From contig DUSI01000010.1 in NCBI GenBank assembly GCA_012842685.1, positions 23,988-87,987 on the forward strand: 64,000 bases of DNA, given 5' to 3'. Source of the stretch: Candidatus Fermentithermobacillaceae bacterium (GTDB lineage: Bacteria > Bacillota > Sulfobacillia > Fermentithermobacillales > Fermentithermobacillaceae). This document shows positions 1-64,000 of the stretch, one piece after another. Each line of letters starts with the position of its first letter. Position 1 is the stretch's first letter. The position numbers and the translations under genes are program-made. Below the pieces are notes generated by a model. The model saw only the letters and a program-made list of their open reading frames with translations. It made no database searches and was not told where the DNA came from.

Positions 1-477
1 TCGCAGATATTCCCGCAGCAGGCGGCGAGTTAGGAGGGTGATGGGGCGCAGGACGGGCAGGATTGCCCGCCAGAACGTCTCTACCTTCAAGGAGGAACGC
101 CCCGGGATGCCTCTGTCAGAGAGCCCCGGCGCCAGGATCCGCGGGTTTTTCCAGGAGCTTGCCTACAGAATGAGGGCCTCAATGAGACGCATACGCCGCA
201 GGCGCAGGATGGCCCTGTCGCTCATGAGAGACGGCTTTGTGCCGCCTCTAGGGAGAATTAAGTCATGGAAGACCTGTCGTGAGGATGGCGCCTGCAACAG
301 TTACGTCGTGGTCCAGGTACCCAGACACGTTGGCACGATCGCATCCCACAGGATTAAGCGGGCGATTAGGCAAGGTGTGGAAGAAGGGGTCGGATGCGGT
401 CCCGAATGCGGCAAGAGAAGACTCTTTTTGGTCCTTACCGACCTGGTCAAATTGGTAAAGCGCCCGTAGAAGGAGAA

Positions 478-505
478 GGAGCCCTCAAGGGCTCCTCTCC
501 TTTGT
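478..505. terminator. GC-rich hairpin (ggagccc-tcaa-gggctcc) followed by a T-rich tract; possible terminator downstream of the small minus-strand ORF 595..813
   Basis: inverted repeat read directly in the sequence; T-rich flank is modest. Confidence 0.3.
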
Positions 506-594
506 GCTACTCGTACCGCTCTTGCCGGCCGCTGCCGCCCGTGCCCGTCCCTTGGGGCAGAGCGACATTCTCAGATCGCGGTTCCAGGGACTTC

Positions 595-813
595 TCAATA
601 CTTGTCTTTCCTGCAGAAATCCCAATCCTCGCAGGCCGCGTTGTTGATGGTGACGCAGTCGGTGATGATCACGTACACCACCACGCCGGGAGCGGCGCAG
701 TCATCGTCTCCCCGGCACTTCTGGACCTCGTTCTTCGCAACACGCGTGACCCCGAGAGCATCCAGGACCGCCTGGACAGTATCGGTGTCGGGCACCCTCT
801 CCACCTCCCTCAC
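595..813 (-). CDS. small Cys-rich hypothetical protein (72 aa, 5 Cys), downstream of the mntR-like gene
   Basis: ORF same strand and immediately downstream of mntR; hairpin follows its stop; no RBS seen at the annotated ATG. Confidence 0.3.
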   Translation of the reverse strand: MREVERVPDTDTVQAVLDALGVTRVAKNEVQKCRGDDDCAAPGVVVYVIITDCVTINNAACEDWDFCRKDKY

Positions 814-868
814 GTCGACTCCGATTCGTAAACAGATTATGTTAAGTGGTTCCTCGGTGTGAGTGATG

Positions 869-1363
869 CTAGCCGTTCGTGCGACCGGGAGGGAACCTGG
901 ATAGGAACTGGGCGAGCCACTTGGGTTCCAGTTTCGCGTACTGGATAAGGGCCTCCATGCGGGATACTAGCTCGTCGCTTATGAGGTGTTCTATCCTTTC
1001 TGTATCCCTGAGCGCGTTCTCACTTACTCCCAGAAGCCTCAGGAAAGATTCGATCAAGTTGTGGCGTTCGAGCAGCTGCCTTCCGACAGAAAGCCCCAGG
1101 GGAGTGAGCTCAACCGTGCCGTATTTCTCGTACCGGACATAACCCTGTTCGTGGAGGCGCTGCGCCATCCTCGTGGCTGAAGGAGGCTGCACGCTCAGGG
1201 CGCTTGAGAGGTCTCCGAGTCTCACGGGCTTCCCGTTGCTGGCCAGCCTGTAGAGCATTTCGATGTAATCTTCCATGCTGGGCGTGAGGTCTTGTTCTTC
1301 ATCTTGGAGGGAGTATCCCCGGAAGGTGCGGAATTCTTCGTCGCGCTGGGACACAGAAGTCAC
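869..1363 (-). CDS. mntR: DtxR/MntR-family metal-dependent transcriptional repressor
   Basis: 164 aa; N-terminal wHTH (DYIEMLYRL...[27 protein letters not shown]) plus a metal-binding/dimerisation domain typical of MntR-size DtxR proteins. Confidence 0.8.
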
Positions 1364-1518
1364 CTCCGGGCTGGATTTGGATGGGCGTTCCAGTGCATTC
1401 TATGCGCTGGGGGGCGCCGGATAGGAATGAGGTCGTGATTGGGTGCCGTCCACTCTCCCAATTTCAGGGCTTTCGTGGTATATTACCTGCAATCGTTATG
1501 GGTCAGGGAGGATGCCTT

Positions 1519-3936
1519 ATGGCCACACGGGATTACGATCACGCCGCGGTAGAGAAAAAGTGGCAGGAGATATGGGAGAGAGAGGGAGCTTTCAAAGCGT
1601 CTTCCGACAAGTCCAAGCCCAAATATTACGCCTTGATCGAGTTCCCCTATCCCTCTGGGGAAGGGCTCCACGTGGGACATCCCAGGAGCTATACCGCTCT
1701 TGACATAATCGCTCGCAAGAGGAGGATGGAAGGATACAACGTCCTCTATCCCATAGGGTTTGACGCTTTCGGCCTCCCGACGGAAAACTACGCCATAAAG
1801 CACAAGATCCACCCGCGGATTGTAACAGAGAAAAACGTAAGACGTTTCCGGGAGCAGCTAAAGTCCCTCGGCTTTTCCTTTGACTGGTCGAGGGAAGTGA
1901 ACACTTCAGATCCCGACTACTACAAGTGGACCCAGTGGATATTCCTGAAGCTCTTCGAGCACGGGATGGCCTACAAGGCCGAGATCCCCATCAACTGGTG
2001 TACCTCATGCAAGATAGGTCTGGCCAATGAGGAAGTGGTCGGGGGAAGGTGCGAGCGCTGCGGCGGTGAGGTAGTGAGGCGAGTGAAGAGCCAGTGGATG
2101 CTCAGGATCACCGAGTACGCCCAGAAGCTCCTCGACGACCTTGATAAGGTCGACTACCTTGAGAAGATAAAGGTCCAGCAGCGAAACTGGATAGGCCGGT
2201 CGGAAGGTGCCGAGGTTGACTTCGCCATAGCCGGCACGGACAAGAAACTGAGGATCTTCACTACCAGGCCCGACACCCTCTTCGGGGCCACCTATATGGT
2301 GCTTGCGCCCGAGCATCCCCTCATAGACGAAGAGCGCGCCCGGATTTCCAACTGGGAGCAGGTTGTTGAATACAGGGAGATGGCTGCCAGGAAGTCCGAC
2401 TTCGAACGGACAGAGCTCGCCAAGGAGAAGACGGGCGTACCTCTCGAGGGGATTGCGGCGATAAACCCGGCAACAGGTAAGGAAATCCCCGTGTGGATAT
2501 CGGATTACGTCCTCATGTCCTATGGCACCGGCGCCATCATGGCGGTGCCTGGCCACGACCAGCGCGACTGGGAGTTCGCCAAGAAGTTTGGCCTACCAAT
2601 CGTTGAAGTGGTGAAGGGCGGAGATATTGAGAAAGAGGCGTTCGTGGACACCGAAACGGGCATCCTCGTCAACTCAGGTTTCCTGAACGGCATGAGCGTC
2701 CCTGAGGCCATCGAGGCCATGATCGAGTGGCTCGAGAAAAATGGCCTCGGCACTCGAAAAGTGCACTACAAGCTTAGGGACTGGGTGTTCTCACGCCAGC
2801 ACTACTGGGGCGAGCCAATCCCCCTCGTCCATTGCGAGAAGTGTGGCTGGGTGGCTGTTCCGGAAGAGGATCTCCCTGTGCTCCTCCCGGACGTCGAAAA
2901 CTATGTCCCCAACGAAGAAGGCGAGTCGCCCCTCGCCAACATCCCCGAATGGGTGAATACCACATGCCCGAAATGCGGCGGGCCTGCCAAGAGGGAGACC
3001 GACACTATGCCCAACTGGGCCGGATCGTCGTGGTATTTCCTCCGCTACTGCGATCCCCATAACGACAAAGAGATGGCTTCCATGGAAGAGCTCCGCTACT
3101 GGCTGCCGGTGGACTGGTACAACGGCGGTATGGAGCATACGACGCTCCACCTCCTGTACTCCCGGTTCTGGCATAAGTTCCTGTACGACATAGGCTATGC
3201 CCCAACGCCTGAGCCCTACAAGAAGCGTACTTCCCACGGGATGATCCTCGGGGAAAACGGCGAGAAGATGTCCAAGTCCCGCGGGAACGTGATAAACCCG
3301 GACGATATCGTGAATGAAGTGGGGGCAGATGCTTTCCGGGTCTACGAGATGTTCATCGGCGCTTTTGACCAGGCGATCCCGTGGTCCCAGCAAGGGCTCA
3401 GGGGCTGCCGCAGGTTCCTGGAGAGGGTATGGCGCCTGCAAGACATGCTCGTCCGGGGCGAAGGATTCTCGCCCGAATTCGAGGTGACGATGCACAGACT
3501 CACCAAGAAAGTGAGCCTCGATTACGAGCGGATGAAGTTCAACACGGCGGTCGCCGCCATGATGGAAGTCACGAACAAGTTCCACGAGGCGGGGAAGATC
3601 ACACGGGGCGAGTACAAGCGGCTCCTGCACCTCCTGAATCCCGTTGCGCCCCACATAACAGAAGAGCTCTGGGAGATCTGCGGGTTCGGTCAGCCTATCT
3701 ACAAGCAGAGCTGGCCCACGTGGGATGAGGAGAAGACCGTGGAGGACACGGTGGAGATCGCGGTCCAGATAAACGGGAAAGTCAGAGCCGCCGTCCAGGT
3801 TGCCAGAGAGGCGTCCCAGGAAGAAGCCCGGGAAGCGGTGATGGCCGAAGAGGCAGTGACCAGGCACCTGGAAGGGAAGGACATCGTGAAAGAAGTGTAT
3901 ATCCCCGGGAGGATATACAGCATAGTCGTGAGGTAG
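1519..3936 (+). CDS. leuS: leucyl-tRNA synthetase
   Basis: Class I HIGH motif (HVGHPRSY) and KMSKS (KMSKSRGN); N-terminus [19 protein letters not shown]; AGGGAGG RBS 8 nt before the ATG at 1519 (the track start at 1381 is upstream of the RBS). Confidence 0.95.
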
Positions 3937-3975
3937 CTGCACAAGAGCTCTCCAGCACGCAGCTCCCAAATAGAG

Positions 3976-4008
3976 GTCGCCCGGGTTTTCCGGGCGACTT
4001 CGTTATTG
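3976..4008. terminator. rho-independent terminator between convergent leuS and purA
   Basis: gtcgcccgg-gtttt-ccgggcgac 9-bp GC stem followed by ttcgttattg. Confidence 0.6.
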
Positions 4009-4040
4009 CTAAACTGGCGCGTGCGCGGAAGGGCGCCGAA

Positions 4041-5318
4041 TTAGATCCTTATGGTCTGCTCCCTGCGGGGTCCCACAGAGACCCACTTGACTTTGACTCC
4101 CGTCTCCCGTTCTATCATCTCCACGTATTCCCGCGCCTCTTTCGGCAGGTCGCTCAGGCTCCTCGCCGACGATATGTCCGTCTTCCAGCCGGGCATGTGC
4201 TTGAGCACCGGCTTTGCCTTGCTGACGAGCGGGGTGGGCGGGAAATCCTTCGTGATGTGGCCGTCTATGTCGTAGGCTACGCAGACGGGGATGGTGTCGA
4301 GATATCCGAGGACATCCAGGTTCGTTATGGCCAGCGCTGTCGCCCCCTGGACCATGCAACCGTACCTCGTCGCAACCGCGTCGAACCACCCGACTCTCCT
4401 TGGACGCCCGGTCTTGGCGCCGTACTCTCCCGCGTCTCCGCCGCGCCTGCGGAGCTCTTCGCCCGCCTCGCCCGTGAGCTCGGTGACGAAAGGCCCTGCT
4501 CCGACGCAGCTGGAGTACGCTTTGGTCACGGCCAGGACCTCGGTGATGGCGTAAGGCGGTAGTCCCGCTCCCACGGCGGCGTATCCGGCGACCGTCGAAG
4601 ACGACGTGGAGTATGGGTAGATCCCGTGGTCCGGGTCGCGCAGAGAACCCAGCTGGCCTTCCAGGAGGATGGTCTTTCCTTCTTTGAGGGCTTCGGAGAA
4701 CAGCTTCGTCGTATCGGTCACGTAGGGTCTCACTATCTCGGCCTGGGCCGTGAGTTCATCCACCAGGTCGTCGACCTTAAGGGGCGGTTTGCGGTAGAGG
4801 TGCTCGAGGAGGACGTTCTTTATCTCCAGGGCGTGGGATACCCTGGCGCGGAGGACGTCTTTGTCGAACAGCTCCGCCACCTGGAGGCCGATCTTGGCGA
4901 ACTTATCAGAGTAGAACGGGGCGATGCCCGACTTGGTCGAGCCAAACTGGCGCGCGCCCAGCCGCTCTTCTTCGTACTCGTCCAGCTGCTTGTGGTAGGG
5001 CATGAGCACCTGGGCCCTGTCGGATATGGCTATTTTGGGAACGGGCACGTTCCTCTGGGTCAGGCTCTCGAGTTCTTCGGCGAACGCGCGGATGTCCAAG
5101 GCCACGCCGGGTCCGAGGACGTTCGTCACTCCGGGGTAGAACACGCCCGAAGGAAGAAGGTGGAGGGCAAACTTGCCGTAGTCGTTTATCACTGTGTGGC
5201 CCGCGTTGCTCCCGCCCTGGAACCGCACTACAAAGTGGGAATCCCGGGCGAGGAAGTCCACCATCTTGCCTTTGCCTTCATCTCCCCAGTTGGCTCCAAC
5301 TACCGCTATTACGGCCAT
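4041..5318 (-). CDS. purA: adenylosuccinate synthetase
   Basis: N-terminal P-loop VVGANWGDEGKGK; length ~425 aa; GGAGGAGG RBS 8 nt upstream of the ATG at 5318. Confidence 0.95.
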   Translation of the reverse strand: MAVIAVVGANWGDEGKGKMVDFLARDSHFVVRFQGGSNAGHTVINDYGKFALHLLPSGVFYPGVTNVLGPGVALDIRAFAEELESLTQRNVPVPKIAISDRAQVLMPYHKQLDEYEEERLGARQFGSTKSGIAPFYSDKFAKIGLQVAELFDKDVLRARVSHALEIKNVLLEHLYRKPPLKVDDLVDELTAQAEIVRPYVTDTTKLFSEALKEGKTILLEGQLGSLRDPDHGIYPYSTSSSTVAGYAAVGAGLPPYAITEVLAVTKAYSSCVGAGPFVTELTGEAGEELRRRGGDAGEYGAKTGRPRRVGWFDAVATRYGCMVQGATALAITNLDVLGYLDTIPVCVAYDIDGHITKDFPPTPLVSKAKPVLKHMPGWKTDISSARSLSDLPKEAREYVEMIERETGVKVKWVSVGPRREQTIRI

Positions 5319-5420
5319 GACAGGACCTCCTCCGAAGCTAAGGCTCATATCCTTCGCCCATAGTCAAATCATAACCCATTTGGCAGGTCTTGTGCGAGGG
5401 AAGGCGCGAGAGGTGCGGCT

Positions 5421-5687
5421 TCAGGGGCGTCTCTTGGCAACTGGGTCATCGCCGTGCCCAAGCATTTCTTTGAGCTCGTCGAGCTCTGCCTCGAGGCGCG
5501 CGAGGCGCTTCCTTGCGTCTTCAAGATCTCGTTTTTTCTGGGCCTCCTGACGCTTTAGGTCGGTTGCGAATCCGATGGTGCTTATGAATGTGCCGAGGAT
5601 CGAAAGTAGGTTCCCCACCATCTCCGCCATATCGGGGTCTATCCGTATCGTGGGAGGACCTCCCTTGTTCTCCCGGTCGTCGCCCAT
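5421..5687 (-). CDS. small hypothetical protein: hydrophobic N-terminal segment followed by a charged coiled-coil (PspB-like architecture)
   Basis: MAEMVGNLLSILGTFISTIGF then KRQEAQKKRDLEDARKRLARLEAELDELKEML; start uncertain. Confidence 0.4.
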   Translation of the reverse strand: MGDDRENKGGPPTIRIDPDMAEMVGNLLSILGTFISTIGFATDLKRQEAQKKRDLEDARKRLARLEAELDELKEMLGHGDDPVAKRRP

Positions 5688-5693
5688 AAAGCA

Positions 5694-5813
5694 TCACTCG
5701 TCCACGCGCATCCAGATGATAACCAGCCCGATGGTCACGATGAGGAGGATCGTGCTGAGGACGATCACTGCGCCCCATCCCAGGATTTCCTCGTCTCTAA
5801 GCTCAAGAGACAT
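5694..5813 (-). CDS. 39-aa single-pass membrane peptide
   Basis: MSLELRDEEILGWGAVIVLSTILLIVTIGLVIIWMRVDE; the C-terminal part of track ORF 5694..6137 is the only plausible coding portion. Confidence 0.3.
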   Translation of the reverse strand: MSLELRDEEILGWGAVIVLSTILLIVTIGLVIIWMRVDE

Positions 5814-5977
5814 AGCACCATCGCCTTTCTTGGGCCCCGGCCTCAAGGGCCCACCCATCGTTACATGGTTATGTAGACCCGAGATGTATGTGTGAATGTT
5901 ACAGGGAAGCTGGGGCGGGACCAAGAAATGGATAGGTGAACCTGAAGGCGCCCAAGGCGCAGGAGGTAGCAAGAGAC

Positions 5978-7597
5978 ATGGCACAGGAAGGACGCAGGGC
6001 ATGGGTACTTCTTGAAAACGGGCTTCTTTTCGACGGGCTCGGGAGTCCGCCTCGAAAGGGCTCGGTCTTGATTGGAGACGGCAGAATCGCAGCGGTAGGG
6101 GAGATAAGCGCATCGGCCGTCCCGAGCGATGTGGCAAAAGTTGACGCCAGGGGACTCGCCGTGTGCCCCGGTTTCATAAATATCCACTCCCACTCTGATA
6201 CCGATATGCTCATGCATCCGGAATCGAAGACCCTCCTCAAGCAGGGGATAACCACGGAAGTGGTGGGGAACTGCGGGGGAGGACCGGTAGACGCCCGGGA
6301 GATCTCCGAGGAAGTCTGGGAAGAGCTGGCGGCCGCCATGGTTCAAAAAGGCGCGCCCCGGAGGCCCGAAAGGTGGACCAGCCTCAAGGGTTATCTTGAG
6401 ACCGTGAGCCTCGCCAGGCCCGCGGCCAACGTGGCTGCTTTGTTCGGGCACGGAGACGTCCGGAAGAAAGTCTTGGGCGACCAAGAAGATGGAAAGCCCC
6501 TGAACGAGGAGCGCCGCAGGCAAGCATCGGCTCTGGCACGGCAGTACATGGAAGAAGGGGCCTTCGGGATGTCGAGCGGGCTGGAGTACGTGCCGGGGAG
6601 GTGCGCCGATGCTATGGAGCTGGCGGCGGTTGCCGCGCCGGTTGCTGAGTTCGGAGGGATCCACGCGTCCCACATCCGGAACGAGGGTCCCATGCTTCTG
6701 GAATCCGTGGAAGAGATCATACGCGTCGCGGAGCTCTCGGGAGTGAGGTCCGAAATATCCCATCTGAAAGCGGTTGGCCCCGCGAACTGGGGAAAGGTGA
6801 AGGACGCCCTCGCCCTCATGGATGAGTTTAGCGCCCGAGGTATGACCATTGCCGCCGACTTCTACCCTTACCTTGCTTCGTCAACCGGGCTTTCTATCGT
6901 GCTGCCCGACTGGGTGGTGGAAAGGGGTACCGCCCGCGGGCTAGAGGTCCTAAGGGATCCGGAGCTCAGGGCCCGGGCCGTCCGCGAGTCGGACGAGAGG
7001 ACCGAAGTCCAGGGCGGCTGGGCGCGGGTGGTCATAACGGGAGTAGAGAAGCCCGAGAACAAATGGATGGAGGGTTTGGATGTAGCGGCTATCGCCGCCA
7101 AGATTGGGAAACACCCTGCGGAAGCGGCGGTAGATATACTCATATCCGAAGATATGCACGTGAGGATCGCCCGCTTCGCCATGAGCGAGGACGACCTCAT
7201 CTACATCATGAGGCATCCCGAGACTTGCGTAGTGACCGACGGCTGGAACACCGTCCCCGAGAAAGGCAAGACCCATCCCAGGTCTGTGGGCACCTTCCCG
7301 AGAGTCATAGGTCATTACGCCAGGGATAGGGGCGTAATCTCTATGGAGGAAGCGATCCGCAAGTGCACGTCGCTGCCTGCCAAGAAGCTGGGCCTCAAAG
7401 ACCGTGGAATACTTGCGCCCGGCTACTGGGCAGACCTTGTGGTGTTTAGCCCTGAGACCCTGATCGACAGGGCCACCTACGATGACCCGTGGCGGTACCC
7501 CGAAGGAATAGAAGCCGTGTACGTGAACGGTGTGGCCGTCATCTTCGAAGGCGAACTCACGGGCGAAAGGCCGGGCATGGCGCTCTACAGGAAGTAG
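5978..7597 (+). CDS. N-acyl-D-amino-acid deacylase (D-aminoacylase) family amidohydrolase
   Basis: VCPGFINIHSHSDTD metal-binding HxH motif and GITTEVVGNCGGG; ~540 aa; AGGAGG RBS 11 nt before the ATG at 5978. Confidence 0.85.
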   Translation: MAQEGRRAWVLLENGLLFDGLGSPPRKGSVLIGDGRIAAVGEISASAVPSDVAKVDARGLAVCPGFINIHSHSDTDMLMHPESKTLLKQGITTEVVGNCGGGPVDAREISEEVWEELAAAMVQKGAPRRPERWTSLKGYLETVSLARPAANVAALFGHGDVRKKVLGDQEDGKPLNEERRRQASALARQYMEEGAFGMSSGLEYVPGRCADAMELAAVAAPVAEFGGIHASHIRNEGPMLLESVEEIIRVAELSGVRSEISHLKAVGPANWGKVKDALALMDEFSARGMTIAADFYPYLASSTGLSIVLPDWVVERGTARGLEVLRDPELRARAVRESDERTEVQGGWARVVITGVEKPENKWMEGLDVAAIAAKIGKHPAEAAVDILISEDMHVRIARFAMSEDDLIYIMRHPETCVVTDGWNTVPEKGKTHPRSVGTFPRVIGHYARDRGVISMEEAIRKCTSLPAKKLGLKDRGILAPGYWADLVVFSPETLIDRATYDDPWRYPEGIEAVYVNGVAVIFEGELTGERPGMALYRK

Positions 7598-7670
7598 GCC
7601 GTCCGGCGCTGACCTGTGCCCCGTGGTCCGGCGGAGCCTGCGGAATATGACTGTACTGGGGTGATGCCTG

Positions 7671-8651
7671 ATGAACATACCGGCGGCCAAGAAAGCGATC
7701 TCAAAGGCCTGGGGGCAGGTGCTGTTACCCGAGGTAATCCTTCTCGCCCTGATCGCGGACGGAGGGTTTCACGGTCTGTCCGCGCTGGTTATGGGGGGGC
7801 TGCAGCTGCGGGGCGGGGCCGGCGCACCGGGATGGGGACTGCTGGGCCTGTTTGTAGTCATCGCAGCACCTGCGGTCGTAAGCGGGCTCTGGTCGGTTTG
7901 CCGGGAAGTGGTGGTAAGAGGCAGGGGAGGATGGAACGATTTTTGGTCTGGGCTCGGCACCTATTGGTGGAGGCTCGTCGGTCTTGCCGCTATGGCGACC
8001 CTCGCCGCGATGGCTACGGCGGCTGCCCTGGGGCTTCCCATGAGTGAAATACCCCTTTCAGAGCTGGTGAGCGTGGAAGGGTTGTTTCTTGGGCTGCAGC
8101 TCAGAACTCTCATTTTCGCTGGCCTGGTCCTCGCGGCGCGGTATTTTTTCGCCATGGTGGTCCCGGCGATGGTGATAGAGCAGACACCGGCCCTTCGCGC
8201 GGTGGAACTCGGCGCGAGATTTGGGTGGCGCAATCCTTCCGTGCTGGTGCCGGTGGTGATATTCGATCTGGCGGTGAACTGGGTCATGAGGCGGCTGAAC
8301 TCCGCCGCGGGTAGCCTGTTTGACTACGGGTTCCGGTTCGATCTCGGGATCCTCCTGCCATACTTCCTGGTGTTGCTCCTGGGTTCGGCGGTCGCGGCGT
8401 TTTTCAGACTGCTTTACCTCGGGATTTACTATGACAATCTTGTGCTTTCAGGAAGCGAGACTATCCCGGGCCACCCGGTTGAACCGGGTATGGATAGCGA
8501 GCTCCTGTTGGACCCGACCGGAGGAACCGGACAATCGAGGAAAGATGGGGAAGAGGATCCCGGAGAACAGGAAGAGCCTCAGGGTGCCGGGAAACCCGAG
8601 GAGGAGAGAAGCCCCGGAAGGTCCGGAAAGCCTGATGACCGGGAGCGATAG
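7671..8651 (+). CDS. multi-pass membrane protein with an acidic, Pro/Glu-rich C-terminal tail
   Basis: 7-8 hydrophobic segments; C-terminus DGEEDPGEQEEPQGAGKPEEERSPGRSGKPDDRER. Confidence 0.6.
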   Translation: MNIPAAKKAISKAWGQVLLPEVILLALIADGGFHGLSALVMGGLQLRGGAGAPGWGLLGLFVVIAAPAVVSGLWSVCREVVVRGRGGWNDFWSGLGTYWWRLVGLAAMATLAAMATAAALGLPMSEIPLSELVSVEGLFLGLQLRTLIFAGLVLAARYFFAMVVPAMVIEQTPALRAVELGARFGWRNPSVLVPVVIFDLAVNWVMRRLNSAAGSLFDYGFRFDLGILLPYFLVLLLGSAVAAFFRLLYLGIYYDNLVLSGSETIPGHPVEPGMDSELLLDPTGGTGQSRKDGEEDPGEQEEPQGAGKPEEERSPGRSGKPDDRER

Positions 8652-8713
8652 GTGGGACGATGGGGATCTCTAGGACGTAGGTACCCGGAGGATAGAGAGG
8701 AGAGAGAAAAAAG

Positions 8714-8743
8714 AACGGCCCCGCGCAGGGGGCCGTTTTCTTT
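8714..8743. terminator. bidirectional rho-independent terminator between convergent genes
   Basis: aacggcccc-gcgca-ggggccgtt stem-loop flanked by an A-run upstream and a T-run downstream. Confidence 0.6.
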
Positions 8744-8773
8744 GGGTCGTGTCCTCAGAATTTGCGAAGCGCC

Positions 8774-10237
8774 TTAGCTCAGGAATCCGGCGTACTTCCC
8801 AATGATCTCCATGAGGGCGACAAGACCCTTGACTGCCAGTCTCATCCGGTCGGGGATGAGGTAACCCTCGTCGTCCGAAGTGCCCTGTCCCGGCGAGATG
8901 AAGATGTTGCCGTCGTAGGCGATGGTGGCGATTATGCCCATCTGGGCGAGACCGACCTGGATGAGGTGGGACCCGGCGTACATGTCTTCGATGGAGAAGA
9001 TGGGGAAGCCCATGCCGTCCTTCCAGGTCTTCTCGTAGTTGACCTCGACGGTCATGCTGTTGTAGGACTTGGAGATCAAAAGGCCTTCCCTGAGCTTCGG
9101 GTTTGCCTTGTCGAACTCGGAAGTCACGATCTCGTACAGCTCGTCGACCTGTTTGGTGTAGAACTCGGGGTTGTCCCTGAGGTCTTTGAGAACCGCGACC
9201 TGGGTAAGGAGCGCTTCCTTGCCGGGATCCATGGTGACGTACTGGGCCTTTCCGTAGGAAGCGGTGGTCCCGTACCTGTCGCCGTGCATACCCAGGGCGC
9301 GCCTTACGTTGACCATGACATCTTCGCGTCCGATGATGAGGCCCGAAGTCGCGGAGCCGGTCGCCTTATCCATGCTGTAGACGATAGCGGAAGCGCCCGA
9401 CTTCCTGATGTCGTGCCCGACGAAGGGGAGACCCCATGCGTTGTCCACGACATACGGCACGTTGAGCTTGGCGGCGAGGTCGCCGATTCCTTTCTGGATG
9501 ACGGGTATGCCGTTCGGTTCCTTGGCTGCGTATCCGTAGCCCGGGGTGTCGTAGCCGAGGGACGCGAAGCCCACGACGTAGGGCCCGTGTACCTGGGCGG
9601 CTTCCTCAAGGGCTTTGACTGTGCCTTCGGCATCGACCTCGGTAAGGAGGGGTACCGGGAAGTACTTGATGCCGTGGTTCGGGTAGTGGGCGCCCTTCAT
9701 CGGGACGATCACTACGTCGAGGTTCTCGAGACGCTTTCCGGCAAAGCCGAACTCGCCAGGCGTCGAACCTCTCTCGGCGAGCATCTCCTTGTACTTGGGC
9801 GGGAAGGGCCGGCCATAGCCCGCCTGGTGGTGCATGTGCTTCTCGAGCGGGACGATGTAGCGGGCGCGGTAGTTGTCGCCTCGTCCGGTCATGGGGGCCG
9901 AGAACAGCGTGTCGAACGTTACCCAAAGACCGCCCTCGCAAGTGTTCACGGGGCAGACGTCGTACTCGTCGCCGTAAACGCTCTTCACGATCTCGCGGAT
10001 CTCGTCAACCAGCCTCGCGAGAGGAATCACCTGGGTCGCGCCCTTGTGGGCGGCTTCCAGTACGTTCTTCCTCATGGGAGCCGGGCAACCTGAGATGGCT
10101 CCGGTAAGTCCGATGTTCCCCTTGAGGTCCCCAACGATGCCCAGGTCTTCGGCCGCCTTCTTGGCTTCGGCGTAGATCTTCTGGGTGTTGGCCTGAAGGT
10201 GTTTGTACATCTGGAACTTGTACTTGAACTCCGGCAC
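8774..10237 (-). CDS. fold-type-I PLP-dependent enzyme of the SelA-like family; candidate large (OrtB-like) subunit of a 2-amino-keto-acid thiolase
   Basis: 487 aa; YSMDKATGSATSGLIIGRED resembles the SelA PLP-lysine motif FSGDKLLGGPQAGIIVG; translationally adjacent to the upstream 147-aa gene. Confidence 0.6.
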   Translation of the reverse strand: MPEFKYKFQMYKHLQANTQKIYAEAKKAAEDLGIVGDLKGNIGLTGAISGCPAPMRKNVLEAAHKGATQVIPLARLVDEIREIVKSVYGDEYDVCPVNTCEGGLWVTFDTLFSAPMTGRGDNYRARYIVPLEKHMHHQAGYGRPFPPKYKEMLAERGSTPGEFGFAGKRLENLDVVIVPMKGAHYPNHGIKYFPVPLLTEVDAEGTVKALEEAAQVHGPYVVGFASLGYDTPGYGYAAKEPNGIPVIQKGIGDLAAKLNVPYVVDNAWGLPFVGHDIRKSGASAIVYSMDKATGSATSGLIIGREDVMVNVRRALGMHGDRYGTTASYGKAQYVTMDPGKEALLTQVAVLKDLRDNPEFYTKQVDELYEIVTSEFDKANPKLREGLLISKSYNSMTVEVNYEKTWKDGMGFPIFSIEDMYAGSHLIQVGLAQMGIIATIAYDGNIFISPGQGTSDDEGYLIPDRMRLAVKGLVALMEIIGKYAGFLS

Positions 10238-10266
10238 TACGGTTCCTCCTCTCGAATTCCGGTCCC

Positions 10267-10710
10267 TTAGGACCGCATCAAAAAAGTTACTTTGGTGTTG
10301 AGTGAGATGCCTCTCTTCTCGCCGCAGCGGAGGTCGCCCCTCAGGACTATGTTCATGTGGTTGGGGAAGTGGCTCATGTCGAACCCGGCAAGTTCGCCGA
10401 TCTCCTCCCCTTCGATACAGACCTTGTCTCCCGCGAGGAGGACGCCTCCCTGCTGGAACTCTACGAAGGCCAGGTAGGCGATGGAACCCACCCGATCCCC
10501 GGGGGACACAGGTTCGGGCGTCACGATGAGCTCGTGCACTTCGCCCTTGGACACGGTCCTCGAAGGTTGCGGGATGAGCTCGAGCCCCCTGTCGGGTACG
10601 GTCCCTCTCAGGACGGCGACCACCACGCCTTCCAGAGGCACTTTGTCCACATAGGCGTTGGACGTGACCTTCTTGCTGACGTATGGGTCGTTCTTTGCCA
10701 CTTCTCTCAC
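10267..10710 (-). CDS. small subunit-like protein (147 aa) encoded immediately upstream of the SelA-like enzyme; OrtA-like partner candidate
   Basis: co-oriented, 29-nt gap to the downstream gene; no recognisable catalytic motif. Confidence 0.55.
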   Translation of the reverse strand: MREVAKNDPYVSKKVTSNAYVDKVPLEGVVVAVLRGTVPDRGLELIPQPSRTVSKGEVHELIVTPEPVSPGDRVGSIAYLAFVEFQQGGVLLAGDKVCIEGEEIGELAGFDMSHFPNHMNIVLRGDLRCGEKRGISLNTKVTFLMRS

Positions 10711-10743
10711 CTCTTAGGGCGCCTCATGTTGTGTTCGGCGACG

Positions 10744-10759
10744 AATGAGTGGTATCATT
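10744..10759. promoter_or_regulatory. inverted repeat AATGA-N6-TCATT in the divergent promoter region; candidate operator for the adjacent FCD regulator
   Basis: read directly; lies between divergently transcribed genes. Confidence 0.3.
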
Positions 10760-10812
10760 CATGTGACCTATTCACCATTGATGAGCAGATCCCTTCATGT
10801 CGGCGAAGATAA

Positions 10813-11610
10813 ATGTGCGACTTTCTGTGGGAGGTGACCAACATCCCATCGTATCAGAGCGACAACGCATACTTGACAGCCCTCCATGTAGTTGCAGAAT
10901 CGGAAGTCCCCGTGGGGGCGTGGTACCTGCGCAGGGCCTTGTCCGAAAGGGGCATCCGGGTTTCGGAGGCGACGTGCGGAAGGCTCCTCAGGATGATGGA
11001 AGACGCCGGCCACGTGGAAGCCAAGAGCCGCAAAGGGCGGGTTCTCACCCCCAGGGGCCAGCGTGTGCTCCAGGAATGGCAGGAGCGGCTCAAGCGGGAC
11101 AGGAGCCAGACGGCTTTTGTCCAGAGCCTCAGGGTTCACAACCCGGAAGAGCTTGTTGACGTCCTTATCGCCAGGCGAGCTCTTGAAGGAGAAGCCGCTG
11201 CCTTGGCCGCGGAGAACGCTACCCCCGAAGAGATAGGCCGGCTCCGCAACATCATCAGAGAGCACGAAGCAGCTCTCTCGGCCCAGCAGTCGGGCGCCGA
11301 GGAAAACACCGCTTTCCATCTGACGCTGGCGGAAGCCAGCAGGAACAAAGTCATCGTGGCCGCTCTGGATGTCATCTACAGGCACCCCGATGTGATGACT
11401 TCCCTCGAGTACATCCGTGCCCATGCCGGATCCAAAATGGCCGCCGACCACAACCCTGTACTTAACGCCGTGGCGCAGAGAGACCCTGACGCTGCGCGCG
11501 CGGCCATGATCCAACACATCAACAACGTGATAGAGGACGTGAAAACGTACCTCCGAACGTTGGCGTCGGAGGGGGAATCAGAAGTTGTCAGCAAGACAGA
11601 AAATCCTTGA
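10813..11610 (+). CDS. transcriptional regulator with an N-terminal winged-helix and a C-terminal FadR-type ligand-binding (FCD) domain
   Basis: C-terminal helical bundle VLIARRALEGEAAALAAENATPEEIGRLRNII...HLTLAEASRNKVIVAAL typical of GntR/FadR FCD domains. Confidence 0.75.
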   Translation: MCDFLWEVTNIPSYQSDNAYLTALHVVAESEVPVGAWYLRRALSERGIRVSEATCGRLLRMMEDAGHVEAKSRKGRVLTPRGQRVLQEWQERLKRDRSQTAFVQSLRVHNPEELVDVLIARRALEGEAAALAAENATPEEIGRLRNIIREHEAALSAQQSGAEENTAFHLTLAEASRNKVIVAALDVIYRHPDVMTSLEYIRAHAGSKMAADHNPVLNAVAQRDPDAARAAMIQHINNVIEDVKTYLRTLASEGESEVVSKTENP

Positions 11611-11821
11611 CGCGTGTGACATAGAGACCTTCTTTGTGTGCAAAGACGCAGAAGAGGGAAAGAGACTTGGGTTGGCCCTCATGAAAGAACTGGGGTTCGC
11701 CGATTGTGACGTGGTGTTCTCCGAGATGGCAGGCCCCGGAGCCCGCGTGAGGGTAAGGGGGTATGTAAACCGTCCGGGTAGCACCTACACCTGGCGGCAG
11801 GAAGGAGGACGCCCATCGTGA
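11585..11821 (+). CDS. 78-aa protein translationally coupled to the B12-binding mutase-like gene; possible small subunit
   Basis: TTG start 8 nt after GGAGGGGG; stop overlaps the GTG of the next gene (GTGA). Confidence 0.4.
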   Translation: MSARQKILDACDIETFFVCKDAEEGKRLGLALMKELGFADCDVVFSEMAGPGARVRVRGYVNRPGSTYTWRQEGGRPS

Positions 11822-13641
11822 GCGCCGGCGCAGGCCAGAAGATCTTGATCGTGCCCCTGGATCCGGTACACGACGTGGGGGCTAAACTCATCGCCAGGAC
11901 CTTGCGGGAGAGAGGCCATTCGGTGACGCTCCTCCCGCCTGATCTTTCTATCGAAGAAGTGATATCCAGGGCCCGGCAGATGGTACCAGACTTCATCATG
12001 GTCAGCCGCACCATCAGCTACGACACTCCCGAGATCCTCGCGAAATTCGCCGACATGTGCGACGTGGCGGGCCTGAGGAGCCACGCCAAGCTGGTCGTCG
12101 GCGGTATGAGCATCCGCAAGGAGATGGCGCAGGAACTCGGTTTCGACGCCGGGTTTGGCCCGGAGACCACCCTGGAGGAAGTGGCCGATTACGTCGAAGG
12201 GAAGGTTCACCACGAGGAAGGAAAGGCGTACACCGGGACAAAACCGGACCTCACGAGAGGCTACAAATACGAGTTCGTGGATAAGGAGATAGGCGATCTC
12301 TGCGTGGCCATCGCCCGCCAGCTGATAGACTGGGCTTCAGAGCGTACGAGCCCGGGCGTGGAGAGGGCGAGGCTCCGGCTGGAGATGGAGAAAGCGAGGG
12401 GCGCGGGAGACGAGTCCCTCGCCCGCGAGCTCAGGGCGAAATACGCCTCTCTGACGGGCGGAGATGTCCGCAAGTGGTACGAAAGCGGCGCGCCCATACC
12501 TCACACGAGACCCCTCACGGCCGACGAGGTCGCGGCGCTTGAGGGCATGGATGAGGGTATCCCGGCACAGCTTCTGTCTCAGAAGCCGCTGGAACCCTCG
12601 AACGTGATCATCCAGTACGGCACCGGCTGTCCCGTGATGGATGCCTACCATATTAGACTTTCCCTGGCGTGGGGAGCGAAAGGCGCCGTGCATTTCGACC
12701 CGTCGTGGGGAGCGAGAACCGAGGGCCTTGCGGAAGGCACGCTCAGCCACCAGCACGACGGGACCGTGCTCACCCTAGAGAACCTCAGGCTCCTCAAGCG
12801 GGCGGTCCATCCGGCTGCGCTCTGGCAAGTGAGGGCCCACAGGGGCCTCAATACCCCCGAGACCGTGGTGCTCGCCCACCTTTCAGGGGCCGACCTCACG
12901 AAGATAAACATCGTCTACGGGAGCCTCGGGGCCGGGACAGACCCCGCCAGGCTGGCGGTGGACGGCGTAGAATGTCTCAGGCTCGCGGCCTCCTTCGGGC
13001 TTCCCTATGACGTGGTGACCAACGAGGAGCTCTGCGGCGTGCCTGCCAGGAAGGCTTTCGCGGGAATGCTGGTCGTAGCCACTGCAGGCGTCCTCCTGGG
13101 CGGCAGGCCCATCCTGCAGCCTCTCTTCGCCGATTCCCCGGAGGCCATGGTCTCCGGCTTTACCCGGGATAACTTGGTGGACTTCAACGCCGCAAAGATG
13201 ATCGCCCTGAAGAGCATAATGGACGCGCCCATATGGCCGGGCGCCCCCGTAGGGTTCATGACCCAGACTCAAGACAGGTGCCAGTCTTCAACGATGACTG
13301 CGCTTCACGCCGCGCTGGGCCTCAGGTTGGGCGCTGAAGCGGTCACGATCGCTTCGAGCGATGAGGCTTACGCGGGCGGGCCCATCTCTGCCCAGGCCAG
13401 GGTAGACACTCTCAAGGCGGTGGCGGCAGCCCTTAAGTTCTTCGGCTCGACCCGCATCGCTCCCACCCCCAGGGCGGAAGAGATGGCGGCCGAACTGAGG
13501 AAAGGCATAAAGGAGACCCTCGAGAGAGTCTACGAGAGAGGCGACTTCGTGGCATCCCTCTATGAGGGGCTCCTGGGAGATAGGGAGGACGGGGCCTATC
13601 CCGGCAGGGCAGGAAGAGATACCGTTACCCTTCGGAAATAG
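11818..13641 (+). CDS. cobalamin-binding mutase-type protein: N-terminal B12 Rossmann domain fused to a ~470-aa C-terminal catalytic domain
   Basis: KILIVPLDPVHDVGAKLI (DxHxxG), ...FIMVSRTISYD..., LVVGGM... aligns with the GlmS/MutS-type B12 domain; GAAGGAGGA RBS 8 nt before the GTG. Confidence 0.8.
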   Translation: MSAGAGQKILIVPLDPVHDVGAKLIARTLRERGHSVTLLPPDLSIEEVISRARQMVPDFIMVSRTISYDTPEILAKFADMCDVAGLRSHAKLVVGGMSIRKEMAQELGFDAGFGPETTLEEVADYVEGKVHHEEGKAYTGTKPDLTRGYKYEFVDKEIGDLCVAIARQLIDWASERTSPGVERARLRLEMEKARGAGDESLARELRAKYASLTGGDVRKWYESGAPIPHTRPLTADEVAALEGMDEGIPAQLLSQKPLEPSNVIIQYGTGCPVMDAYHIRLSLAWGAKGAVHFDPSWGARTEGLAEGTLSHQHDGTVLTLENLRLLKRAVHPAALWQVRAHRGLNTPETVVLAHLSGADLTKINIVYGSLGAGTDPARLAVDGVECLRLAASFGLPYDVVTNEELCGVPARKAFAGMLVVATAGVLLGGRPILQPLFADSPEAMVSGFTRDNLVDFNAAKMIALKSIMDAPIWPGAPVGFMTQTQDRCQSSTMTALHAALGLRLGAEAVTIASSDEAYAGGPISAQARVDTLKAVAAALKFFGSTRIAPTPRAEEMAAELRKGIKETLERVYERGDFVASLYEGLLGDREDGAYPGRAGRDTVTLRK

Positions 13642-13694
13642 GCCGGAAAGCCAGATTTCGGTCAAGCGATTATCACAAGAGGTGGCCCCAGTCC

Positions 13695-14915
13695 TTGGCT
13701 AAGATACTCGGAATAGCGGGAACTGCTAAGAATACCGGCAAGACCACCACCTTACAGGCGGTGGTCCGTTTTCTGCGTGAGATGAGGACCGGCGTGTACC
13801 TCACCAGCATCGGTTACGACGGAGAGGAAGTGGACACCGTCACGGGGCTCCCCAAGCCGAAGGTGGTCGTCGAGGAAGGCGACATGGTGGCCACCGCCCT
13901 CCCGCTTCTCAAAGCGTCTCCGGCGAGGTTCACGCGGCTGGAGTACACGGGGGTAGACTGCGCTCTGGGCCCCGTGTACTCCGGCGTGGCCACAAGCCCA
14001 GGGAGGGTTGTGCTGGCGGGGCCTTTGAGCACCAGGGACGTTGCGACCGTGCTCAAGAGCGCTCCCACCGAGAGAGTTGTTCTCCTCGACGGCGCCTTCT
14101 CACGTCTCGCGCCCATGGTGCTGGCGGATGCCCTGATCCTTGCCACCGGCGCGGCCAGGTCTCCCGACGCCAGGCGGATCGCCGCAGAGATGGAAGCGCT
14201 GTCGTCGGTATTCGGGCTTCCTGAACACGCAGGTTACGCCGCTTCGGGAGGCGGGAACTCCGGAGAAGCATGGGTTCCCAAGGACTCTGACTTCCTTACT
14301 TTCGCCGAAGGCCTCTTTGTGGATGGGCAGGATCTGGACATCGTCTCGGGCGTGGCGGGGGCGTTGGGGATCGACCCGTCTCAAGTCGCTCCGGCGCCTT
14401 CCTCGCCTATGGGAGTGACGCTCTGCGGTGAGGACATGGATGAGACCGCGAGGCCTGCCGTGACGGTCCAGATAGACGGAGTAGTCAACCCGACAGTATT
14501 CCTGGCCATGGCGGAGAAGGTCGCCGGGGTAATAGCCGGGAATTCGCGGCGCCCGTGCTCTGGGATGAGATATGAGGCTACGCCGCGGTTCTCCGTGGAG
14601 TTCGTCCTGGACCATCCGGTGCACCTGCTCCTCTCGGGAGACATAGCCGAGTGGGTGGGAGCCCTGAGGAAAGTGGGAGAGATGGGATTTCGCGTAAGCC
14701 TCAAGAGGCGGACTGAGCTCTTGGGCTTTACGGTGAACCCTTTCCGGCCCGAGTACGACCCCATAAGGAACGCCTACGTCGCGCTATATGTGGACGCAGG
14801 GGAATACCTCAAGGAAATCCGGAGCATAACCCAGGTACGTTGTACCGACATTGTCTACGAAGGGACCCACGCCCTTGAGTCGTGGCTCGTTGAGGCAGAT
14901 CTCGCAGGTTCCTGA
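13695..14915 (+). CDS. P-loop NTPase with CobQ/CobB/BioD-like (dethiobiotin-synthetase) fold N-terminus, 406 aa
   Basis: Walker A GIAGTAKNTGKTTT at the extreme N-terminus; TTG start. Confidence 0.7.
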   Translation: MAKILGIAGTAKNTGKTTTLQAVVRFLREMRTGVYLTSIGYDGEEVDTVTGLPKPKVVVEEGDMVATALPLLKASPARFTRLEYTGVDCALGPVYSGVATSPGRVVLAGPLSTRDVATVLKSAPTERVVLLDGAFSRLAPMVLADALILATGAARSPDARRIAAEMEALSSVFGLPEHAGYAASGGGNSGEAWVPKDSDFLTFAEGLFVDGQDLDIVSGVAGALGIDPSQVAPAPSSPMGVTLCGEDMDETARPAVTVQIDGVVNPTVFLAMAEKVAGVIAGNSRRPCSGMRYEATPRFSVEFVLDHPVHLLLSGDIAEWVGALRKVGEMGFRVSLKRRTELLGFTVNPFRPEYDPIRNAYVALYVDAGEYLKEIRSITQVRCTDIVYEGTHALESWLVEADLAGS

Positions 14916-14989
14916 CCGCCGAGAGGAGACCTCAATGCCGCCCGAAGGCAGGCGGCGCAAAGCCACGAGCGCCCCTTGAAGGCACCCGG

Positions 14990-16174
14990 TCAGACTCGCT
15001 GGGATAGGATCTCTCTAAGCGCCCGGGCCAGGTATTCGTAGTCGCTCAGGGTGTTGTACGCCTGTGCCGAGACCCGGACAAGGCGCCGTCCCGCCTGAGG
15101 CCAGCTGACTATGGGCACCTCGATCCGGTAGTCGTCGTAAAGCTTCTCCTTCACCCGGTCGAGGGATATTCCCGAAGGGGCCTTGATGGGCTCTTCGAGA
15201 GGAAGGAGTGGCGGGGCGGCCATGGATCCCAGCATCCGGTCGGGGCAAGGCGGCTCGCATTCGAAAGCCTCGCACAGGAGGTCCTTGGCGGCGACCGCGA
15301 GTCTATGGTTTCGCTCCATGAGTTCGCCGATGCCTCCGGGATACAGAGACCCCAGGAAGTCGATGCAGTCTCCCACCAGGATGTAGGGCGTGTAGTCGTC
15401 GGTCCCGGTCCAGTCGAACTCGAGGTGGAGGAAGCTCTTGTCCGTTCTGGTCGAGTTCGCGCCGTGGCTTATGACAAGAGGCCTTATCCCTTTTTTCTTA
15501 TCTTCCCGGATGTAGAGGAACCCCGAGCCTTTGGGCGCGCAAAGCCATTTGTGGCAGTTCCCCGTATAGTAGGCGACGCCCAACTTGTGGAGATCGAGGG
15601 GGATCATGCCGGGAGCGTGCGCCCCATCGACCATGACATCAATCCCCTTTGAAGCGAGCTCGGCCGCAATCCTCTCGACCGGGAAAATGACCGCGGTCGG
15701 ACTCGTGACGTGGTCTATGAGGACGAGCTTTGTCCTCTCCGTAAGTGCGCCCAAGACCGCGTCTATCACTTCTTCTTCCGACTGAAGCGGGAAGGGCACG
15801 TGGGCGGTTACGACCTTGGCACCTGTCTTTCGGGCTACGTGGATGGCCGCGTTGTTGCAGGCGTTGTATATGTGGTCGGTGACGAGTATCTCGTCGCCGG
15901 GCGAGAAATTCAGCGAGGCGAGCACCGTGTTAACGCCCGTCGTCGCGTTGGGTACGAAAACAAGATCCTCAGGAGACGCGCCCACGAGAGAGGCCAGTTT
16001 TCTCCTGGAGGCGTCCAGGAGCTCATCTAGCTCCTTCTGGAAGTGCCTCACGGGCTGGCTCTCGATGTGCAGCCTCAGTAGGTGCTGCTTCTCGATGATG
16101 GCCTTCGGCATGGCTCCGAAGGAGCCGTGGTTCAGGAATGTAAACGTATCGTCTAGGTTCCAGAGGTGCTTCAC
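14990..16174 (-). CDS. class-V aminotransferase-fold PLP enzyme (isopenicillin-N-epimerase / cysteine-desulfurase-like)
   Basis: HKWLCAPKGSGFLYIR PLP-lysine region; N-terminus LNHGSFGAMPKAI. Confidence 0.85.
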   Translation of the reverse strand: MKHLWNLDDTFTFLNHGSFGAMPKAIIEKQHLLRLHIESQPVRHFQKELDELLDASRRKLASLVGASPEDLVFVPNATTGVNTVLASLNFSPGDEILVTDHIYNACNNAAIHVARKTGAKVVTAHVPFPLQSEEEVIDAVLGALTERTKLVLIDHVTSPTAVIFPVERIAAELASKGIDVMVDGAHAPGMIPLDLHKLGVAYYTGNCHKWLCAPKGSGFLYIREDKKKGIRPLVISHGANSTRTDKSFLHLEFDWTGTDDYTPYILVGDCIDFLGSLYPGGIGELMERNHRLAVAAKDLLCEAFECEPPCPDRMLGSMAAPPLLPLEEPIKAPSGISLDRVKEKLYDDYRIEVPIVSWPQAGRRLVRVSAQAYNTLSDYEYLARALREILSQRV

Positions 16175-16423
16175 GACTTAACCCTCCCCGGCCCGCTTCT
16201 AGCGGGCGTCAAGCAGCCGCAGTGTCTGCGGGCGTACCTAGAGGAAGATTCGGCAAGGTCCATCCCACACCTTCGCGCTCCACAGAAACTCATGATAACC
16301 GGCCCGTGTCCCACGGTAGGGTGCACGGATAACCGAAGTTTTTCCTTCTCTCTTCCGGCGTCCGGAGGAAGCTGGGGCCAGGCAGGCGAAGAATGACCCA
16401 ATCAGAGTGCGGGAGGGGTTCTT

Positions 16424-17182
16424 GTGCAGGAGATGAAAGGGAAAGCGGTCATCGTGACCGGAGCATCCAGCGGGATCGGAAGGGCATGCGCCCTGAAGTT
16501 CCTAGAGGCGGGGTGCAAGGTGGCTGCCGTCGCCAGGAGAAAAGAGCTCTTGGAGGCTCTGGCTGAAGGCTCGAAGGACATGCTTCCCATCCCCGCCGAC
16601 ATCACGGTTCCCGCCGAGGTGGACCGCGTGGTAGAAGAGACCGTCAAAGCCTTCGGTGGGATAGACGTCGTGGTGAACGCCGCAGGAATCCTGAGAAGCG
16701 GCAACATCGAGAGTACATCTCTCGACGATTGGGATGAGATGATGGCCCTAAACGTCAGGGCGCCCTTCTACCTCATCAAAAAAGCCATGCCTTACCTAAT
16801 CGAGCGCAAGGGCAACGTGGTGAACGTATCGAGCGTAAACGGCTTGAGGGCCTTTCCCGGAGTCCTCGCCTACTGCGTAAGCAAGGCGGCTCTCGACCAC
16901 CTCACAAGATGCGTTGCCCTCGAGGTTGCATCCAAGGGCGTGCGCGTGAACGCCGTGAACCCCGGGGTGACCCTCACGAACCTCCACAAAGCCGGCGGGA
17001 TGGACGACGAAGCGTACCGAGCGTTCCTGGAGAGGAGCAAGACCACTCACCCCCTGGGGAGGGTCGGGACGCCCGAAGAAGTGGCCGAACTCATATTCTT
17101 CCTCGCGTCGCCCAAGGCCGGGTGGATAACCGGCGCTTGCTACTCGATAGACGGCGGAAGGGGCCAGACGTGCCTGAGGTAG
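16424..17182 (+). CDS. short-chain dehydrogenase/reductase (FabG-like)
   Basis: TGASSGIGRA cofactor motif, NAAG, catalytic YCVSK; GTG start 5 nt after GGGAGGGG. Confidence 0.9.
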   Translation: MQEMKGKAVIVTGASSGIGRACALKFLEAGCKVAAVARRKELLEALAEGSKDMLPIPADITVPAEVDRVVEETVKAFGGIDVVVNAAGILRSGNIESTSLDDWDEMMALNVRAPFYLIKKAMPYLIERKGNVVNVSSVNGLRAFPGVLAYCVSKAALDHLTRCVALEVASKGVRVNAVNPGVTLTNLHKAGGMDDEAYRAFLERSKTTHPLGRVGTPEEVAELIFFLASPKAGWITGACYSIDGGRGQTCLR

Positions 17183-17249
17183 CCTGGGCATCCTGGCCCT
17201 TTGGCCCTGCGTTTATTTCGGTTCTCTCCTTATCAATGTAAAGTAGGCC

Positions 17250-17279
17250 TTGACACGACAGGTGGCACAGGCCTACCAT
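17250..17279 (+). promoter_or_regulatory. putative sigma-A promoter for the XRE-cupin regulator (TTGACA-N18-TACCAT)
   Basis: hexamers read directly; the -10 is imperfect. Confidence 0.3.
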
Positions 17280-17343
17280 ATTTGTAGGATTGTGAAAGGC
17301 ATCACAAGGATTATCCGAGATACGTATCGGAGGAGGCGATCCC

Positions 17344-17889
17344 ATGGAGTTTGGCGCCCGCCTCAGGAGAATCCGGATGACTCAAGGTATTTCCGTAAGG
17401 GAATTCGCGAGACGTGTAGGAGTATCAGGCTCATATATATCCCAGCTTGAGAGCAATGAATGCAAACCATCGTATTCAGTCCTCAAAAGGATCGCGGAAG
17501 AACTCGGAACCACAGTCAGCGTTCTCACGGAAGACAGGCTCCCGGAAGAATGGGTCGTGGTTAAGGCCAGCGCGAGGAGGCGCCTTGTCACCGGGTTTCC
17601 CGGCGTCGAGGTGGAGCTCGTGACCTTTCTCGGACAGCGGGATAAGTCCATGCAGTCTTGCTTCGTGAGGATGAAACCTGGTTCAGAGGCAGTGGATCCG
17701 GTGTTTAGCCACGAAAGGGAAGACATGATTTACGTGACCAAAGGCACCGTGATCATCTACTCCGACGGTCAGGAGTACGTCCTGAACGAGGGTGACGTTG
17801 GTTATTTCAACTTCCAGAGCCCCGAGAAATTCATAAACCCCGGACCGGGCGACGCTGCCTTTTTCTGGGTAGTATCGCCGTCCAGGTAG
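17344..17889 (+). CDS. XRE-family HTH transcriptional regulator with a C-terminal cupin sensor domain
   Basis: ISVREFARRVGVSGSYISQLE HTH; C-terminal cupin barrel. Confidence 0.85.
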   Translation: MEFGARLRRIRMTQGISVREFARRVGVSGSYISQLESNECKPSYSVLKRIAEELGTTVSVLTEDRLPEEWVVVKASARRRLVTGFPGVEVELVTFLGQRDKSMQSCFVRMKPGSEAVDPVFSHEREDMIYVTKGTVIIYSDGQEYVLNEGDVGYFNFQSPEKFINPGPGDAAFFWVVSPSR

Positions 17890-17906
17890 CGGACGGGGGG
17901 GTAGCC

Positions 17907-18185
17907 GTGGTGACGATAACGGTTTGCGTGGGAAGCTCGTGTTTCCTCCGCGGTGCATCTCAGGTGATAGAAGGATTTCGTGCCCTGATCGAGCGAGAAG
18001 CGCCGGGAGTTGTCGAACTCAAGGGCAGCTTTTGCATGGAACGGTGCGGCAACGGGGTGACGGTGAAGATCGGAGATGTCATCCTGGCCGACGTCCATCC
18101 GGAAGATGTGGAGAACGTTTTTCGAGAGCACGTGCTGCCCGCCTTAGGAAGAAACGCGGAGTGTGGCCAACATGTCCATCATTGA
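17907..18185 (+). CDS. NuoE-like thioredoxin-fold [2Fe-2S] ferredoxin (HfsA-like)
   Basis: four Cys in the NuoE pattern (TITVCVGSSCF...GSFCMERCGNG); GTG start 6 nt after a G-run. Confidence 0.75.
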   Translation: MVTITVCVGSSCFLRGASQVIEGFRALIEREAPGVVELKGSFCMERCGNGVTVKIGDVILADVHPEDVENVFREHVLPALGRNAECGQHVHH

Positions 18186-19935
18186 GACGGTGCGGCGAAA
18201 GTGCAGGGACTGCTACAAGTGCCTGCGTGCGTGCCCGGTGAAAGCCATCAAGGTAGAGCGAGGCCCTCAGCCTTACGAAGTCCATGCCAGCGTGCATGAG
18301 GACTTCTGTGTAAACTGCGGCACGTGCATAAGGGAGTGCCCGCAGAAGGCGAAAAGGCCCCGGGTCGATACGGACAAAGTGAGGGAGATGCTGCGGAGGG
18401 GCGACCGCGTGGCCGCAAGCCTCGCTCCGTCTTTCGCCGCGCTCATCGACCGGCCCTTGCGTCTTGTCACCGCCCTCCGGAAAGCCGGCTTTTCCACGGT
18501 CCAGGAGACGGCCTTGGGTGCCGAGATGGTATCCAGGGCGCATATGAGGCTCCTGGAAGAATCGCAGGTGCCGTATATAGGGAGCGCGTGCCCCGCCGTG
18601 GTGAGCCTGATCGAGAGGCACTACCCTGAGGCCATAAGATTCCTCGCCCCTTTGGTCTCGCCGGCCATCGCCCACGGCAGGTACCTGAAACGCTCCATCC
18701 CTGGGGTCAAGGTGGTTTTCATAGGACCCTGCGTGGCCAAGAAAGAGGAGATAGACGATCCCGAGGTAAGGGGCGCGGTCGACGTAGCCCTCACCTTTGA
18801 CGAAACTCTGGCCTGGTTGAGAGAAGAGGGCATCAGACTCGAGGATTGCCGTGACGGCGAGCTGGACGGGCCCTTTCCCTCAAGGGCGCGACTCTTCCCC
18901 GCGGACGGGGGTCTCCTCCGGTCGACCGTGGACTGCGGCTTGCTCTCCAAGGCCTATCTTTCGGTGTCGGGAATGAGCGCGTCCATCGAGATGATCCGGC
19001 ATTTCCTGAGCAGCCAAGACGTGCCCCGCCTGGTGGAGCTCCTGGCGTGCCCGGGAGGGTGTATAGCGGGGCCTTCCGCAAGTCCCGAGAGAGACCTCTA
19101 TGAGAGGCGGAGGCTCCTCATCGAGTACGAGAGGTCGGCGCCCGAAAGCCCCGGCGCTGGTCCGGAGTTCTACGAAAGCCTCCTCTCGCCCGAGGAGCTG
19201 AGGAGGTCCTACAGAAACTTGAAGGTGCCTCTCGCGAAACCTTCCGAGAAGCAGATAAAGGAGATCCTCGAGCGTACGGGCAAGTACAGCCCACAGGACG
19301 AGCTGAACTGCGGATCGTGTGGGTATTCGTCGTGCAGGGAGAAGGCCATAGCGGTGTTCAACGGCATGGCCGACCCAGAGATGTGCATCCCGTACATGAG
19401 ACAGCGGGCGGAGTCCATGGCCAACGTAGTGGTGGGCGCCACTCCCGACGGTGTTATAGTCACCACCCCCGACGGGACGGTAGTCGACCTGAACGCGGCA
19501 GCCGAAAGGATGCTCGGTAAGAAAAAGAAAGAAGTCCTGGGCACGAGCATATCCGCACACATGGATGCCTCGCTCTTTGAGGAAAGCGCCCGGACGATGG
19601 CTACCTCACGGGGGGAGATGTCGCTGAACGGCCTCGTGATAGACGGCCAGGTGGTCTACGTGCCCGACCAGAAGCTCCTCGTGGGCCTTTTCATGGACAT
19701 AACCGAAGAGCGCAGGCAGACGGAAAAGAGGAAGCGGGTTGCCGAGGAGGCGATCGAACGGGCAAAGAAGGTCATCGAGGAGCAAATGGAAGTCGCCCAG
19801 AAGATCGCCGGCCTCCTTGGGGAGACCACGGCCGAGACCAAGATATCCCTCACCGCGCTTATGAACGTGATAAAGGAGGAAATGCCGTCAAGTGGCTCGT
19901 CTAAAGGCGGAAGTGGCGGTAGCCCAGCTCAATAA
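18172..19935 (+). CDS. sensory [FeFe]-hydrogenase-like protein with a C-terminal PAS domain (HfsB/HydS-like)
   Basis: N-terminal 2x[4Fe-4S] ferredoxin Cys motifs; H-cluster motifs GSACPAV (L1 variant), FIGPCVAKKEE (L2), ELLACPGGCIAG (L3); extra CGSCGYSSC...C cluster; PAS region GATPDGVIVTTPDGTVVDLNAAAERMLG. Confidence 0.85.
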   Translation: MSIIETVRRKCRDCYKCLRACPVKAIKVERGPQPYEVHASVHEDFCVNCGTCIRECPQKAKRPRVDTDKVREMLRRGDRVAASLAPSFAALIDRPLRLVTALRKAGFSTVQETALGAEMVSRAHMRLLEESQVPYIGSACPAVVSLIERHYPEAIRFLAPLVSPAIAHGRYLKRSIPGVKVVFIGPCVAKKEEIDDPEVRGAVDVALTFDETLAWLREEGIRLEDCRDGELDGPFPSRARLFPADGGLLRSTVDCGLLSKAYLSVSGMSASIEMIRHFLSSQDVPRLVELLACPGGCIAGPSASPERDLYERRRLLIEYERSAPESPGAGPEFYESLLSPEELRRSYRNLKVPLAKPSEKQIKEILERTGKYSPQDELNCGSCGYSSCREKAIAVFNGMADPEMCIPYMRQRAESMANVVVGATPDGVIVTTPDGTVVDLNAAAERMLGKKKKEVLGTSISAHMDASLFEESARTMATSRGEMSLNGLVIDGQVVYVPDQKLLVGLFMDITEERRQTEKRKRVAEEAIERAKKVIEEQMEVAQKIAGLLGETTAETKISLTALMNVIKEEMPSSGSSKGGSGGSPAQ

Positions 19936-21046
19936 GCACGGTGAAGAGCTCTGCGGCGACTGCGTGGAAGTGGTCGAAGGGTCGTCCACGCTGGTGGTCC
20001 TCTCTGACGGCCTGGGAAGCGGCGTCAAAGCCCACATACTGGCCTCCATGACCTGCAAGATGATAGCCACCATGCTGAGGGGCGGGCTTCATCTGGATGA
20101 AGTGGTTGACTCTCTCTCCAAGACTCTGCCCGTCTGCGAAGTCAGGCACCTCGCCTACAGCACCTTTTCCATCTTGCGCATCATGGCCGACGGATCGGCT
20201 TACCTGGCTGAATTCGACAACCCGGCGGTTTTCTGGGGTAGAGGCGACGAGCTCCTGTCCTTTGAGCGTGAAAGCCGGGATTACGCGGGGAAAATCGTCA
20301 AGGAAAGCCGGTTCACCGTCCAGGACGGCGACTGGCTGGTGATGATAAGCGACGGAGTCCTCCACGCAGGGATAGGCGGCGTCTGGAACCTTGGCTGGGG
20401 CTGGGACAGGATAGGCGACTACCTGCGGAGGGTATCCCCTTGGGAAGAAGACGCCAGGTCTCTGGCCAGCCAGCTGTTGGAAACCACGAGGAAGCTCTAC
20501 GCGGGGAAACCCGGCGACGACGCCACGGTGGTCGTGGTGAAGATACGGGTCCCGAGGAAGCTCACGGTGCTGGCAGGCCCGCCTGAGAAGAGGGCCGACG
20601 ATGCCCATGTGGTGCGGCTCCTCATGGAGAGCCCGGGAAAGAAGGTCGTCTGCGGCGGCACCACCAGCCTCATGGTCGGCAGGGAGCTGGGTAGGAGGGT
20701 GGAGGTGGAGCTGGGCTCCATAAGGGATTCGACGCCTCCCACAGGCCGTATCGAAGGCATTGACCTCGTAACCGAAGGGATACTTACCCTTACAAAGGCC
20801 GCGGATATACTCAGAGACGGGACCCCTCCAAGACACGTGCTTCGTTACAAGACCGATGGCCCCAGCAGGCTCGTGAGTCTCCTCGCGGAAGCCGACGAGA
20901 TAAGCTTCATAGTCGGCAGGGCGATAAACCCCGCCCACCAGAGCCCAGACCTTCCTTCCGAACTCGCCCTCAAGAGCAAGGTAGTAGAGGACCTTGCCCG
21001 GATCTTGCGCTCCCACGGAAAGCAAGTGACGGTTGCCACTTACTGA
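19892..21046 (+). CDS. PP2C/SpoIIE-type serine phosphatase (HfsC-like)
   Basis: VVLSDGLGSG and MISDGV metal-binding motifs; GTG start preceded by AGGAGGA; overlaps the hydrogenase end by 44 nt (translationally coupled). Confidence 0.85.
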   Translation: MARLKAEVAVAQLNKHGEELCGDCVEVVEGSSTLVVLSDGLGSGVKAHILASMTCKMIATMLRGGLHLDEVVDSLSKTLPVCEVRHLAYSTFSILRIMADGSAYLAEFDNPAVFWGRGDELLSFERESRDYAGKIVKESRFTVQDGDWLVMISDGVLHAGIGGVWNLGWGWDRIGDYLRRVSPWEEDARSLASQLLETTRKLYAGKPGDDATVVVVKIRVPRKLTVLAGPPEKRADDAHVVRLLMESPGKKVVCGGTTSLMVGRELGRRVEVELGSIRDSTPPTGRIEGIDLVTEGILTLTKAADILRDGTPPRHVLRYKTDGPSRLVSLLAEADEISFIVGRAINPAHQSPDLPSELALKSKVVEDLARILRSHGKQVTVATY

Positions 21047-21204
21047 AAGGCCGTGAGCTTTACGTTAACCCGCTCTCCTTTTCACTTATCCGCAGTACCG
21101 CCGTATCTTCGGGAGGATTCCCGGAGATGGTTTGTTGAATGCTGACTTAGAGACTCTATAAAGCACCGCCTTGCGCGGAGGTGCTTCTGAGAGGGGCGAA
21201 AAGC

Positions 21205-22380
21205 GTGAGGTACGATTTCGACAAAGTCGTCGAACGGAGAAACACAAACAGCACCAAATGGGACAGCGTGGCGGCCCTTTTCGGGTCGGAAGACGTCCTG
21301 CCCTTGTGGGTTGCGGACATGGACTTCCGGATCCCCCAGCCCATCATCGACGCGATTTCGGAGAGGATAAAGCACCCGGTGTTTGGGTACACAAGGGTGA
21401 GCTCGAGCACCATCGACGCGGTGCTCGAGAGGCTGGAGACGAAATATGGCTGGAAAGTCTCCCCTGAGGCCGTGATCGTCACTCCGGGAGTGGTTCCCGC
21501 TGTAAACGCCGCTGTAAAGGCCTACGCCGGTGAGGGTGGCGCGGTGGTCGTCCAGAGCCCTGCCTATCCACCGTTCTGGGCGACCGGGCCAAACAACAAA
21601 GTGAGGACGGTGACGAACCTCCTGAGGCTCGAGGGCGGGAGGTACGAGATGGATTTCGATGCCCTCGAGAGGGCTTTCGCAGAATCGGGAGCCAAAGCCA
21701 TGATCCTGTGCAGCCCCCACAACCCCGTCGGGCGGGTGTGGACGCGGGAAGAGCTCGTGAAACTAGGAGAGATCGCCCTCAAAGCGGGCGCAGTCGTGAT
21801 ATCCGACGAGATACACTGCGAGCTCATCTATAAGGGCTTCAAGCACGTACCGTTTGCATCCATAAGCCCCGAGTTCGCGGCCAACTCCGTAACGTGTTTC
21901 TCGCCTTCCAAGACGTTCAACATACCAGGGATGCACTGCTCGGTGGCCATCATCCCCGACGAAGAGCTCAGAAAACGCTTTAACGAGGCAAGATCGGGGA
22001 TCCAGGGCAGCCCCGACTTCCTCGCCGTGATCGCTATGGAAGCAGCCTTCAGGTACGGGGACGAGTGGCTCGAGCAGGTAATGGACTACATCGAGGGCAA
22101 CCTCGAGTTCCTGATTAAGTACATGGAAGAACGCATTCCGGCCATAAAGCCCATACGGCCCGAGGGAACCTACCTCGTGTGGCTGGACTGCAGGGGACTG
22201 GGTATTGACGATCCCAAGGAACTTCAGAGATTCTTTAGTGAAAAGGCTAAAGTAGGCATGAACGCGGGATATACCTTCGGTCCAGGCGGCGAAGGGTTCA
22301 TGAGGATGAACATAGCCTGTGCCAGGTCCATCTTGGAGGAAGCCCTTAAGCGGATTGAAGAAGCCGTAAAGCTTCTTTGA
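21205..22380 (+). CDS. MalY/PatB-family PLP-dependent C-S lyase (class I/II aminotransferase fold)
   Basis: N-terminus VRYDFDKVVERRNTNSTKWD, SPSKTFN PLP-lysine; GAGGGG RBS 8 nt before the GTG at 21205. Confidence 0.85.
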   Translation: MRYDFDKVVERRNTNSTKWDSVAALFGSEDVLPLWVADMDFRIPQPIIDAISERIKHPVFGYTRVSSSTIDAVLERLETKYGWKVSPEAVIVTPGVVPAVNAAVKAYAGEGGAVVVQSPAYPPFWATGPNNKVRTVTNLLRLEGGRYEMDFDALERAFAESGAKAMILCSPHNPVGRVWTREELVKLGEIALKAGAVVISDEIHCELIYKGFKHVPFASISPEFAANSVTCFSPSKTFNIPGMHCSVAIIPDEELRKRFNEARSGIQGSPDFLAVIAMEAAFRYGDEWLEQVMDYIEGNLEFLIKYMEERIPAIKPIRPEGTYLVWLDCRGLGIDDPKELQRFFSEKAKVGMNAGYTFGPGGEGFMRMNIACARSILEEALKRIEEAVKLL

Positions 22381-22417
22381 GGATATACTGTTTCCAAAAT
22401 GAACGGAGGCGATAGGT

Positions 22418-23830
22418 GTGCATCCCCTTTACCTCTTCAACACTCTGACTCGGAAAAAAGAGGAGTTCTCGCCACTTGAGCCGGGCAAGGTGGGGATGTA
22501 CACCTGTGGCCCTACCGTCTACCAGTACGCGACCATAGGCAACATGAGGTCTTATGTCTTCGCGGATATCTTGCGCAGGGTCCTTGAGTACAACGGGTAT
22601 TCGGTCAAGATGGTCATGAACATAACCGACGTAGGACACCTCGTTTCCGACGCCGACGAGGGCGAAGACAAGATGCTCGTTGCCGTGGGGCGGGAGAAGA
22701 AGACCCCTTGGGAAATAGCCAAGTTCTACACCGACGCGTTCATGAGAGACACGGCGCGCCTCAACATACTCCGGCCGAGCGTGGTGTGCTACGCGACGGA
22801 ACACATCGAAGAGATGCTCGAGATGGTGGTGGACCTCGTCGAGAAGGGGTACGGCTACGAGACAAGCGACGGCATCTACTTCGATATCTCCAAGTTCCCG
22901 TCGTACGGGCAGCTTTCCGGGATAAAGCTCGAGGAACAGCTCGCGGGGGCCCGGGTGGAGCAAAACCCCGAAAAGAGGCACCCCGCCGACTTCGCCCTCT
23001 GGAAGAAGGCCCCCAAGGAGCACATTATGCAGTGGCCCAGCCCGTGGGGGATGGGTTACCCCGGCTGGCACATCGAGTGCTCGGCGATGTCCAGGAAATA
23101 TCTGGGTGACCAGTTCGATATCCATACCGGCGGAGTCGACCATATCCCCACCCACCACGAGAACGAGATCGCCCAGTCCCAGTGCGTGACCGGGAAGATC
23201 CCCGCGAGGTTCTGGATGCACGGGGAGTTCCTGCTGGTGGACGGAGGCAAGATGTCGAAGAGCCTCGGCAATACGTATACCCTGGACGACCTTATAGCCA
23301 GGGGATTTGAGCCTCTGGCCTTCAGGTACTTCTGCTTCTCGGCCCACTACCGGAGCCATCTGAACTTCACGTGGTCTGCCCTTGAGAGCGCGCAGAAAGG
23401 GCTCCGCTCCCTGCGTGCAGCCGTGCAGAAGGCGGCCAGGGAAGGCGAAAAGCCCGGGGCGGAAGAGAAGGTCGAAGCCTTCAGGCAGGCATTCCTTGAG
23501 GCCATAAACGACGACCTCAATATGCCCAGGGCAGTGTCGGTATTGTGGGAAGCCGCGAAGGCGGATCTGGGGAGAGGCCTCGCGGACCTAGCCGGGGATT
23601 TCGAGAGGGTTTTTGCCCTCGACCTGCTCACGGGACCCGCCGCCGATGACAGGCCGCTGGATATATCCGAACTCCCGCAGGAGGTCGTGGAGATCCTCGA
23701 GGAGAGGAAGCTCGCGAGACAAGCCAAAGACTGGGCCAAGGCGGACCTCCTCAGGGAGAAGCTCCGGGAGATGGGCTACCAGGTGAAGGACCTTAAAGAC
23801 GGCTATGAGGTGACTAGGATCCCCCGCTAG
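22418..23830 (+). CDS. cysS: cysteinyl-tRNA synthetase
   Basis: CGPTVYQYATIGN HIGH region and KMSKSLGN; GTG start 8 nt after GGAGG. Confidence 0.95.
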   Translation: MHPLYLFNTLTRKKEEFSPLEPGKVGMYTCGPTVYQYATIGNMRSYVFADILRRVLEYNGYSVKMVMNITDVGHLVSDADEGEDKMLVAVGREKKTPWEIAKFYTDAFMRDTARLNILRPSVVCYATEHIEEMLEMVVDLVEKGYGYETSDGIYFDISKFPSYGQLSGIKLEEQLAGARVEQNPEKRHPADFALWKKAPKEHIMQWPSPWGMGYPGWHIECSAMSRKYLGDQFDIHTGGVDHIPTHHENEIAQSQCVTGKIPARFWMHGEFLLVDGGKMSKSLGNTYTLDDLIARGFEPLAFRYFCFSAHYRSHLNFTWSALESAQKGLRSLRAAVQKAAREGEKPGAEEKVEAFRQAFLEAINDDLNMPRAVSVLWEAAKADLGRGLADLAGDFERVFALDLLTGPAADDRPLDISELPQEVVEILEERKLARQAKDWAKADLLREKLREMGYQVKDLKDGYEVTRIPR

Positions 23831-23873
23831 AGTTAAAATGGGACGATCTTAGAGCACGGAGGTCCTTCCAAGG

Positions 23874-24899
23874 ATGAAGATAGGTATCGTCGGCCAGCCG
23901 CAGTCTGGCAAGACCACGCTCATGCAGCTCTTAACCCAAGCCAAGGGCGTGGCTCCCCAGAAAGGGGCCGTATCCTCGGTCGGCGTTATGGAAGTGCCCG
24001 ACGAAAGGGTGGAGTGGTTAAGCCGCCTCTTTAGGCCTCGTAAGACGACCTTTGCCCGGATGGACGTACAGGACATCCAGCCGTACAAGGGACAAGAGTT
24101 CCTGAACGCCGTGAGGAACCTGGACGCTCTCATTGCGGTCATTCCAGTGTTCAAAGACGGAGGGGCGGCTGTGGCTTTTCTCGACGACATAGAGACGGAG
24201 TTCTTCGTCTCCGACCTGGCCTCGGTGGAAGGGAGGCTTGAGAGGATCCAGGCAAATAAGGCCAAACCCGTCTCGATGGCCGAGATCCCGTTCCTCGAGA
24301 AGTGCAGGGAGGCCCTGGATAGGGGCATACCCCTCTCAAAGGTCGCCTTTGAGCCCCACGAAGGAGACTTCGTCACCAATTTTGCTTTCTACACGAGGAA
24401 GCCCATAGTGCTTGCGGTCAACGTCTCTGAGGAGTCTCTGATCGCCAAGAGCTACCCCGGAGAGGACGCGGTCAGAGACAAGGCTTCTCTCATGGGATAT
24501 CCTGTCGTGGTTTTCTCCGGCGAGGTCGAGACGGAGATCGCGGCTCTTCCAGACGAGGACCGGGAGGCGTTTCTCCACGAGTATGGCCTTTCAGAGCCCG
24601 GGGTGGAGCGCATAGCCAGGGCGTGCTATGAGCACCTTGGCCTCATATCCTTCTTCACCGTGGGCGAAGACGAGGTGAGGGCTTGGACCATCTCCAGGGG
24701 GACCGTGGCGCGGGACGCGGCCGGCAAGATCCACACCGACATGAAAAAGGGGTTTATCCGGGCAGAAGTCATGGCCTTCGACGACCTCCGGACCTGCGGG
24801 TCGGTGAAAGCATGCAGGGATAAGGGGCTCGTGCGCCTGGAAGGGAAAGACTACGTGGTAAAGGACGGAGATATCCTCACCATACGGTTCAACGTGTGA
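23874..24899 (+). CDS. ychF: YchF/OLA1-family ribosome-binding ATPase with an atypical G1 motif
   Basis: C-terminal TGS domain, near-identical pattern to E. coli YchF (AAGKIHTDMKKGFIRAEV...EGKDYVVKDGDIL); G1 is GQPQSGKTT rather than GLPNVGKST. Confidence 0.8.
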   Translation: MKIGIVGQPQSGKTTLMQLLTQAKGVAPQKGAVSSVGVMEVPDERVEWLSRLFRPRKTTFARMDVQDIQPYKGQEFLNAVRNLDALIAVIPVFKDGGAAVAFLDDIETEFFVSDLASVEGRLERIQANKAKPVSMAEIPFLEKCREALDRGIPLSKVAFEPHEGDFVTNFAFYTRKPIVLAVNVSEESLIAKSYPGEDAVRDKASLMGYPVVVFSGEVETEIAALPDEDREAFLHEYGLSEPGVERIARACYEHLGLISFFTVGEDEVRAWTISRGTVARDAAGKIHTDMKKGFIRAEVMAFDDLRTCGSVKACRDKGLVRLEGKDYVVKDGDILTIRFNV

Positions 24900-24920
24900 C
24901 CGGTAGGTAAGTAGAAGAAA

Positions 24921-25961
24921 CTACACCGTGCACGCCCGGTTTTTGCCGAGTTTCTTGGCCCGGGCGTTTGCCTTTTCCAGTTTCGCTATAAGCGTCTCAA
25001 GGTCGGTTCCGTCCTCGGGGGCGCTCACGACTCCGACCGATATGGTTACAGGGTATACCCACTGGGTCGTCTGGGCTTCGACTCTCCGGCAGATCCTTTC
25101 GGCGCGCTCCATGGCTTCCTCTTTCCCTACGCCGGGGAGTACTATCATGAACTCATCCCCGGAAAGCCAGCGTGCCACCAGCTCACCCGGAGAAGTCTCC
25201 GCCGCTATGATGTTTCCTAGGCGCCTTATCATCTCGTTGCCCGCCTCATAGCCCAAGTTGTCGTTGTAGACCTTGAGGTTGTCTCCGTCCGCGAACAGAA
25301 GGCCCAAAGGCCCCTCGGTGTCCATGCGTTTGGCAAGGTAGTCCCCGATGAGGTGGCGCGCCGCCCGCTGGTTGGGAAGGCCCGAGATATCGTCCGTATA
25401 GGCCATCTTTCGGCTTGTCTTGAGGAGCTCTATCGTTTCCCGTATCCTCTCCACCAGCACGCGGGTAAGCCTCTTCATCTGGGTGCCTCTGGCGCCTGCT
25501 TGAGAGGTCAGAGCGTCGATGAGGAGAGGCCATACGTCCAGAAACGCCTCTTCAAGGTCCTTGTTCACGCAGGAGCAAGACACCACCGTGTGGCGCACCT
25601 TGGAGAGGATGCCTTTTTCGCGCAAATACTCTATGAGTTCATCGGCCTGAGTGAGCCCCGGCAGGAGCACGCAAAACTCGTCGCCGCCGAGACGGTAGAC
25701 CCGGCTCCCTTCGATATTCAGTTCCGCAGTAGCCCTGACCAAGGCTTCGGCGACTTCCTTGATCAACCGGTCCCCTTCCGGTCGGCCGAATTCGCGGTTT
25801 ATGTAGTCGAGCCTCTTAAGGTCGAATCCGGCGATGGCTAACCTGTCTGACTTGGGCGGACCCTGAAGGTCCGTAATCAGCGCCAGGAGGTTTGGGAGAC
25901 CGGTCAGAGGGTCTTCGCCTACGGCAGGCCAGATCCTGCTCATTCGAGGCGCATCGATCAA
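24921..25961 (-). CDS. tandem GGDEF-domain protein (N-terminal degenerate-looking, C-terminal SGDEF)
   Basis: RLGGDEFCVLLPG and WLSGDEFMIVLPG. Confidence 0.8.
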   Translation of the reverse strand: MIDAPRMSRIWPAVGEDPLTGLPNLLALITDLQGPPKSDRLAIAGFDLKRLDYINREFGRPEGDRLIKEVAEALVRATAELNIEGSRVYRLGGDEFCVLLPGLTQADELIEYLREKGILSKVRHTVVSCSCVNKDLEEAFLDVWPLLIDALTSQAGARGTQMKRLTRVLVERIRETIELLKTSRKMAYTDDISGLPNQRAARHLIGDYLAKRMDTEGPLGLLFADGDNLKVYNDNLGYEAGNEMIRRLGNIIAAETSPGELVARWLSGDEFMIVLPGVGKEEAMERAERICRRVEAQTTQWVYPVTISVGVVSAPEDGTDLETLIAKLEKANARAKKLGKNRACTV

Positions 25962-26056
25962 TCAAACCACCCTAGGGACTATCCAAATCACCTTCGGAGC
26001 ATACACAAAGTCCTATTTTCGAGGCGGGCCAAAGGAATCCTCTTTTGTGCTCCCGA

Positions 26057-26887
26057 ATGGTAAACTCGTCTAAAGCGTGCTTTTCGAGGCCGGTGAAGAC
26101 CTTGTACATAGCATCTCTTTCCAGTTCGTCAACGTGCGGCAACGCCTATTTGGTATGGGGGAATTCGGCCCGGCCCGTGCTAATTGACTGCGGGTTATCA
26201 GTAAGGCGCCTTACTTTGGCTCTCAAGGAGTTCGGGATGGAGCCAAGAGACCTCGCGGGCCTGTTCATAACCCACGAACACACGGATCACGTAAAGGCCA
26301 TGTGCCTCGTGACCCCTTTTGCCCAGAAGTTCAATGTACCCGTGTACGCTTCTCGCGGGTTTTGGAGATGGTATTCCGCCTATTCCTCGCGCCTCGATAA
26401 GGACCTGGTTAAAGTAATAGCCTCGGGCGAGGAAGTGGACTTCTCCGGGGTCCGGGTGAAGGCTTTCGCCAAGCCCCACGACGCTCTGGAGCCTCTCGGG
26501 TTCGTAGTGGAGATAAGCGGCGAGAGAGCAGGGTTTGCAATGGACCTCGGGCACGTGACGGCTGAGGTCAAACGCAACCTGAGAGGCCTCGAGCACCTAA
26601 TCATCGAGTCCAATCACGACGTGGAGATGGAGAAAAACTCTGGTAGGCCCCGGCATCTCATAGAGAGGGTACTGGGAAAGCTTGGCCACCTCTCCAACGA
26701 GCAGGCCGCCGAAGCCCTGTGCGAACTGGTCACGGCCGGTACCAGGCAAGTTATCCTGGCTCACCTCAGTACAGAATGCAATACTCCCGAGAAGGCCCGC
26801 TCTCTGGCAGTCGAGAGGCTTGCGGAGGCCGGCTGGGAAGTCCCCGTACGGGTGGCCCCTTACGGGGAGGTCGCCGTCTATAGCTGA
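26057..26887 (+). CDS. MBL-fold metallo-hydrolase
   Basis: HEHTDH (HxHxDH) zinc motif; start ambiguous (ATG 26057 or GTG 26093). Confidence 0.8.
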   Translation: MVNSSKACFSRPVKTLYIASLSSSSTCGNAYLVWGNSARPVLIDCGLSVRRLTLALKEFGMEPRDLAGLFITHEHTDHVKAMCLVTPFAQKFNVPVYASRGFWRWYSAYSSRLDKDLVKVIASGEEVDFSGVRVKAFAKPHDALEPLGFVVEISGERAGFAMDLGHVTAEVKRNLRGLEHLIIESNHDVEMEKNSGRPRHLIERVLGKLGHLSNEQAAEALCELVTAGTRQVILAHLSTECNTPEKARSLAVERLAEAGWEVPVRVAPYGEVAVYS

Positions 26888-26963
26888 GACCTGACCGGAG
26901 AACAAGCAGCGTGAGTCTCATAAGATGGTCTCAAGAAAGTCCCCGCGGCCGCTTTCATTTTGA

Positions 26964-26992
26964 TTGACAGAGGGGGGGGTTCATCCTAGAAT
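26964..26992 (+). promoter_or_regulatory. sigma-A promoter TTGACA-N17-TAGAAT upstream of speH
   Basis: perfect -35, 17-nt spacer, 5/6 -10; ~90 nt upstream of the speH ATG. Confidence 0.5.
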
Positions 26993-27079
26993 TTGTTTGG
27001 TTCGTCTTTTGGGTGACGAACTATATCCTCCGTGCATGGGGAGGGTGTTCATTACCTGAAAGGGGGCTGGGAGTTGAAA

Positions 27080-27457
27080 ATGCAGGCATTGGGGCGGCAC
27101 ATTCTGGCTGAGATCTACGGGTGCGAATTCAGCATACTGAACGATCTCGACAAAATCCGGGAGGTCTTGGTCAGAGCGGCTATCTCCGCAGGAGCCGAAG
27201 TCAGAGAGACTGCCTTTCACAGATTTTCGCCCCAAGGAGTAAGCGGTGTTGTAGTGATATCCGAATCCCACCTATCCATCCATACGTGGCCGGAACTCGG
27301 ATACGCGGCTCTTGACGTGTTCACTTGCGGCGAAAAAGTCGATCCCTGGGTTGCGTTGGAGGAAGCCAAGAAGGGATTCAAGGCGACGTCGGTGAAGGCC
27401 AGCGAGTTCAAGAGAGGGGTTTTCGAGGATCTCGAAACCCAGTGCGCAAGTTCTTGA
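27080..27457 (+). CDS. speH: S-adenosylmethionine decarboxylase proenzyme (class 1B, pyruvoyl-dependent)
   Basis: ISESHLSIHTWPE self-processing site; ~125 aa; RBS GGGAG 6 nt before the ATG at 27080. Confidence 0.9.
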   Translation: MQALGRHILAEIYGCEFSILNDLDKIREVLVRAAISAGAEVRETAFHRFSPQGVSGVVVISESHLSIHTWPELGYAALDVFTCGEKVDPWVALEEAKKGFKATSVKASEFKRGVFEDLETQCASS

Positions 27458-27662
27458 CAGAAGAAAGGTGATTGTTATTTTAGCGAGAAGCGACAAAGAC
27501 GACGAGGATGACACAGTGAACGAATAGGCCCTGGCGCAAGGAAGGCGCGAGGGTCTGTTCATTTGCCGTGTCGAAAAAGGTTTTGAAGTATACAGGTAGT
27601 ATGTGATAGAACTATCAATCGCTGATTCAATACACACCATACAAAGCAAGGGAGGCAGTCAG

Positions 27663-28736
27663 TTGGACCAGCGGCTGGAGCTTCTCAAGGAGATCTCCGA
27701 GCTCCCGGGCGTCTCCGGGTTTGAAGACGAAGTCAGAGAGTACATAAAGAACAAGATGTCCGGCCTCTGTGAGATAAGCCGGGACAACCTCGGCAGCATC
27801 ATCTGCAAGAAGGCCGGTACGTCTGAGAGGCCCCGGATCATGCTCGCGGGGCACATGGACGAGATCGGCATGATGGTGACCTACATAACGGAGGAAGGTT
27901 TCCTCAAGTTCCAGACCCTCGGTGGCTGGTGGGAGCAGGTTATGCTGGCCCAGCGGGTTACTGTGAAGACGCGCTCGGGAGACGTCTTGGGGATCATAGG
28001 CTCCAAGCCTCCCCACATCCTCCGGAACGGGGATAGGAACAAGGTCACCCAGAAGACGGAGATGTTCATAGACATCGGGGCATCCAGCAGGGAAGACGCC
28101 GAGGCGATGGGGGTTATGCCCGGAGACCCGGTGATCCCGGTATCTCCCTTTGCCCAGATGAAAAACCCCAAGTACCTGGTGGGAAAAGCGTGGGATGACC
28201 GCATCGGGTGCGCCGTCTTCATGGAGGTTATAAGGGACCTCCAGGGCAAGGAACATCCCAATACCGTTTACGGTGTGGGGACGGTGCAGGAAGAACCCGG
28301 TTTGAGAGGCGCCATGACGAGCGTCTCCCTGGTAGAGCCCGACATCGCCTTCGCCATCGAGATCGACATCGCCGGAGATACTCCCGGTGTGAAGCCCCAC
28401 GAGGCCCAGTCGAAGCTGGGGAAGGGGCCGAGTATCCTTCTCTACGATTCGACCATGATAGCTCACAGGAGACTTAGGGATTTCGTGGTGGATACCGCCC
28501 GCTCTTTGGGGCTTAAGCCCCAGTTCAACACGATGCCGGGTGGAGGAACCGACGCAGGAAGGTTCCATACGTACAAGGCGGGAGTTCCGAGCCTGGTGGT
28601 GGGGGTGCCTGCGAGGTACATCCACAGCCACTCAGGTATAATCCATAAGGACGACTTCGACGCGACGGTGACCCTGATGACCGAAGTGGTCATGAGGCTC
28701 GACCGGAGCGCAGTCGAAGCCATAAAAGGGGAGTAG
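27663..28736 (+). CDS. M42-family metallo-aminopeptidase (glutamyl-aminopeptidase/FrvX-like)
   Basis: [30 protein letters not shown]; TTG start 7 nt after AAGGGAGG (the track start GTG 27603 has no RBS). Confidence 0.85.
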
Positions 28737-28740
28737 CGGA

Positions 28741-29193
28741 TTGGTAGAGAGGACACTGGTATTACTCAAACCTGATGCGGTGGCCAGGGGGCTTTGCGGC
28801 GAGATCGTATCCAGGTTCGAGAAGAAGGGCCTGAGGCTCGCGGCGATGAAGCTCATGAAGGTCGACGAAGACCTGGCCAAGAGGCACTACGCCATGCACG
28901 AGGGCAAGCCGTTCTTCCAGAGCCTCATCGAGTACATTACGGCCCTGCCTATCGTGGCGATGGTCCTGGAAGGCCCGAATGCCATAGCTACGGTGAGGAC
29001 CATAATGGGCGCGACCGACCCGGCCAAAGCAGCGCCGGGGACGATCAGAGGAGATTTCGGACTGGACATCTCCAACAACCTGGTACACGGGTCCGATTCG
29101 GAAGAGTCGGCGAAGCGCGAGATCGCCCTGTTCTTCAAAGAAGAAGAGATCCTGTCTTGGGTGCGGCCCCAGGAGAAATACATAACCGGCTGA
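28741..29193 (+). CDS. ndk: nucleoside diphosphate kinase
   Basis: [19 protein letters not shown] (active-site His); TTG start after AAGGGGAG, 4 nt after the M42 stop. Confidence 0.9.
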
Positions 29194-29258
29194 GACTCAT
29201 CTCGTCCGGTAGTCTCTGGGGGGCTCCAGGCGATATGCCGTAGCCCTTGAGGCGTTTT

Positions 29259-29306
29259 CCGGGGAGGCCGCTTCGGTATGCATGGCTTCTAGAAGCGGCC
29301 TCCCGG
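29259..29306. repeat. perfect 15-bp inverted repeat (ccggggaggccgcttc / gaagcggcctcccgg) with a 17-nt loop containing the ATGCAT palindrome
   Basis: read directly; located between ndk and the DUF72 gene, with no T-run on either side. Confidence 0.6.
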
Positions 29307-29329
29307 TCGTCGTGGGGGGAGAGGTACCC

Positions 29330-30148
29330 TTGGGAGCGGAAACGGCCAAGAAAGGCCGGATATATGTCGGGACAGCGGGTTTCAGCTACTCTGACTGGAA
29401 AGGGGTCTTCTACCCGGAGAGCCTGTCGCCCCGCCAGTTCCTGGAGTACTACTCGGGACGATTCCCATGCGTGGAGATAGACTTCACGTACTACCGCCAG
29501 CCGTCTCCAAAGACCATGGGAAGTATGGCCTCCAGGGTGGGGCCCGATTTTCGGTTTACGGTGAAGGCCCACCGGACTATCACCCACGAGATTCCCTCCC
29601 CGAGCGAACTCGAAAAAGAGATAGCCACGTTTGTTGAAGGCATAACTCCCATGGCGGAAGCGGGCGTCTTGGGATGTGTGTTGTACCAGTTCCCGTGGTC
29701 CTTTAGGTATTCAAGAGAAAACCTCGCTTACGTTAGTTCTCTTGGGAGCCTCATAACGCTTGCCCCCGCGGTTGTCGAATTTCGCAATGCCAGCTGGGCG
29801 AGGGACGACGTCTACAGGGCCCTACGGGACTCAGGGACGGGTTTCTGCTGCGTAGACGAGCCGAGCCTCCCGGGTCTCTTTCCGAAGGTCGCGGTCGTCA
29901 CGTCAAACCTGGCTTACGTGAGGTTTCACGGGAGAAACGCGGCCAAATGGTTTAACCACAAGGAAGCCTGGGAGCGTTACGACTACCTCTACAGCGACGA
30001 AGAGATGATGCCCTGGGTAAGCCGGATACGGAACATGGAAGAAAAGGCCGACGAGGTGTACGTCATGTACAACAACTGCCACAGGGGGCAGGCGGCCCTA
30101 AACGCCCTGCGCATGCAGGAGCTCTTGGGGCTGGAGCCGGCCGAGTGA
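29330..30148 (+). CDS. DUF72 (YecE-like) family protein
   Basis: IYVGTAGFSYSDWKGVFYP hallmark; TTG start 5 nt after GGGGGGAGAGG (the track ATG 29282 lies inside the hairpin). Confidence 0.8.
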   Translation: MGAETAKKGRIYVGTAGFSYSDWKGVFYPESLSPRQFLEYYSGRFPCVEIDFTYYRQPSPKTMGSMASRVGPDFRFTVKAHRTITHEIPSPSELEKEIATFVEGITPMAEAGVLGCVLYQFPWSFRYSRENLAYVSSLGSLITLAPAVVEFRNASWARDDVYRALRDSGTGFCCVDEPSLPGLFPKVAVVTSNLAYVRFHGRNAAKWFNHKEAWERYDYLYSDEEMMPWVSRIRNMEEKADEVYVMYNNCHRGQAALNALRMQELLGLEPAE

Positions 30149-30179
30149 GAAACCCTGCCGCAGCTATCTTGTCCGCTAG

Positions 30180-31517
30180 TCAGAGGCGCGGCACCGCGAG
30201 GTAGAAGACCCCGAGGACAACCAAGAAACCCACGAGGACCGGCCAGTTCCTCTTGTATACATCCTGCAGGCTTACGTTGTAATACTGGCACGTCAGGATC
30301 TGGCACATGTGGAGCGGCGAGAAAAAGTAGGACGTGAAGGAGCTCCCGTATATGAGAGACGTAAGGCCCAGTCTGATCGCTTCGCTTCCTGATGAAGGGA
30401 CGAAGATGGGCACCAGCACGCTGAGCGTAGCCTGCTGTGACGCGTTGGCGTACCCGAAGGCCAGCGGCAGCAAGATGGCCAGCAGGGCGGTGGGTATCCC
30501 GGCAGCGGTGGCTTTGTCCACCAGGTCCCTGAACACGGGCGCCATCTCTACGAATGACCTAAAGGCCATGATCCAGAACATCGCCACGACCTGGCTAAGG
30601 TTCGCTCCCTTGAGCAGCATGTCCCGGGGCGGGAGAGGCCGCTTTTGCCAGAGGGCGAGCGCCAGGGCGATGGCCATGCCTCCGGTGAGGGCGAGCCAGA
30701 GGGGGAGACTGAGGGCCATCCCGAAGGCAAGCGCCAGAAGGAGGGGGCCTCCGTATATGAGGAATTCCCTGAGCCCGTCGAGGCGCGTTTTTCCCCTGGA
30801 CTCCCCGGAGACGAGCGCACCTGCTTGCCCGGCCCTTTCCCCTACGTTGGGATCTCCGGACAGGGTGGCTGAGGCCTCCCGCGCTCCTTTTTCGTCCCGC
30901 CCGAAAGAGGCATGATGGCCAGCCGGCGCTTTATGCAGGAGGGCGAAGTACCCTACACCCCAGAGGGCCAGCGACATGGGCCACATCTTGGCTATGAGAC
31001 GGGGCACGGAAAAACCCGTGAGCTTGGATGTCAGGATGAGACTCGTGGAGAAGGGGAAAACGAAGAACATCCCGTGTCTGAAGACCAGGTTGATGGCGGC
31101 CTTCTGATCAGGGCCGAGGCCCAGCGGGCGCCCGAGCTTGTCTACCAGGGGCGCGGAGAGGGCTGCGCCGCCCAGGACCGGCATGGTGCCCACCAGGGCA
31201 GGCACCGCCATGAGCGCCGCTTTCACGTTCCCCAGCAAGGCCGTGAGGCCTTCGACCGCACGGTCGAGAAACCCTGTCGCCTGCATGATCGTGGAAAAAA
31301 GGCCGATGGACAGGACCGCTGCGGCGAGCTCACATGTGGCTTTGTCAGTGAAAGAACGCCAGATCACGGAAAGGGCTTCCCCGGCCTCTAATCCCGAGGT
31401 AAGCGCCATTATCGCCGTGGCGATGAACATCACTATGTGGAGGCGCACACCCTTCATCGACAATATGAGGAGTGCCGCGAACGCTAGGATGACTCCGGCT
31501 TGGACCACTGCTTTCAC
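30180..31517 (-). CDS. multi-pass membrane permease-like protein (family unresolved)
   Basis: ~12 hydrophobic segments; start overlaps the comB-like stop by 4 nt (operon). Confidence 0.65.
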   Translation of the reverse strand: MKAVVQAGVILAFAALLILSMKGVRLHIVMFIATAIMALTSGLEAGEALSVIWRSFTDKATCELAAAVLSIGLFSTIMQATGFLDRAVEGLTALLGNVKAALMAVPALVGTMPVLGGAALSAPLVDKLGRPLGLGPDQKAAINLVFRHGMFFVFPFSTSLILTSKLTGFSVPRLIAKMWPMSLALWGVGYFALLHKAPAGHHASFGRDEKGAREASATLSGDPNVGERAGQAGALVSGESRGKTRLDGLREFLIYGGPLLLALAFGMALSLPLWLALTGGMAIALALALWQKRPLPPRDMLLKGANLSQVVAMFWIMAFRSFVEMAPVFRDLVDKATAAGIPTALLAILLPLAFGYANASQQATLSVLVPIFVPSSGSEAIRLGLTSLIYGSSFTSYFFSPLHMCQILTCQYYNVSLQDVYKRNWPVLVGFLVVLGVFYLAVPRL

Positions 31518-32290
31518 CTCTGGTCAAGGGCTACGATCGCTTTTCCTGTGAATGCGGGTACGACGCTCATCGAGTCAATCGCTGCGGCGCGCCGAAGGTC
31601 CTCGCCGAAGCCGATCTCCATAAGGTCCCGGCCGTGAGGCGAGTCCTGGAGTATCCTGAGGATGTCTCCCCGGTAGCTCTCGAAAACCTCTGCCGCTTTC
31701 CTGGCGGTCTCGTCCATGGAGACCGCCCCTTTGGGCTCCAGGTTGAGGACCGATTTTGCCAGTGCGCCGGCGCAGGCGAAGTCTTCGAGGGAGGGCTCGC
31801 CGTGGCTCCCCGAGCAGATTATGGTGAGGCCTTTGCCTTCGCGGGACATCTCCTGCCATGCCCTTTTCGCCACGGCGCTAAGGTTGAGAAAAGACGCGAT
31901 GAACACCGGCCCTGCTCCTCCTCGCTCGGCCGCCAGTATCGCCTTGGTGCCGTTAGAGGTTGTCATTATGACCCGCTTACCCGCGACAGCCTGGGGCGAG
32001 TAGTCGCCGGGTGAGTTCCCCAGGTCGAAGCCTTCGATCTTCCTGCTCCGGATCTCCCCTCCCAGGAGGGCATCCGGGTGAGCGGCCTTGAGTGCCAGCG
32101 CCTCTTCTTTGCTCGAGGCAGGGATAACCCCGCGGCAGCCAGAAGAAATCGCCGTGACAATAGAGGAGGTTGCTCTCAGGACGTCGATAACCACTGCCGC
32201 GTTTCCGGTGAGACAAGACGCCGTGATGGGCGCCGGAGTTTCGAGAACGGATATCGTGAGCAGCTCGTACACCTCCGTCATATCAACCAT
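31514..32290 (-). CDS. comB: 2-phosphosulfolactate phosphatase (ComB) family protein
   Basis: VVIDVLRATSSI, FDLGNSP, TTSNGT motifs. Confidence 0.75.
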   Translation of the reverse strand: MVDMTEVYELLTISVLETPAPITASCLTGNAAVVIDVLRATSSIVTAISSGCRGVIPASSKEEALALKAAHPDALLGGEIRSRKIEGFDLGNSPGDYSPQAVAGKRVIMTTSNGTKAILAAERGGAGPVFIASFLNLSAVAKRAWQEMSREGKGLTIICSGSHGEPSLEDFACAGALAKSVLNLEPKGAVSMDETARKAAEVFESYRGDILRILQDSPHGRDLMEIGFGEDLRRAAAIDSMSVVPAFTGKAIVALDQR

Positions 32291-32319
32291 TATACGTGTT
32301 TATCGGGGAGGTGGGCTAG

Positions 32320-34947
32320 TTGAGGAAAAAGCACTCAGGTTCGGAGCCGGTAGCGGAACGATCCATGCTCCCTGTCCCGGACTATATCGCGTTTGACCTG
32401 GAGACGACCGGGCTTTCGCCCGATGATGATGAGATCTTGGAGGTTGCGTTCATCCGCTTCGAAGACGGCGAACCCGTGGAGCGGTGGTCGACGCTGCTGA
32501 ATCCGGGGAGGCCGGTGCCTCTCAAGACTCTCCGCCTGACCCATATCGAACTCGGCGACATAGAACAGAGCCCGGCGTTTGAGGACGTTTGCCAGCGTCT
32601 TATGGAGATGTGTGAGAGCCTCCCTCTCGTCGGCCACAATGCTTCTTTCGATACCGCCTTCCTGCAAAGGAGGCTTGAGGGCTTCCCCCGCGTTCCGGTT
32701 TACGACACGTTGGAGCTCTCCCGGATCGTTTTCCCGGGGTACAAGACCTACAAGCTGGGGGAGCTCGCCCAGGCCCTGGGGATCCCGCTCAAGGACGCCC
32801 ACAGGGCCTACGACGACGCCGAAGTGGCGGGTAAGGTCTTTGCCCTGCTGCAGAAGCGTATCCTCGCCATGGATAGGTGGCTGAGGGAAACCGTGGTCTC
32901 AATAATGGGAGACGGCTGGGTTCCGGGGCGCCTATTTGCCTTCGAGGAGACGGGACCCTCGATGCGGCCGCTGTTCCGCAAGCCGGGCGCACTGTGGCCT
33001 GAGCTTCCGGGGAGCGCGCATCAATGGGAAGATCTCGCAGGCAGCGAAGAAAGCGCCGGACCAGGAAAGGAACCGGGTTGCGGAGGCGATACGGAAGGCG
33101 CTTCGGACGATGGGGTCTGTCCGGACACTTCTTCAGATAAGGAAGATGAAACAAGACGCCTTGGGGCGAGGCTCGCCGAGATCCTGGATTCGGTAGACCA
33201 CGGCGTGTGCGTCGTGGACGCCCCTCTCACTGTCCCTCTGGCGGGCGCCGTCGCCAGAGCTATTGCGGAGTGGTCCGGCCGCACGGGAGGAAGAGCCCTT
33301 CTTGCCGGGTTCCCCGATGCTCATCTCCCGGCAGGTATCCCCCGGACGGCTTTTCCTGAGGACTATATCTGCCTCTGGAAGTTCAACCAGGCGCTTGCCC
33401 TGGCCGGGCAGGGGTTTCTCAGGGAGAGCGACGTTGAAGACAGGCGTTTCCTGGCTGCCCTGGCAGTGTGGCTCCATACGACGGGGAGCGGCGATATGGG
33501 CGAAGTCCAGGTAGCCGGGAGGGCACATGTAGTCCGGGCCGAGATCTCATGCCCGCGGGACATGAGGTGCAGGCACGCATGTCCCCAGAAGGACGCCTGC
33601 CGCTACCTTCTGGCCGAGAAAAGGTCCGGCTCATCTCCCGTCAGGAGGGCGAGTCTCTACCGGGCCGTGGGGGCGCCCGGCGGTTTCGATAGGGTGATCG
33701 TGTGGGACGCCCAGGAACTCCAGAGGATATGGCAGTACAGAGATCCGAGGGTCGATCTCTTGGTCCTCAAGGAGACCCTTGCTTCCGCCCAGGCAACCGG
33801 GGCCATCCCGGCCGTCCAGGAACTCTTGACTACCGCCTTACGAGACCTTTCTGCAGGAGTGGCTTCGGCGGCGACGGTCCGCGCAGCCGCCGAGGCCAAA
33901 GAACGGCTCGCTGAGGCGGTGTCCTCTTTGCGGGAGAGGCTCGAAAAAGAATACGCGTTCCTCACCGAAGGCGAGAGTGAGTGGGAAGGACGGCCCGACC
34001 CACCGCTCGTGTTCGAGAAGCTCCATTACCTGGAGAGGGCCTGTGAGGCTCTCAGCGCCTTCTTGAGCCCTTCTCCCGGAGAGGTTCAGGTAATCGAGCC
34101 GGTTTACGCAGGAGAGGTCCAAGGGGCCGCCGTCGCGTTGAGGACCCTCTGGCCTGCCCAAGAGGCGGTCAAGGCCATAAGGAGCAGCGCTTTGACTGTG
34201 ATCCTCTCGGACGTGGCGCTTCAGGCGGCTTCCAGCGCAGGCGGGCGCCGCCTGGTCCTGGGGACGGACGCACACGTCCTCAGCCTGGGGGAGAGACCGC
34301 GCGACCATGGCCGGCCTTCGCACCTCGTCTTGTGGAGCGTCGATACAAAGGCGCCCGCGTCGGGCCCGGGATTTCTGGAATACGCCTCGGGCCTTATACG
34401 CCGCTTGGTTTCAAAGGTCAGAAAGGGGCTTCTCGTCCTGGTGCCTTCGAGGGCCCAGCTCAGGGAAATCTACGAAGCGCTTTCGCCCGAACTCGAGCGG
34501 GAAGGCGTGGCGGTTTACGCCCAGGGCATCGACGGAGGACACAGGATCGTCGAGCACCTGGACGAGGAAGATTCGATGGTCCTCGCTTACGGCTGGTCGC
34601 CCGGCGAAGACGGCTTTATCCCGGCCTGCCTTGTTGTAACGAAGGTGCCTTTCGCTCCCCCTAACCCGGTAGATAGCGCCAGGAGGAGGGAGCTTTCAGG
34701 CGAGGGGCTGGACGGCTTCGTAGAGGTGAGCGTCCGTCCGGCGGCGCTGACTATCCGGACGTATGCCGAGAGGATGTTGGCGGGAGGAGGGAGGAGGGCG
34801 CTCATCCTGGCCGACCCGAGGGTTTCTCCGGGCGGATCCAAGTGGGCGGGCGAATTCCTCAGGTCTCTCGAGGGCTTTCCAAGAGAGTGCGGTCCGGTAG
34901 AATACGTTCTAAACAGGGTTTCCAGGCACCTTTCCGGCGAATCCTAA
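32320..34947 (+). CDS. DnaQ-like 3'-5' exonuclease fused to a DinG/XPD-like helicase domain with degenerate ATPase motifs
   Basis: Exo I-III DEDDh motifs (AFDLETTGL, HNASFDTAFL, HRAYDDAEV); Cys4 cluster CPRDMRCRHACPQKDAC; no canonical Walker A; C-terminal DinG-like motif region. Confidence 0.8.
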   Translation: MRKKHSGSEPVAERSMLPVPDYIAFDLETTGLSPDDDEILEVAFIRFEDGEPVERWSTLLNPGRPVPLKTLRLTHIELGDIEQSPAFEDVCQRLMEMCESLPLVGHNASFDTAFLQRRLEGFPRVPVYDTLELSRIVFPGYKTYKLGELAQALGIPLKDAHRAYDDAEVAGKVFALLQKRILAMDRWLRETVVSIMGDGWVPGRLFAFEETGPSMRPLFRKPGALWPELPGSAHQWEDLAGSEESAGPGKEPGCGGDTEGASDDGVCPDTSSDKEDETRRLGARLAEILDSVDHGVCVVDAPLTVPLAGAVARAIAEWSGRTGGRALLAGFPDAHLPAGIPRTAFPEDYICLWKFNQALALAGQGFLRESDVEDRRFLAALAVWLHTTGSGDMGEVQVAGRAHVVRAEISCPRDMRCRHACPQKDACRYLLAEKRSGSSPVRRASLYRAVGAPGGFDRVIVWDAQELQRIWQYRDPRVDLLVLKETLASAQATGAIPAVQELLTTALRDLSAGVASAATVRAAAEAKERLAEAVSSLRERLEKEYAFLTEGESEWEGRPDPPLVFEKLHYLERACEALSAFLSPSPGEVQVIEPVYAGEVQGAAVALRTLWPAQEAVKAIRSSALTVILSDVALQAASSAGGRRLVLGTDAHVLSLGERPRDHGRPSHLVLWSVDTKAPASGPGFLEYASGLIRRLVSKVRKGLLVLVPSRAQLREIYEALSPELEREGVAVYAQGIDGGHRIVEHLDEEDSMVLAYGWSPGEDGFIPACLVVTKVPFAPPNPVDSARRRELSGEGLDGFVEVSVRPAALTIRTYAERMLAGGGRRALILADPRVSPGGSKWAGEFLRSLEGFPRECGPVEYVLNRVSRHLSGES

Positions 34948-35010
34948 GTCAGGTTGGAGCCGGCTACGCAGCCGAGAACTAAAGGAGGAAACCGGGACGG
35001 GGAAATCGAC

Positions 35011-35790
35011 ATGAGGCTTCTCATTACCAACGACGACGGGATAAACGCCCCCGGCCTGTGGGCTTTGGTTGAACGGGCCGTCAAAAACCGAGATATCCAT
35101 GTGACCGTTGTCGCTCCCGACAGGGAGCGCAGCGCGACGGGCCATGCCATAAGCATCCACCAACCCATAGACCTCAAGGAGGTGCCTTTCGACTGCCCTC
35201 GTGCCAGGGTTTTCGCCACAAGCGGTACGCCCGCTGACTGCGTCAAACTGGCCGTGGAAGGCATCATGGAGGAAAAGCCGGACTTCCTCATATCGGGCAT
35301 AAACCGGGGCCCGAACCTGGGGACTGATGTGTTCTACTCGGGCACCGTCTCCGCGGCCCTGGAAGGCGCCCTCCTGGGGGTTAAGTCCATGGCCATCTCT
35401 CTAGCCGCTTTCGAGAACCTAGACTATTCCGTCGCGGCCGATTTCGCCATTGAGCAAGCCTTGTGCGCTGCAAACGAAGAAGCGTGGCCCATCCTGGTGA
35501 ACGTCAATGTGCCGGCTATATCTAAGGAAAGCATCGCCGGCGTGGCCATAACCAGGCTGGGGGTGCTGGTCTACAAAGACGCCATAAACAAGAGGGAAGA
35601 TCCCCTCGGGAGACAGTGGTACTGGATCTCGGGGGTCGTGGTGGATAATGGAGAGGTAAACGATACCGACATCTGCGCCATAAGGAGAAACCTCATCTCC
35701 ATAACGCCCCTGAGGGTAGACCTCACCGATCTAAGCGGCATAGAGAACCTGTCCAGGTGCTCCTTCCGGTGGCCACCTGAGGAATCATGA
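35011..35790 (+). CDS. surE: 5'/3'-nucleotidase SurE
   Basis: MRLLITNDDGI N-terminus, SATGHAIS. Confidence 0.9.
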   Translation: MRLLITNDDGINAPGLWALVERAVKNRDIHVTVVAPDRERSATGHAISIHQPIDLKEVPFDCPRARVFATSGTPADCVKLAVEGIMEEKPDFLISGINRGPNLGTDVFYSGTVSAALEGALLGVKSMAISLAAFENLDYSVAADFAIEQALCAANEEAWPILVNVNVPAISKESIAGVAITRLGVLVYKDAINKREDPLGRQWYWISGVVVDNGEVNDTDICAIRRNLISITPLRVDLTDLSGIENLSRCSFRWPPEES

Positions 35791-36257
35791 ACTACCGCCT
35801 CAGGGACATATACAAGCACCAGGAGGTGGGTGCTATGGTGAGTCCTCCCGGCAGGCGTCCCTCCGGCAGGTGGTCGTCCAGGAAAAAAGTGGAGGAAGGC
35901 TTTTCCCTGAAGGTAGCGGGCAAAGGCGTCCTATGGGCGGTTGGGCTCGCGGCCTTGCTGGCGGTCGTCGCGTCTGGTGTTGTGTATATGTCGAGCCTCG
36001 ACGAAAGGATCCTCTCCTGGGTCGTAGATGTTGGCAGCTTCGCTATTTTGGGCCTCAGCTCGTTTGTCACGGCCAGGCGTCAGGCGGGCTACGGGCTCGT
36101 CTACGGGCTGGCGATAGGGGCGGGTTACGCGGTGGTGACGCTCGTAATAGGCGCGGTCTTCTTCAGACCCCTACCCGGATTCGGCGTGTTCCTCAAGAGA
36201 CTCGGCTTTTCTCTGCTCGCGGGGGCGATTGGAGGCATCGTGGGCGTCAACGCGTGA
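35787..36257 (+). CDS. hypothetical membrane protein (4 hydrophobic segments)
   Basis: hydropathy pattern only; overlaps the surE stop by 4 nt. Confidence 0.55.
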   Translation: MNYRLRDIYKHQEVGAMVSPPGRRPSGRWSSRKKVEEGFSLKVAGKGVLWAVGLAALLAVVASGVVYMSSLDERILSWVVDVGSFAILGLSSFVTARRQAGYGLVYGLAIGAGYAVVTLVIGAVFFRPLPGFGVFLKRLGFSLLAGAIGGIVGVNA

Positions 36258-36329
36258 CACGCTGCTGGTATAAACTCCCTGGCCCCGGAGGAAACATAGA
36301 AGGACGAACCCTCACGGGAGGTCCTTCTA

Positions 36330-37466
36330 TTGGGTTTTGCTGGCGCAAAGCGAGTGCTCAGGGCGGCACTTGTGGGCGTTCTCGTCATATCGGCCCTCGT
36401 TTCACAGGTACCGGGGCTCGCGCGGCCTGCCGTCGCGGCGGGAAGCGATCTGTCTTCTCTTTTTTCCTCGGGGAGACTTATCCGCCGGGGAGACAGGGGA
36501 GACCTGGTCAGACTCCTCCAGGAAGCTCTGGCGGCGTGCGGCTATAGAGTCAGCGCCGACGGGGTGTTCGGTCCCCAGACCGAGTCCGCGGTAAAGGAGT
36601 TCCAAAGGCAAAGCGGCCTCTACGTCGACGGTGTTGCCGGTCCGAAGACCCTGGCGGCGCTGGAGAAAGCCTATTACCGGGCAAACCCGCCGGATAAACA
36701 CATCGTAAAGCCCGGCGAGACCCTTTCCGCCATAGCGAGCCGCTACGGGACGACCGTAGAGGTCCTCGCCAGGCTAAACCGCATTTCCAATCCCGACAGA
36801 GTGTACGTCGGACAGGTCTTGCTGATATCCAAAGGAGAAGAGGAGCAGGAGGAGCCCGCCGAGCCGCCTTACGAACGGCCGCACGAACCGCCTGCCGTGG
36901 AGCCCTTGCCTGCCCCGGAGAAACGAATCTGCCTGACCTTTGACGACGGTCCCGACCTCACGACCACGAGGCCCATCCTGGCTATCCTCAGGCAGTACGG
37001 CATAAAGGCGACGTTTTTCCTTATCGGGGAGCGGGTCTTGCGTTACCCCGAGCTGGCCAGGGAGATCGCCGAAGAAGGCCATGTGATCGGGGTACACGGG
37101 TTCGAGCACAAACCTCTCGCGGGCCTTCCGGCTTCGGAAGTCAGGAGAGACCTGGCGAAGGCCCGTGACGCCATAGTCGAAACTACCGGTGTGACCCCGT
37201 ACCTCTACCGTCCTCCCCTTGGAGCGCTTGATGAGACGCAGGTTATCGAGGCTTCAAAACTGGACATGCGAGTCACAATGTGGACCAACATCGGCGGGGC
37301 TGACCTGGGGGCAAGTTCCGCCGAAGAGGTCGTGTCCAGGACCGTGTCCCGAGCCACGGATGGGGGCATCATCATGCTCCACGAAGGCCTCCAGCACACC
37401 GTGGAGGCCCTCCCGACCATCATAGAAACCCTCGCGAGGCTCGGCTACGGTTTCCAGAATCCTTAG
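36330..37466 (+). CDS. secreted polysaccharide deacetylase (NodB) with peptidoglycan-binding (PGBD1) and LysM domains
   Basis: signal peptide; PG-binding repeat (DGVFGPQTESAVKEFQ), LysM (HIVKPGETLSAIASRYG), NodB motif ICLTFDDGP. Confidence 0.85.
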   Translation: MGFAGAKRVLRAALVGVLVISALVSQVPGLARPAVAAGSDLSSLFSSGRLIRRGDRGDLVRLLQEALAACGYRVSADGVFGPQTESAVKEFQRQSGLYVDGVAGPKTLAALEKAYYRANPPDKHIVKPGETLSAIASRYGTTVEVLARLNRISNPDRVYVGQVLLISKGEEEQEEPAEPPYERPHEPPAVEPLPAPEKRICLTFDDGPDLTTTRPILAILRQYGIKATFFLIGERVLRYPELAREIAEEGHVIGVHGFEHKPLAGLPASEVRRDLAKARDAIVETTGVTPYLYRPPLGALDETQVIEASKLDMRVTMWTNIGGADLGASSAEEVVSRTVSRATDGGIIMLHEGLQHTVEALPTIIETLARLGYGFQNP

Positions 37467-37523
37467 CTTGCGGCCCGATAGGGGGATACCACGTGACAAG
37501 AGACCCCACGGGGGCCTCCGGCC

Positions 37524-38069
37524 CTATTGAACCTCACCTGGGGCGATGATGTCCTTTATGACTTGGGCCGAGTGCTTGACCAGCTGCTGCATCTCGCATA
37601 TGGCCATGCTCTGGAACATGGCATTTTGGGCGTCGGCAAGCGCCGATACTGCCTGCTGGAGCGACATGGCTATCTGACGGTCGGCCCTTGCCTGTTGCAT
37701 CGCCAGCTGGGCGCCCAGCTGGGTTACGAGCTCCTGGGCCTGGGCCGCGTTCTGCCTGAGGGATTCGTCTCCTTGAGATACCAGGGCCGAAAGCTGCTGG
37801 GTCAGGGCGAAAAGCGTGTCTATGTGCTGCGAGTCGGCGACGTGGTACGAAGCCTTGGACAGGCAGCTCTGGAGGTTTTGCTCCGTAGACATCTGCTCGG
37901 CGCGGATGCCGTTTTGCACTTGGCTTAGAGATTCCTCGATTTTCTCTGCAGGCGTCGTGGGGGCGCCTGCGCCCGGCGGCTTGAAAGAGCGCCTGAGCTC
38001 TTCGGCGATGTGGGACCCGGCATTCTTGTCGAAGCTTCCTTCGATCGTGTAATCCTCGTTCTTGGGCAT
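37524..38069 (-). CDS. Gln/Ala-rich coiled-coil hypothetical protein
   Basis: ATG at 38069 preceded by GAGGAGGAGAGG; composition-biased helical sequence. Confidence 0.55.
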   Translation of the reverse strand: MPKNEDYTIEGSFDKNAGSHIAEELRRSFKPPGAGAPTTPAEKIEESLSQVQNGIRAEQMSTEQNLQSCLSKASYHVADSQHIDTLFALTQQLSALVSQGDESLRQNAAQAQELVTQLGAQLAMQQARADRQIAMSLQQAVSALADAQNAMFQSMAICEMQQLVKHSAQVIKDIIAPGEVQ

Positions 38070-38216
38070 AGAGCCTCTCCTCCTCGAAAGGTAAATCCCC
38101 ACACGGGAGGCGCTATCTCTCACCGCATGGGCCGGTTGGTCTTTCACGACACATAGTCTGCCCCAAAGGAAAACCCCGGACACGCGGCGAATGGACGGGC
38201 GAAAGGGGGTCGAGAA

Positions 38217-38492
38217 ATGTCGAGGTTCCTGCGTGTGGGATTCATCTCCGACCGGATAGGAGACATAATCGAAGCTTCTTCGATGCTCCTCGAACGGATG
38301 GACCCGGCCGACGAGAGGGCCGAGATCGTCAAGGACATACTGTCCATGGCGTGCGAAGTGCGGGATTTCCTTTCCAGGTGGAGCTCTGAGCCCATTATCT
38401 ACACGGGTTCCGGCACGACGGACGATGTAATCAGGATGCTCGACACGCTGATCACCGAAGCAAGGCAGCGCTCCCAGGCGGTAATGGGCTGA
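38217..38492 (+). CDS. small hypothetical protein (91 aa)
   Basis: AAGGGGG RBS 7 nt before the ATG. Confidence 0.45.
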   Translation: MSRFLRVGFISDRIGDIIEASSMLLERMDPADERAEIVKDILSMACEVRDFLSRWSSEPIIYTGSGTTDDVIRMLDTLITEARQRSQAVMG

Positions 38493-38571
38493 TTCTTAGG
38501 CCCGTGCGGAGTGAGACATTTGCCTTTCTTCTGAGAGGGTGTACACTCGATCAGAGGGAGGGATTATCTCG

Positions 38572-38790
38572 ATGCCCATTTTCGAGTTCAGGTGCAAAAG
38601 CTGCGGGTCGAAGTTTGAGTTCTACCTAAGGGGGAGCGAAGTCCCCTCCTGTCCTTCCTGTGGGTCTAAAGACCTGTCCAAGCTTTTCTCCACTTTCTCT
38701 GCGCACGTGAAAGGTGGGACCGGAGCGGCTTCCTCAGGCGGTTCGTCGTGCTCCGGCTGCTCGGGCGGCCACTGCTCCACGTGCAAGTAG
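38572..38790 (+). CDS. FmdB-family zinc-ribbon protein
   Basis: MPIFEFRCKSCGSKFE...CPSCGS; AGGGAGGG RBS; Gly/Ser/Cys-rich tail. Confidence 0.7.
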   Translation: MPIFEFRCKSCGSKFEFYLRGSEVPSCPSCGSKDLSKLFSTFSAHVKGGTGAASSGGSSCSGCSGGHCSTCK

Positions 38791-38808
38791 GGGCGAGGTG
38801 ATAACCGG

Positions 38809-39447
38809 ATGGCTGATGTTTCGGCCTTAAAGGAAGAAGTGCTCGAGACCGCCAAGGCCGGCTACCGCGAGGGGCTTTTCAAGGGCACGAGCGGCAACCT
38901 GAGCGCCCGGGACCGCGGGTCGGGACTCGTGGTCATAACCCCCACATCCCTGCCCTATGACACGATGACCCTGGAAGACTTAGTGGTGATGGATAGGGAA
39001 GGGCGCGTTGTGGAAGGCTTTAGAAAGCCCTCGTCCGAGTGGAAGATGCACGCAAGGATTTACAAAGAAAAAGAAGATGTTTTCTCCGTTTTTCACACCC
39101 ATTCTCCCTACGCTACGGCGTTCGCGGTACTAAGGCAGCCGGTCCCGCCGGTCCTCACCGAGATGATCCCGTTCATCGGGGGAGACATACCCGTGGCCGA
39201 GTTCGCTCTCCCCGGCACCGAGGAGCTGGGATTGAGGGTGGCGGAAGCCCTTAGGGAGAGGGGCGCGTGCCTCCTTGCCAACCACGGGGTTGTTGCAGTT
39301 GGCTCCTCAGTCCGCGAGGCGTACCTTAGGGCAGTCTACGTGGAGGACGCGTCGAGGATATACCACCACGCCTTGTCGGTGGGGACGCCATGCCTCGTCC
39401 CCGAAGAGGCTATCCGCAAAATCATATCTCCCGCCGTCAGAGGGTAG
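38809..39447 (+). CDS. class II aldolase/adducin-family protein (fuculose-phosphate-aldolase-like)
   Basis: GTSGNLSAR, FHTHSPYATAF, ANHGVVAVG metal/active-site pattern. Confidence 0.85.
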   Translation: MADVSALKEEVLETAKAGYREGLFKGTSGNLSARDRGSGLVVITPTSLPYDTMTLEDLVVMDREGRVVEGFRKPSSEWKMHARIYKEKEDVFSVFHTHSPYATAFAVLRQPVPPVLTEMIPFIGGDIPVAEFALPGTEELGLRVAEALRERGACLLANHGVVAVGSSVREAYLRAVYVEDASRIYHHALSVGTPCLVPEEAIRKIISPAVRG

Positions 39448-39534
39448 ATTTTAGAAGGAATCGCGACAGGGAAACCTTGCCGCTCCGCAGGCGTATTAGC
39501 TTCTGCGTGAGACAGATGCGAAGGGGGATGAAAG

Positions 39535-39969
39535 ATGTCCAAAGACCTTTGGTCCAAGATAAGCCAGACCATCAAGACGGGAGCCGAGACCCTCGTCCAG
39601 GAAACCAAGGAACTCACCAAGATGGGCCGCCTGAAGGTGGAGCTCATGACCCTTGAGAACGAACGGAACCGGAAACTCCAGGAGCTCGGGCGCAAGGTTT
39701 ACGCCCTCTACAAAGTCGGGGCGGCTTTCCCGCCCGAACTGGCCCAGGACTTCCAGGCTGTAGACGAGACCGAGAAGCGCATCGAGGAGACAAACAGGGA
39801 AATCGAGGACCTCAAAGCGGAAGACGAGGCCAGGGAGGCGGCCCGCCTGGAAGAGGAGAAGGCAAAAGGAGAGACTTCGGGCCCGAAGGCCTACTGCTCC
39901 CAGTGCGGCGCGGAGCTCCGTCCCACGGACGTGTTCTGCTCCCAGTGCGGGACCAAAGTCGCCGGCTGA
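39535..39969 (+). CDS. coiled-coil protein with a C-terminal zinc ribbon
   Basis: CSQCGAELRPTDVFCSQCGTKV; AAGGGGGA RBS. Confidence 0.6.
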   Translation: MSKDLWSKISQTIKTGAETLVQETKELTKMGRLKVELMTLENERNRKLQELGRKVYALYKVGAAFPPELAQDFQAVDETEKRIEETNREIEDLKAEDEAREAARLEEEKAKGETSGPKAYCSQCGAELRPTDVFCSQCGTKVAG

Positions 39970-40107
39970 AGGACCACTCCGGTGAACAGGAAGCCTGAAA
40001 GCGAGCCCCACGGCCCGCTTTCTTTTTGTGGGCAGTTTGTGACAAAAGGTATGAACTCAAGGCATGTTGAAAAATAGCGGGAACGATCTTAGGAGGGGGT
40101 TTTTGAC

Positions 40108-40959
40108 TTGGCGAAAATCCTTGACGGCAAAGCCGTCGCTGCATCAATCAGGGAAGAGGTCAGAGCAGAAGTCAAGGCTCTCAAGGAACAAGGAATAACG
40201 CCAAAGCTCGCGGTAGTGCTCGTAGGGGAAGACCCCGCTTCCGTGATTTACGCGAGGTCCAAGGAAAAAGCGTGCAAGAACTCGGGTATCGACTTCGAAC
40301 TACATAGCTTCCCCGAGACTGCCACGGAAGAAGAGGTGCTCAAGAAGATCGCCGAGCTCAACGAGGACCCGGGCTGCCACGGGATCATGGTTGAGCTCCC
40401 GCTGCCCAAGCACATAAATAAGGAACGGGTCATGATGGCCGTCCATCCCGACAAAGACGTCGACGGGCTAAGCCCCATAAACAGGGGAAGGATGTTCACC
40501 CAGAAGGACGGGCTGTTCCCGGTCACACCCCAAAGCTGCATCGAGATCATGAAACGCCAGGGCATTACCCTGGAGGGGAAGAATGTCTGCCTCGTCGGGC
40601 GCGGGGATACGGTAGGAAAGCCCTTGATCTTCCTCCTCCTCAACGAAAACGCCACCGTGACCGTTTGCCACACGAGGACTAGGGATCTCAAGAAGCACAC
40701 CCTGGCCGCGGACATCATCATTGCCGCCGCCGGTAGGCCAGGCCTTATAACCCGCGACATGGTGAGCCCGGGCACCGTCGTCGTCGATGCGGGCATCAAC
40801 GACGTCGACGGCAAGACCGTGGGAGACGTGGATTTCGAGGCGGTCTCCGAGGTGGCAGAGGCCATAACCCCGGTCCCCGGCGGCGTGGGGAGCCTGACCA
40901 CGGCGCTCATCCAGAAGAACATCTTGAGGGCCATAGGCCTCCAGAGGGCGGGCAAGTAG
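40108..40959 (+). CDS. folD: bifunctional 5,10-methylene-THF dehydrogenase / methenyl-THF cyclohydrolase
   Basis: N-terminus AKILDGKAVAASIREEV, GRGDTVGKP; TTG start 8 nt after AGGAGGGGG. Confidence 0.93.
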   Translation: MAKILDGKAVAASIREEVRAEVKALKEQGITPKLAVVLVGEDPASVIYARSKEKACKNSGIDFELHSFPETATEEEVLKKIAELNEDPGCHGIMVELPLPKHINKERVMMAVHPDKDVDGLSPINRGRMFTQKDGLFPVTPQSCIEIMKRQGITLEGKNVCLVGRGDTVGKPLIFLLLNENATVTVCHTRTRDLKKHTLAADIIIAAAGRPGLITRDMVSPGTVVVDAGINDVDGKTVGDVDFEAVSEVAEAITPVPGGVGSLTTALIQKNILRAIGLQRAGK

Positions 40960-40981
40960 ATTTTCTGAAAGGAGAAATGAC

Positions 40982-41620
40982 ATGAGCGATCTGTTCTCCC
41001 AGAGCCTGAGAGACGTCCTCAAAGTAGCGGCGTCCAGCGAGCCGACGCCCGGAGGCGGCAGCATAGCCGCCATCACAGCGGGTTTCGCCGCGTCCATGGT
41101 GAGCATGGTATGCAACCTCACCATAGGCAAGAAGAAGTATAGGGACGTAGAAGAACAGGTGACCCGGATTAGGGACCGGGCCCTTGCGCTTATGAACAGG
41201 GCAGAAGAGCTTGTCCAGGCGGATATGGCGGTTTTCGGCCGGTTTATGGAGTGCTACAAGATGCCTGCCTCAACCGACGAGGAGAAGGAGAGGCGGGAGC
41301 ACCTCATCCAGGAGGCCCTGAAGGGAGCCACCGAGACCCCCATCGACATAGCCCGCGCCGCCGTGAGCATACTCGAGCTGGTAGATGAGCTCGCTCCCAT
41401 CGGGAGCCAGATGGCCATCAGCGACGCCGGCGTGGCCGCGTACCTTGCGGACGCCGCCGTGAGCTCTGCACTCCTGAACGTCGACATAAACGTCCCCCTC
41501 ATCAAAGATGAGTCCTTTGTGGCCAAGGCCCTCGAGGAAAAAAACGGCCTGCTGGAACAGGCCGCTCGGCTGAAAGATAGAGCGGTGGCTACTGTTTCTC
41601 GCCGGCTTCAGTCTTCCTGA
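40982..41620 (+). CDS. fchA: formimino-THF cyclodeaminase / methenyl-THF cyclohydrolase-like (FTCD_C domain) protein
   Basis: SSEPTPGGGSIAAITAGFAASMVSMV hallmark; adjacent to folD. Confidence 0.75.
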   Translation: MSDLFSQSLRDVLKVAASSEPTPGGGSIAAITAGFAASMVSMVCNLTIGKKKYRDVEEQVTRIRDRALALMNRAEELVQADMAVFGRFMECYKMPASTDEEKERREHLIQEALKGATETPIDIARAAVSILELVDELAPIGSQMAISDAGVAAYLADAAVSSALLNVDINVPLIKDESFVAKALEEKNGLLEQAARLKDRAVATVSRRLQSS

Positions 41621-42041
41621 ACCTGAGCCGCCGAAGGGGGCGGGGCTCTTTCTGGGCTTCCGCTCCCTCTCCCCTGATGCTGAAGGGACCGAAGAACCGG
41701 CCGCGCCTTACGTTCCTGGGTGCCCTCGGCAGTCCGGTGTAGATGTCGTACGTATGGCTGTGGTTATCGTCTACGGTTGTCGTGCCCTGCAGGCGGTGGA
41801 CGTGTCCCATCATCACCGGCATCTCAATGCTCGAGAGACCGTTTAGGCGGTGGGTGTGGTTCGCGGCGACCCTGGTTTCAGCGGCGTATTCGTGGGCGTG
41901 GCCGCCCGCCACCACGGTCTGGATGTTGGTCGAACCGGTGAAGGTATGGAAATGGCCCCTGTCAACCGACGTTCTGCCGAAGAAATCATGGACGTGCTGC
42001 GGTCCGGTCTCGCGAGCCGTTACGTCGTTTTTCTCTTCCAC
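41589..42041 (-). CDS. YmaF-family protein
   Basis: repeated H-x-H blocks (HVHDFFGRT..GHFHTFTGST..GGHAHEY..NHTHRL..GHVHRL..NHSHTY). Confidence 0.65.
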   Translation of the reverse strand: MEEKNDVTARETGPQHVHDFFGRTSVDRGHFHTFTGSTNIQTVVAGGHAHEYAAETRVAANHTHRLNGLSSIEMPVMMGHVHRLQGTTTVDDNHSHTYDIYTGLPRAPRNVRRGRFFGPFSIRGEGAEAQKEPRPLRRLRFRKTEAGEKQ

Positions 42042-42106
42042 GCCATGCGCCTCCTCATTACGGCTTCGTAAGATAATATGAACGCCGCGTTTTGCATGTG
42101 AGGGCG

Positions 42107-42562
42107 CTACGCGCGGAGCAGCATGCCGGCTAATTCGCTCCAGCTCAAGTTCGACTTTATCTCCGAAACGTCGACCCTGAGCCCCGTGCGGTTAAGCGAC
42201 ACGTTCCGTATGGTCAGGGAGGAGATGTAACCCTTCGATAGGGCAACGAGGTCCACTTCGACGACGCTGTGCCCTGCGTACATCGCTCCGGGCACTCCGG
42301 ATATCAGTGGCCGGATCACGAGCCAGTTGGGTTTTATGGGCGGAGTGACTCTTAGGGATATCCGGGAACCGGCGAAAGACTGCACCTCCACTTTGAACTT
42401 CACCGGGAGGTTGAAGAGGAACGATGCCCTCACGGTGAGCTCCAGCCCCGAGTCTCTCAGCGCGACGTCGCTTATCTGGATCCCTTGGGGAAGCGGCACG
42501 CTCATTATGAGGGCCGAAACCTCACGCGGCGCGAGGGAAATGGAAAGGGCATCGACTTGCAC
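42107..42562 (-). CDS. hypothetical protein (151 aa), beta-rich
   Basis: ORF only; downstream of the ymaF-like gene. Confidence 0.45.
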   Translation of the reverse strand: MQVDALSISLAPREVSALIMSVPLPQGIQISDVALRDSGLELTVRASFLFNLPVKFKVEVQSFAGSRISLRVTPPIKPNWLVIRPLISGVPGAMYAGHSVVEVDLVALSKGYISSLTIRNVSLNRTGLRVDVSEIKSNLSWSELAGMLLRA

Positions 42563-42821
42563 AGAATCCCTCCCGAGTCTTCTTTACATAACGCTATGCC
42601 CGTAGGACCAAAGATGTCACACCGGCCACTTCTATGTTACCCAGGGCGCGCCCTGAAGGAGCTTCCGGAGTCTGGGGAGAATGGTTCTGAGGCCGGTATG
42701 AAAACGTTTTCAGATAGCCCGGACAAGTTGTGAAAGCGTTTTCAGCGATGTCGTAGCAGCCGTTTTCCGCCGGATTCCATAGCCAGCCGCTCAACGCGTT
42801 CCCTGAAAGGGGAGGGGACCT

Positions 42822-43955
42822 ATGAAGACCGAGGTAACCATCAAAGATGTAGCCCGCAAGGCAGGGGTATCCATAGCGACGGTATCGAGGGTCATAAACA
42901 ACACGGGGTACGTGAGCGAGTCCACCCGGAAGCGGGTCGAGGAAGCCATAGCCCTCCTGGGGTACAGCCCCAATCCGTCTGCGCGGATCCTGTCAGGAGG
43001 TCCATCCAAGGCCACTTCCAAGAAGGATATACTCGTCTTCGGCAGCCTGAACGTTGACTTCGTGGTCAGGACCGGAAGGAGGCCCCTGCCGGGCGAGACG
43101 GTCACGGGGACGGGTTTCAGCGTGCACGCCGGCGGCAAGGGGGCGAACCAGGCCGTCGCCGCAAGCAAGGCCGGTGGGAGGGTCAGCATAGCCGGCAAGG
43201 TCGGCGACGACATGTTCTCTGGAGTCCTGACTAGAAGCCTGCTAGATGCAGGGGTGAGGGGCGATCTCCTCGAGCGAGTGCCGGGGATCCCGACGGGGTG
43301 CGCCTTTATCACGGTGGATGCTGGCGGCGAGAACTCCATAATAGTTGTCCCGGGCGCCAACGGGCTCGTGGGTAGAGAAGATGTGGAGCGGATCCTTCCC
43401 GCCCTGGACGAGTGCGGGATAATCCTCCTCCAGCTTGAGATCCCCTTGGATGCCGTCATGTTGGCCGTCAGGGAAGCGAAGAAACGAGGAGTCACAGTGA
43501 TGCTGGATCCCGCCCCACCTGTCCCGCTCGAGCCGGATTTCCTGTCGCTCATCGACTACATCACCCCGAACAGGCACGAGGCAGAGTTCCTGACGGGCAT
43601 CCCCGTGAAAGGCGTGGACTCGGCGGCCGAAGCGGCCCGAAAGCTCATAGCCCAGGGCGTTAGGTGCGCTGCCGTGAAACTAGGAGCGGAAGGCGTGGTC
43701 TACGCCACGAGGTCTTCCGTTGAGTACGTTCCGGCGCACAAAGTGAGCGTGGTGGACACCACCGCCGCAGGGGACGCGTTTTCCGGGGCGATGGCTGCGT
43801 ACCTGAGCGAGGGCAGGAGTCTCTGCGAGGCCGTGAGGTTCGCCAACGCGGCGGGTGCCCTTGCGGTTACGAGGGAAGGAGCCCAGCCCGCCATGCCGTG
43901 GCGGGGCGAGATCGAAAAGCTCATCGAGTGGGAGGAGACATTCCATGGGAGATGA
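42822..43955 (+). CDS. rbsK: LacI-type HTH DNA-binding domain fused to ribokinase (PfkB family)
   Basis: HTH VTIKDVARKAGVSIATVSRVINNTGYVSESTRKRVEEAIALLGYSPN, then ribokinase motifs GSLNVDFVV, GGKGANQAVAA, C-terminal DTTAAGDAF. Confidence 0.85.
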   Translation: MKTEVTIKDVARKAGVSIATVSRVINNTGYVSESTRKRVEEAIALLGYSPNPSARILSGGPSKATSKKDILVFGSLNVDFVVRTGRRPLPGETVTGTGFSVHAGGKGANQAVAASKAGGRVSIAGKVGDDMFSGVLTRSLLDAGVRGDLLERVPGIPTGCAFITVDAGGENSIIVVPGANGLVGREDVERILPALDECGIILLQLEIPLDAVMLAVREAKKRGVTVMLDPAPPVPLEPDFLSLIDYITPNRHEAEFLTGIPVKGVDSAAEAARKLIAQGVRCAAVKLGAEGVVYATRSSVEYVPAHKVSVVDTTAAGDAFSGAMAAYLSEGRSLCEAVRFANAAGALAVTREGAQPAMPWRGEIEKLIEWEETFHGR

Positions 43956-44916
43956 TAGTATTCACGCCGTAAGCGGCGGAAAGATCCCGGTGATCATAGA
44001 CTGCGACCCCGGGCACGACGATGCGATTGCCCTCATGCTGGCTTTCGGCTGCGGGCGCCTGGATGTCTTGGGCGTTACCACCGTCGCGGGCAACACCACC
44101 GGGGAAAACGCCTATAGAAACGCCCGAGCGGTGCTCGCCCACATAGGCGCCGAAGACGTGCCTGTCGCCAGGGGCGCCGATGGACCTATCCTGCGGTCCC
44201 TCCACACTTCTCGGGATGTCCACGGCGAAAGCGGCCTCGTGGGCATCACTGTGCCGCCCGGCCTCAGGGAATGGGGAATGAACGCCGTCGAGTTCTTGTC
44301 TTCGACTCTGAGAAAGTCTGAGACCAGGATCGTCCTCGTCCCCACAGGTCCTCTGACCAACATAGCCATCGCTTTCCTCGCGTTTCCCGATATCAAGGAG
44401 AAGGTGGGACGGATCGTCCTCATGGGGGGCGCGGCAGGGCAGGGAAACGTCACGCCTTCCTCCGAGTACAACATCTACGCCGACCCCGAAGCTGCCCGCA
44501 TAGTCTTCCGGTCGGGAGTCCCCATCACCATGATCGGGCTGGACGCGACGCACAAAGCCCTTGTGTACCCCAGCGAAGTCGAGGAGATGCGGAAGACCGG
44601 AGCCGTGGGAGCTCTCGCCGCGCGGCTCATGGACTTCTACTCCCTGGCGTACAGGGCAAGAGGGTTTGAAGGCACGCCGGTACATGACGCCCTGGCGGTG
44701 GCCGCTGTCTTTGACGACGAGGTAGTTGAGACCAGGTACGCCCACGTGGATGTTGAGACCTGCGGGGAGCTCACCGCAGGGCGGACGGTGGTGGATTTCC
44801 GGAGCGCTGGGGGTAAGGTGCCCAACGCCAAAGTCGCGGTAGGCGTGGACAGGGAGAGATTCCTGGGCCACCTCATGGGCGCCCTCGCGGCCCTGGAGGG
44901 GGCAAATCCCGCTTAG
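43945..44916 (+). CDS. inosine-uridine-preferring nucleoside hydrolase (IunH/RihA family)
   Basis: IIDCDPGHDDA aspartate cluster; GGGAGGAG RBS; ATG overlaps the rbsK-fusion stop by 11 nt. Confidence 0.85.
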   Translation: MGDDSIHAVSGGKIPVIIDCDPGHDDAIALMLAFGCGRLDVLGVTTVAGNTTGENAYRNARAVLAHIGAEDVPVARGADGPILRSLHTSRDVHGESGLVGITVPPGLREWGMNAVEFLSSTLRKSETRIVLVPTGPLTNIAIAFLAFPDIKEKVGRIVLMGGAAGQGNVTPSSEYNIYADPEAARIVFRSGVPITMIGLDATHKALVYPSEVEEMRKTGAVGALAARLMDFYSLAYRARGFEGTPVHDALAVAAVFDDEVVETRYAHVDVETCGELTAGRTVVDFRSAGGKVPNAKVAVGVDRERFLGHLMGALAALEGANPA

Positions 44917-45353
44917 ACCCCGCAGTCGTCCCTGAGCTCCCCGGCGCCGGTTCACATAAGATGGGGTACGGGCAGGCCCGGCCAGGCGGTCTCTTGGAGC
45001 CGCCGGCGGGCCCTGGAAGCCTATACCGGTGGACGCGGGTGGACGTTATGGGCTGGATACGCCGGGCGGTCCGGTGGCTTAAGATGCGCGTGGGGCTAGA
45101 GCCCAGGGTGATAGCTCGCCCCGGGGGGCTCCGTAAGTGCCCTTTGAGCCCCGCTACATACGACGAGGCGACCGTGAACGTCGGCCGCCTCTCGATGACC
45201 GTCAGATCCTCAAGCGATCTGCAATTTCCCTATGAGCTCACCGTTGTCGTCCCCAGGGTGGAGATCACCGAACGCTATGTCGACGGCAGACTGTCCGAGG
45301 TCATCTCCACCTACTCCAGCGTCACCATAGCCCGGTCCCCCCGGTTCGAGTTC

Positions 45354-47522
45354 CTATCCCGGGAACTTGACCAGAAAAAGTCTTCCCCTTGAATCCGCGA
45401 AGAGCACCTTTGTGCCCGCCGGCAGGCGCGCGATCAAGGGCGATACGAAGAGCGAAGCGTCGCTCACCTTGAAGTCGGTCTGGAATTCGTGGGTGAGGAA
45501 GGTTACGACACCCCTGTATCCGCCCGAGACATACTGGGGACCCGGTCCGGGTGAAGCTAAGAAAAGGGTGCTTCCCGCATCCATCCGCCAGAGGGGCGAG
45601 CCGTCTTCAGGTGAGAAGGCGTAGATGCTGCCGTTTGCTCCTCTCACCGTAAGCTCTCCCTCTCTTGAGATTGAGGGAGCGAGTAGGGTGGAGTGCCACC
45701 TCTGGCTCCACAGGGGTTCGCCCGAGATTAGGTCGTAGCACGCCAGGAGAGCGCCGCCCGAATGGGTGTCGTAGGCGGTTCCGGCAAAGACTTTCCCTCC
45801 GTGTACTTCGGGCGAAAGGAAAGGCGCGTAATATACCTGCCTGCCCATTTTGTGGGACCATACGACGCTTCCGGTTTCCAGGTCGACGCAGTAAAGGAAC
45901 CCGTCCCAGGCTCCAAACACCGCCCGTCCATCCGCGATCTTGGGGGCAGACACTATGGCTCCTCCGGCCTCAAGCTGCCAGTTTTTCCTGCCGGTTGTCG
46001 CGTTCAGGCTGTAGAGGACTCCCGATGAGGAACCGATTATGACGGACCGGTCTCCGGAGAGCGCCGCGATGGCCGGCAGGCCCGAGAAACCAGCCGTATC
46101 TACGCTCGCGCGCCAGATCCCGGTGCCGCGTGTAGCGTCGAGGCATATCACGTCTCCCTTGGCCGTGCCGAAATACAGCCGGTTTCCGTCCATTACCCCT
46201 CCGCCCCAGGGAGAACCGGCCGGGTACTCCCACAAGACCTCTCCGGTTTCAAGGTCCAAAAGCCTCACCTTGCCGTCTCTGGTCCCGAAGATGACCTGCC
46301 TTGTCCCACGAGGAAGGAACTCCCCGACAACAGCGCTCCCCAGGTCCATGCGCCACTCAAGAAGGTCGTAGGGGCTCTTTGCGAACTCTTTGTGCGCGTA
46401 GTAGGGGCCGTTTTCGGTTTCGGCCTTGATGCGCACCCTGTGGAATCCTTTGGCGTGGCCTGAGATGTCGAAAGTCAGCGTGTGGTCGCCTTTCTCAAGC
46501 AGGCCGAAGGACACGTACAGACCCCCGTCTATCTGGAGGCTTACCTCGGCCGGGGCGCCGAGGCTTAGCTTGCAGGTGAGGACTTCGTTTCCGGTTTCCG
46601 CCGACAGAGACAAGATGGGGCTCACCGCCGGGTCCTTCTTTGTGTTCCAGTTGCGCGAAGAGACCTCCAGGATCTTCTCCCGCTCGCGGCCTGCTTCAGA
46701 CACTTTCACCGAGTAGGCCGTGAGTGACTGTCCGTTCACCTCAACCACCGTGTACGCGCCGTCCATGAGTGCCCCGGTCATGAGGAAGTCCCGCCCCTGG
46801 CCTTTCCAGGTGATGAAAGAGTGGCCGTGGGCGCAGAAGACGACCCTCACCGGGTACTTTTCAATGAGGCTCGCGAACTCGTCGTCAGAGTCCTGGAACC
46901 TCGAGGGCTGGTAGAGAAGGGGGTGGTGGGCGAATATGGCCACCGGCTTCGTCTTGGGCTGGGCCCGGAGGTCAGCCTCGAGCCACCTCAGGGTCTCCGG
47001 CTCCAGCGTTCCTATGGTCTGTCCGGGATAGGTTGTGTCGAGGACGACGAAATGCCACTGGCCGTAGTCAAAGGAGTAGTTCCGCGGCCCCAAGGTGGAC
47101 GCGAAGATGGATCCCTGGGGGTCTTGCCACTTGGACTCATGGTTGCCCAGGGCGCCAAAGACGGGGAAGGGCAGGCCTTTCGTGAGTTGCTCGAAGATCT
47201 CGTACTCTTCCTCCGCTCCCGTTTCGGTGATATCGCCCGCGACTATGGCGAAGGCAACGCCTTTCTCGTTCAAAACCATGTCCTTGATGGCAAGATCGGT
47301 GTTCTTGTTGGCGGGACCGTACCCGAGGTGGCTGTCCGCCGCGAACACAAAAGAAAACCTGGAACGGCTCCCGCCTTGCAGGGTTCCCAGGGCCCTATAG
47401 GTGGAGAGCTCCACGGCAGCAGCCGCCGGTCTGGAAAGGAAGCCGAACGTTGTAACCAGGGTGAAAAGGATGAGCGCCGCAGCCCTCAGGCGCAGCTTTC
47501 GGTTCCAGCCGCAAGTAGGCAT
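45354..47522 (-). CDS. secreted calcineurin-like metallophosphoesterase fused to a PQQ/BamB-like beta-propeller repeat domain
   Basis: signal peptide; GDITETG and GNHES phosphoesterase motifs; C-terminal repeated G-x-V/L-x-A-x-D-x-x-T-G propeller blades. Confidence 0.8.
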   Translation of the reverse strand: MPTCGWNRKLRLRAAALILFTLVTTFGFLSRPAAAAVELSTYRALGTLQGGSRSRFSFVFAADSHLGYGPANKNTDLAIKDMVLNEKGVAFAIVAGDITETGAEEEYEIFEQLTKGLPFPVFGALGNHESKWQDPQGSIFASTLGPRNYSFDYGQWHFVVLDTTYPGQTIGTLEPETLRWLEADLRAQPKTKPVAIFAHHPLLYQPSRFQDSDDEFASLIEKYPVRVVFCAHGHSFITWKGQGRDFLMTGALMDGAYTVVEVNGQSLTAYSVKVSEAGREREKILEVSSRNWNTKKDPAVSPILSLSAETGNEVLTCKLSLGAPAEVSLQIDGGLYVSFGLLEKGDHTLTFDISGHAKGFHRVRIKAETENGPYYAHKEFAKSPYDLLEWRMDLGSAVVGEFLPRGTRQVIFGTRDGKVRLLDLETGEVLWEYPAGSPWGGGVMDGNRLYFGTAKGDVICLDATRGTGIWRASVDTAGFSGLPAIAALSGDRSVIIGSSSGVLYSLNATTGRKNWQLEAGGAIVSAPKIADGRAVFGAWDGFLYCVDLETGSVVWSHKMGRQVYYAPFLSPEVHGGKVFAGTAYDTHSGGALLACYDLISGEPLWSQRWHSTLLAPSISREGELTVRGANGSIYAFSPEDGSPLWRMDAGSTLFLASPGPGPQYVSGGYRGVVTFLTHEFQTDFKVSDASLFVSPLIARLPAGTKVLFADSRGRLFLVKFPG

Positions 47523-47653
47523 GTTCTGTCCTCCGTTGGCAATGTCTTCTACAAAGATCGACGGACGGCGGGGAAAAGGGTTCCGTTACAGGTTCATCTG
47601 GCCCGTGTCCTGCGGCATGGGCGGAGAGCGGTTACACGCACACGTGCGGCGGT

Positions 47654-48976
47654 TCAGCTTTCTTCCTTCCCGGCCAGCGAGGCTTCGAAGGCGGCCAGGC
47701 TCTCCCTCACCTTTGCAAGTTCCTCATGGGTCGCCTGCCTGCCGGAGTAGAAGCGGCTCGAGAAGATCGTGGTTATGCTTTCGATGTATGGCGCTGCGTC
47801 AGGCAATTTCTCTTCAAGGAAATGGGCGAACTCGATGGGAGTCTGGGACGGTGCCCGCACGTAACCCGCTGCGTAGGCCAGGGTTAAGAACCGTTCGTAC
47901 ATGGCGACCAGCGGGTCTTCGCTCCCTAGCCTGAGCCTCCGGGAGATCATGGACGCCAGGGGCCTTCCCAGCTCCTTCACCTTGTCCAGCGCCCACCGTG
48001 CTGCCTTTGAGGCAGTGAAGTCGCTGGAACGGACTTCGTCCGCGCCTTCGCCTCTGGCCCTTGAGGAGTACATCTCAAGGAGCTTCCAGATAGCCCAAAG
48101 AGCCAGGATTATGAGCATGAAAGCCAGCGCCCATCCCACTACCGGCCAGATCTCAGAGGGCGGCAGGTCTTCCTCCAGTTCGGGACGTTCAGGAGGGCCG
48201 ATCGGGTTCAGGGGGCTTTCGGTCTCTTGCCCCCTCTTTCCTATAGCGGCCAAGAGCGCGTCCATGAGCCAGCCCACGAGGATGCTCCAGGGTTTCACGA
48301 TGGCGAGGATTAGGGCCCGAAGCACCTCAAGGATGCCCCTAATCCCGTAGGATGCCACGGTAGAAGCTCCCGGGACGAGAACGAGGGCTAGCCATCCGGT
48401 GACGGAGAGGAGGATGGCCATCAGCGCCACCCGCCTCGCGGAGTAGCGGCCCGGAAGGTCCTCGTCGTTTCCCGTGAGGCAGAGCGCAATCCCCAAGCTC
48501 ATGAGGAGGGCCAGCGAGAGGAGGGAAGACGTGCCGGGGAAGGCCCGTATGCCTCCGGCTACCGAGGGTACGGCAGCCGCCACGAATGCCCACAAGACCT
48601 TCCTCTGCCACGCCGGCGGGCTTGTGTCTCTCTGCCAGATAAGGCACGCCACCGCGAGGGCGAGCACGAGAACCCCCCAGCCTTGCAGTGCTGGGGCGTA
48701 GAGGCCGAGGAAAGCGGGGAGGACGACCGAGCCAATGCACAGCCCTGTGAGAGCCACATAGGCCTTCCTCAAGGCGGGAGAAGCGGCGGAGCGGTCTGCC
48801 CATATTAGGAGCGGGAAGGGGAGGGCGAGGGATGCCGCGAGCAACACGCTCGGCCCATGGGTTCCCGCATACTGGCTTAGTCCCAGCCAATACGCCCAGA
48901 TGTAAGCCGGGACGCCCAGGAGCAGGGAAGAGCCGGCGACCTTAGACCAAGGGAGATAGCTCCAGGCTTTCCGCAC
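47654..48976 (-). CDS. DUF4129-domain multi-pass membrane protein (third gene of the MoxR/DUF58 triad)
   Basis: multiple TM helices then a cytoplasmic C-terminal domain; gene order MoxR-DUF58-this. Confidence 0.7.
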   Translation of the reverse strand: MRKAWSYLPWSKVAGSSLLLGVPAYIWAYWLGLSQYAGTHGPSVLLAASLALPFPLLIWADRSAASPALRKAYVALTGLCIGSVVLPAFLGLYAPALQGWGVLVLALAVACLIWQRDTSPPAWQRKVLWAFVAAAVPSVAGGIRAFPGTSSLLSLALLMSLGIALCLTGNDEDLPGRYSARRVALMAILLSVTGWLALVLVPGASTVASYGIRGILEVLRALILAIVKPWSILVGWLMDALLAAIGKRGQETESPLNPIGPPERPELEEDLPPSEIWPVVGWALAFMLIILALWAIWKLLEMYSSRARGEGADEVRSSDFTASKAARWALDKVKELGRPLASMISRRLRLGSEDPLVAMYERFLTLAYAAGYVRAPSQTPIEFAHFLEEKLPDAAPYIESITTIFSSRFYSGRQATHEELAKVRESLAAFEASLAGKEES

Positions 48977-50201
48977 GGGCCCACCCTCCTTTCAGTTTCC
49001 CACTCATGGCAGACACGCCGGGCATACCGCGCAGGACTTCGACGACCTCTTCGTCGCGCCTGGGGATCCGGTCGTCTGGTTCGACGATGATTACCCCAAC
49101 CCGGGGAGCGGCCTTCTTGAGGCTCTCCACGAGGGAAAGAGTTTCCTGGTCCATGAGGGCCGAGATGACCAGTGGGAACGAGCCTTCGGCCGTCACGAAA
49201 TGCCTCTGGGCGGCCATGAAGGTTGTCCCGAAGGCAAAGTGGCCGAGGCCTGCGAGCTGCGCAAGTATGTATGCCAGGTGCGAATCTCCTTGCCCCGGGG
49301 GACATTGAGCGAGGTGAGCTCCGCCGGGACCCTGGGTCATACCGTTGGATATGAGGCCTACCGCAAACTTCCTGGCGGCAAAATGGTGGGCACAGGATGC
49401 CGCTGCAACGACCAGGCTCTCCAGGACGTCCCGGTCGATCCCTTCCCAGGGAGCCCTGGACGTGGCTATGTCTAGGCAGATCACGACCCTGTTCCCGAAC
49501 GCGGCGTCAAACACCCTGGTTTGGAGTTTTCCGCTCCTGGCGGTGGATTTCCAGTCAACGTGTCGGCGGGAGTCGCCCGGCGCGTACTCGCGAACCATCT
49601 TGAGCATGCTCGGGTCCTGGTATGTCCACGAAGGGGCGGGAGACGTCCCGAAAGGATAGAAGGTCCCCTGAGGAGGGGCCTCCACGGGCAAGACTCTTGG
49701 TAACACGGTCACCCGGTCTTTAGAGTCCTCTGTGCGGTAGACGGGGTAGAGACCGAAGGGGTCTCCGGACCTCAGGGTCACAGGACCCAGGCTGTATATC
49801 CCCCGTTCCGAGCAGGAGAGGTTAAGCTTCCTCGTCACCGTCTCGAATGGCCCCACGAAAAACCGGTTCCGGAGGTTACCCTGGCCGGCATGCCAGTCTC
49901 TGGAGAGACCCGGACCTTGTGCCTCGAGCCCTTTGGGGAGAGTGTCGTCGCAGGTAAGAGCCACTGGAAGGGGCTTTGCGTTTTCCACGCTAAGCGTGAG
50001 CTCCAGCGCATCGCCGGCCATGACGGTACTTGAGGAAAACCTGCGTCTATACGAGACTTCACCGAGAGCGAGGGAAGATAGGGCCTTCGCAAGCAAGACC
50101 AAGCCCATGAGGAACGCTCCGAGCACCGTGACGGGCGGCCGTTTCAAGATAGCCCCCGCCACCAGCAGGGCCAGGGCGAGGTTCCGGAAGCTATTGCCCA
50201 T
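48942..50201 (-). CDS. DUF58-family protein (vWA-like)
   Basis: REYAPGDSRRHVDWKSTARSGKL hallmark; overlaps the MoxR stop. Confidence 0.8.
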   Translation of the reverse strand: MGNSFRNLALALLVAGAILKRPPVTVLGAFLMGLVLLAKALSSLALGEVSYRRRFSSSTVMAGDALELTLSVENAKPLPVALTCDDTLPKGLEAQGPGLSRDWHAGQGNLRNRFFVGPFETVTRKLNLSCSERGIYSLGPVTLRSGDPFGLYPVYRTEDSKDRVTVLPRVLPVEAPPQGTFYPFGTSPAPSWTYQDPSMLKMVREYAPGDSRRHVDWKSTARSGKLQTRVFDAAFGNRVVICLDIATSRAPWEGIDRDVLESLVVAAASCAHHFAARKFAVGLISNGMTQGPGGAHLAQCPPGQGDSHLAYILAQLAGLGHFAFGTTFMAAQRHFVTAEGSFPLVISALMDQETLSLVESLKKAAPRVGVIIVEPDDRIPRRDEEVVEVLRGMPGVSAMSGKLKGGWARAESLELSPLV

Positions 50202-51174
50202 CTTGTGAGCCCACCGACGGTCTGACGGGGACGGGCGTCTCTTCGAGCACCTGGGCTATGATCTCCCTCCTGGTTTTTCCCCGCAAAGATGCCTCGGATT
50301 TGGGGATCACCCTGTGGGCGAGGCAAGATACGGCCACGCTCTTAATGTCGTCCGGAAGGAGGTAGTCGCGTCCATCCAGGGCCGCTGCGGCCTTGGCGAG
50401 CCTCGTGAGATGCAGCGCTCCCCTGGGGCTAATCCCCAACACGAGGGCGGGATGGTTCCTCGTGGCCTCCGCGATGGACATGAGATATTCTCCCACTTCC
50501 CGGGACATTTTCACGAGCGTTGCCGCTTCCATCATTTCGTAGAGGTCCTCAGGGCTTATTGCCGGCTTCACTTCTGCTGCCGGGACGGGTGCCTCCGGCC
50601 CCGAGAACTTGTGGAGGATCTCCAGTTCCTGTTCCCTTGACGGATACCCCATGTTGATCTTGACCAGAAACCTGTCTACTTGGGCTTCAGGCAGCGGGAA
50701 AGTGCCTTCCATCTCGATGGGGTTCTGGGTGGCTATGACCATGAAAGGAGAGGGGAGAGGGCGCGTTTCGCCTTCGGTAGTAACCTGCCGCTCCTCCATG
50801 GCTTCAAGGAGGCTCGATTGAGTCCTGGGCGTCGCCCTGTTCAGCTCGTCGGCCAAGACTATGTTGGCGAAGACCGGACCCGGTACCCAGCGGAACTCGC
50901 CGTCTTTCTGGCTGAACACACTGAGCCCCGTCACGTCAGACGGGAGGAGATCCGGGGTGAACTGTATGCGTTTGAAAGTCAGTCCGGTAGATAGGGCAAA
51001 TGTCCTCGCCAGGAGAGTCTTTCCGACCCCAGGAACATCCTCAAGGAGGGCGTGGCCCTTTGCGGCGAGGCACCTGAGGAGCATCTTGGCCTGTTCCCTC
51101 TTTCCGACCACGACCTTCTCAATCTCGTCTAAGACCCGTTTCGCGTTCCCGGCGACTCTATCGAAATCCGCCAT
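50191..51174 (-). CDS. MoxR-family AAA+ ATPase
   Basis: Walker A GVPGVGKT; ~320 aa. Confidence 0.9.
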   Translation of the reverse strand: MADFDRVAGNAKRVLDEIEKVVVGKREQAKMLLRCLAAKGHALLEDVPGVGKTLLARTFALSTGLTFKRIQFTPDLLPSDVTGLSVFSQKDGEFRWVPGPVFANIVLADELNRATPRTQSSLLEAMEERQVTTEGETRPLPSPFMVIATQNPIEMEGTFPLPEAQVDRFLVKINMGYPSREQELEILHKFSGPEAPVPAAEVKPAISPEDLYEMMEAATLVKMSREVGEYLMSIAEATRNHPALVLGISPRGALHLTRLAKAAAALDGRDYLLPDDIKSVAVSCLAHRVIPKSEASLRGKTRREIIAQVLEETPVPVRPSVGSQDGQ

Positions 51175-51390
51175 CTTACCACCCTTTTCGGCTCGTCAAG
51201 TAAAAGGCTGTGCATTACATCGCCGCCTGAGCTCCGGCTTCCCGCCGGAATCTCGAGACGCATAGCAAGGGCTATACTTCTCCGGAACGCAGGAACAAAT
51301 CCTGCAGCGCGGCGTGCCGAGGCAGGGTGGTTCCCAGGGGCTGGCGGATCGTTGTGAGCGGGTTCTCGGCCACCGGGTCTGTTTCGGCGG

Positions 51391-52797
51391 CTAGTTTTCC
51401 CCCGCTACTTCGGGGCCTGCTTCCTCAAGGGAGCAGGGGAGGGGCCTCTCCTTGGCTATGAGGTCCTCTAAGGTTTCCCTCTCCACGACCACGAAGGACT
51501 TTCCGCCGGATACGTGTACCACAGCAGGGTTCGGAAGGTGGTTGTAGTTCGACCTCATGGAATACTGGTAGGCGCCCGAAACAAGCACCGCCACGACGTC
51601 GCCGGGGGAGAGCCTGGGCAGGTACGCGGACCTCACAAGGGTGTCTCCCTCTTCGCAGTGCTTTCCGACCAGGCGATAGCTGAGGAGCCCTCCTCCGTGA
51701 TAAGGTCCGGCGAACACCGCGTCGTATTCCGCCCCGTACAGCGCAGGGCGTGGGTTATCCGACATCCCGCCGTCCACTGCGGCTATAAGCGTACCGTTGG
51801 GGAGGGCCTTGACGGTGCCGACCGTGTAAAGGGTTACGGCGGCTTCGGCGACGATAGACCTTCCGGGTTCGAAAAACAGCCTTGGGACGGGCAGTCCGTT
51901 TCTGAGGCACGCCTCTTTCACCCTCTTGGCGACGGCCCTGAGGTGCCTCGCTATCGCGCCGTTCCTGCCGCCAACGTCCGGGTTTCCGCCGCGTCCTCCA
52001 TCACGTCCACAGATTCCAGGGCACCCGCTCTTGTAGCGGACCCCCAGCCCGCCGCCGAGGTCGAGCTCGGGTATGACGTAGCCCAGCTTGTCCCGCACCT
52101 CCGCGGCGAAATCGACCATGATGCCGGCTGCCAGCAGGAAGGGCGAGTCGTCGAAGATCTGAGAGCCTATGTGACAGTGGATCCCCATGAGCTCCAGGTT
52201 TTCTGACGCCAGGGTCATGCGCACGGCGTCCAGATGCTGTCCTGAGTGCATCGGGATACCGAACTTGGAGTCAATCACTCCCGTGGAGAGGTACTCGTGG
52301 GTGTGGGGGTCTATCCCCGGAGTGAGCCGGAGGAACACTTTCTGCACCACACCTTGAGATGCGGCTTCCTTCTGTACCCTCTCCAGCTCGGTCACGTTGT
52401 CGATGGCTATGCGGCCGACGCCCGCCGACACCGCCATGGCGATCTCTTCTTCGCTCTTGTTGTTCCCGTGGAAGACGATGCGTTCGGGTGGGAAGTTCGC
52501 CTTGAGCGCCAGGTAAAGCTCGCCGCCCGACGAGACGTCCAGCCATAGTCCTTCCTCGCGGACCAGCTGGGCCATCCTCATGGTGAGGTAGGCCTTACTT
52601 GCGTAGACGATGGTGCTCGTGGGGTAGATATCTGAAAGGGAAGAGGTGTACTCCCTCATGGATTCCCTGATGGCGTCTTCTGAGTAGACGTAGAGCGGGG
52701 TACCGTGTTTTTTCGCGAGGCTCACCGCCGGTAGTCCTCCGATGAGGAGTCCCCTGTCTGGATCGAACTCTATGTAAGGACGGATCCTCAACTCCAC
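51391..52797 (-). CDS. lysA: diaminopimelate decarboxylase (Orn/DAP/Arg decarboxylase fold III family) with a Gly/Arg-rich insertion
   Basis: GTPLYVYSE, CHIGSQ, EPGRSIV; insertion CPGICGRDGGRGGNPDVGGRNG; GTG start. Confidence 0.75.
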   Translation of the reverse strand: MELRIRPYIEFDPDRGLLIGGLPAVSLAKKHGTPLYVYSEDAIRESMREYTSSLSDIYPTSTIVYASKAYLTMRMAQLVREEGLWLDVSSGGELYLALKANFPPERIVFHGNNKSEEEIAMAVSAGVGRIAIDNVTELERVQKEAASQGVVQKVFLRLTPGIDPHTHEYLSTGVIDSKFGIPMHSGQHLDAVRMTLASENLELMGIHCHIGSQIFDDSPFLLAAGIMVDFAAEVRDKLGYVIPELDLGGGLGVRYKSGCPGICGRDGGRGGNPDVGGRNGAIARHLRAVAKRVKEACLRNGLPVPRLFFEPGRSIVAEAAVTLYTVGTVKALPNGTLIAAVDGGMSDNPRPALYGAEYDAVFAGPYHGGGLLSYRLVGKHCEEGDTLVRSAYLPRLSPGDVVAVLVSGAYQYSMRSNYNHLPNPAVVHVSGGKSFVVVERETLEDLIAKERPLPCSLEEAGPEVAGEN

Positions 52798-52864
52798 GTT
52801 CCCCCTTTGCAGAAAATGCCGCCAAACTCGTCTTTCGCAGTTTACGTAGAAAAAAGATGTGATG

Positions 52865-52893
52865 AATATAGCACCGGTGAATCAGAGGGTCAA
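52865..52893 (-). promoter_or_regulatory. sigma-A promoter TTGACC-N17-TATATT driving lysA
   Basis: hexamers read on the minus strand, ~65 nt upstream of the lysA GTG. Confidence 0.5.
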
Positions 52894-52960
52894 TCGGAAG
52901 TTGAGCTGCTAGTCTCCGCCGGCAAGACCTGTGCCCGCCTCTCATGCCGGCGCCCGGGGC

Positions 52961-54010
52961 CTATTCTCCGAGCTTTCCTCTCAGGGCGTAGACCACTATC
53001 GCAACGAGAAACACCGAGCCGGCCCAACCGACCGCAGGGTAGACGGTCCTCACCAGGTTGGTGAATCCCACTGAGCCGGCGAGGAGAGCCCCGCTTCCGG
53101 CGACGACCGTGACGAGCTTAAACCCCAGGGTATCCGGGGCGGCCAGCCTGGCCGAGAAACCGTAGAGGTTGGCTACCGCCGTGGTGTAGACTTCGGCGAG
53201 GAAAATGAGTGTGTAGATGCGGCCTCCTATGCGGTATACCTCTGAAGCCATTCCCGCCATCGGGATCTCGTAGCGGAGGACGTCCGGCAGGGAAGAGACA
53301 ACCGCCAGGAAGACGAGGAACAGCGCCGCTCCCAACCCGACCGCGCCCAGAGCCGCGCTGAGGGCCACTTCTCTTTTCGAGCGCAAAGTCGTCCCCAAAG
53401 ACGCGAGGACCGGTACCGACATGATCATGTTGTAGGAGATATAAGTGGCGCCCGCCAGGGGCCACGCAGGCACGAGGGGTCTTGTTCCGGCCGGCGGATC
53501 GCTTAGCGTCGCTCCCCTGGCAGAGATCACCGAAAGGCTCACGGCCAGCACACCGATTATGAGAAGGGGCACGACTGTGCTCACCGCAGCCACGACGCCC
53601 TTCAGGCCGAACAGGACGGTGACGACCGTGGCCACCACCATGAGGCCAGCTCCTATGAGCCAGGGGACGGATAACTCCTGGGCGAGGACCGAGCCGGCCC
53701 CCGCGACCATGGCCGATAGGGCCCCGAACAGGAAGAACGTGGTGATGATGTCCAGGAGGGGAGATAGGAACCTTCCCGAGATATCCCTGATCACGGGCAG
53801 GTGAGACGCGGCGTTCATCTTCCGGCCCACCTCCATCGTCGCGTACCCGAAGAAGGCGAAACCGGCCGCCGTTAGCGCGATGGCCAAGACACCCTTCTTG
53901 CCGAGAAGACCGAAAAACTGGAGGACTTCCTGTCCCGAAGCAAAGCCTGCCCCGACAACGGTGCCGATATAAGTGGCCGCAGACGCGAGTATTACCCTGG
54001 TCCTTTTCAT
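52961..54010 (-). CDS. YkvI-family membrane protein (amino-acid-permease-like)
   Basis: N-terminal IGTVVGAGFASGQEVLQFF hallmark; ~10 TM segments. Confidence 0.65.
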   Translation of the reverse strand: MKRTRVILASAATYIGTVVGAGFASGQEVLQFFGLLGKKGVLAIALTAAGFAFFGYATMEVGRKMNAASHLPVIRDISGRFLSPLLDIITTFFLFGALSAMVAGAGSVLAQELSVPWLIGAGLMVVATVVTVLFGLKGVVAAVSTVVPLLIIGVLAVSLSVISARGATLSDPPAGTRPLVPAWPLAGATYISYNMIMSVPVLASLGTTLRSKREVALSAALGAVGLGAALFLVFLAVVSSLPDVLRYEIPMAGMASEVYRIGGRIYTLIFLAEVYTTAVANLYGFSARLAAPDTLGFKLVTVVAGSGALLAGSVGFTNLVRTVYPAVGWAGSVFLVAIVVYALRGKLGE

Positions 54011-54052
54011 TCGCCTTCCTCCATGGGGAGCCAGTAAGAAGTAAGAAGCTCC

Positions 54053-54775
54053 CTACATGGATATTTCGCAGATCACGAAGGCAGAAATGCGCGCGGGGAA
54101 AAGTCTGAGGGAGTCAGTCTGGGGGACGACGTTCCCGCGAAGTATTTCCCTGACCAGGTCTCTGTCTGTATATATGGGGACTTTGAAAGACGTGTAGGCC
54201 CGGCCCACGTCCTCGGGCATGTGGGCATCGCTGCCGCCTATGCCGGGGAGCCTCACCGAAGCCGCGTACTTGCCCAGCGCTTCACAGACGCCGGGGTACT
54301 TGGAATGCTTTCCGTTGCAGACCTCGATGGCCTTGAGACCCGAGAGGCTCGTTATACGATCGTCAACCAAGACTGCGGGTTCGGTATCGAACGGGTCTTT
54401 CTTCCGCACCACGTAGGGGTGGGCAGGCACGGCCACTCCGCCCAATCTCGCCGCCCTCTCGATCACTTCTTGGGCGGAATTCAGACGGCCCGCGCCCCAG
54501 TCTTTCCAGTCCTCGTCCCTCACGCCGTAGACGAGCATGTGTCCGGCGTCGGTGGAAAGCTCGACCCCTCGGAAGATCTGGAGCCTGCCTGCGGTTTTCT
54601 TGAGGTCCTCAAAGGGCAAGCTGAGAGAGAGGCGCTCGTGCTCGGTGATCACGATGGCGTCGAGGCCCTTTTCCTTGGCAGCCTCGATGATGTCCCGGGG
54701 CTCGGCAGGGGTTTCTCCCGAGTACATCGAGTGCACGTGCATATCGATTCTGAAAACCTGCCTCTTGGCCATCAT
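54053..54775 (-). CDS. PHP-domain metal-dependent phosphoesterase
   Basis: IDMHVHSMYS N-terminal His cluster; ITEHE. Confidence 0.8.
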   Translation of the reverse strand: MMAKRQVFRIDMHVHSMYSGETPAEPRDIIEAAKEKGLDAIVITEHERLSLSLPFEDLKKTAGRLQIFRGVELSTDAGHMLVYGVRDEDWKDWGAGRLNSAQEVIERAARLGGVAVPAHPYVVRKKDPFDTEPAVLVDDRITSLSGLKAIEVCNGKHSKYPGVCEALGKYAASVRLPGIGGSDAHMPEDVGRAYTSFKVPIYTDRDLVREILRGNVVPQTDSLRLFPARISAFVICEISM

Positions 54776-54825
54776 TCACCTCCGTCCCAGCGGAGTTTCG
54801 CCTCTTTGCCTTGGAGAAGCGTCCC

Positions 54826-55698
54826 TCAGATACCCGGAAGCGGCATGTGCAATTCGCGTCGCTCGACGTTTTCTCTAAGGAAGGCTCCTCTTATTATATC
54901 AATATCTTCCGGCAGGTTCTCCAGGCCTTTGGCGATATATTCAGCAAAATATGCAGGTATGGGCACTTGGCTCAGGCGCACCGCGTATCTTATTTCGCTC
55001 TTCTTTATGGCCTGGAAAGCCTGGACCGCGCGTTTCAGGATCTGGCTCCGCCGCCTCGTGTAGTCCATGAAATATGAGACTATTGTCGATACCCTTCCGA
55101 GCCTCCGGGCTTCTTCCAGCTTCATGATGAACCTGTAGACGTTCTGGCATCTGGGATCCAGGCTTACTCCGAAGTCAAACCAGACCGGTATGCCTTGGAC
55201 CATGGCCATGTTGTCTTCGCCGTCGTCCCAGTTCCTCACGAGGATGTCGAAAACGGTCTGGAACCCTCTCGCTATCTCCGGGTCGTCGTGGGGGAGTTTA
55301 TCCGGCGTGTAGTCGTGGGCAGAGCGGGAGAAGTAGAACGTGGGCCCGACCAGCTTTCTGAGCTGCTCCTCTTCTCCGGGCTCAAGGTCCATGTCGGATG
55401 CCAGCCTCACCGCCACCATGTTGCAGCGCCCGAGCCCCAGGATGCTCACGAGCTTCTCCACGGGACCGTTTGAGAAAAACGTCTCGGGTATTCCCTTCCA
55501 CCGTTTGGAAGGGATGGCTTCCCTGAAAACCTGGACCGACGGGGCGAAGTTCTCTTTGACGAAGTAGGTCGCGCCCTTGACCACGTATTTGACGATCCCG
55601 TGTTCCGCGATGATGGTGCCCATGATCTCTTTTTTCCAGCTCTTTGGACGGTTTTCCTCCAAGGTATAATTGGAGCATGAGATGCTGGTATTGTCCAC
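54826..55698 (-). CDS. hypothetical protein (290 aa), no recognisable motif
   Basis: ORF co-oriented with and upstream of the PHP gene. Confidence 0.5.
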   Translation of the reverse strand: MDNTSISCSNYTLEENRPKSWKKEIMGTIIAEHGIVKYVVKGATYFVKENFAPSVQVFREAIPSKRWKGIPETFFSNGPVEKLVSILGLGRCNMVAVRLASDMDLEPGEEEQLRKLVGPTFYFSRSAHDYTPDKLPHDDPEIARGFQTVFDILVRNWDDGEDNMAMVQGIPVWFDFGVSLDPRCQNVYRFIMKLEEARRLGRVSTIVSYFMDYTRRRSQILKRAVQAFQAIKKSEIRYAVRLSQVPIPAYFAEYIAKGLENLPEDIDIIRGAFLRENVERRELHMPLPGI

Positions 55699-55896
55699 GA
55701 TACCGCCTCGATTTCCCCGAACTTAGCCGGAGACTCAAGAAGAGCGAATACGACCGTATGAGGCAGTCTGCGGGCATGGGAGACGTGTGAATAGCTGTTC
55801 GTTTTGATCGTCGCAGCACAATTGGCTTCGTTTTGTGCTATCATTCTAGAGGAGTTTTTCTCCGTTTGGAGCGGTGTGTTGGGAGGATGAGTTGTC

Positions 55897-56994
55897 ATGA
55901 AGAACATGGCTAGGCTGGGCATCACCCTGATGCTTATATGCGCCGCAGCCGGTCTTGGATTGGCGGTCGTATACGCCAAGACGAAACCCGTTATCGATCA
56001 GCGCGCTCAGGAAGAGCTCCTTGCGGCGGTGCGCGCCGCCATGCCCGACGCCGAAGAAATCGTCGAAGAGACCAAAGACGGCGAGACGTACTGGCTCGGC
56101 AAGAAGGCGGGCGAGATCGTAGGCGGAGCGATAAAGGTGTCTTCCGCCGGTTTCCGCGAGCCCATCGAGCTGATGGTGGGCTTTAACGCCGAAGGGAAAG
56201 TCTCAAGCGTAGCGATTATCTCGCTCAACGATACTCCGGGGATCGGTACCAGGGTCAACGACAAAGCGTGGCTCGATAAGTTCATCGGGGTAGAAAACCC
56301 CATGGCGGTTGACGCCATCACTGGGGCGACCGTGTCGTCCAGCGCCGTCAAGGGCGCCGTGAAGAAAGCCATGGATTTCATGGCAGCCATCGTGGCTCCG
56401 TCCGTGACCGACGGTCCCATCGACATCGCTCGCGTGCCGGACGGTACCTACACCGGAAAAGGCCTCGGCCTCAGGGAACTTGAGGTTTCCGTCACGGTTC
56501 AGGGCGGAAAGATCGTAGAGGTCAAAGTCACCCGCCACGAGGAATCTCCGGGAATCGCCGATCCGGCCATAACCGGCGTCCCCAAGAAAATGGTTGAACA
56601 GAACAAGGTCGACGTCGACGTAGTGAGCGGCGCCACCTTCACCAGCGAGGGTATCATCGAGGCCGTGAAGAACGCACTAAGGCCTCACGTCCAGACTTCC
56701 GGGAAGCCCGCGCTGGATATAAGCAAGATAGCCGACGGCACTTACACGGCGACCGGCCTTGGGCTTAAGGAACTGGAAGTTGCCGTAACCGTCCAGGACG
56801 GCAAGATCACCGAGGTCAAGGTCGTGCGTCACGACGAGACGCCCGGCATCTCCGACCCGGCGATCAGCAAGGTCCCCAAGGCCATAGTGGAGAAACAGAG
56901 CGTCAAGGTAGACGTTGTATCGGGCGCGACCTTTACCAGCGAAGGCATCATGGAGGCGGTGGAGAAGGCCCTTGCCGGAGCGCCGACCAAGTAG
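55897..56994 (+). CDS. extracytoplasmic protein with three FMN-binding (flavinylation) domains; PplA/RnfG/NqrC-like
   Basis: N-terminal signal/anchor; flavinylation motifs DAITGATVSS, VVSGATFTSEG (x2). Confidence 0.85.
   Translation: MKNMARLGITLMLICAAAGLGLAVVYAKTKPVIDQRAQEELLAAVRAAMPDAEEIVEETKDGETYWLGKKAGEIVGGAIKVSSAGFREPIELMVGFNAEGKVSSVAIISLNDTPGIGTRVNDKAWLDKFIGVENPMAVDAITGATVSSSAVKGAVKKAMDFMAAIVAPSVTDGPIDIARVPDGTYTGKGLGLRELEVSVTVQGGKIVEVKVTRHEESPGIADPAITGVPKKMVEQNKVDVDVVSGATFTSEGIIEAVKNALRPHVQTSGKPALDISKIADGTYTATGLGLKELEVAVTVQDGKITEVKVVRHDETPGISDPAISKVPKAIVEKQSVKVDVVSGATFTSEGIMEAVEKALAGAPTK
56413..56994 (+). repeat. in-frame tandem duplication (~294-nt units, 2 copies) encoding two FMN-binding domains
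   Basis: units ~70% identical at protein level (DGTYTGKGLGLRELEVSVTVQGGKIVEVKV... vs DGTYTATGLGLKELEVAVTVQDGKITEVKV...). Confidence 0.7.
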
Positions 56995-57721
56995 GATAAG
57001 GGTTCTCCTCTGCGACGACCACGCGGTCGTACGCGAGGGTACAAGGCGTCTCTTGGAAGAAGAGCCTGACATTGAAGTGGTGGGGGAAGCTTCCGACGGC
57101 CTCGAAGCCATAGAGAAGGCCAGGGAGCTTTCCCCTGATGTTGTTGCCATGGATATATCCATGCCCCGCATGAACGGCATAGAAGCCACCCGGCGGATAA
57201 AGAGCATGAACCCTTCGATCCAGGTGCTTGCCCTCACCGCATACGACGACTTCGCCTATGTGGCGGGGCTACTGGAAAGCGGCGCCTCGGGCTACATCCT
57301 GAAAAGCGCCCGGGGAGACCAGCTGGTTACGGCGATAAGGGCGACAGCCAGCGGAGATTCGGTGCTCGACCAGAACGTGGCGAGGGAAGTATTCTCCCGG
57401 CTTGCGAGAAGAGGGGCCGAAGAGGCGGCCCCGGCGGAGCCTGCCGGTGAGAGCGAGCGGGCGAAGCCGGCTCCTGGCAGAAAGGCGGATTGGGAAGCAC
57501 TGACCGCCAAGGAGACGGAGGTTTTGAAGCTTGCCGCCAAAGGCCTCTCCAACAAACAGATAGCCTCCGATATGGGTGTGAGCCCGAGAACCGTTCAAAC
57601 CCACCTGGCTTCGATCTTCTCAAAACTCGGCGTATCTTCCAGGACGGAAGCGGTTGTAATGGCGCTCAAGTCGGGGATCCTCTCGGAAGGCGACCTTGGA
57701 GGCCCGTCAGGTGGGTCGTAG
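56972..57721 (+). CDS. NarL/LuxR-family response regulator
   Basis: REC domain (VLLCDDHAVVREG...MDISMP) plus LuxR HTH (LTAKETEVLKLAAKGLSNKQIASDMGVSPRTVQTH); TTG start proposed after GGAGAAGG. Confidence 0.8.
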   Translation: MPERRPSRIRVLLCDDHAVVREGTRRLLEEEPDIEVVGEASDGLEAIEKARELSPDVVAMDISMPRMNGIEATRRIKSMNPSIQVLALTAYDDFAYVAGLLESGASGYILKSARGDQLVTAIRATASGDSVLDQNVAREVFSRLARRGAEEAAPAEPAGESERAKPAPGRKADWEALTAKETEVLKLAAKGLSNKQIASDMGVSPRTVQTHLASIFSKLGVSSRTEAVVMALKSGILSEGDLGGPSGGS

Positions 57722-59315
57722 GAAGCCGGGACTCGACAGGGGGACGCGACTCCTCCTTGAGATGGGGAGGATCACCCGGGACAACCAGGGGAGAGACGAT
57801 GCCCTGGCCAGGATCGCCGGGCTTGTCCTCAAGAGATTCAGGGTCGACGCGGTCTCCATCCTCGTATACGACCAGTCATCCCGTTCCGCGTATGTCTCCG
57901 CCTCGACAGGCGTGAGGGACGACAGGCTCATCATATCTCCGGACATCACCCTGAGGGTGACGGGAGATTCTCTCTTGGCAGCGGTGCTCCGCTCACCCGA
58001 TAGGCCGCTGCTCGTCAGGGAGCGCCGCGGGGACCCCGTCCTCGGCGAATGGCCCTTCGACGCCGTGATTGCCGTCCCCATGGTTTCTACGGAAGACGTA
58101 ACCGGCTTTATGCTCCTGGCGGGGAGCCAGAGGATCCTCTCGAGGCTCTCGCCCGACCTCCTGATGGCGGTGGCGGGACACGCGTCCATCATCGCCGACA
58201 GGGCCCACCTCACGGAGAGCCTCCGGCGGACCGACGAACAGTACAGGGTGTTTGCCGAAAACGCCCAGGATATGGTGTTTATCCTCGACGGAGGCGGGCG
58301 CTTCCTTTACGTGAACCCGGTCTCGAGGGAGATCTTGGGGTACGAGCCCGAGGAGATGATCGGCAGGTATTTCGGCGAGTTCGTGACCCCCGAATCCTGG
58401 GCCGCCACCACGGCGGAAGTCAAGAAGGCCGCGTCGAAGAGGCAGAAAACCGTCGAGTATACCTGGGTTATCCAGCGGAAGGACGGCGAGTACGCCACAT
58501 TGCACGTAAGGGCCTCGCTCATATACAGGGACTTTGACTTATACAGGCACCAGGGTATAGCGAGGGAGCCTTCCGTAGAGAACCGCCTCAAGGAGCAGCT
58601 GGCGAAGCAGGGGATGGAGCTCAGCCAGTCCAGGTCCCGCGTGGAGAGGATGCGCGAGTACCTGGCGGTTGCGAACCGGGCCCAGGAGGAAGAACGGGCC
58701 AGGATAGCCCGGGATATTCACGACGGGGCGGTGCAGTACCTGGTAGCCTTGAGGAGGCGTCTCGACCTGTTTGGGAGGGAGTACCTGAAGGGCTCGCCTT
58801 CTGAGTCGGGCAGAAAGGCCCTCGAGGACATGGACTCACTTCTCGATACCGCCATACAGGACCTCAGGGAATTCGCGCGCAACCTGCGCCCGCCTGTCTT
58901 GGACGACTTTGGCCTCGTGTCTGCCTGCGAGTGGCTCGCCGAGCAGACCGCCAAGGAAGGGATAAGCGTGGTCTTTGCGCCCTCGGGAGACATAAGGCGT
59001 CTCTCAGGTGAGGTTGAGGTGACCGCTTTCCGCATCGTCCAGGAGGCCCTGGCGAACGCGGTCAAGCATTCGCGGGCCACACAGGTGGAGGTCGGCCTCG
59101 AGTTCCTGGAAGACACCCTCCTCATCACCGTGCGCGACAACGGCCGGGGGTTTGAACTCCCCGAAGGCGTGGGTGCCTTCGGGAGGGCCGGCCAGATGGG
59201 CCTCGTGGGCATGTTTGAGCGGGCCGAGATGATGGGCGGCAGCATCGATCTCCAGTCCGCCCTGGGAAAGGGTACCGTCCTTACGGTAAGCATACCTCTC
59301 GTGGACCGGGCCTGA
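57696..59315 (+). CDS. cytoplasmic sensor histidine kinase (GAF + PAS + HisKA_3 + HATPase)
   Basis: RIARDIHDGAVQYLVAL H-box (HisKA_3); PAS (VFILDGGGRFLYVNPVSREILGYEPEEMIG); HATPase_c motifs at the C-terminus. Confidence 0.85.
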   Translation: MEARQVGRRKPGLDRGTRLLLEMGRITRDNQGRDDALARIAGLVLKRFRVDAVSILVYDQSSRSAYVSASTGVRDDRLIISPDITLRVTGDSLLAAVLRSPDRPLLVRERRGDPVLGEWPFDAVIAVPMVSTEDVTGFMLLAGSQRILSRLSPDLLMAVAGHASIIADRAHLTESLRRTDEQYRVFAENAQDMVFILDGGGRFLYVNPVSREILGYEPEEMIGRYFGEFVTPESWAATTAEVKKAASKRQKTVEYTWVIQRKDGEYATLHVRASLIYRDFDLYRHQGIAREPSVENRLKEQLAKQGMELSQSRSRVERMREYLAVANRAQEEERARIARDIHDGAVQYLVALRRRLDLFGREYLKGSPSESGRKALEDMDSLLDTAIQDLREFARNLRPPVLDDFGLVSACEWLAEQTAKEGISVVFAPSGDIRRLSGEVEVTAFRIVQEALANAVKHSRATQVEVGLEFLEDTLLITVRDNGRGFELPEGVGAFGRAGQMGLVGMFERAEMMGGSIDLQSALGKGTVLTVSIPLVDRA

Positions 59316-59510
59316 ACTCCCGCGGTAGCGTACCCCTTACTGTTCATCGTGCTCATCGCGCATCGTATGGTTCCTATCTTTGCTTCGTTCTATGTGCGCC
59401 TGTTTTGGCGTACGCAGAAATGCTTACCTCCGGCTCAGCCACTTTGCCGAGGTGGGGTTTTCCCTCCAGAAGTAGGATATCCGTGAAGAAACGGCGCGGA
59501 GGGATACGCG

Positions 59511-60101
59511 ATGATAGCCGAAGAACTGCTCCTGGCAAGAAAGGCATCCCTGGGCGATCACGAGGCCTTTGAAAACATATACAGAGCGTACTACAAGCAA
59601 ATACTCTGGCATGTCACCCGGATAGTAGGGAACCGTCTGGACGCCGAAGACCTCACACAAGAAGTCTTCCTCAAGGCATACCAGTTCATGGGTACATATT
59701 CCGGCCAGGCAAACCTCGGACGGTGGCTGCGCAGGATCGCCACGAACACATGCATCGACCAGATGAGAAAGAAGTCCCTGCCCACTGTGGCCTGGCCCAC
59801 AGTCCAGTCCAAAGACGGCGACGAACAGATGGTAGATTTCCCCGACGATGCCCTATCGCCCCACGAGATGGCCGAGTCCAACGAGGGCGAGAGCGCCATC
59901 TTGGAAGAGATAAACCGCTTGCCCGAGTACTACCGCAAGGTCGTTGTGCTCTACGACGTGATGGAGAAGTCCGGAGAGGAGGTCGCCAGGGAGGCTTCCT
60001 GCCCCATCGGTACCGTGAAGTCCAGGCTCTCCAGGGCCCACAAGATCCTGCGAGACGCGTTTGAGTCGAGGGAGATCCGGGCGACGCGGGCCGGCGCGTG
60101 A
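59511..60101 (+). CDS. ECF-type RNA polymerase sigma-70 factor
   Basis: region 2 (DAEDLTQEVFLKAY) and region 4 HTH (EVAREASCPIGTVKSRLSRA). Confidence 0.85.
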   Translation: MIAEELLLARKASLGDHEAFENIYRAYYKQILWHVTRIVGNRLDAEDLTQEVFLKAYQFMGTYSGQANLGRWLRRIATNTCIDQMRKKSLPTVAWPTVQSKDGDEQMVDFPDDALSPHEMAESNEGESAILEEINRLPEYYRKVVVLYDVMEKSGEEVAREASCPIGTVKSRLSRAHKILRDAFESREIRATRAGA

Positions 60102-60266
60102 TGGGCGACTGGGCTGGCCGGGAGGCTCAAGCCGCCGTGCCGTCACAAGGGGAGAATGTCCGGAGGGGCCATGCGAATAGGATGGACTGGGAGTTGATCG
60201 GCTATAGCCATTCCAGGATGGGATCCGGGCACGCCCAGGACGAGGGGCCTAACGCTCTACCTCGTC

Positions 60267-61571
60267 GTGTTTGGGATTCTCTTGGCCTGCGTTTCCATGG
60301 CGGGCTATGTACTCATCTGGCCGGGCACGACGGTTCTGGACATAGACGTGGGAGGGCTGACTCTCCGTTCGGCGGAATCCCTCCTGGCCGAGAAGCTGCG
60401 CTGGGAAACCAGGAGCGTTACCTTCACCGGAAATGGCCGCGAGATAGCGCTCTCACTTCAAGAAGACCTGGGGATTGCCCCTGATATAAGCGCCACCGTC
60501 CGATCGTGCATGCGCCCTATCTGGCGCGCCTTTAGCGGCAGGCGGATCCCCCTTCGCGTGGTCGTGGACCGGGAGAAGCTCGCCGCGTGTATCTCCAGCC
60601 TCGCTTCCTTTTTCGATGTCCCTGCAAGAGACGCGTCTTTCCACATAGACTCCGGGGACAGCGTTACCGTAATCCCCCATGTGATGGGGAAATCGCTGGA
60701 TGTATCTTTCCTCGAGTCCTTTTTCGGAGAGGCTTTCTGGCACTCTGTGCCCGAGCGGTTTGCCTTGGAATTCCTGGACATAGAGCCCCGGGTTAAGGCA
60801 GAGGATCTTGAGGCTTACCTGCCCCTCGAGATCATAGCGAGCTACACGACTTACTACTCCACCTCTGCGGCTGGCAGGGCTCACAATATCGCGCTCGCCG
60901 CGTCGAGCATTGGCGAACTCGTGATCTGGCCCGGTGAGACCTTCTCGTTCAACGAGACGGTGGGACCGCGGACACCCGAGAGGGGCTACCGGAAAGCGCC
61001 CGTCATCGTCGGGGAGAGATATGAAGACGACTACGGGGGAGGAGTCTGCCAGGTCTCGACGACCGCCTATGTGGCCATGCTCCAGGCGGGCTTTTCCATC
61101 AGGGAGCGTTACTGTCACGGGCTTCCCGTGGACTACGTGCCTCTGGGGCTCGACGCCACCGTGGCCTGGGACTACCTCGACCTCAAGATGACAAACCCGG
61201 GGCCATGCCCGTGCATCTTGAGGGCCAGGGTCACGGGTGGCGCCCTTACGGTGGATGTATTCGGAAAGAGGATACCGGGGCTCAAGATAGAGGTGGAATC
61301 CCGGATACTCCAAGAGATCCCTGCAGTGCAGCCTTCCCAGCCAGCGCCTCAGCAGGCGCCGGGTACGGATGCGGCTCAGGAGCCCGGTGAGGGCGCGGGC
61401 TCAGGGCCGGGACAGGGGACTTCAGCGCCCGGCGGGGACGGGACGCCTCAAACGCCCGCGCTGAGGCCCGGCTACCTGGTTGAGACGATAAGGCGCTACA
61501 TAAGAAACGGGGTCGTCGAGAAGGTAGAGAGGCTGAACACCAGCAGCTACCCTCCCGAAAGACCCCGCTAG
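60267..61571 (+). CDS. VanW-family protein with an N-terminal TM anchor and a Pro/Gly-rich C-terminal tail
   Basis: VanW core (GETFSFNETVGPRT...GGGVCQVSTTAY); GTG start. Confidence 0.8.
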   Translation: MFGILLACVSMAGYVLIWPGTTVLDIDVGGLTLRSAESLLAEKLRWETRSVTFTGNGREIALSLQEDLGIAPDISATVRSCMRPIWRAFSGRRIPLRVVVDREKLAACISSLASFFDVPARDASFHIDSGDSVTVIPHVMGKSLDVSFLESFFGEAFWHSVPERFALEFLDIEPRVKAEDLEAYLPLEIIASYTTYYSTSAAGRAHNIALAASSIGELVIWPGETFSFNETVGPRTPERGYRKAPVIVGERYEDDYGGGVCQVSTTAYVAMLQAGFSIRERYCHGLPVDYVPLGLDATVAWDYLDLKMTNPGPCPCILRARVTGGALTVDVFGKRIPGLKIEVESRILQEIPAVQPSQPAPQQAPGTDAAQEPGEGAGSGPGQGTSAPGGDGTPQTPALRPGYLVETIRRYIRNGVVEKVERLNTSSYPPERPR

Positions 61572-61652
61572 AACTCGCTTTCGAGGAGACCGGGCCCTCC
61601 CGAGCCTTGGGCCCGGTTCGGACGTCTGCTGCCTCCTCTTCAGCTTAGGTCT

Positions 61653-62753
61653 CTATAGCCCTCTGCACTCCCTGTCGCCCGGGAGCATCCATTCGATCTT
61701 CTCAGGCAGTCTGATGACGAACTCCCTGAGGAGCCTGAGCGCCGCGTCGGCGTCCCTGAGGTCTATGAGCTCGACGGGGGAGTGGGAATACCGTCTGGGT
61801 ATCGTTACCGCGGCCGAGGGGATGCCAGACCTGGAGAGGTGCATGGCGGTTGCGTCGGTGTTTCCGCCGGTGAAGAGCACTGGTTGGTAGGGGAGCCCCG
61901 CTTCTTTCGCCGTCTTCTCGAGCATGGAGAACACGGTGGTATCCGCCACCATCCCCCTCGCCCCGCCACCTGAGGTAACCTGCAAGACGGGTCCGAGCCC
62001 TATCCCCACCGGGAGCTCTTTGGTGAAGTTTATCTCAGGCGTATCTCCCGAGGGGACCGTATCCAGGGCTATGGCGATGTCGGGGTTCACCTCGAAAGCC
62101 GCGACGGTCGCTCCGCGCAGGCCGATTTCCTCCTGGACGGTGATTACGCAGTGGAGCTCTCCTCTGAATTCTCTATCTTTGAGGGATTCGAGGAGGGCCA
62201 GCATGACGGCGCACCCTACGCGGTCATCCAGGGCCTTGGAAACGAGGAGATCCTCCGACATGAAAGTGGGCGGAGATACGAACGTGATGGGCGTCCCGAC
62301 CATGATCCCCATGGACAGGACTTCTTCTTGCGACCTGGCTCCGACATCTATGTAGAGTTCTGTGTGCTTTTTGACTTCTGAGCGCTCTTTTTCGGACGAG
62401 AGGTGGCCGGCCTTTACTCCTATGACGCCTATGTGCCCGGCCAGGCTCACCACGCGGCCGGGGAGCAGGTTGTCTCCGACCCCGCCCATTTTCTCAAAGC
62501 GGATGAAGCCGTTTTTCTCGATGCTTTTTACTATGAGGCCGATCTCGTCGGAGTGGGCCGCGATCATGACTTTGGGACCGGGCTTTCCTCGCTTCACGGT
62601 GAAGATGTTCCCCATGGGGTCGACCCGGATTTCATCTACCAGAGGCTTCATGGCCTCGACCATGTAGCGTATGACTGCCCCCTCGCGTCCCGAGACGCCA
62701 GAGAGGGTGAGGAGGGGAAGCAGGTGTTTTTTGATCAGCTCGCGGTCGGACAA
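61653..62753 (-). CDS. M42-family metallo-aminopeptidase (second paralog)
   Basis: LLTLSGVSGREGAV, IAAHSDEIGLIV; TTG start 9 nt after AAAGGAG (the track TTG start at 62852 would overlap the downstream promoter). Confidence 0.85.
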   Translation of the reverse strand: MSDRELIKKHLLPLLTLSGVSGREGAVIRYMVEAMKPLVDEIRVDPMGNIFTVKRGKPGPKVMIAAHSDEIGLIVKSIEKNGFIRFEKMGGVGDNLLPGRVVSLAGHIGVIGVKAGHLSSEKERSEVKKHTELYIDVGARSQEEVLSMGIMVGTPITFVSPPTFMSEDLLVSKALDDRVGCAVMLALLESLKDREFRGELHCVITVQEEIGLRGATVAAFEVNPDIAIALDTVPSGDTPEINFTKELPVGIGLGPVLQVTSGGGARGMVADTTVFSMLEKTAKEAGLPYQPVLFTGGNTDATAMHLSRSGIPSAAVTIPRRYSHSPVELIDLRDADAALRLLREFVIRLPEKIEWMLPGDRECRGL

Positions 62754-62819
62754 CTGGCATGCTCCTTTCGCTTTTGTCTCAGGTCGGATTTCTAGATCAG
62801 CCGCCTTCTCACCTCCATA

Positions 62820-62880
62820 TTGACTTCTAGCCCGCTCGGGGATAATATACAAACAAGTGTTCTATACGAACAGGTGATCG
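62820..62880 (+). promoter_or_regulatory. sigma-A promoter TTGACT-N17-TAATAT followed by a Cheo-like LexA box (CGAACAGGTGATCG, 13/14 to CGAACRNRYGTTCG) overlapping the RBS of the imuB-like gene
   Basis: hexamers at 62820-62825 and 62843-62848; box 62867-62880; also GTTC-N4-CGAAC at 62859-62871. Confidence 0.45.
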
Positions 62881-62883
62881 ACA

Positions 62884-64000
62884 ATGGGACGTATATTATA
62901 CCTTAAATTCCTGGGGGCTCGAGCAATCCAGGAAGCCAAAAAACAAGACTTAAGCTGCGAAAAACCGCTGGCGATCCTCGAGCGGGATCTGGTTTTGGAC
63001 TGCAACGAAAAAGCGTGGGACGACGGGGTAAGGCCGGGAGATACTCTCAGGCAGGCCAGGATAGCATCCCCTATGTGTCGTGTCCTCAGGGTGGGCGGCA
63101 TAGGCGGAGAGCACCTCGAGGATATCCTGGAGGCTCTGGCCAAAATCAGCCCTTACATAGAACCTTCCCCGGATCAAAACGGCGTGTTTGTAGATATCCC
63201 TCATGATTCCGCCCCGGAGGAGATCCTGGATCTCTTGGGCGGCCTGTACTTCTGCGCTTTCGCGGGGCTGAGCTCCTCAAAGCTCGTATCCCGGGCGGTT
63301 TGCGACCTTCTTATGAAAGAGTACCTGGGGCGGGGGAAGGTATCTGCGGGAAATACCCTGTGGGGTTCAGTACGCTATGAGGCGTCAAGAAGCGCCCCGC
63401 AAAGAGAAGGACAAGAGGGTGAAGATGGCGGGCGGACGGGCAGCCGGGTAGTGGCCGTGGTAACGGCCGGAAGAGAAAAGGCTTTCCTCGCTTGGGCTCC
63501 CTTGGACTCCCTGTGGATGGCTCCTACGGAGATCTTGTCGGCCCTTAAGTCTCTGGGGCTCAAGAAGGTCAGGGATTTGCGCGAAGTACCGGTATCCGCC
63601 CTGGCGGAGCACATAGGCGACTGGGCCTACATGGTTAAGAGGTGGGCAGATGGAGAAGAGCGTTCTCGAGTACAGGCCCTTTACCCGCCGCCTACCCTGT
63701 CTAGAGAGGTAAATTTCATCGAACCTGTCCCGCTTCAAAAGGAGCTGTTCCACGGCGTGCTCAAGGATCTGGCGGCCTGCCTTATTGAGAAAGGGGTCGG
63801 GTTTAAGACCCTGAGGCTCTCCTTATCGGGCGATTTCCAGATGTTTTCGGGAAATCCGTCGGGCGAGAGGAAGTTCGTGAGGCCCGTGGCTTCCCTCGAC
63901 GTCATGCGAGCTGCCGTGGATGCCATAGTCGAAAGTATCCTGAAAGACATTTCTCCTGATTCCGTGCCGGCAATATCCGGTTTCAGCATCGAGCTCGGCG
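62884..64000 (+). CDS. ImuB-like catalytically inactive Y-family DNA polymerase (3' end beyond window)
   Basis: Open frame with no stop to the window edge, absent from the ORF track because it is unterminated. Y-family blocks align to DinB (VRPGDTLRQARIASP; IEPSPDQNGVFVDIP; AFAGLSSSKL; HhH LDSLWMAPTEILSALKSLGLKKVRDL). The catalytic Asp/Glu are replaced (MGRILYLKFLGA for HVDMDCFFAA; DQNG for LDEAY). Confidence 0.65.
   Translation, partial: MGRILYLKFLGARAIQEAKKQDLSCEKPLAILERDLVLDCNEKAWDDGVRPGDTLRQARIASPMCRVLRVGGIGGEHLEDILEALAKISPYIEPSPDQNGVFVDIPHDSAPEEILDLLGGLYFCAFAGLSSSKLVSRAVCDLLMKEYLGRGKVSAGNTLWGSVRYEASRSAPQREGQEGEDGGRTGSRVVAVVTAGREKAFLAWAPLDSLWMAPTEILSALKSLGLKKVRDLREVPVSALAEHIGDWAYMVKRWADGEERSRVQALYPPPTLSREVNFIEPVPLQKELFHGVLKDLAACLIEKGVGFKTLRLSLSGDFQMFSGNPSGERKFVRPVASLDVMRAAVDAIVESILKDISPDSVPAISGFSIELG

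What the first reader, a model, noticed from the sequence alone, without database searches (positions are those of the whole stretch)
62754..64000. ImuB-like inactive Y-family polymerase behind a consensus sigma-A promoter and a Cheo-type SOS box, cut by the window edge
A long open frame with no stop before the window end is missing from the ORF track. It translates to a Y-family polymerase in which the catalytic carboxylates are replaced (N-terminus MGRILYLKFLGA; DQNG instead of DE in the IEP...D block). That is the ImuB signature. Upstream are TTGACT-N17-TAATAT and, overlapping the RBS, CGAACAGGTGATCG (13/14 match to the Gram-positive LexA box). An error-prone DnaE2-type polymerase gene (imuC) is expected just beyond the window. 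Revising the adjacent M42 peptidase start to the RBS-supported TTG at 62753 frees this promoter region.
Basis: partly seen in the sequence, partly recalled or inferred. Interest (0 to 1): 0.5.

Follow-up and report, generated by a model that had tools for sequence, protein, structure and literature searches.

The report
SOS-controlled split-ImuB mutagenic polymerase operon
The window ends inside the first gene of a three-gene, probably DNA-damage-inducible operon for an error-prone DNA-copying machine (a dead Y-family polymerase scaffold, a small adaptor protein and a DnaE2 polymerase); this type of system has already been described by computation, so this is a sound annotation and not a new kind of biology.

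Summary
An ORF starts at ATG 62884 and is still open at 64000. It has a Y-family polymerase fold, and its catalytic carboxylates and dNTP-binding residues are replaced.

Near-identical contigs (7 mismatches in 11,117 nt) extend it to 466 aa. They show the predicted partner downstream: a 1047-aa DnaE2-type polymerase. It is a standalone ImuB-C domain (Pfam DUF6504), and no imuA lies within ±10 kb.

So this is not canonical ImuA-ImuB-ImuC. It is the published "split ImuB" system (iPolY + ImuB-C + DnaE2X, presumably with RecA; Kyrpidia tusciae type). Here it sits in uncultured Candidatus Fermentithermobacillia (Bacillota), where every copy is annotated "hypothetical".

The gene order and promoter are conserved in 15 species. 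The −35, −10 and 5' UTR are conserved; the spacer is not.

A better operator abuts the −10 at 62850-62863. It matches the clostridial LexA form and is a perfect CGAACAAATGTTC in distant orthologues.

LexA control and mutagenic function are inferred, not shown. Verdict: new member of a known kind, modest interest.

The parts
61653..62753 (-).
   Evidence: Pfam Peptidase_M42 E=7e-91, domain from residue 48. Gene calls of 366 aa on L001-L003. Orthologues align from residue 1. AAAGGAG lies 8 nt upstream of the TTG.
62820..62825 (+). -35 hexamer TTGACT
   Evidence: TTGAC is invariant in 15/15 orthologous loci; 1.83 bits per position.
62843..62848 (+). -10 hexamer TAATAT, 17-nt spacer from the -35
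   Evidence: TAnnAT at the same spacing in the orthologues, with an unconserved spacer (0.64 bits per position).
62850..62863 (+). This is the probable main operator.
   Evidence: One of only two RAAC-N4-GTTY matches in 64 kb. Its reverse complement has the GAAC-N4-GTTT form used upstream of lexA, recA and ruvC in C. difficile (PMC4234289). The equivalent site is a perfect CGAACAAATGTTC in L017-L019 and CGAACATATGTTCG in the unrelated L022.
62867..62880 (+). The left half CGAAC is conserved in 12/15 loci (CAAAC in L016). The right half is the Shine-Dalgarno AGGTGATC (62872-62879). Possible auxiliary operator.
   Evidence: CGAAC is absent in L017 and L019, where box 1 is perfect, while GGTGATC is kept in L019 and degenerate in L017.
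62884..64000 (+). Codons 1-372 of a 466-aa catalytically inactive Y-family polymerase homologue (iPolY, 'split ImuB' N-terminal part), cut by the window edge
   Evidence: 99.7% identical to the full-length P0001. Profile against PDB Pol IV 7yll, E=5e-11. AF2 model pLDDT 75.8, and all top Foldseek hits are Y-family polymerases at E~1e-20.
62905..62907 (+). K8, at the position of the first catalytic Asp of Y-family polymerases (Dpo4 D7 / DinB D8). Varies K/R/N/T/S within the family.
   Evidence: Register taken from the invariant E17, the predicted strand at 3-10 and the helix at 12-20. The register itself is inferred, not produced by an alignment tool.
62998..63018 (+). DCNEKAW, which replaces the dNTP-binding motif (S/C)SYEAR. 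The Tyr position is E42 and the Arg position is W45.
   Evidence: Profile alignment to 7yll: CdekawadGv against CSYEARKYGI.
63172..63180 (+). D97-Q98-N99, at the position of the catalytic Asp-Glu pair (SIDEAYLD). The carboxylate pair is lost and these columns vary within the family.
   Evidence: The profile alignment puts D-E opposite Q98-N99. Family columns read D/G/S, Q/G/W/S/E and N/S/I/Q/K.

Best explanation
The window ends inside the first gene of a three-gene operon for a 'split-ImuB' translesion/mutagenic polymerase complex.

Gene 1 (62884 to beyond the window edge, 466 aa) is a Y-family polymerase homologue with a dead active site (iPolY). I read it as a scaffold. After the polymerase-like core it carries three elements:
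- a candidate beta-clamp-binding peptide (QAKPSPLF, residues 378-385);
- a RecA-N-terminus-like helix (residues 398-416);
- a conserved tail, PEIIRREKMLAIWDPMR.

Gene 2 (79 aa) overlaps the stop codon of gene 1 by 8 nt. It is a standalone ImuB-C beta-barrel domain (Pfam DUF6504). In canonical ImuB this is the domain that holds the PHP domain of DnaE2.

Gene 3 (1047 aa) is a DnaE2X-group C-family polymerase. Its palm aspartates are intact and it has no tau-binding C-terminal domain. It is the subunit that synthesises DNA.

No ImuA is encoded nearby, so RecA probably takes its place through the RecA-NT motif.

The operon is read from a sigma-A-type promoter. Its -10 is followed directly by a LexA operator of the Bacillota type (62850-62863) and by a second, weaker box fused to the ribosome-binding site (62867-80). 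In undamaged cells LexA would sit on the transcription start and keep this mutagenic polymerase off. RecA-stimulated LexA self-cleavage after DNA damage would switch it on.

Shown here: gene content and order, fold, loss of catalytic residues, domain homologies, and conservation of the promoter and operator. Inferred: LexA binding, damage induction, complex formation, clamp and RecA contacts, and mutagenic activity.
For: Extension beyond the window:
- L001 differs from the window at 7 of 11,117 positions.
- On all four near-identical contigs the ORF is followed by a DUF6504 gene and a DnaE-type gene.

Fold and inactivity:
- The family profile hits Pol IV 7yll at E=5e-11 over both halves of the protein.
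- The top 50 Foldseek hits listed are all Y-family polymerases, at E~1e-20 to 1e-16.
- The catalytic D-E pair aligns to Q98-N99, and the dNTP-binding Tyr and Arg align to E42 and W45.
- No carboxylate is conserved in the N-terminal strand.

ImuB-C:
- The 79-aa protein hits PF20114 at E=8e-11.
- The ImuB-C proteins published for K. tusciae and A. acidocaldarius hit the same model.
- BLASTP against K. tusciae ImuB-C gives 29% identity over 79/79 residues, E=3e-16.

DnaE2X:
- The first 400 aa are 52.5% and 46.5% identical to the published DnaE2X of K. tusciae and A. acidocaldarius (420 and 344 bits). DnaE2A gives 34-37% (about 210 bits) and the DnaE1 chains in the PDB about 250 bits.
- The protein aligns to E. 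coli alpha residues 6-1072 of 1160, so it lacks the C-terminal domain.
- The PDIDVDF motif is intact.

Scaffold motifs and family placement:
- hhalign places VALKLTLFGLEEKFGDRAV on RecA residues 6-24.
- The family profile scores ImuB-C-associated PolYs far above DinB: P0020 1.8e-31, A. acidocaldarius iPolY 1e-20, DinB 1e-4.

Conservation:
- The gene order is the same in every species locus that has enough flank.

Regulation:
- The footprint covers the -35, the -10 and the UTR, but not the spacer.
- Box 1 fits the clostridial LexA operator form GAAC-N4-GTTT (PMC4234289).
- The core is perfect at the same place in L017-L019. Those are 3 of only 6 exact cores in 330 kb.
- A perfect CGAACATATGTTCG sits downstream of a consensus promoter in front of an unrelated PolY-ImuB-C pair in L022.

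Literature:
- The iPolY + ImuB-C + DnaE2 (+RecA, no ImuA) module is described in PMC6511836 and PMC12926913.
Against: - No lexA, recA or other SOS gene lies in the window or in any fetched locus. I therefore could not confirm the LexA motif of this lineage on its core regulon.
- In 12 of 15 species box 1 has AAAC rather than GAAC in one half-site. Box 2 has GATC rather than GTTC.
- Within the window alone the motif counts do not exceed chance.
- NCBIfam places the DnaE below the cut-off of both the replicative model (917 against 1002) and the error-prone model (895 against 939). I built no tree that includes DnaE3.
- The RecA-NT match is short (19 columns, hhalign probability 11%). The clamp motif is non-canonical.
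- Absence of ImuA was checked only within ±10 kb.
- Pairwise similarity to the type iPolY of K. tusciae is marginal (E=0.017).
- No experiment exists for any member of this split type.
Confidence: 0.8

Rival explanations
1. A canonical ImuA-ImuB-ImuC (DnaE2A) cassette, as found in Proteobacteria and Actinobacteria. The ORF would be a true ImuB with a fused C-terminal ImuB-C domain, working with an ImuA partner.
For: The protein is an inactive Y-family homologue followed by a DnaE2-type gene. It shows weak similarity to ImuB1 of Niastella and Pseudomonas (E=1.6e-5 and 8e-4).
Against: ImuB-C is a separate 79-aa gene in every locus. No ImuA-like gene lies within ±10 kb. The DnaE is much closer to DnaE2X (52%) than to DnaE2A (34-37%). 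According to PMC12926913, ImuA-ImuB-DnaE2 occurs only with DnaE2A.
Confidence: 0.04
2. The Y-family protein is an active DinB-like translesion polymerase with an unusual active site, and it does the bypass itself.
For: It has a full Y-family fold with palm, fingers, thumb and little finger. D97 lies next to the expected catalytic position.
Against: The catalytic D-E pair aligns to Q-N. D97 is G or S in some family members. The N-terminal catalytic Asp position is K/R/N/T/S. The dNTP-binding Tyr and Arg are replaced by E and W. The protein evolves about twice as fast as its partners: 29-66% identity against 59-84% for DnaE2.
Confidence: 0.03
3. The DnaE gene is the housekeeping DnaE (DnaE3/DnaE1-like) of this Bacillota lineage. 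The operon would then be a replication module, not a damage-induced mutasome.
For: NCBIfam scores the replicative DnaE model slightly above the error-prone model, both below cut-off. The gene is strongly conserved across the lineage (59-84% identity). I could not inspect the rest of the genome for other polymerases.
Against: Its best similarity is to the published DnaE2X sequences. It has no tau-binding C-terminal domain. It is co-transcribed with a dead Y-family scaffold and with ImuB-C. Conserved LexA-type operators cover the transcription start. A constitutively needed replicase would not be expected behind an SOS operator (inference).
Confidence: 0.06
4. On regulation only: the conserved 33-nt leader is not a LexA operator. 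It would be the site of another regulator that recognises the central palindrome TGTTC-N5-GAACA, or a 5'-terminal RNA hairpin.
For: The right half of box 1 and the left half of box 2 form an inverted repeat. In L016 both sides change together (TGTTT...AAACA). In most species box 1 departs from GAAC. No LexA regulon control was available.
Against: The RNA fold of the leader is unremarkable (-5.8 kcal/mol, z=-0.72). L017 and L019 lack the central palindrome but have a perfect CGAACAAATGTTC. L022 has a single perfect Cheo box and no second half-site. AAAC-N4-GTTC is the same as GAAC-N4-GTTT, a proven LexA operator form in Clostridia. The L016 changes are also neutral transitions under an RAAC/GTTY half-site.
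Confidence: 0.15

Closest known systems
DnaE2X-iPolY-ImuB-C-RecA system ('split ImuB'; type operon Kyrpidia tusciae ADG05750/ADG05749/ADG05748; Timinskas & Venclovas 2019, PMC6511836; NAR 2026, PMC12926913)
   Same: - Same three genes in the same order: an inactive Y-family homologue, a standalone ~80-aa ImuB-C (both hit PF20114) and a DnaE2.
- The DnaE2 is 52% identical to the K. tusciae DnaE2X over the first 400 aa.
- A RecA-NT-like motif is present, followed by a conserved C-terminal tail (PE..RR..L..[FW]DP). The tail is also seen in the Sphaerobacter iPolY.
- No imuA lies nearby.
   Different: - The iPolY here is very divergent from the type sequences: E=0.017 against K. tusciae and 2e-9 against A. 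acidocaldarius in pairwise BLAST.
- Pfam IMS misses it (18 bits against a cut-off of 23.2).
- It comes from an uncultured class (Ca. Fermentithermobacillia) that I did not find in the held supplementary text of those papers, though some of those files were cut when stored.
- lexA is not in the operon.
- The promoter carries a tandem box arrangement in which the second box is fused to the Shine-Dalgarno sequence.
Canonical ImuA(ImuA')-ImuB-DnaE2(ImuC) mutasome (Mycobacterium tuberculosis, Pseudomonas aeruginosa, Caulobacter)
   Same: A catalytically dead Y-family scaffold with a RecA-NT motif, an ImuB-C module and an error-prone C-family polymerase. Canonical cassettes are LexA-regulated (PMC6511836). 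It probably works the same way: the scaffold would bring DnaE2 to the clamp at lesions.
   Different: ImuB-C is a separate polypeptide rather than the C-terminal domain of ImuB. No ImuA was found, so RecA is presumed to substitute. The DnaE2 belongs to the X group, not the A group.
E. coli Pol V (UmuD'2C-RecA) and B. subtilis YqjW-YqjX
   Same: The logic is the same: a LexA-repressed Y-family protein, a small accessory subunit that binds its C-terminal tail, and RecA contacted through a RecA-NT-like motif (PMC6511836).
   Different: In those systems the Y-family subunit is itself the active polymerase and the small subunit has an SH3-like fold. Here the Y-family subunit is dead, the small subunit is ImuB-C, and a DnaE2 does the synthesis.
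PolY-ImuB-C two-gene modules (Geobacter lexA-imuB-C-polY; the pair found here on L022)
   Same: A Y-family gene next to a standalone DUF6504/ImuB-C gene behind a LexA box. L022 has a consensus promoter followed by a perfect CGAACATATGTTCG.
   Different: In those modules no dnaE2 follows. On the short L022 contig the next gene is convergent. The published Geobacter-type PolY appears to be active, and the L022 PolY passes Pfam IMS.

Membership tests
Canonical ImuB (ImuA-ImuB-DnaE2 mutasome) | Y-family DNA polymerase fold | tested here: met
   The family profile hits Pol IV 7yll at E=5e-11. AF2 model with Foldseek: all top hits are Y-family polymerases, E~1e-20.
Canonical ImuB (ImuA-ImuB-DnaE2 mutasome) | Catalytic carboxylates lost | tested here: met
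   The D-E pair aligns to Q98-N99. The first Asp position is K8 and varies in the family. The dNTP-binding Tyr and Arg are also replaced.
Canonical ImuB (ImuA-ImuB-DnaE2 mutasome) | ImuB-C domain fused to the C-terminus of the same polypeptide | tested here: not met
   P0001 ends after the RecA-NT motif and a short tail. ImuB-C (PF20114) is a separate 79-aa ORF in all loci.
Canonical ImuB (ImuA-ImuB-DnaE2 mutasome) | ImuA/ImuA' partner gene | tested here: inconclusive
   None within ±10 kb.
Canonical ImuB (ImuA-ImuB-DnaE2 mutasome) | Beta-clamp-binding motif between the little finger and the RecA-NT motif | tested here: inconclusive
   A conserved QAKPxxL[FL] peptide lies at residues 378-385. 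It only loosely resembles QL[SD]LF, and binding was not tested.
DnaE2X-iPolY-ImuB-C-RecA system (split ImuB) | Inactive PolY (iPolY) encoded next to a standalone ImuB-C | tested here: met
   The stop and start codons overlap by 8 nt in L001.
DnaE2X-iPolY-ImuB-C-RecA system (split ImuB) | DnaE2 of the X group in the same operon | tested here: met
   52.5% and 46.5% identity to the published DnaE2X sequences, against 34-37% to DnaE2A and lower scores to DnaE1. This rests on similarity ranking only; I built no tree.
DnaE2X-iPolY-ImuB-C-RecA system (split ImuB) | RecA-NT-like motif in the C-terminal extension of the iPolY | tested here: met
   hhalign places residues 398-416 on RecA 6-24 in the published register. 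Single-comparison E=0.0027, but probability only 11% because the motif is short. A helix is predicted at 398-411.
DnaE2X-iPolY-ImuB-C-RecA system (split ImuB) | Sequence membership of the iPolY-wE2X group | tested here: met
   The family profile scores the A. acidocaldarius iPolY at 1e-20 and the K. tusciae iPolY at 3e-6, against DinB at 1e-4 and Dpo4 at 8e-3, in a small local database. The link to K. tusciae alone is weak.
DnaE2X-iPolY-ImuB-C-RecA system (split ImuB) | No imuA or imuB anywhere in the genome; RecA is part of the complex | not testable with these tools
   Only ±10 kb could be read. No interaction data exist.
LexA (SOS) regulon, Bacillota-type operator GAAC-N4-GTT[CT] | Operator match overlapping the promoter | tested here: met
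   AAAC-N4-GTTC at 62851-62862, one base after the -10. This form is used at the C. difficile lexA, recA and ruvC genes.
LexA (SOS) regulon, Bacillota-type operator GAAC-N4-GTT[CT] | Operator conserved in orthologous promoters | tested here: met
   All 15 loci carry the box (two of them, L015 and L016, as AAAC-N4-GTTT). It is perfect in L017-L019 and in the unrelated L022.
LexA (SOS) regulon, Bacillota-type operator GAAC-N4-GTT[CT] | Same motif upstream of lexA, recA and uvr genes of the same genome; LexA binding; induction by damage | not testable with these tools
   No lexA or recA in the window or in 22 loci.
DinB/Pol IV (active translesion polymerase) | Catalytic Asp/Asp/Glu triad and the SYEAR dNTP-binding motif | tested here: not met
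   NCBIfam DinB models score 22 bits or less against cut-offs of 256-381.
DnaE2 (error-prone C-family polymerase) | NCBIfam NF004225 'error-prone DNA polymerase' cut-off | tested here: inconclusive
   894.8 bits against a cut-off of 939. The replicative model NF004226 gives 916.8 against 1002.
DnaE2 (error-prone C-family polymerase) | Intact polymerase palm; no tau-binding C-terminal domain | tested here: met
   PDIDVDF at residues 385-391. The alignment ends at E. coli alpha residue 1072 of 1160.

The most novel reading that the evidence does not exclude
The Fermentithermobacillia operon is a distinct, so far unannotated branch of the split-ImuB system, with its own regulatory arrangement of two sub-optimal LexA boxes 17 bp apart. 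The second box would be built into the Shine-Dalgarno sequence and would be dispensable only where the first box is perfect, as in L017 and L019. Two LexA dimers would then bind cooperatively and repress a mutagenic polymerase more tightly. If the stop/start overlap of iPolY and ImuB-C is typical of the ancestral state, this lineage would also be a natural 'pre-fusion' form of ImuB. It could be used to test directly how ImuB-C recruits DnaE2 and whether RecA replaces ImuA.
Probability: 0.25. Interest if true: 0.45.

Novelty: new member of a known kind. Interest (0 to 1): 0.3.

Why it matters
- Annotation: every member of this iPolY family is labelled 'hypothetical protein' in public data, and Pfam misses it. 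The result therefore gives an uncultured thermophilic class of Bacillota a usable annotation for a damage-tolerance and mutagenesis module.
- Regulation: it adds 15 species, with a clean promoter/operator footprint, to the split iPolY-ImuB-C-DnaE2X type. [quoted passage not shown]
- Experiments: a system in which ImuB-C is a separate polypeptide and RecA presumably replaces ImuA is a convenient natural dissection of the mutasome for biochemistry.
- Limit: it does not change what is known about how such systems work.

Tried and rejected
1. Direct family assignment failed. Pfam IMS scores 18 bits, below the 23.2 cut-off. NCBIfam DinB models score 22 bits or less. Single-sequence PDB hits reach only E~5e-3. 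A family profile and a structure model were needed.
2. I looked for lexA and recA in the window and in 22 loci with tblastn, to check the operator on core SOS genes. Nothing was found.
3. Other Cheo-type hits were followed and dismissed as chance. Window 11686-11699 lies between a GntR/FCD regulator gene and a gene for a B12-binding-domain protein. L018:4211 lies inside a coding region.
4. I tested a structured RNA leader as an alternative to an operator. The fold is not better than shuffled sequence (z=-0.72).
5. NCBIfam cannot tell DnaE2 from replicative DnaE here, because both models score below cut-off. I used similarity ranking against published DnaE2X and DnaE2A sequences and PDB DnaE1 chains instead.
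6. I checked the unannotated neighbouring ORFs for ImuA or RecA-like proteins. None was found.
7. 'DUF6504' returns no paper. Its identity with ImuB-C was established by scanning the published ImuB-C sequences against Pfam.
8. A structure prediction for the ImuB-C protein was not attempted.
Full report
**1. Observation**

The + strand carries an ATG at 62884-62886. From there the frame stays open for 372 codons to the end of the window. The protein begins MGRILYLKFLGA and contains YIEPSPDQNGVFVD. The ORF lister omits it only because it does not list ORFs that run off the window.

Upstream lie TTGACT (62820-62825), a 17-nt spacer and TAATAT (62843-62848). This is a 9/12 match to the sigma-70/sigma-A consensus. 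CGAACAGGTGATCG lies at 62867-62880.

Taken inside the window alone, these short motifs are not beyond chance. The promoter scan finds 1 site where 0.8 are expected. The box pattern with one mismatch occurs twice, and 81 of 100 shuffles do as well. Their reality has to come from comparison with other genomes (section 6).

The proposed start of the divergent M42 peptidase gene (TTG at 62753, 366 aa) is supported:
- AAAGGAG lies 8 nt upstream of the TTG.
- Gene callers on four contigs chose this start.
- Orthologues align from residue 1.
- The M42 domain starts at residue 48.

**2. Extending beyond the window**

A homology search returned a 466-aa protein, P0001. It is identical to the window ORF except for one residue. 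It is encoded on four assembled contigs. L001 differs from the window at only 7 of 11,117 aligned bases, so it can stand in for the missing sequence.

Three things follow the ORF there:
- The ORF ends 94 codons after the window edge.
- Its stop codon overlaps by 8 nt (ATGTCTAA) the start of a 79-aa gene.
- After an 81-nt gap comes a 1047-aa gene with the PHP, DNA_pol3_alpha, finger, HhH and OB domains of a DnaE-type polymerase.

There is no early stop, and a dnaE2-type gene is present.

**3. The Y-family protein**

Single-sequence searches barely detect it. Pfam IMS scores 18 bits against a cut-off of 23.2. NCBIfam DinB models score 22 bits or less. Pol iota in the PDB reaches E=5e-3.

A profile of 19 family members (alignment A1) hits the solved Pol IV homologue 7yll at E=5e-11 across both halves of the protein. 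An AlphaFold2 model (mean pLDDT 75.8; residues 1-376 are mostly above 80) finds only Y-family polymerases as top Foldseek matches, at E~1e-20. The fold is therefore established.

On the profile alignment the active site is gone:
- The catalytic pair in SIDEAYLD faces Q98-N99.
- The neighbouring D97 is G or S in some members.
- In the dNTP-binding motif CSYEARKYG, the Tyr and Arg face E42 and W45.
- The N-terminal strand (ILYLKFLG) has no acidic residue. K8 takes the place of the first catalytic Asp and varies K/R/N/T/S. This register is inferred from the invariant E17 and the predicted strand and helix.

The protein also diverges roughly twice as fast as its operon partners. Across species its identity is 29-66%, against 50-88% for the 79-aa protein and 59-84% for the DnaE. 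That fits a scaffold rather than an enzyme.

**4. The C-terminal extension (beyond the window)**

After the little finger come three conserved elements:
- QAKPxxL[FL] at residues 378-385, a possible but non-canonical clamp-binding peptide.
- VALKLTLFGLEEKFGDRAV at residues 398-416.
- The tail PEIxRREKMLSxWDPMR.

hhalign places the second element on RecA residues 6-24 (AALDMALRQIEKQFGKGSI). This is the register of the RecA-NT motif described by Timinskas and Venclovas. The match is short: single-comparison E=0.0027 and probability 11%. The tail recurs in an unrelated PolY (P0020, RRERLLALFDPYR) and in the Sphaerobacter iPolY (IPERRRALISFDP).

**5. The two downstream genes and the published system**

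The 79-aa protein matches Pfam DUF6504 at E=8e-11. No paper mentions that Pfam name.

The supplementary data of PMC12926913 give the sequences the authors call ImuB-C in Kyrpidia tusciae and Alicyclobacillus acidocaldarius. Both hit the same Pfam model. The K. tusciae protein aligns with ours end to end, at 29% identity and E=3e-16. DUF6504 is therefore the ImuB-C domain.

For the DnaE:
- Its first 400 residues are 52.5% and 46.5% identical to the DnaE2X of those two organisms (420 and 344 bits).
- They are 34-37% identical to the DnaE2A of Pseudomonas and Caulobacter.
- They score about 250 bits against the DnaE1 chains in the PDB.
- The protein lacks the C-terminal tau-binding region of E. 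coli alpha.
- It keeps the PDIDVDF palm motif.
- NCBIfam cannot decide, because both the replicative and the error-prone models score just below cut-off.

The literature describes exactly this arrangement. An inactive PolY, a standalone ImuB-C and a DnaE2, without ImuA and presumably with RecA, was first reported for K. tusciae (PMC6511836). It was later named DnaE2X-iPolY-ImuBC-RecA, regarded as a split ImuB and proposed as a possible precursor of ImuA-ImuB-DnaE2 (PMC12926913).

Our family profile scores iPolYs that partner with ImuB-C well above DinB. No ImuA-like gene lies within ±10 kb.

**6. Distribution and the promoter footprint**

A scan of one genome per species found 15 loci. All are in uncultured Bacillota. 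They include Candidatus Fermentithermobacillaceae and the complete genome of Ca. Fermentithermobacillus carboniphilus, class Ca. Fermentithermobacillia. Wherever the flank is long enough, the order iPolY, ImuB-C, DnaE2 is the same.

When the upstream regions are aligned, TTGAC is invariant, and in most loci a TAnnAT -10 follows at 17 nt. The spacer is not conserved. The 33 nt from the -10 to the start codon are almost invariant: ACAAACAAATGTTCAATACGAACAGGTGATCGcc-ATG. In the 11 loci with identical spacing, information content per position is 1.83 (-35), 0.64 (spacer), 1.59 (-10), 1.76 (leader) and 0.47 (upstream flank).

The leader holds two Cheo-type boxes.

- Its core AAAC-N4-GTTC is the reverse complement of GAAC-N4-GTTT. 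That is the operator form listed upstream of lexA, recA and ruvC in Clostridium difficile (PMC4234289).
- It is one of only two RAAC-N4-GTTY sites in the 64-kb window.
- In the three most distant orthologues it is a perfect CGAACAAATGTTC. These are 3 of only 6 exact GAAC-N4-GTTC cores in 330 kb of fetched DNA.
- An unrelated PolY + DUF6504 pair (L022) has TTGACA-N17-TATAAT followed by a perfect CGAACATATGTTCG.

- Its right half, GGTGATC, is the Shine-Dalgarno sequence.
- Its left half, CGAAC, is missing in two of the three loci where box 1 is perfect.

I therefore take box 1 as the main operator and box 2 as a possible helper site.

The right half of box 1 and the left half of box 2 also form a palindrome, TGTTC-N5-GAACA, and both sides change together in L016. 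An RNA hairpin there is not supported (z=-0.72). The L016 changes are equally neutral under an RAAC/GTTY half-site.

**7. What could not be tested**

The operator could not be checked on the core regulon of this lineage.
- The other Cheo-like hits are chance.
- Absence of ImuA from the whole genome, presence of PolC/DnaE3, LexA binding, damage induction, complex formation and mutagenic activity are all inferred.

**8. Verdict**

- The system is the split-ImuB type (iPolY + ImuB-C + DnaE2X), not a canonical ImuB/ImuC cassette.
- The principal LexA box is 62850-62863, not 62867-62880.
- The promoter is near-consensus, not consensus.

This is a new member of a known, computationally described kind, in a lineage where it is unannotated. 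It is a good annotation with a well-supported regulatory footprint, but it is not surprising to a specialist. Interest 0.3.

Noticed in passing
window 11686-11699: AGAACTGGGGTTCG has a perfect GAAC-N4-GTTC core. It lies in the intergenic region between a GntR/FCD-type regulator gene (10813-11610) and a gene for a 607-aa B12-binding-domain protein (11818-13641). No SOS-related function is apparent, so I treated it as a chance match. Its conservation was not checked.
   Followed up: partly
L001:11394-11401 (just beyond the window edge): The iPolY stop and the ImuB-C start overlap as ATGTCTAA, so a single frameshift would recreate a fused, canonical-looking ImuB. The junction varies between species, from a 13-nt overlap to gaps of tens of nt, up to about 170 nt in L013. 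It is therefore not a conserved programmed-frameshift site.
   Followed up: partly
window 63373-63453 (iPolY residues ~164-190): A charged, low-complexity insertion (EASRSAPQREGQEGEDGGRTGSR) occurs only in the five closest family members. It is predicted to be disordered (pLDDT below 50 at residues 177-183).
   Followed up: no
L001-L021, whole operon: The dead Y-family scaffold diverges much faster (29-66% identity) than ImuB-C (49-89%) and DnaE2 (59-84%) across the same species pairs.
   Followed up: partly
L016:2200-2250 (promoter of the orthologous operon): Paired substitutions turn GTTC of box 1 into GTTT and GAAC of box 2 into AAAC. This preserves the central palindrome (TGTTT-N5-AAACA). 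It is compatible either with tolerant RAAC/GTTY half-sites or with selection on the inverted repeat itself.
   Followed up: partly
L022:1560-3102: In another lineage a 410-aa PolY sits next to an 82-aa DUF6504/ImuB-C gene. This PolY is detectable by Pfam IMS, starts ...VFVDIEGFF and has SEHQ in place of SIDE. The pair lies behind TTGACA-N17-TATAAT and a perfect CGAACATATGTTCG. The next gene on the 3.7-kb contig is convergent, so no dnaE2 follows directly.
   Followed up: partly
L001:14828-14858: The 3' end of dnaE2 overlaps by 31 nt the 3' end of a convergent RsmD-like methyltransferase gene (Cons_hypoth95). This arrangement is kept in most species.
   Followed up: no
L001:16615-20192 (downstream of the operon, outside the window): A conserved syntenic block of four small ORFs with no family match (276, 146, 75 and 118 aa) is followed by a 567-aa CDC48/PAN-like AAA ATPase. 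The function is unknown. None of them resembles ImuA or RecA.
   Followed up: partly
window 63830: This is the only coding difference between the window and the public contigs within the iPolY gene (Gly in the window, Ala in P0001, residue 316). The window therefore comes from a very close but not identical strain.
   Followed up: yes
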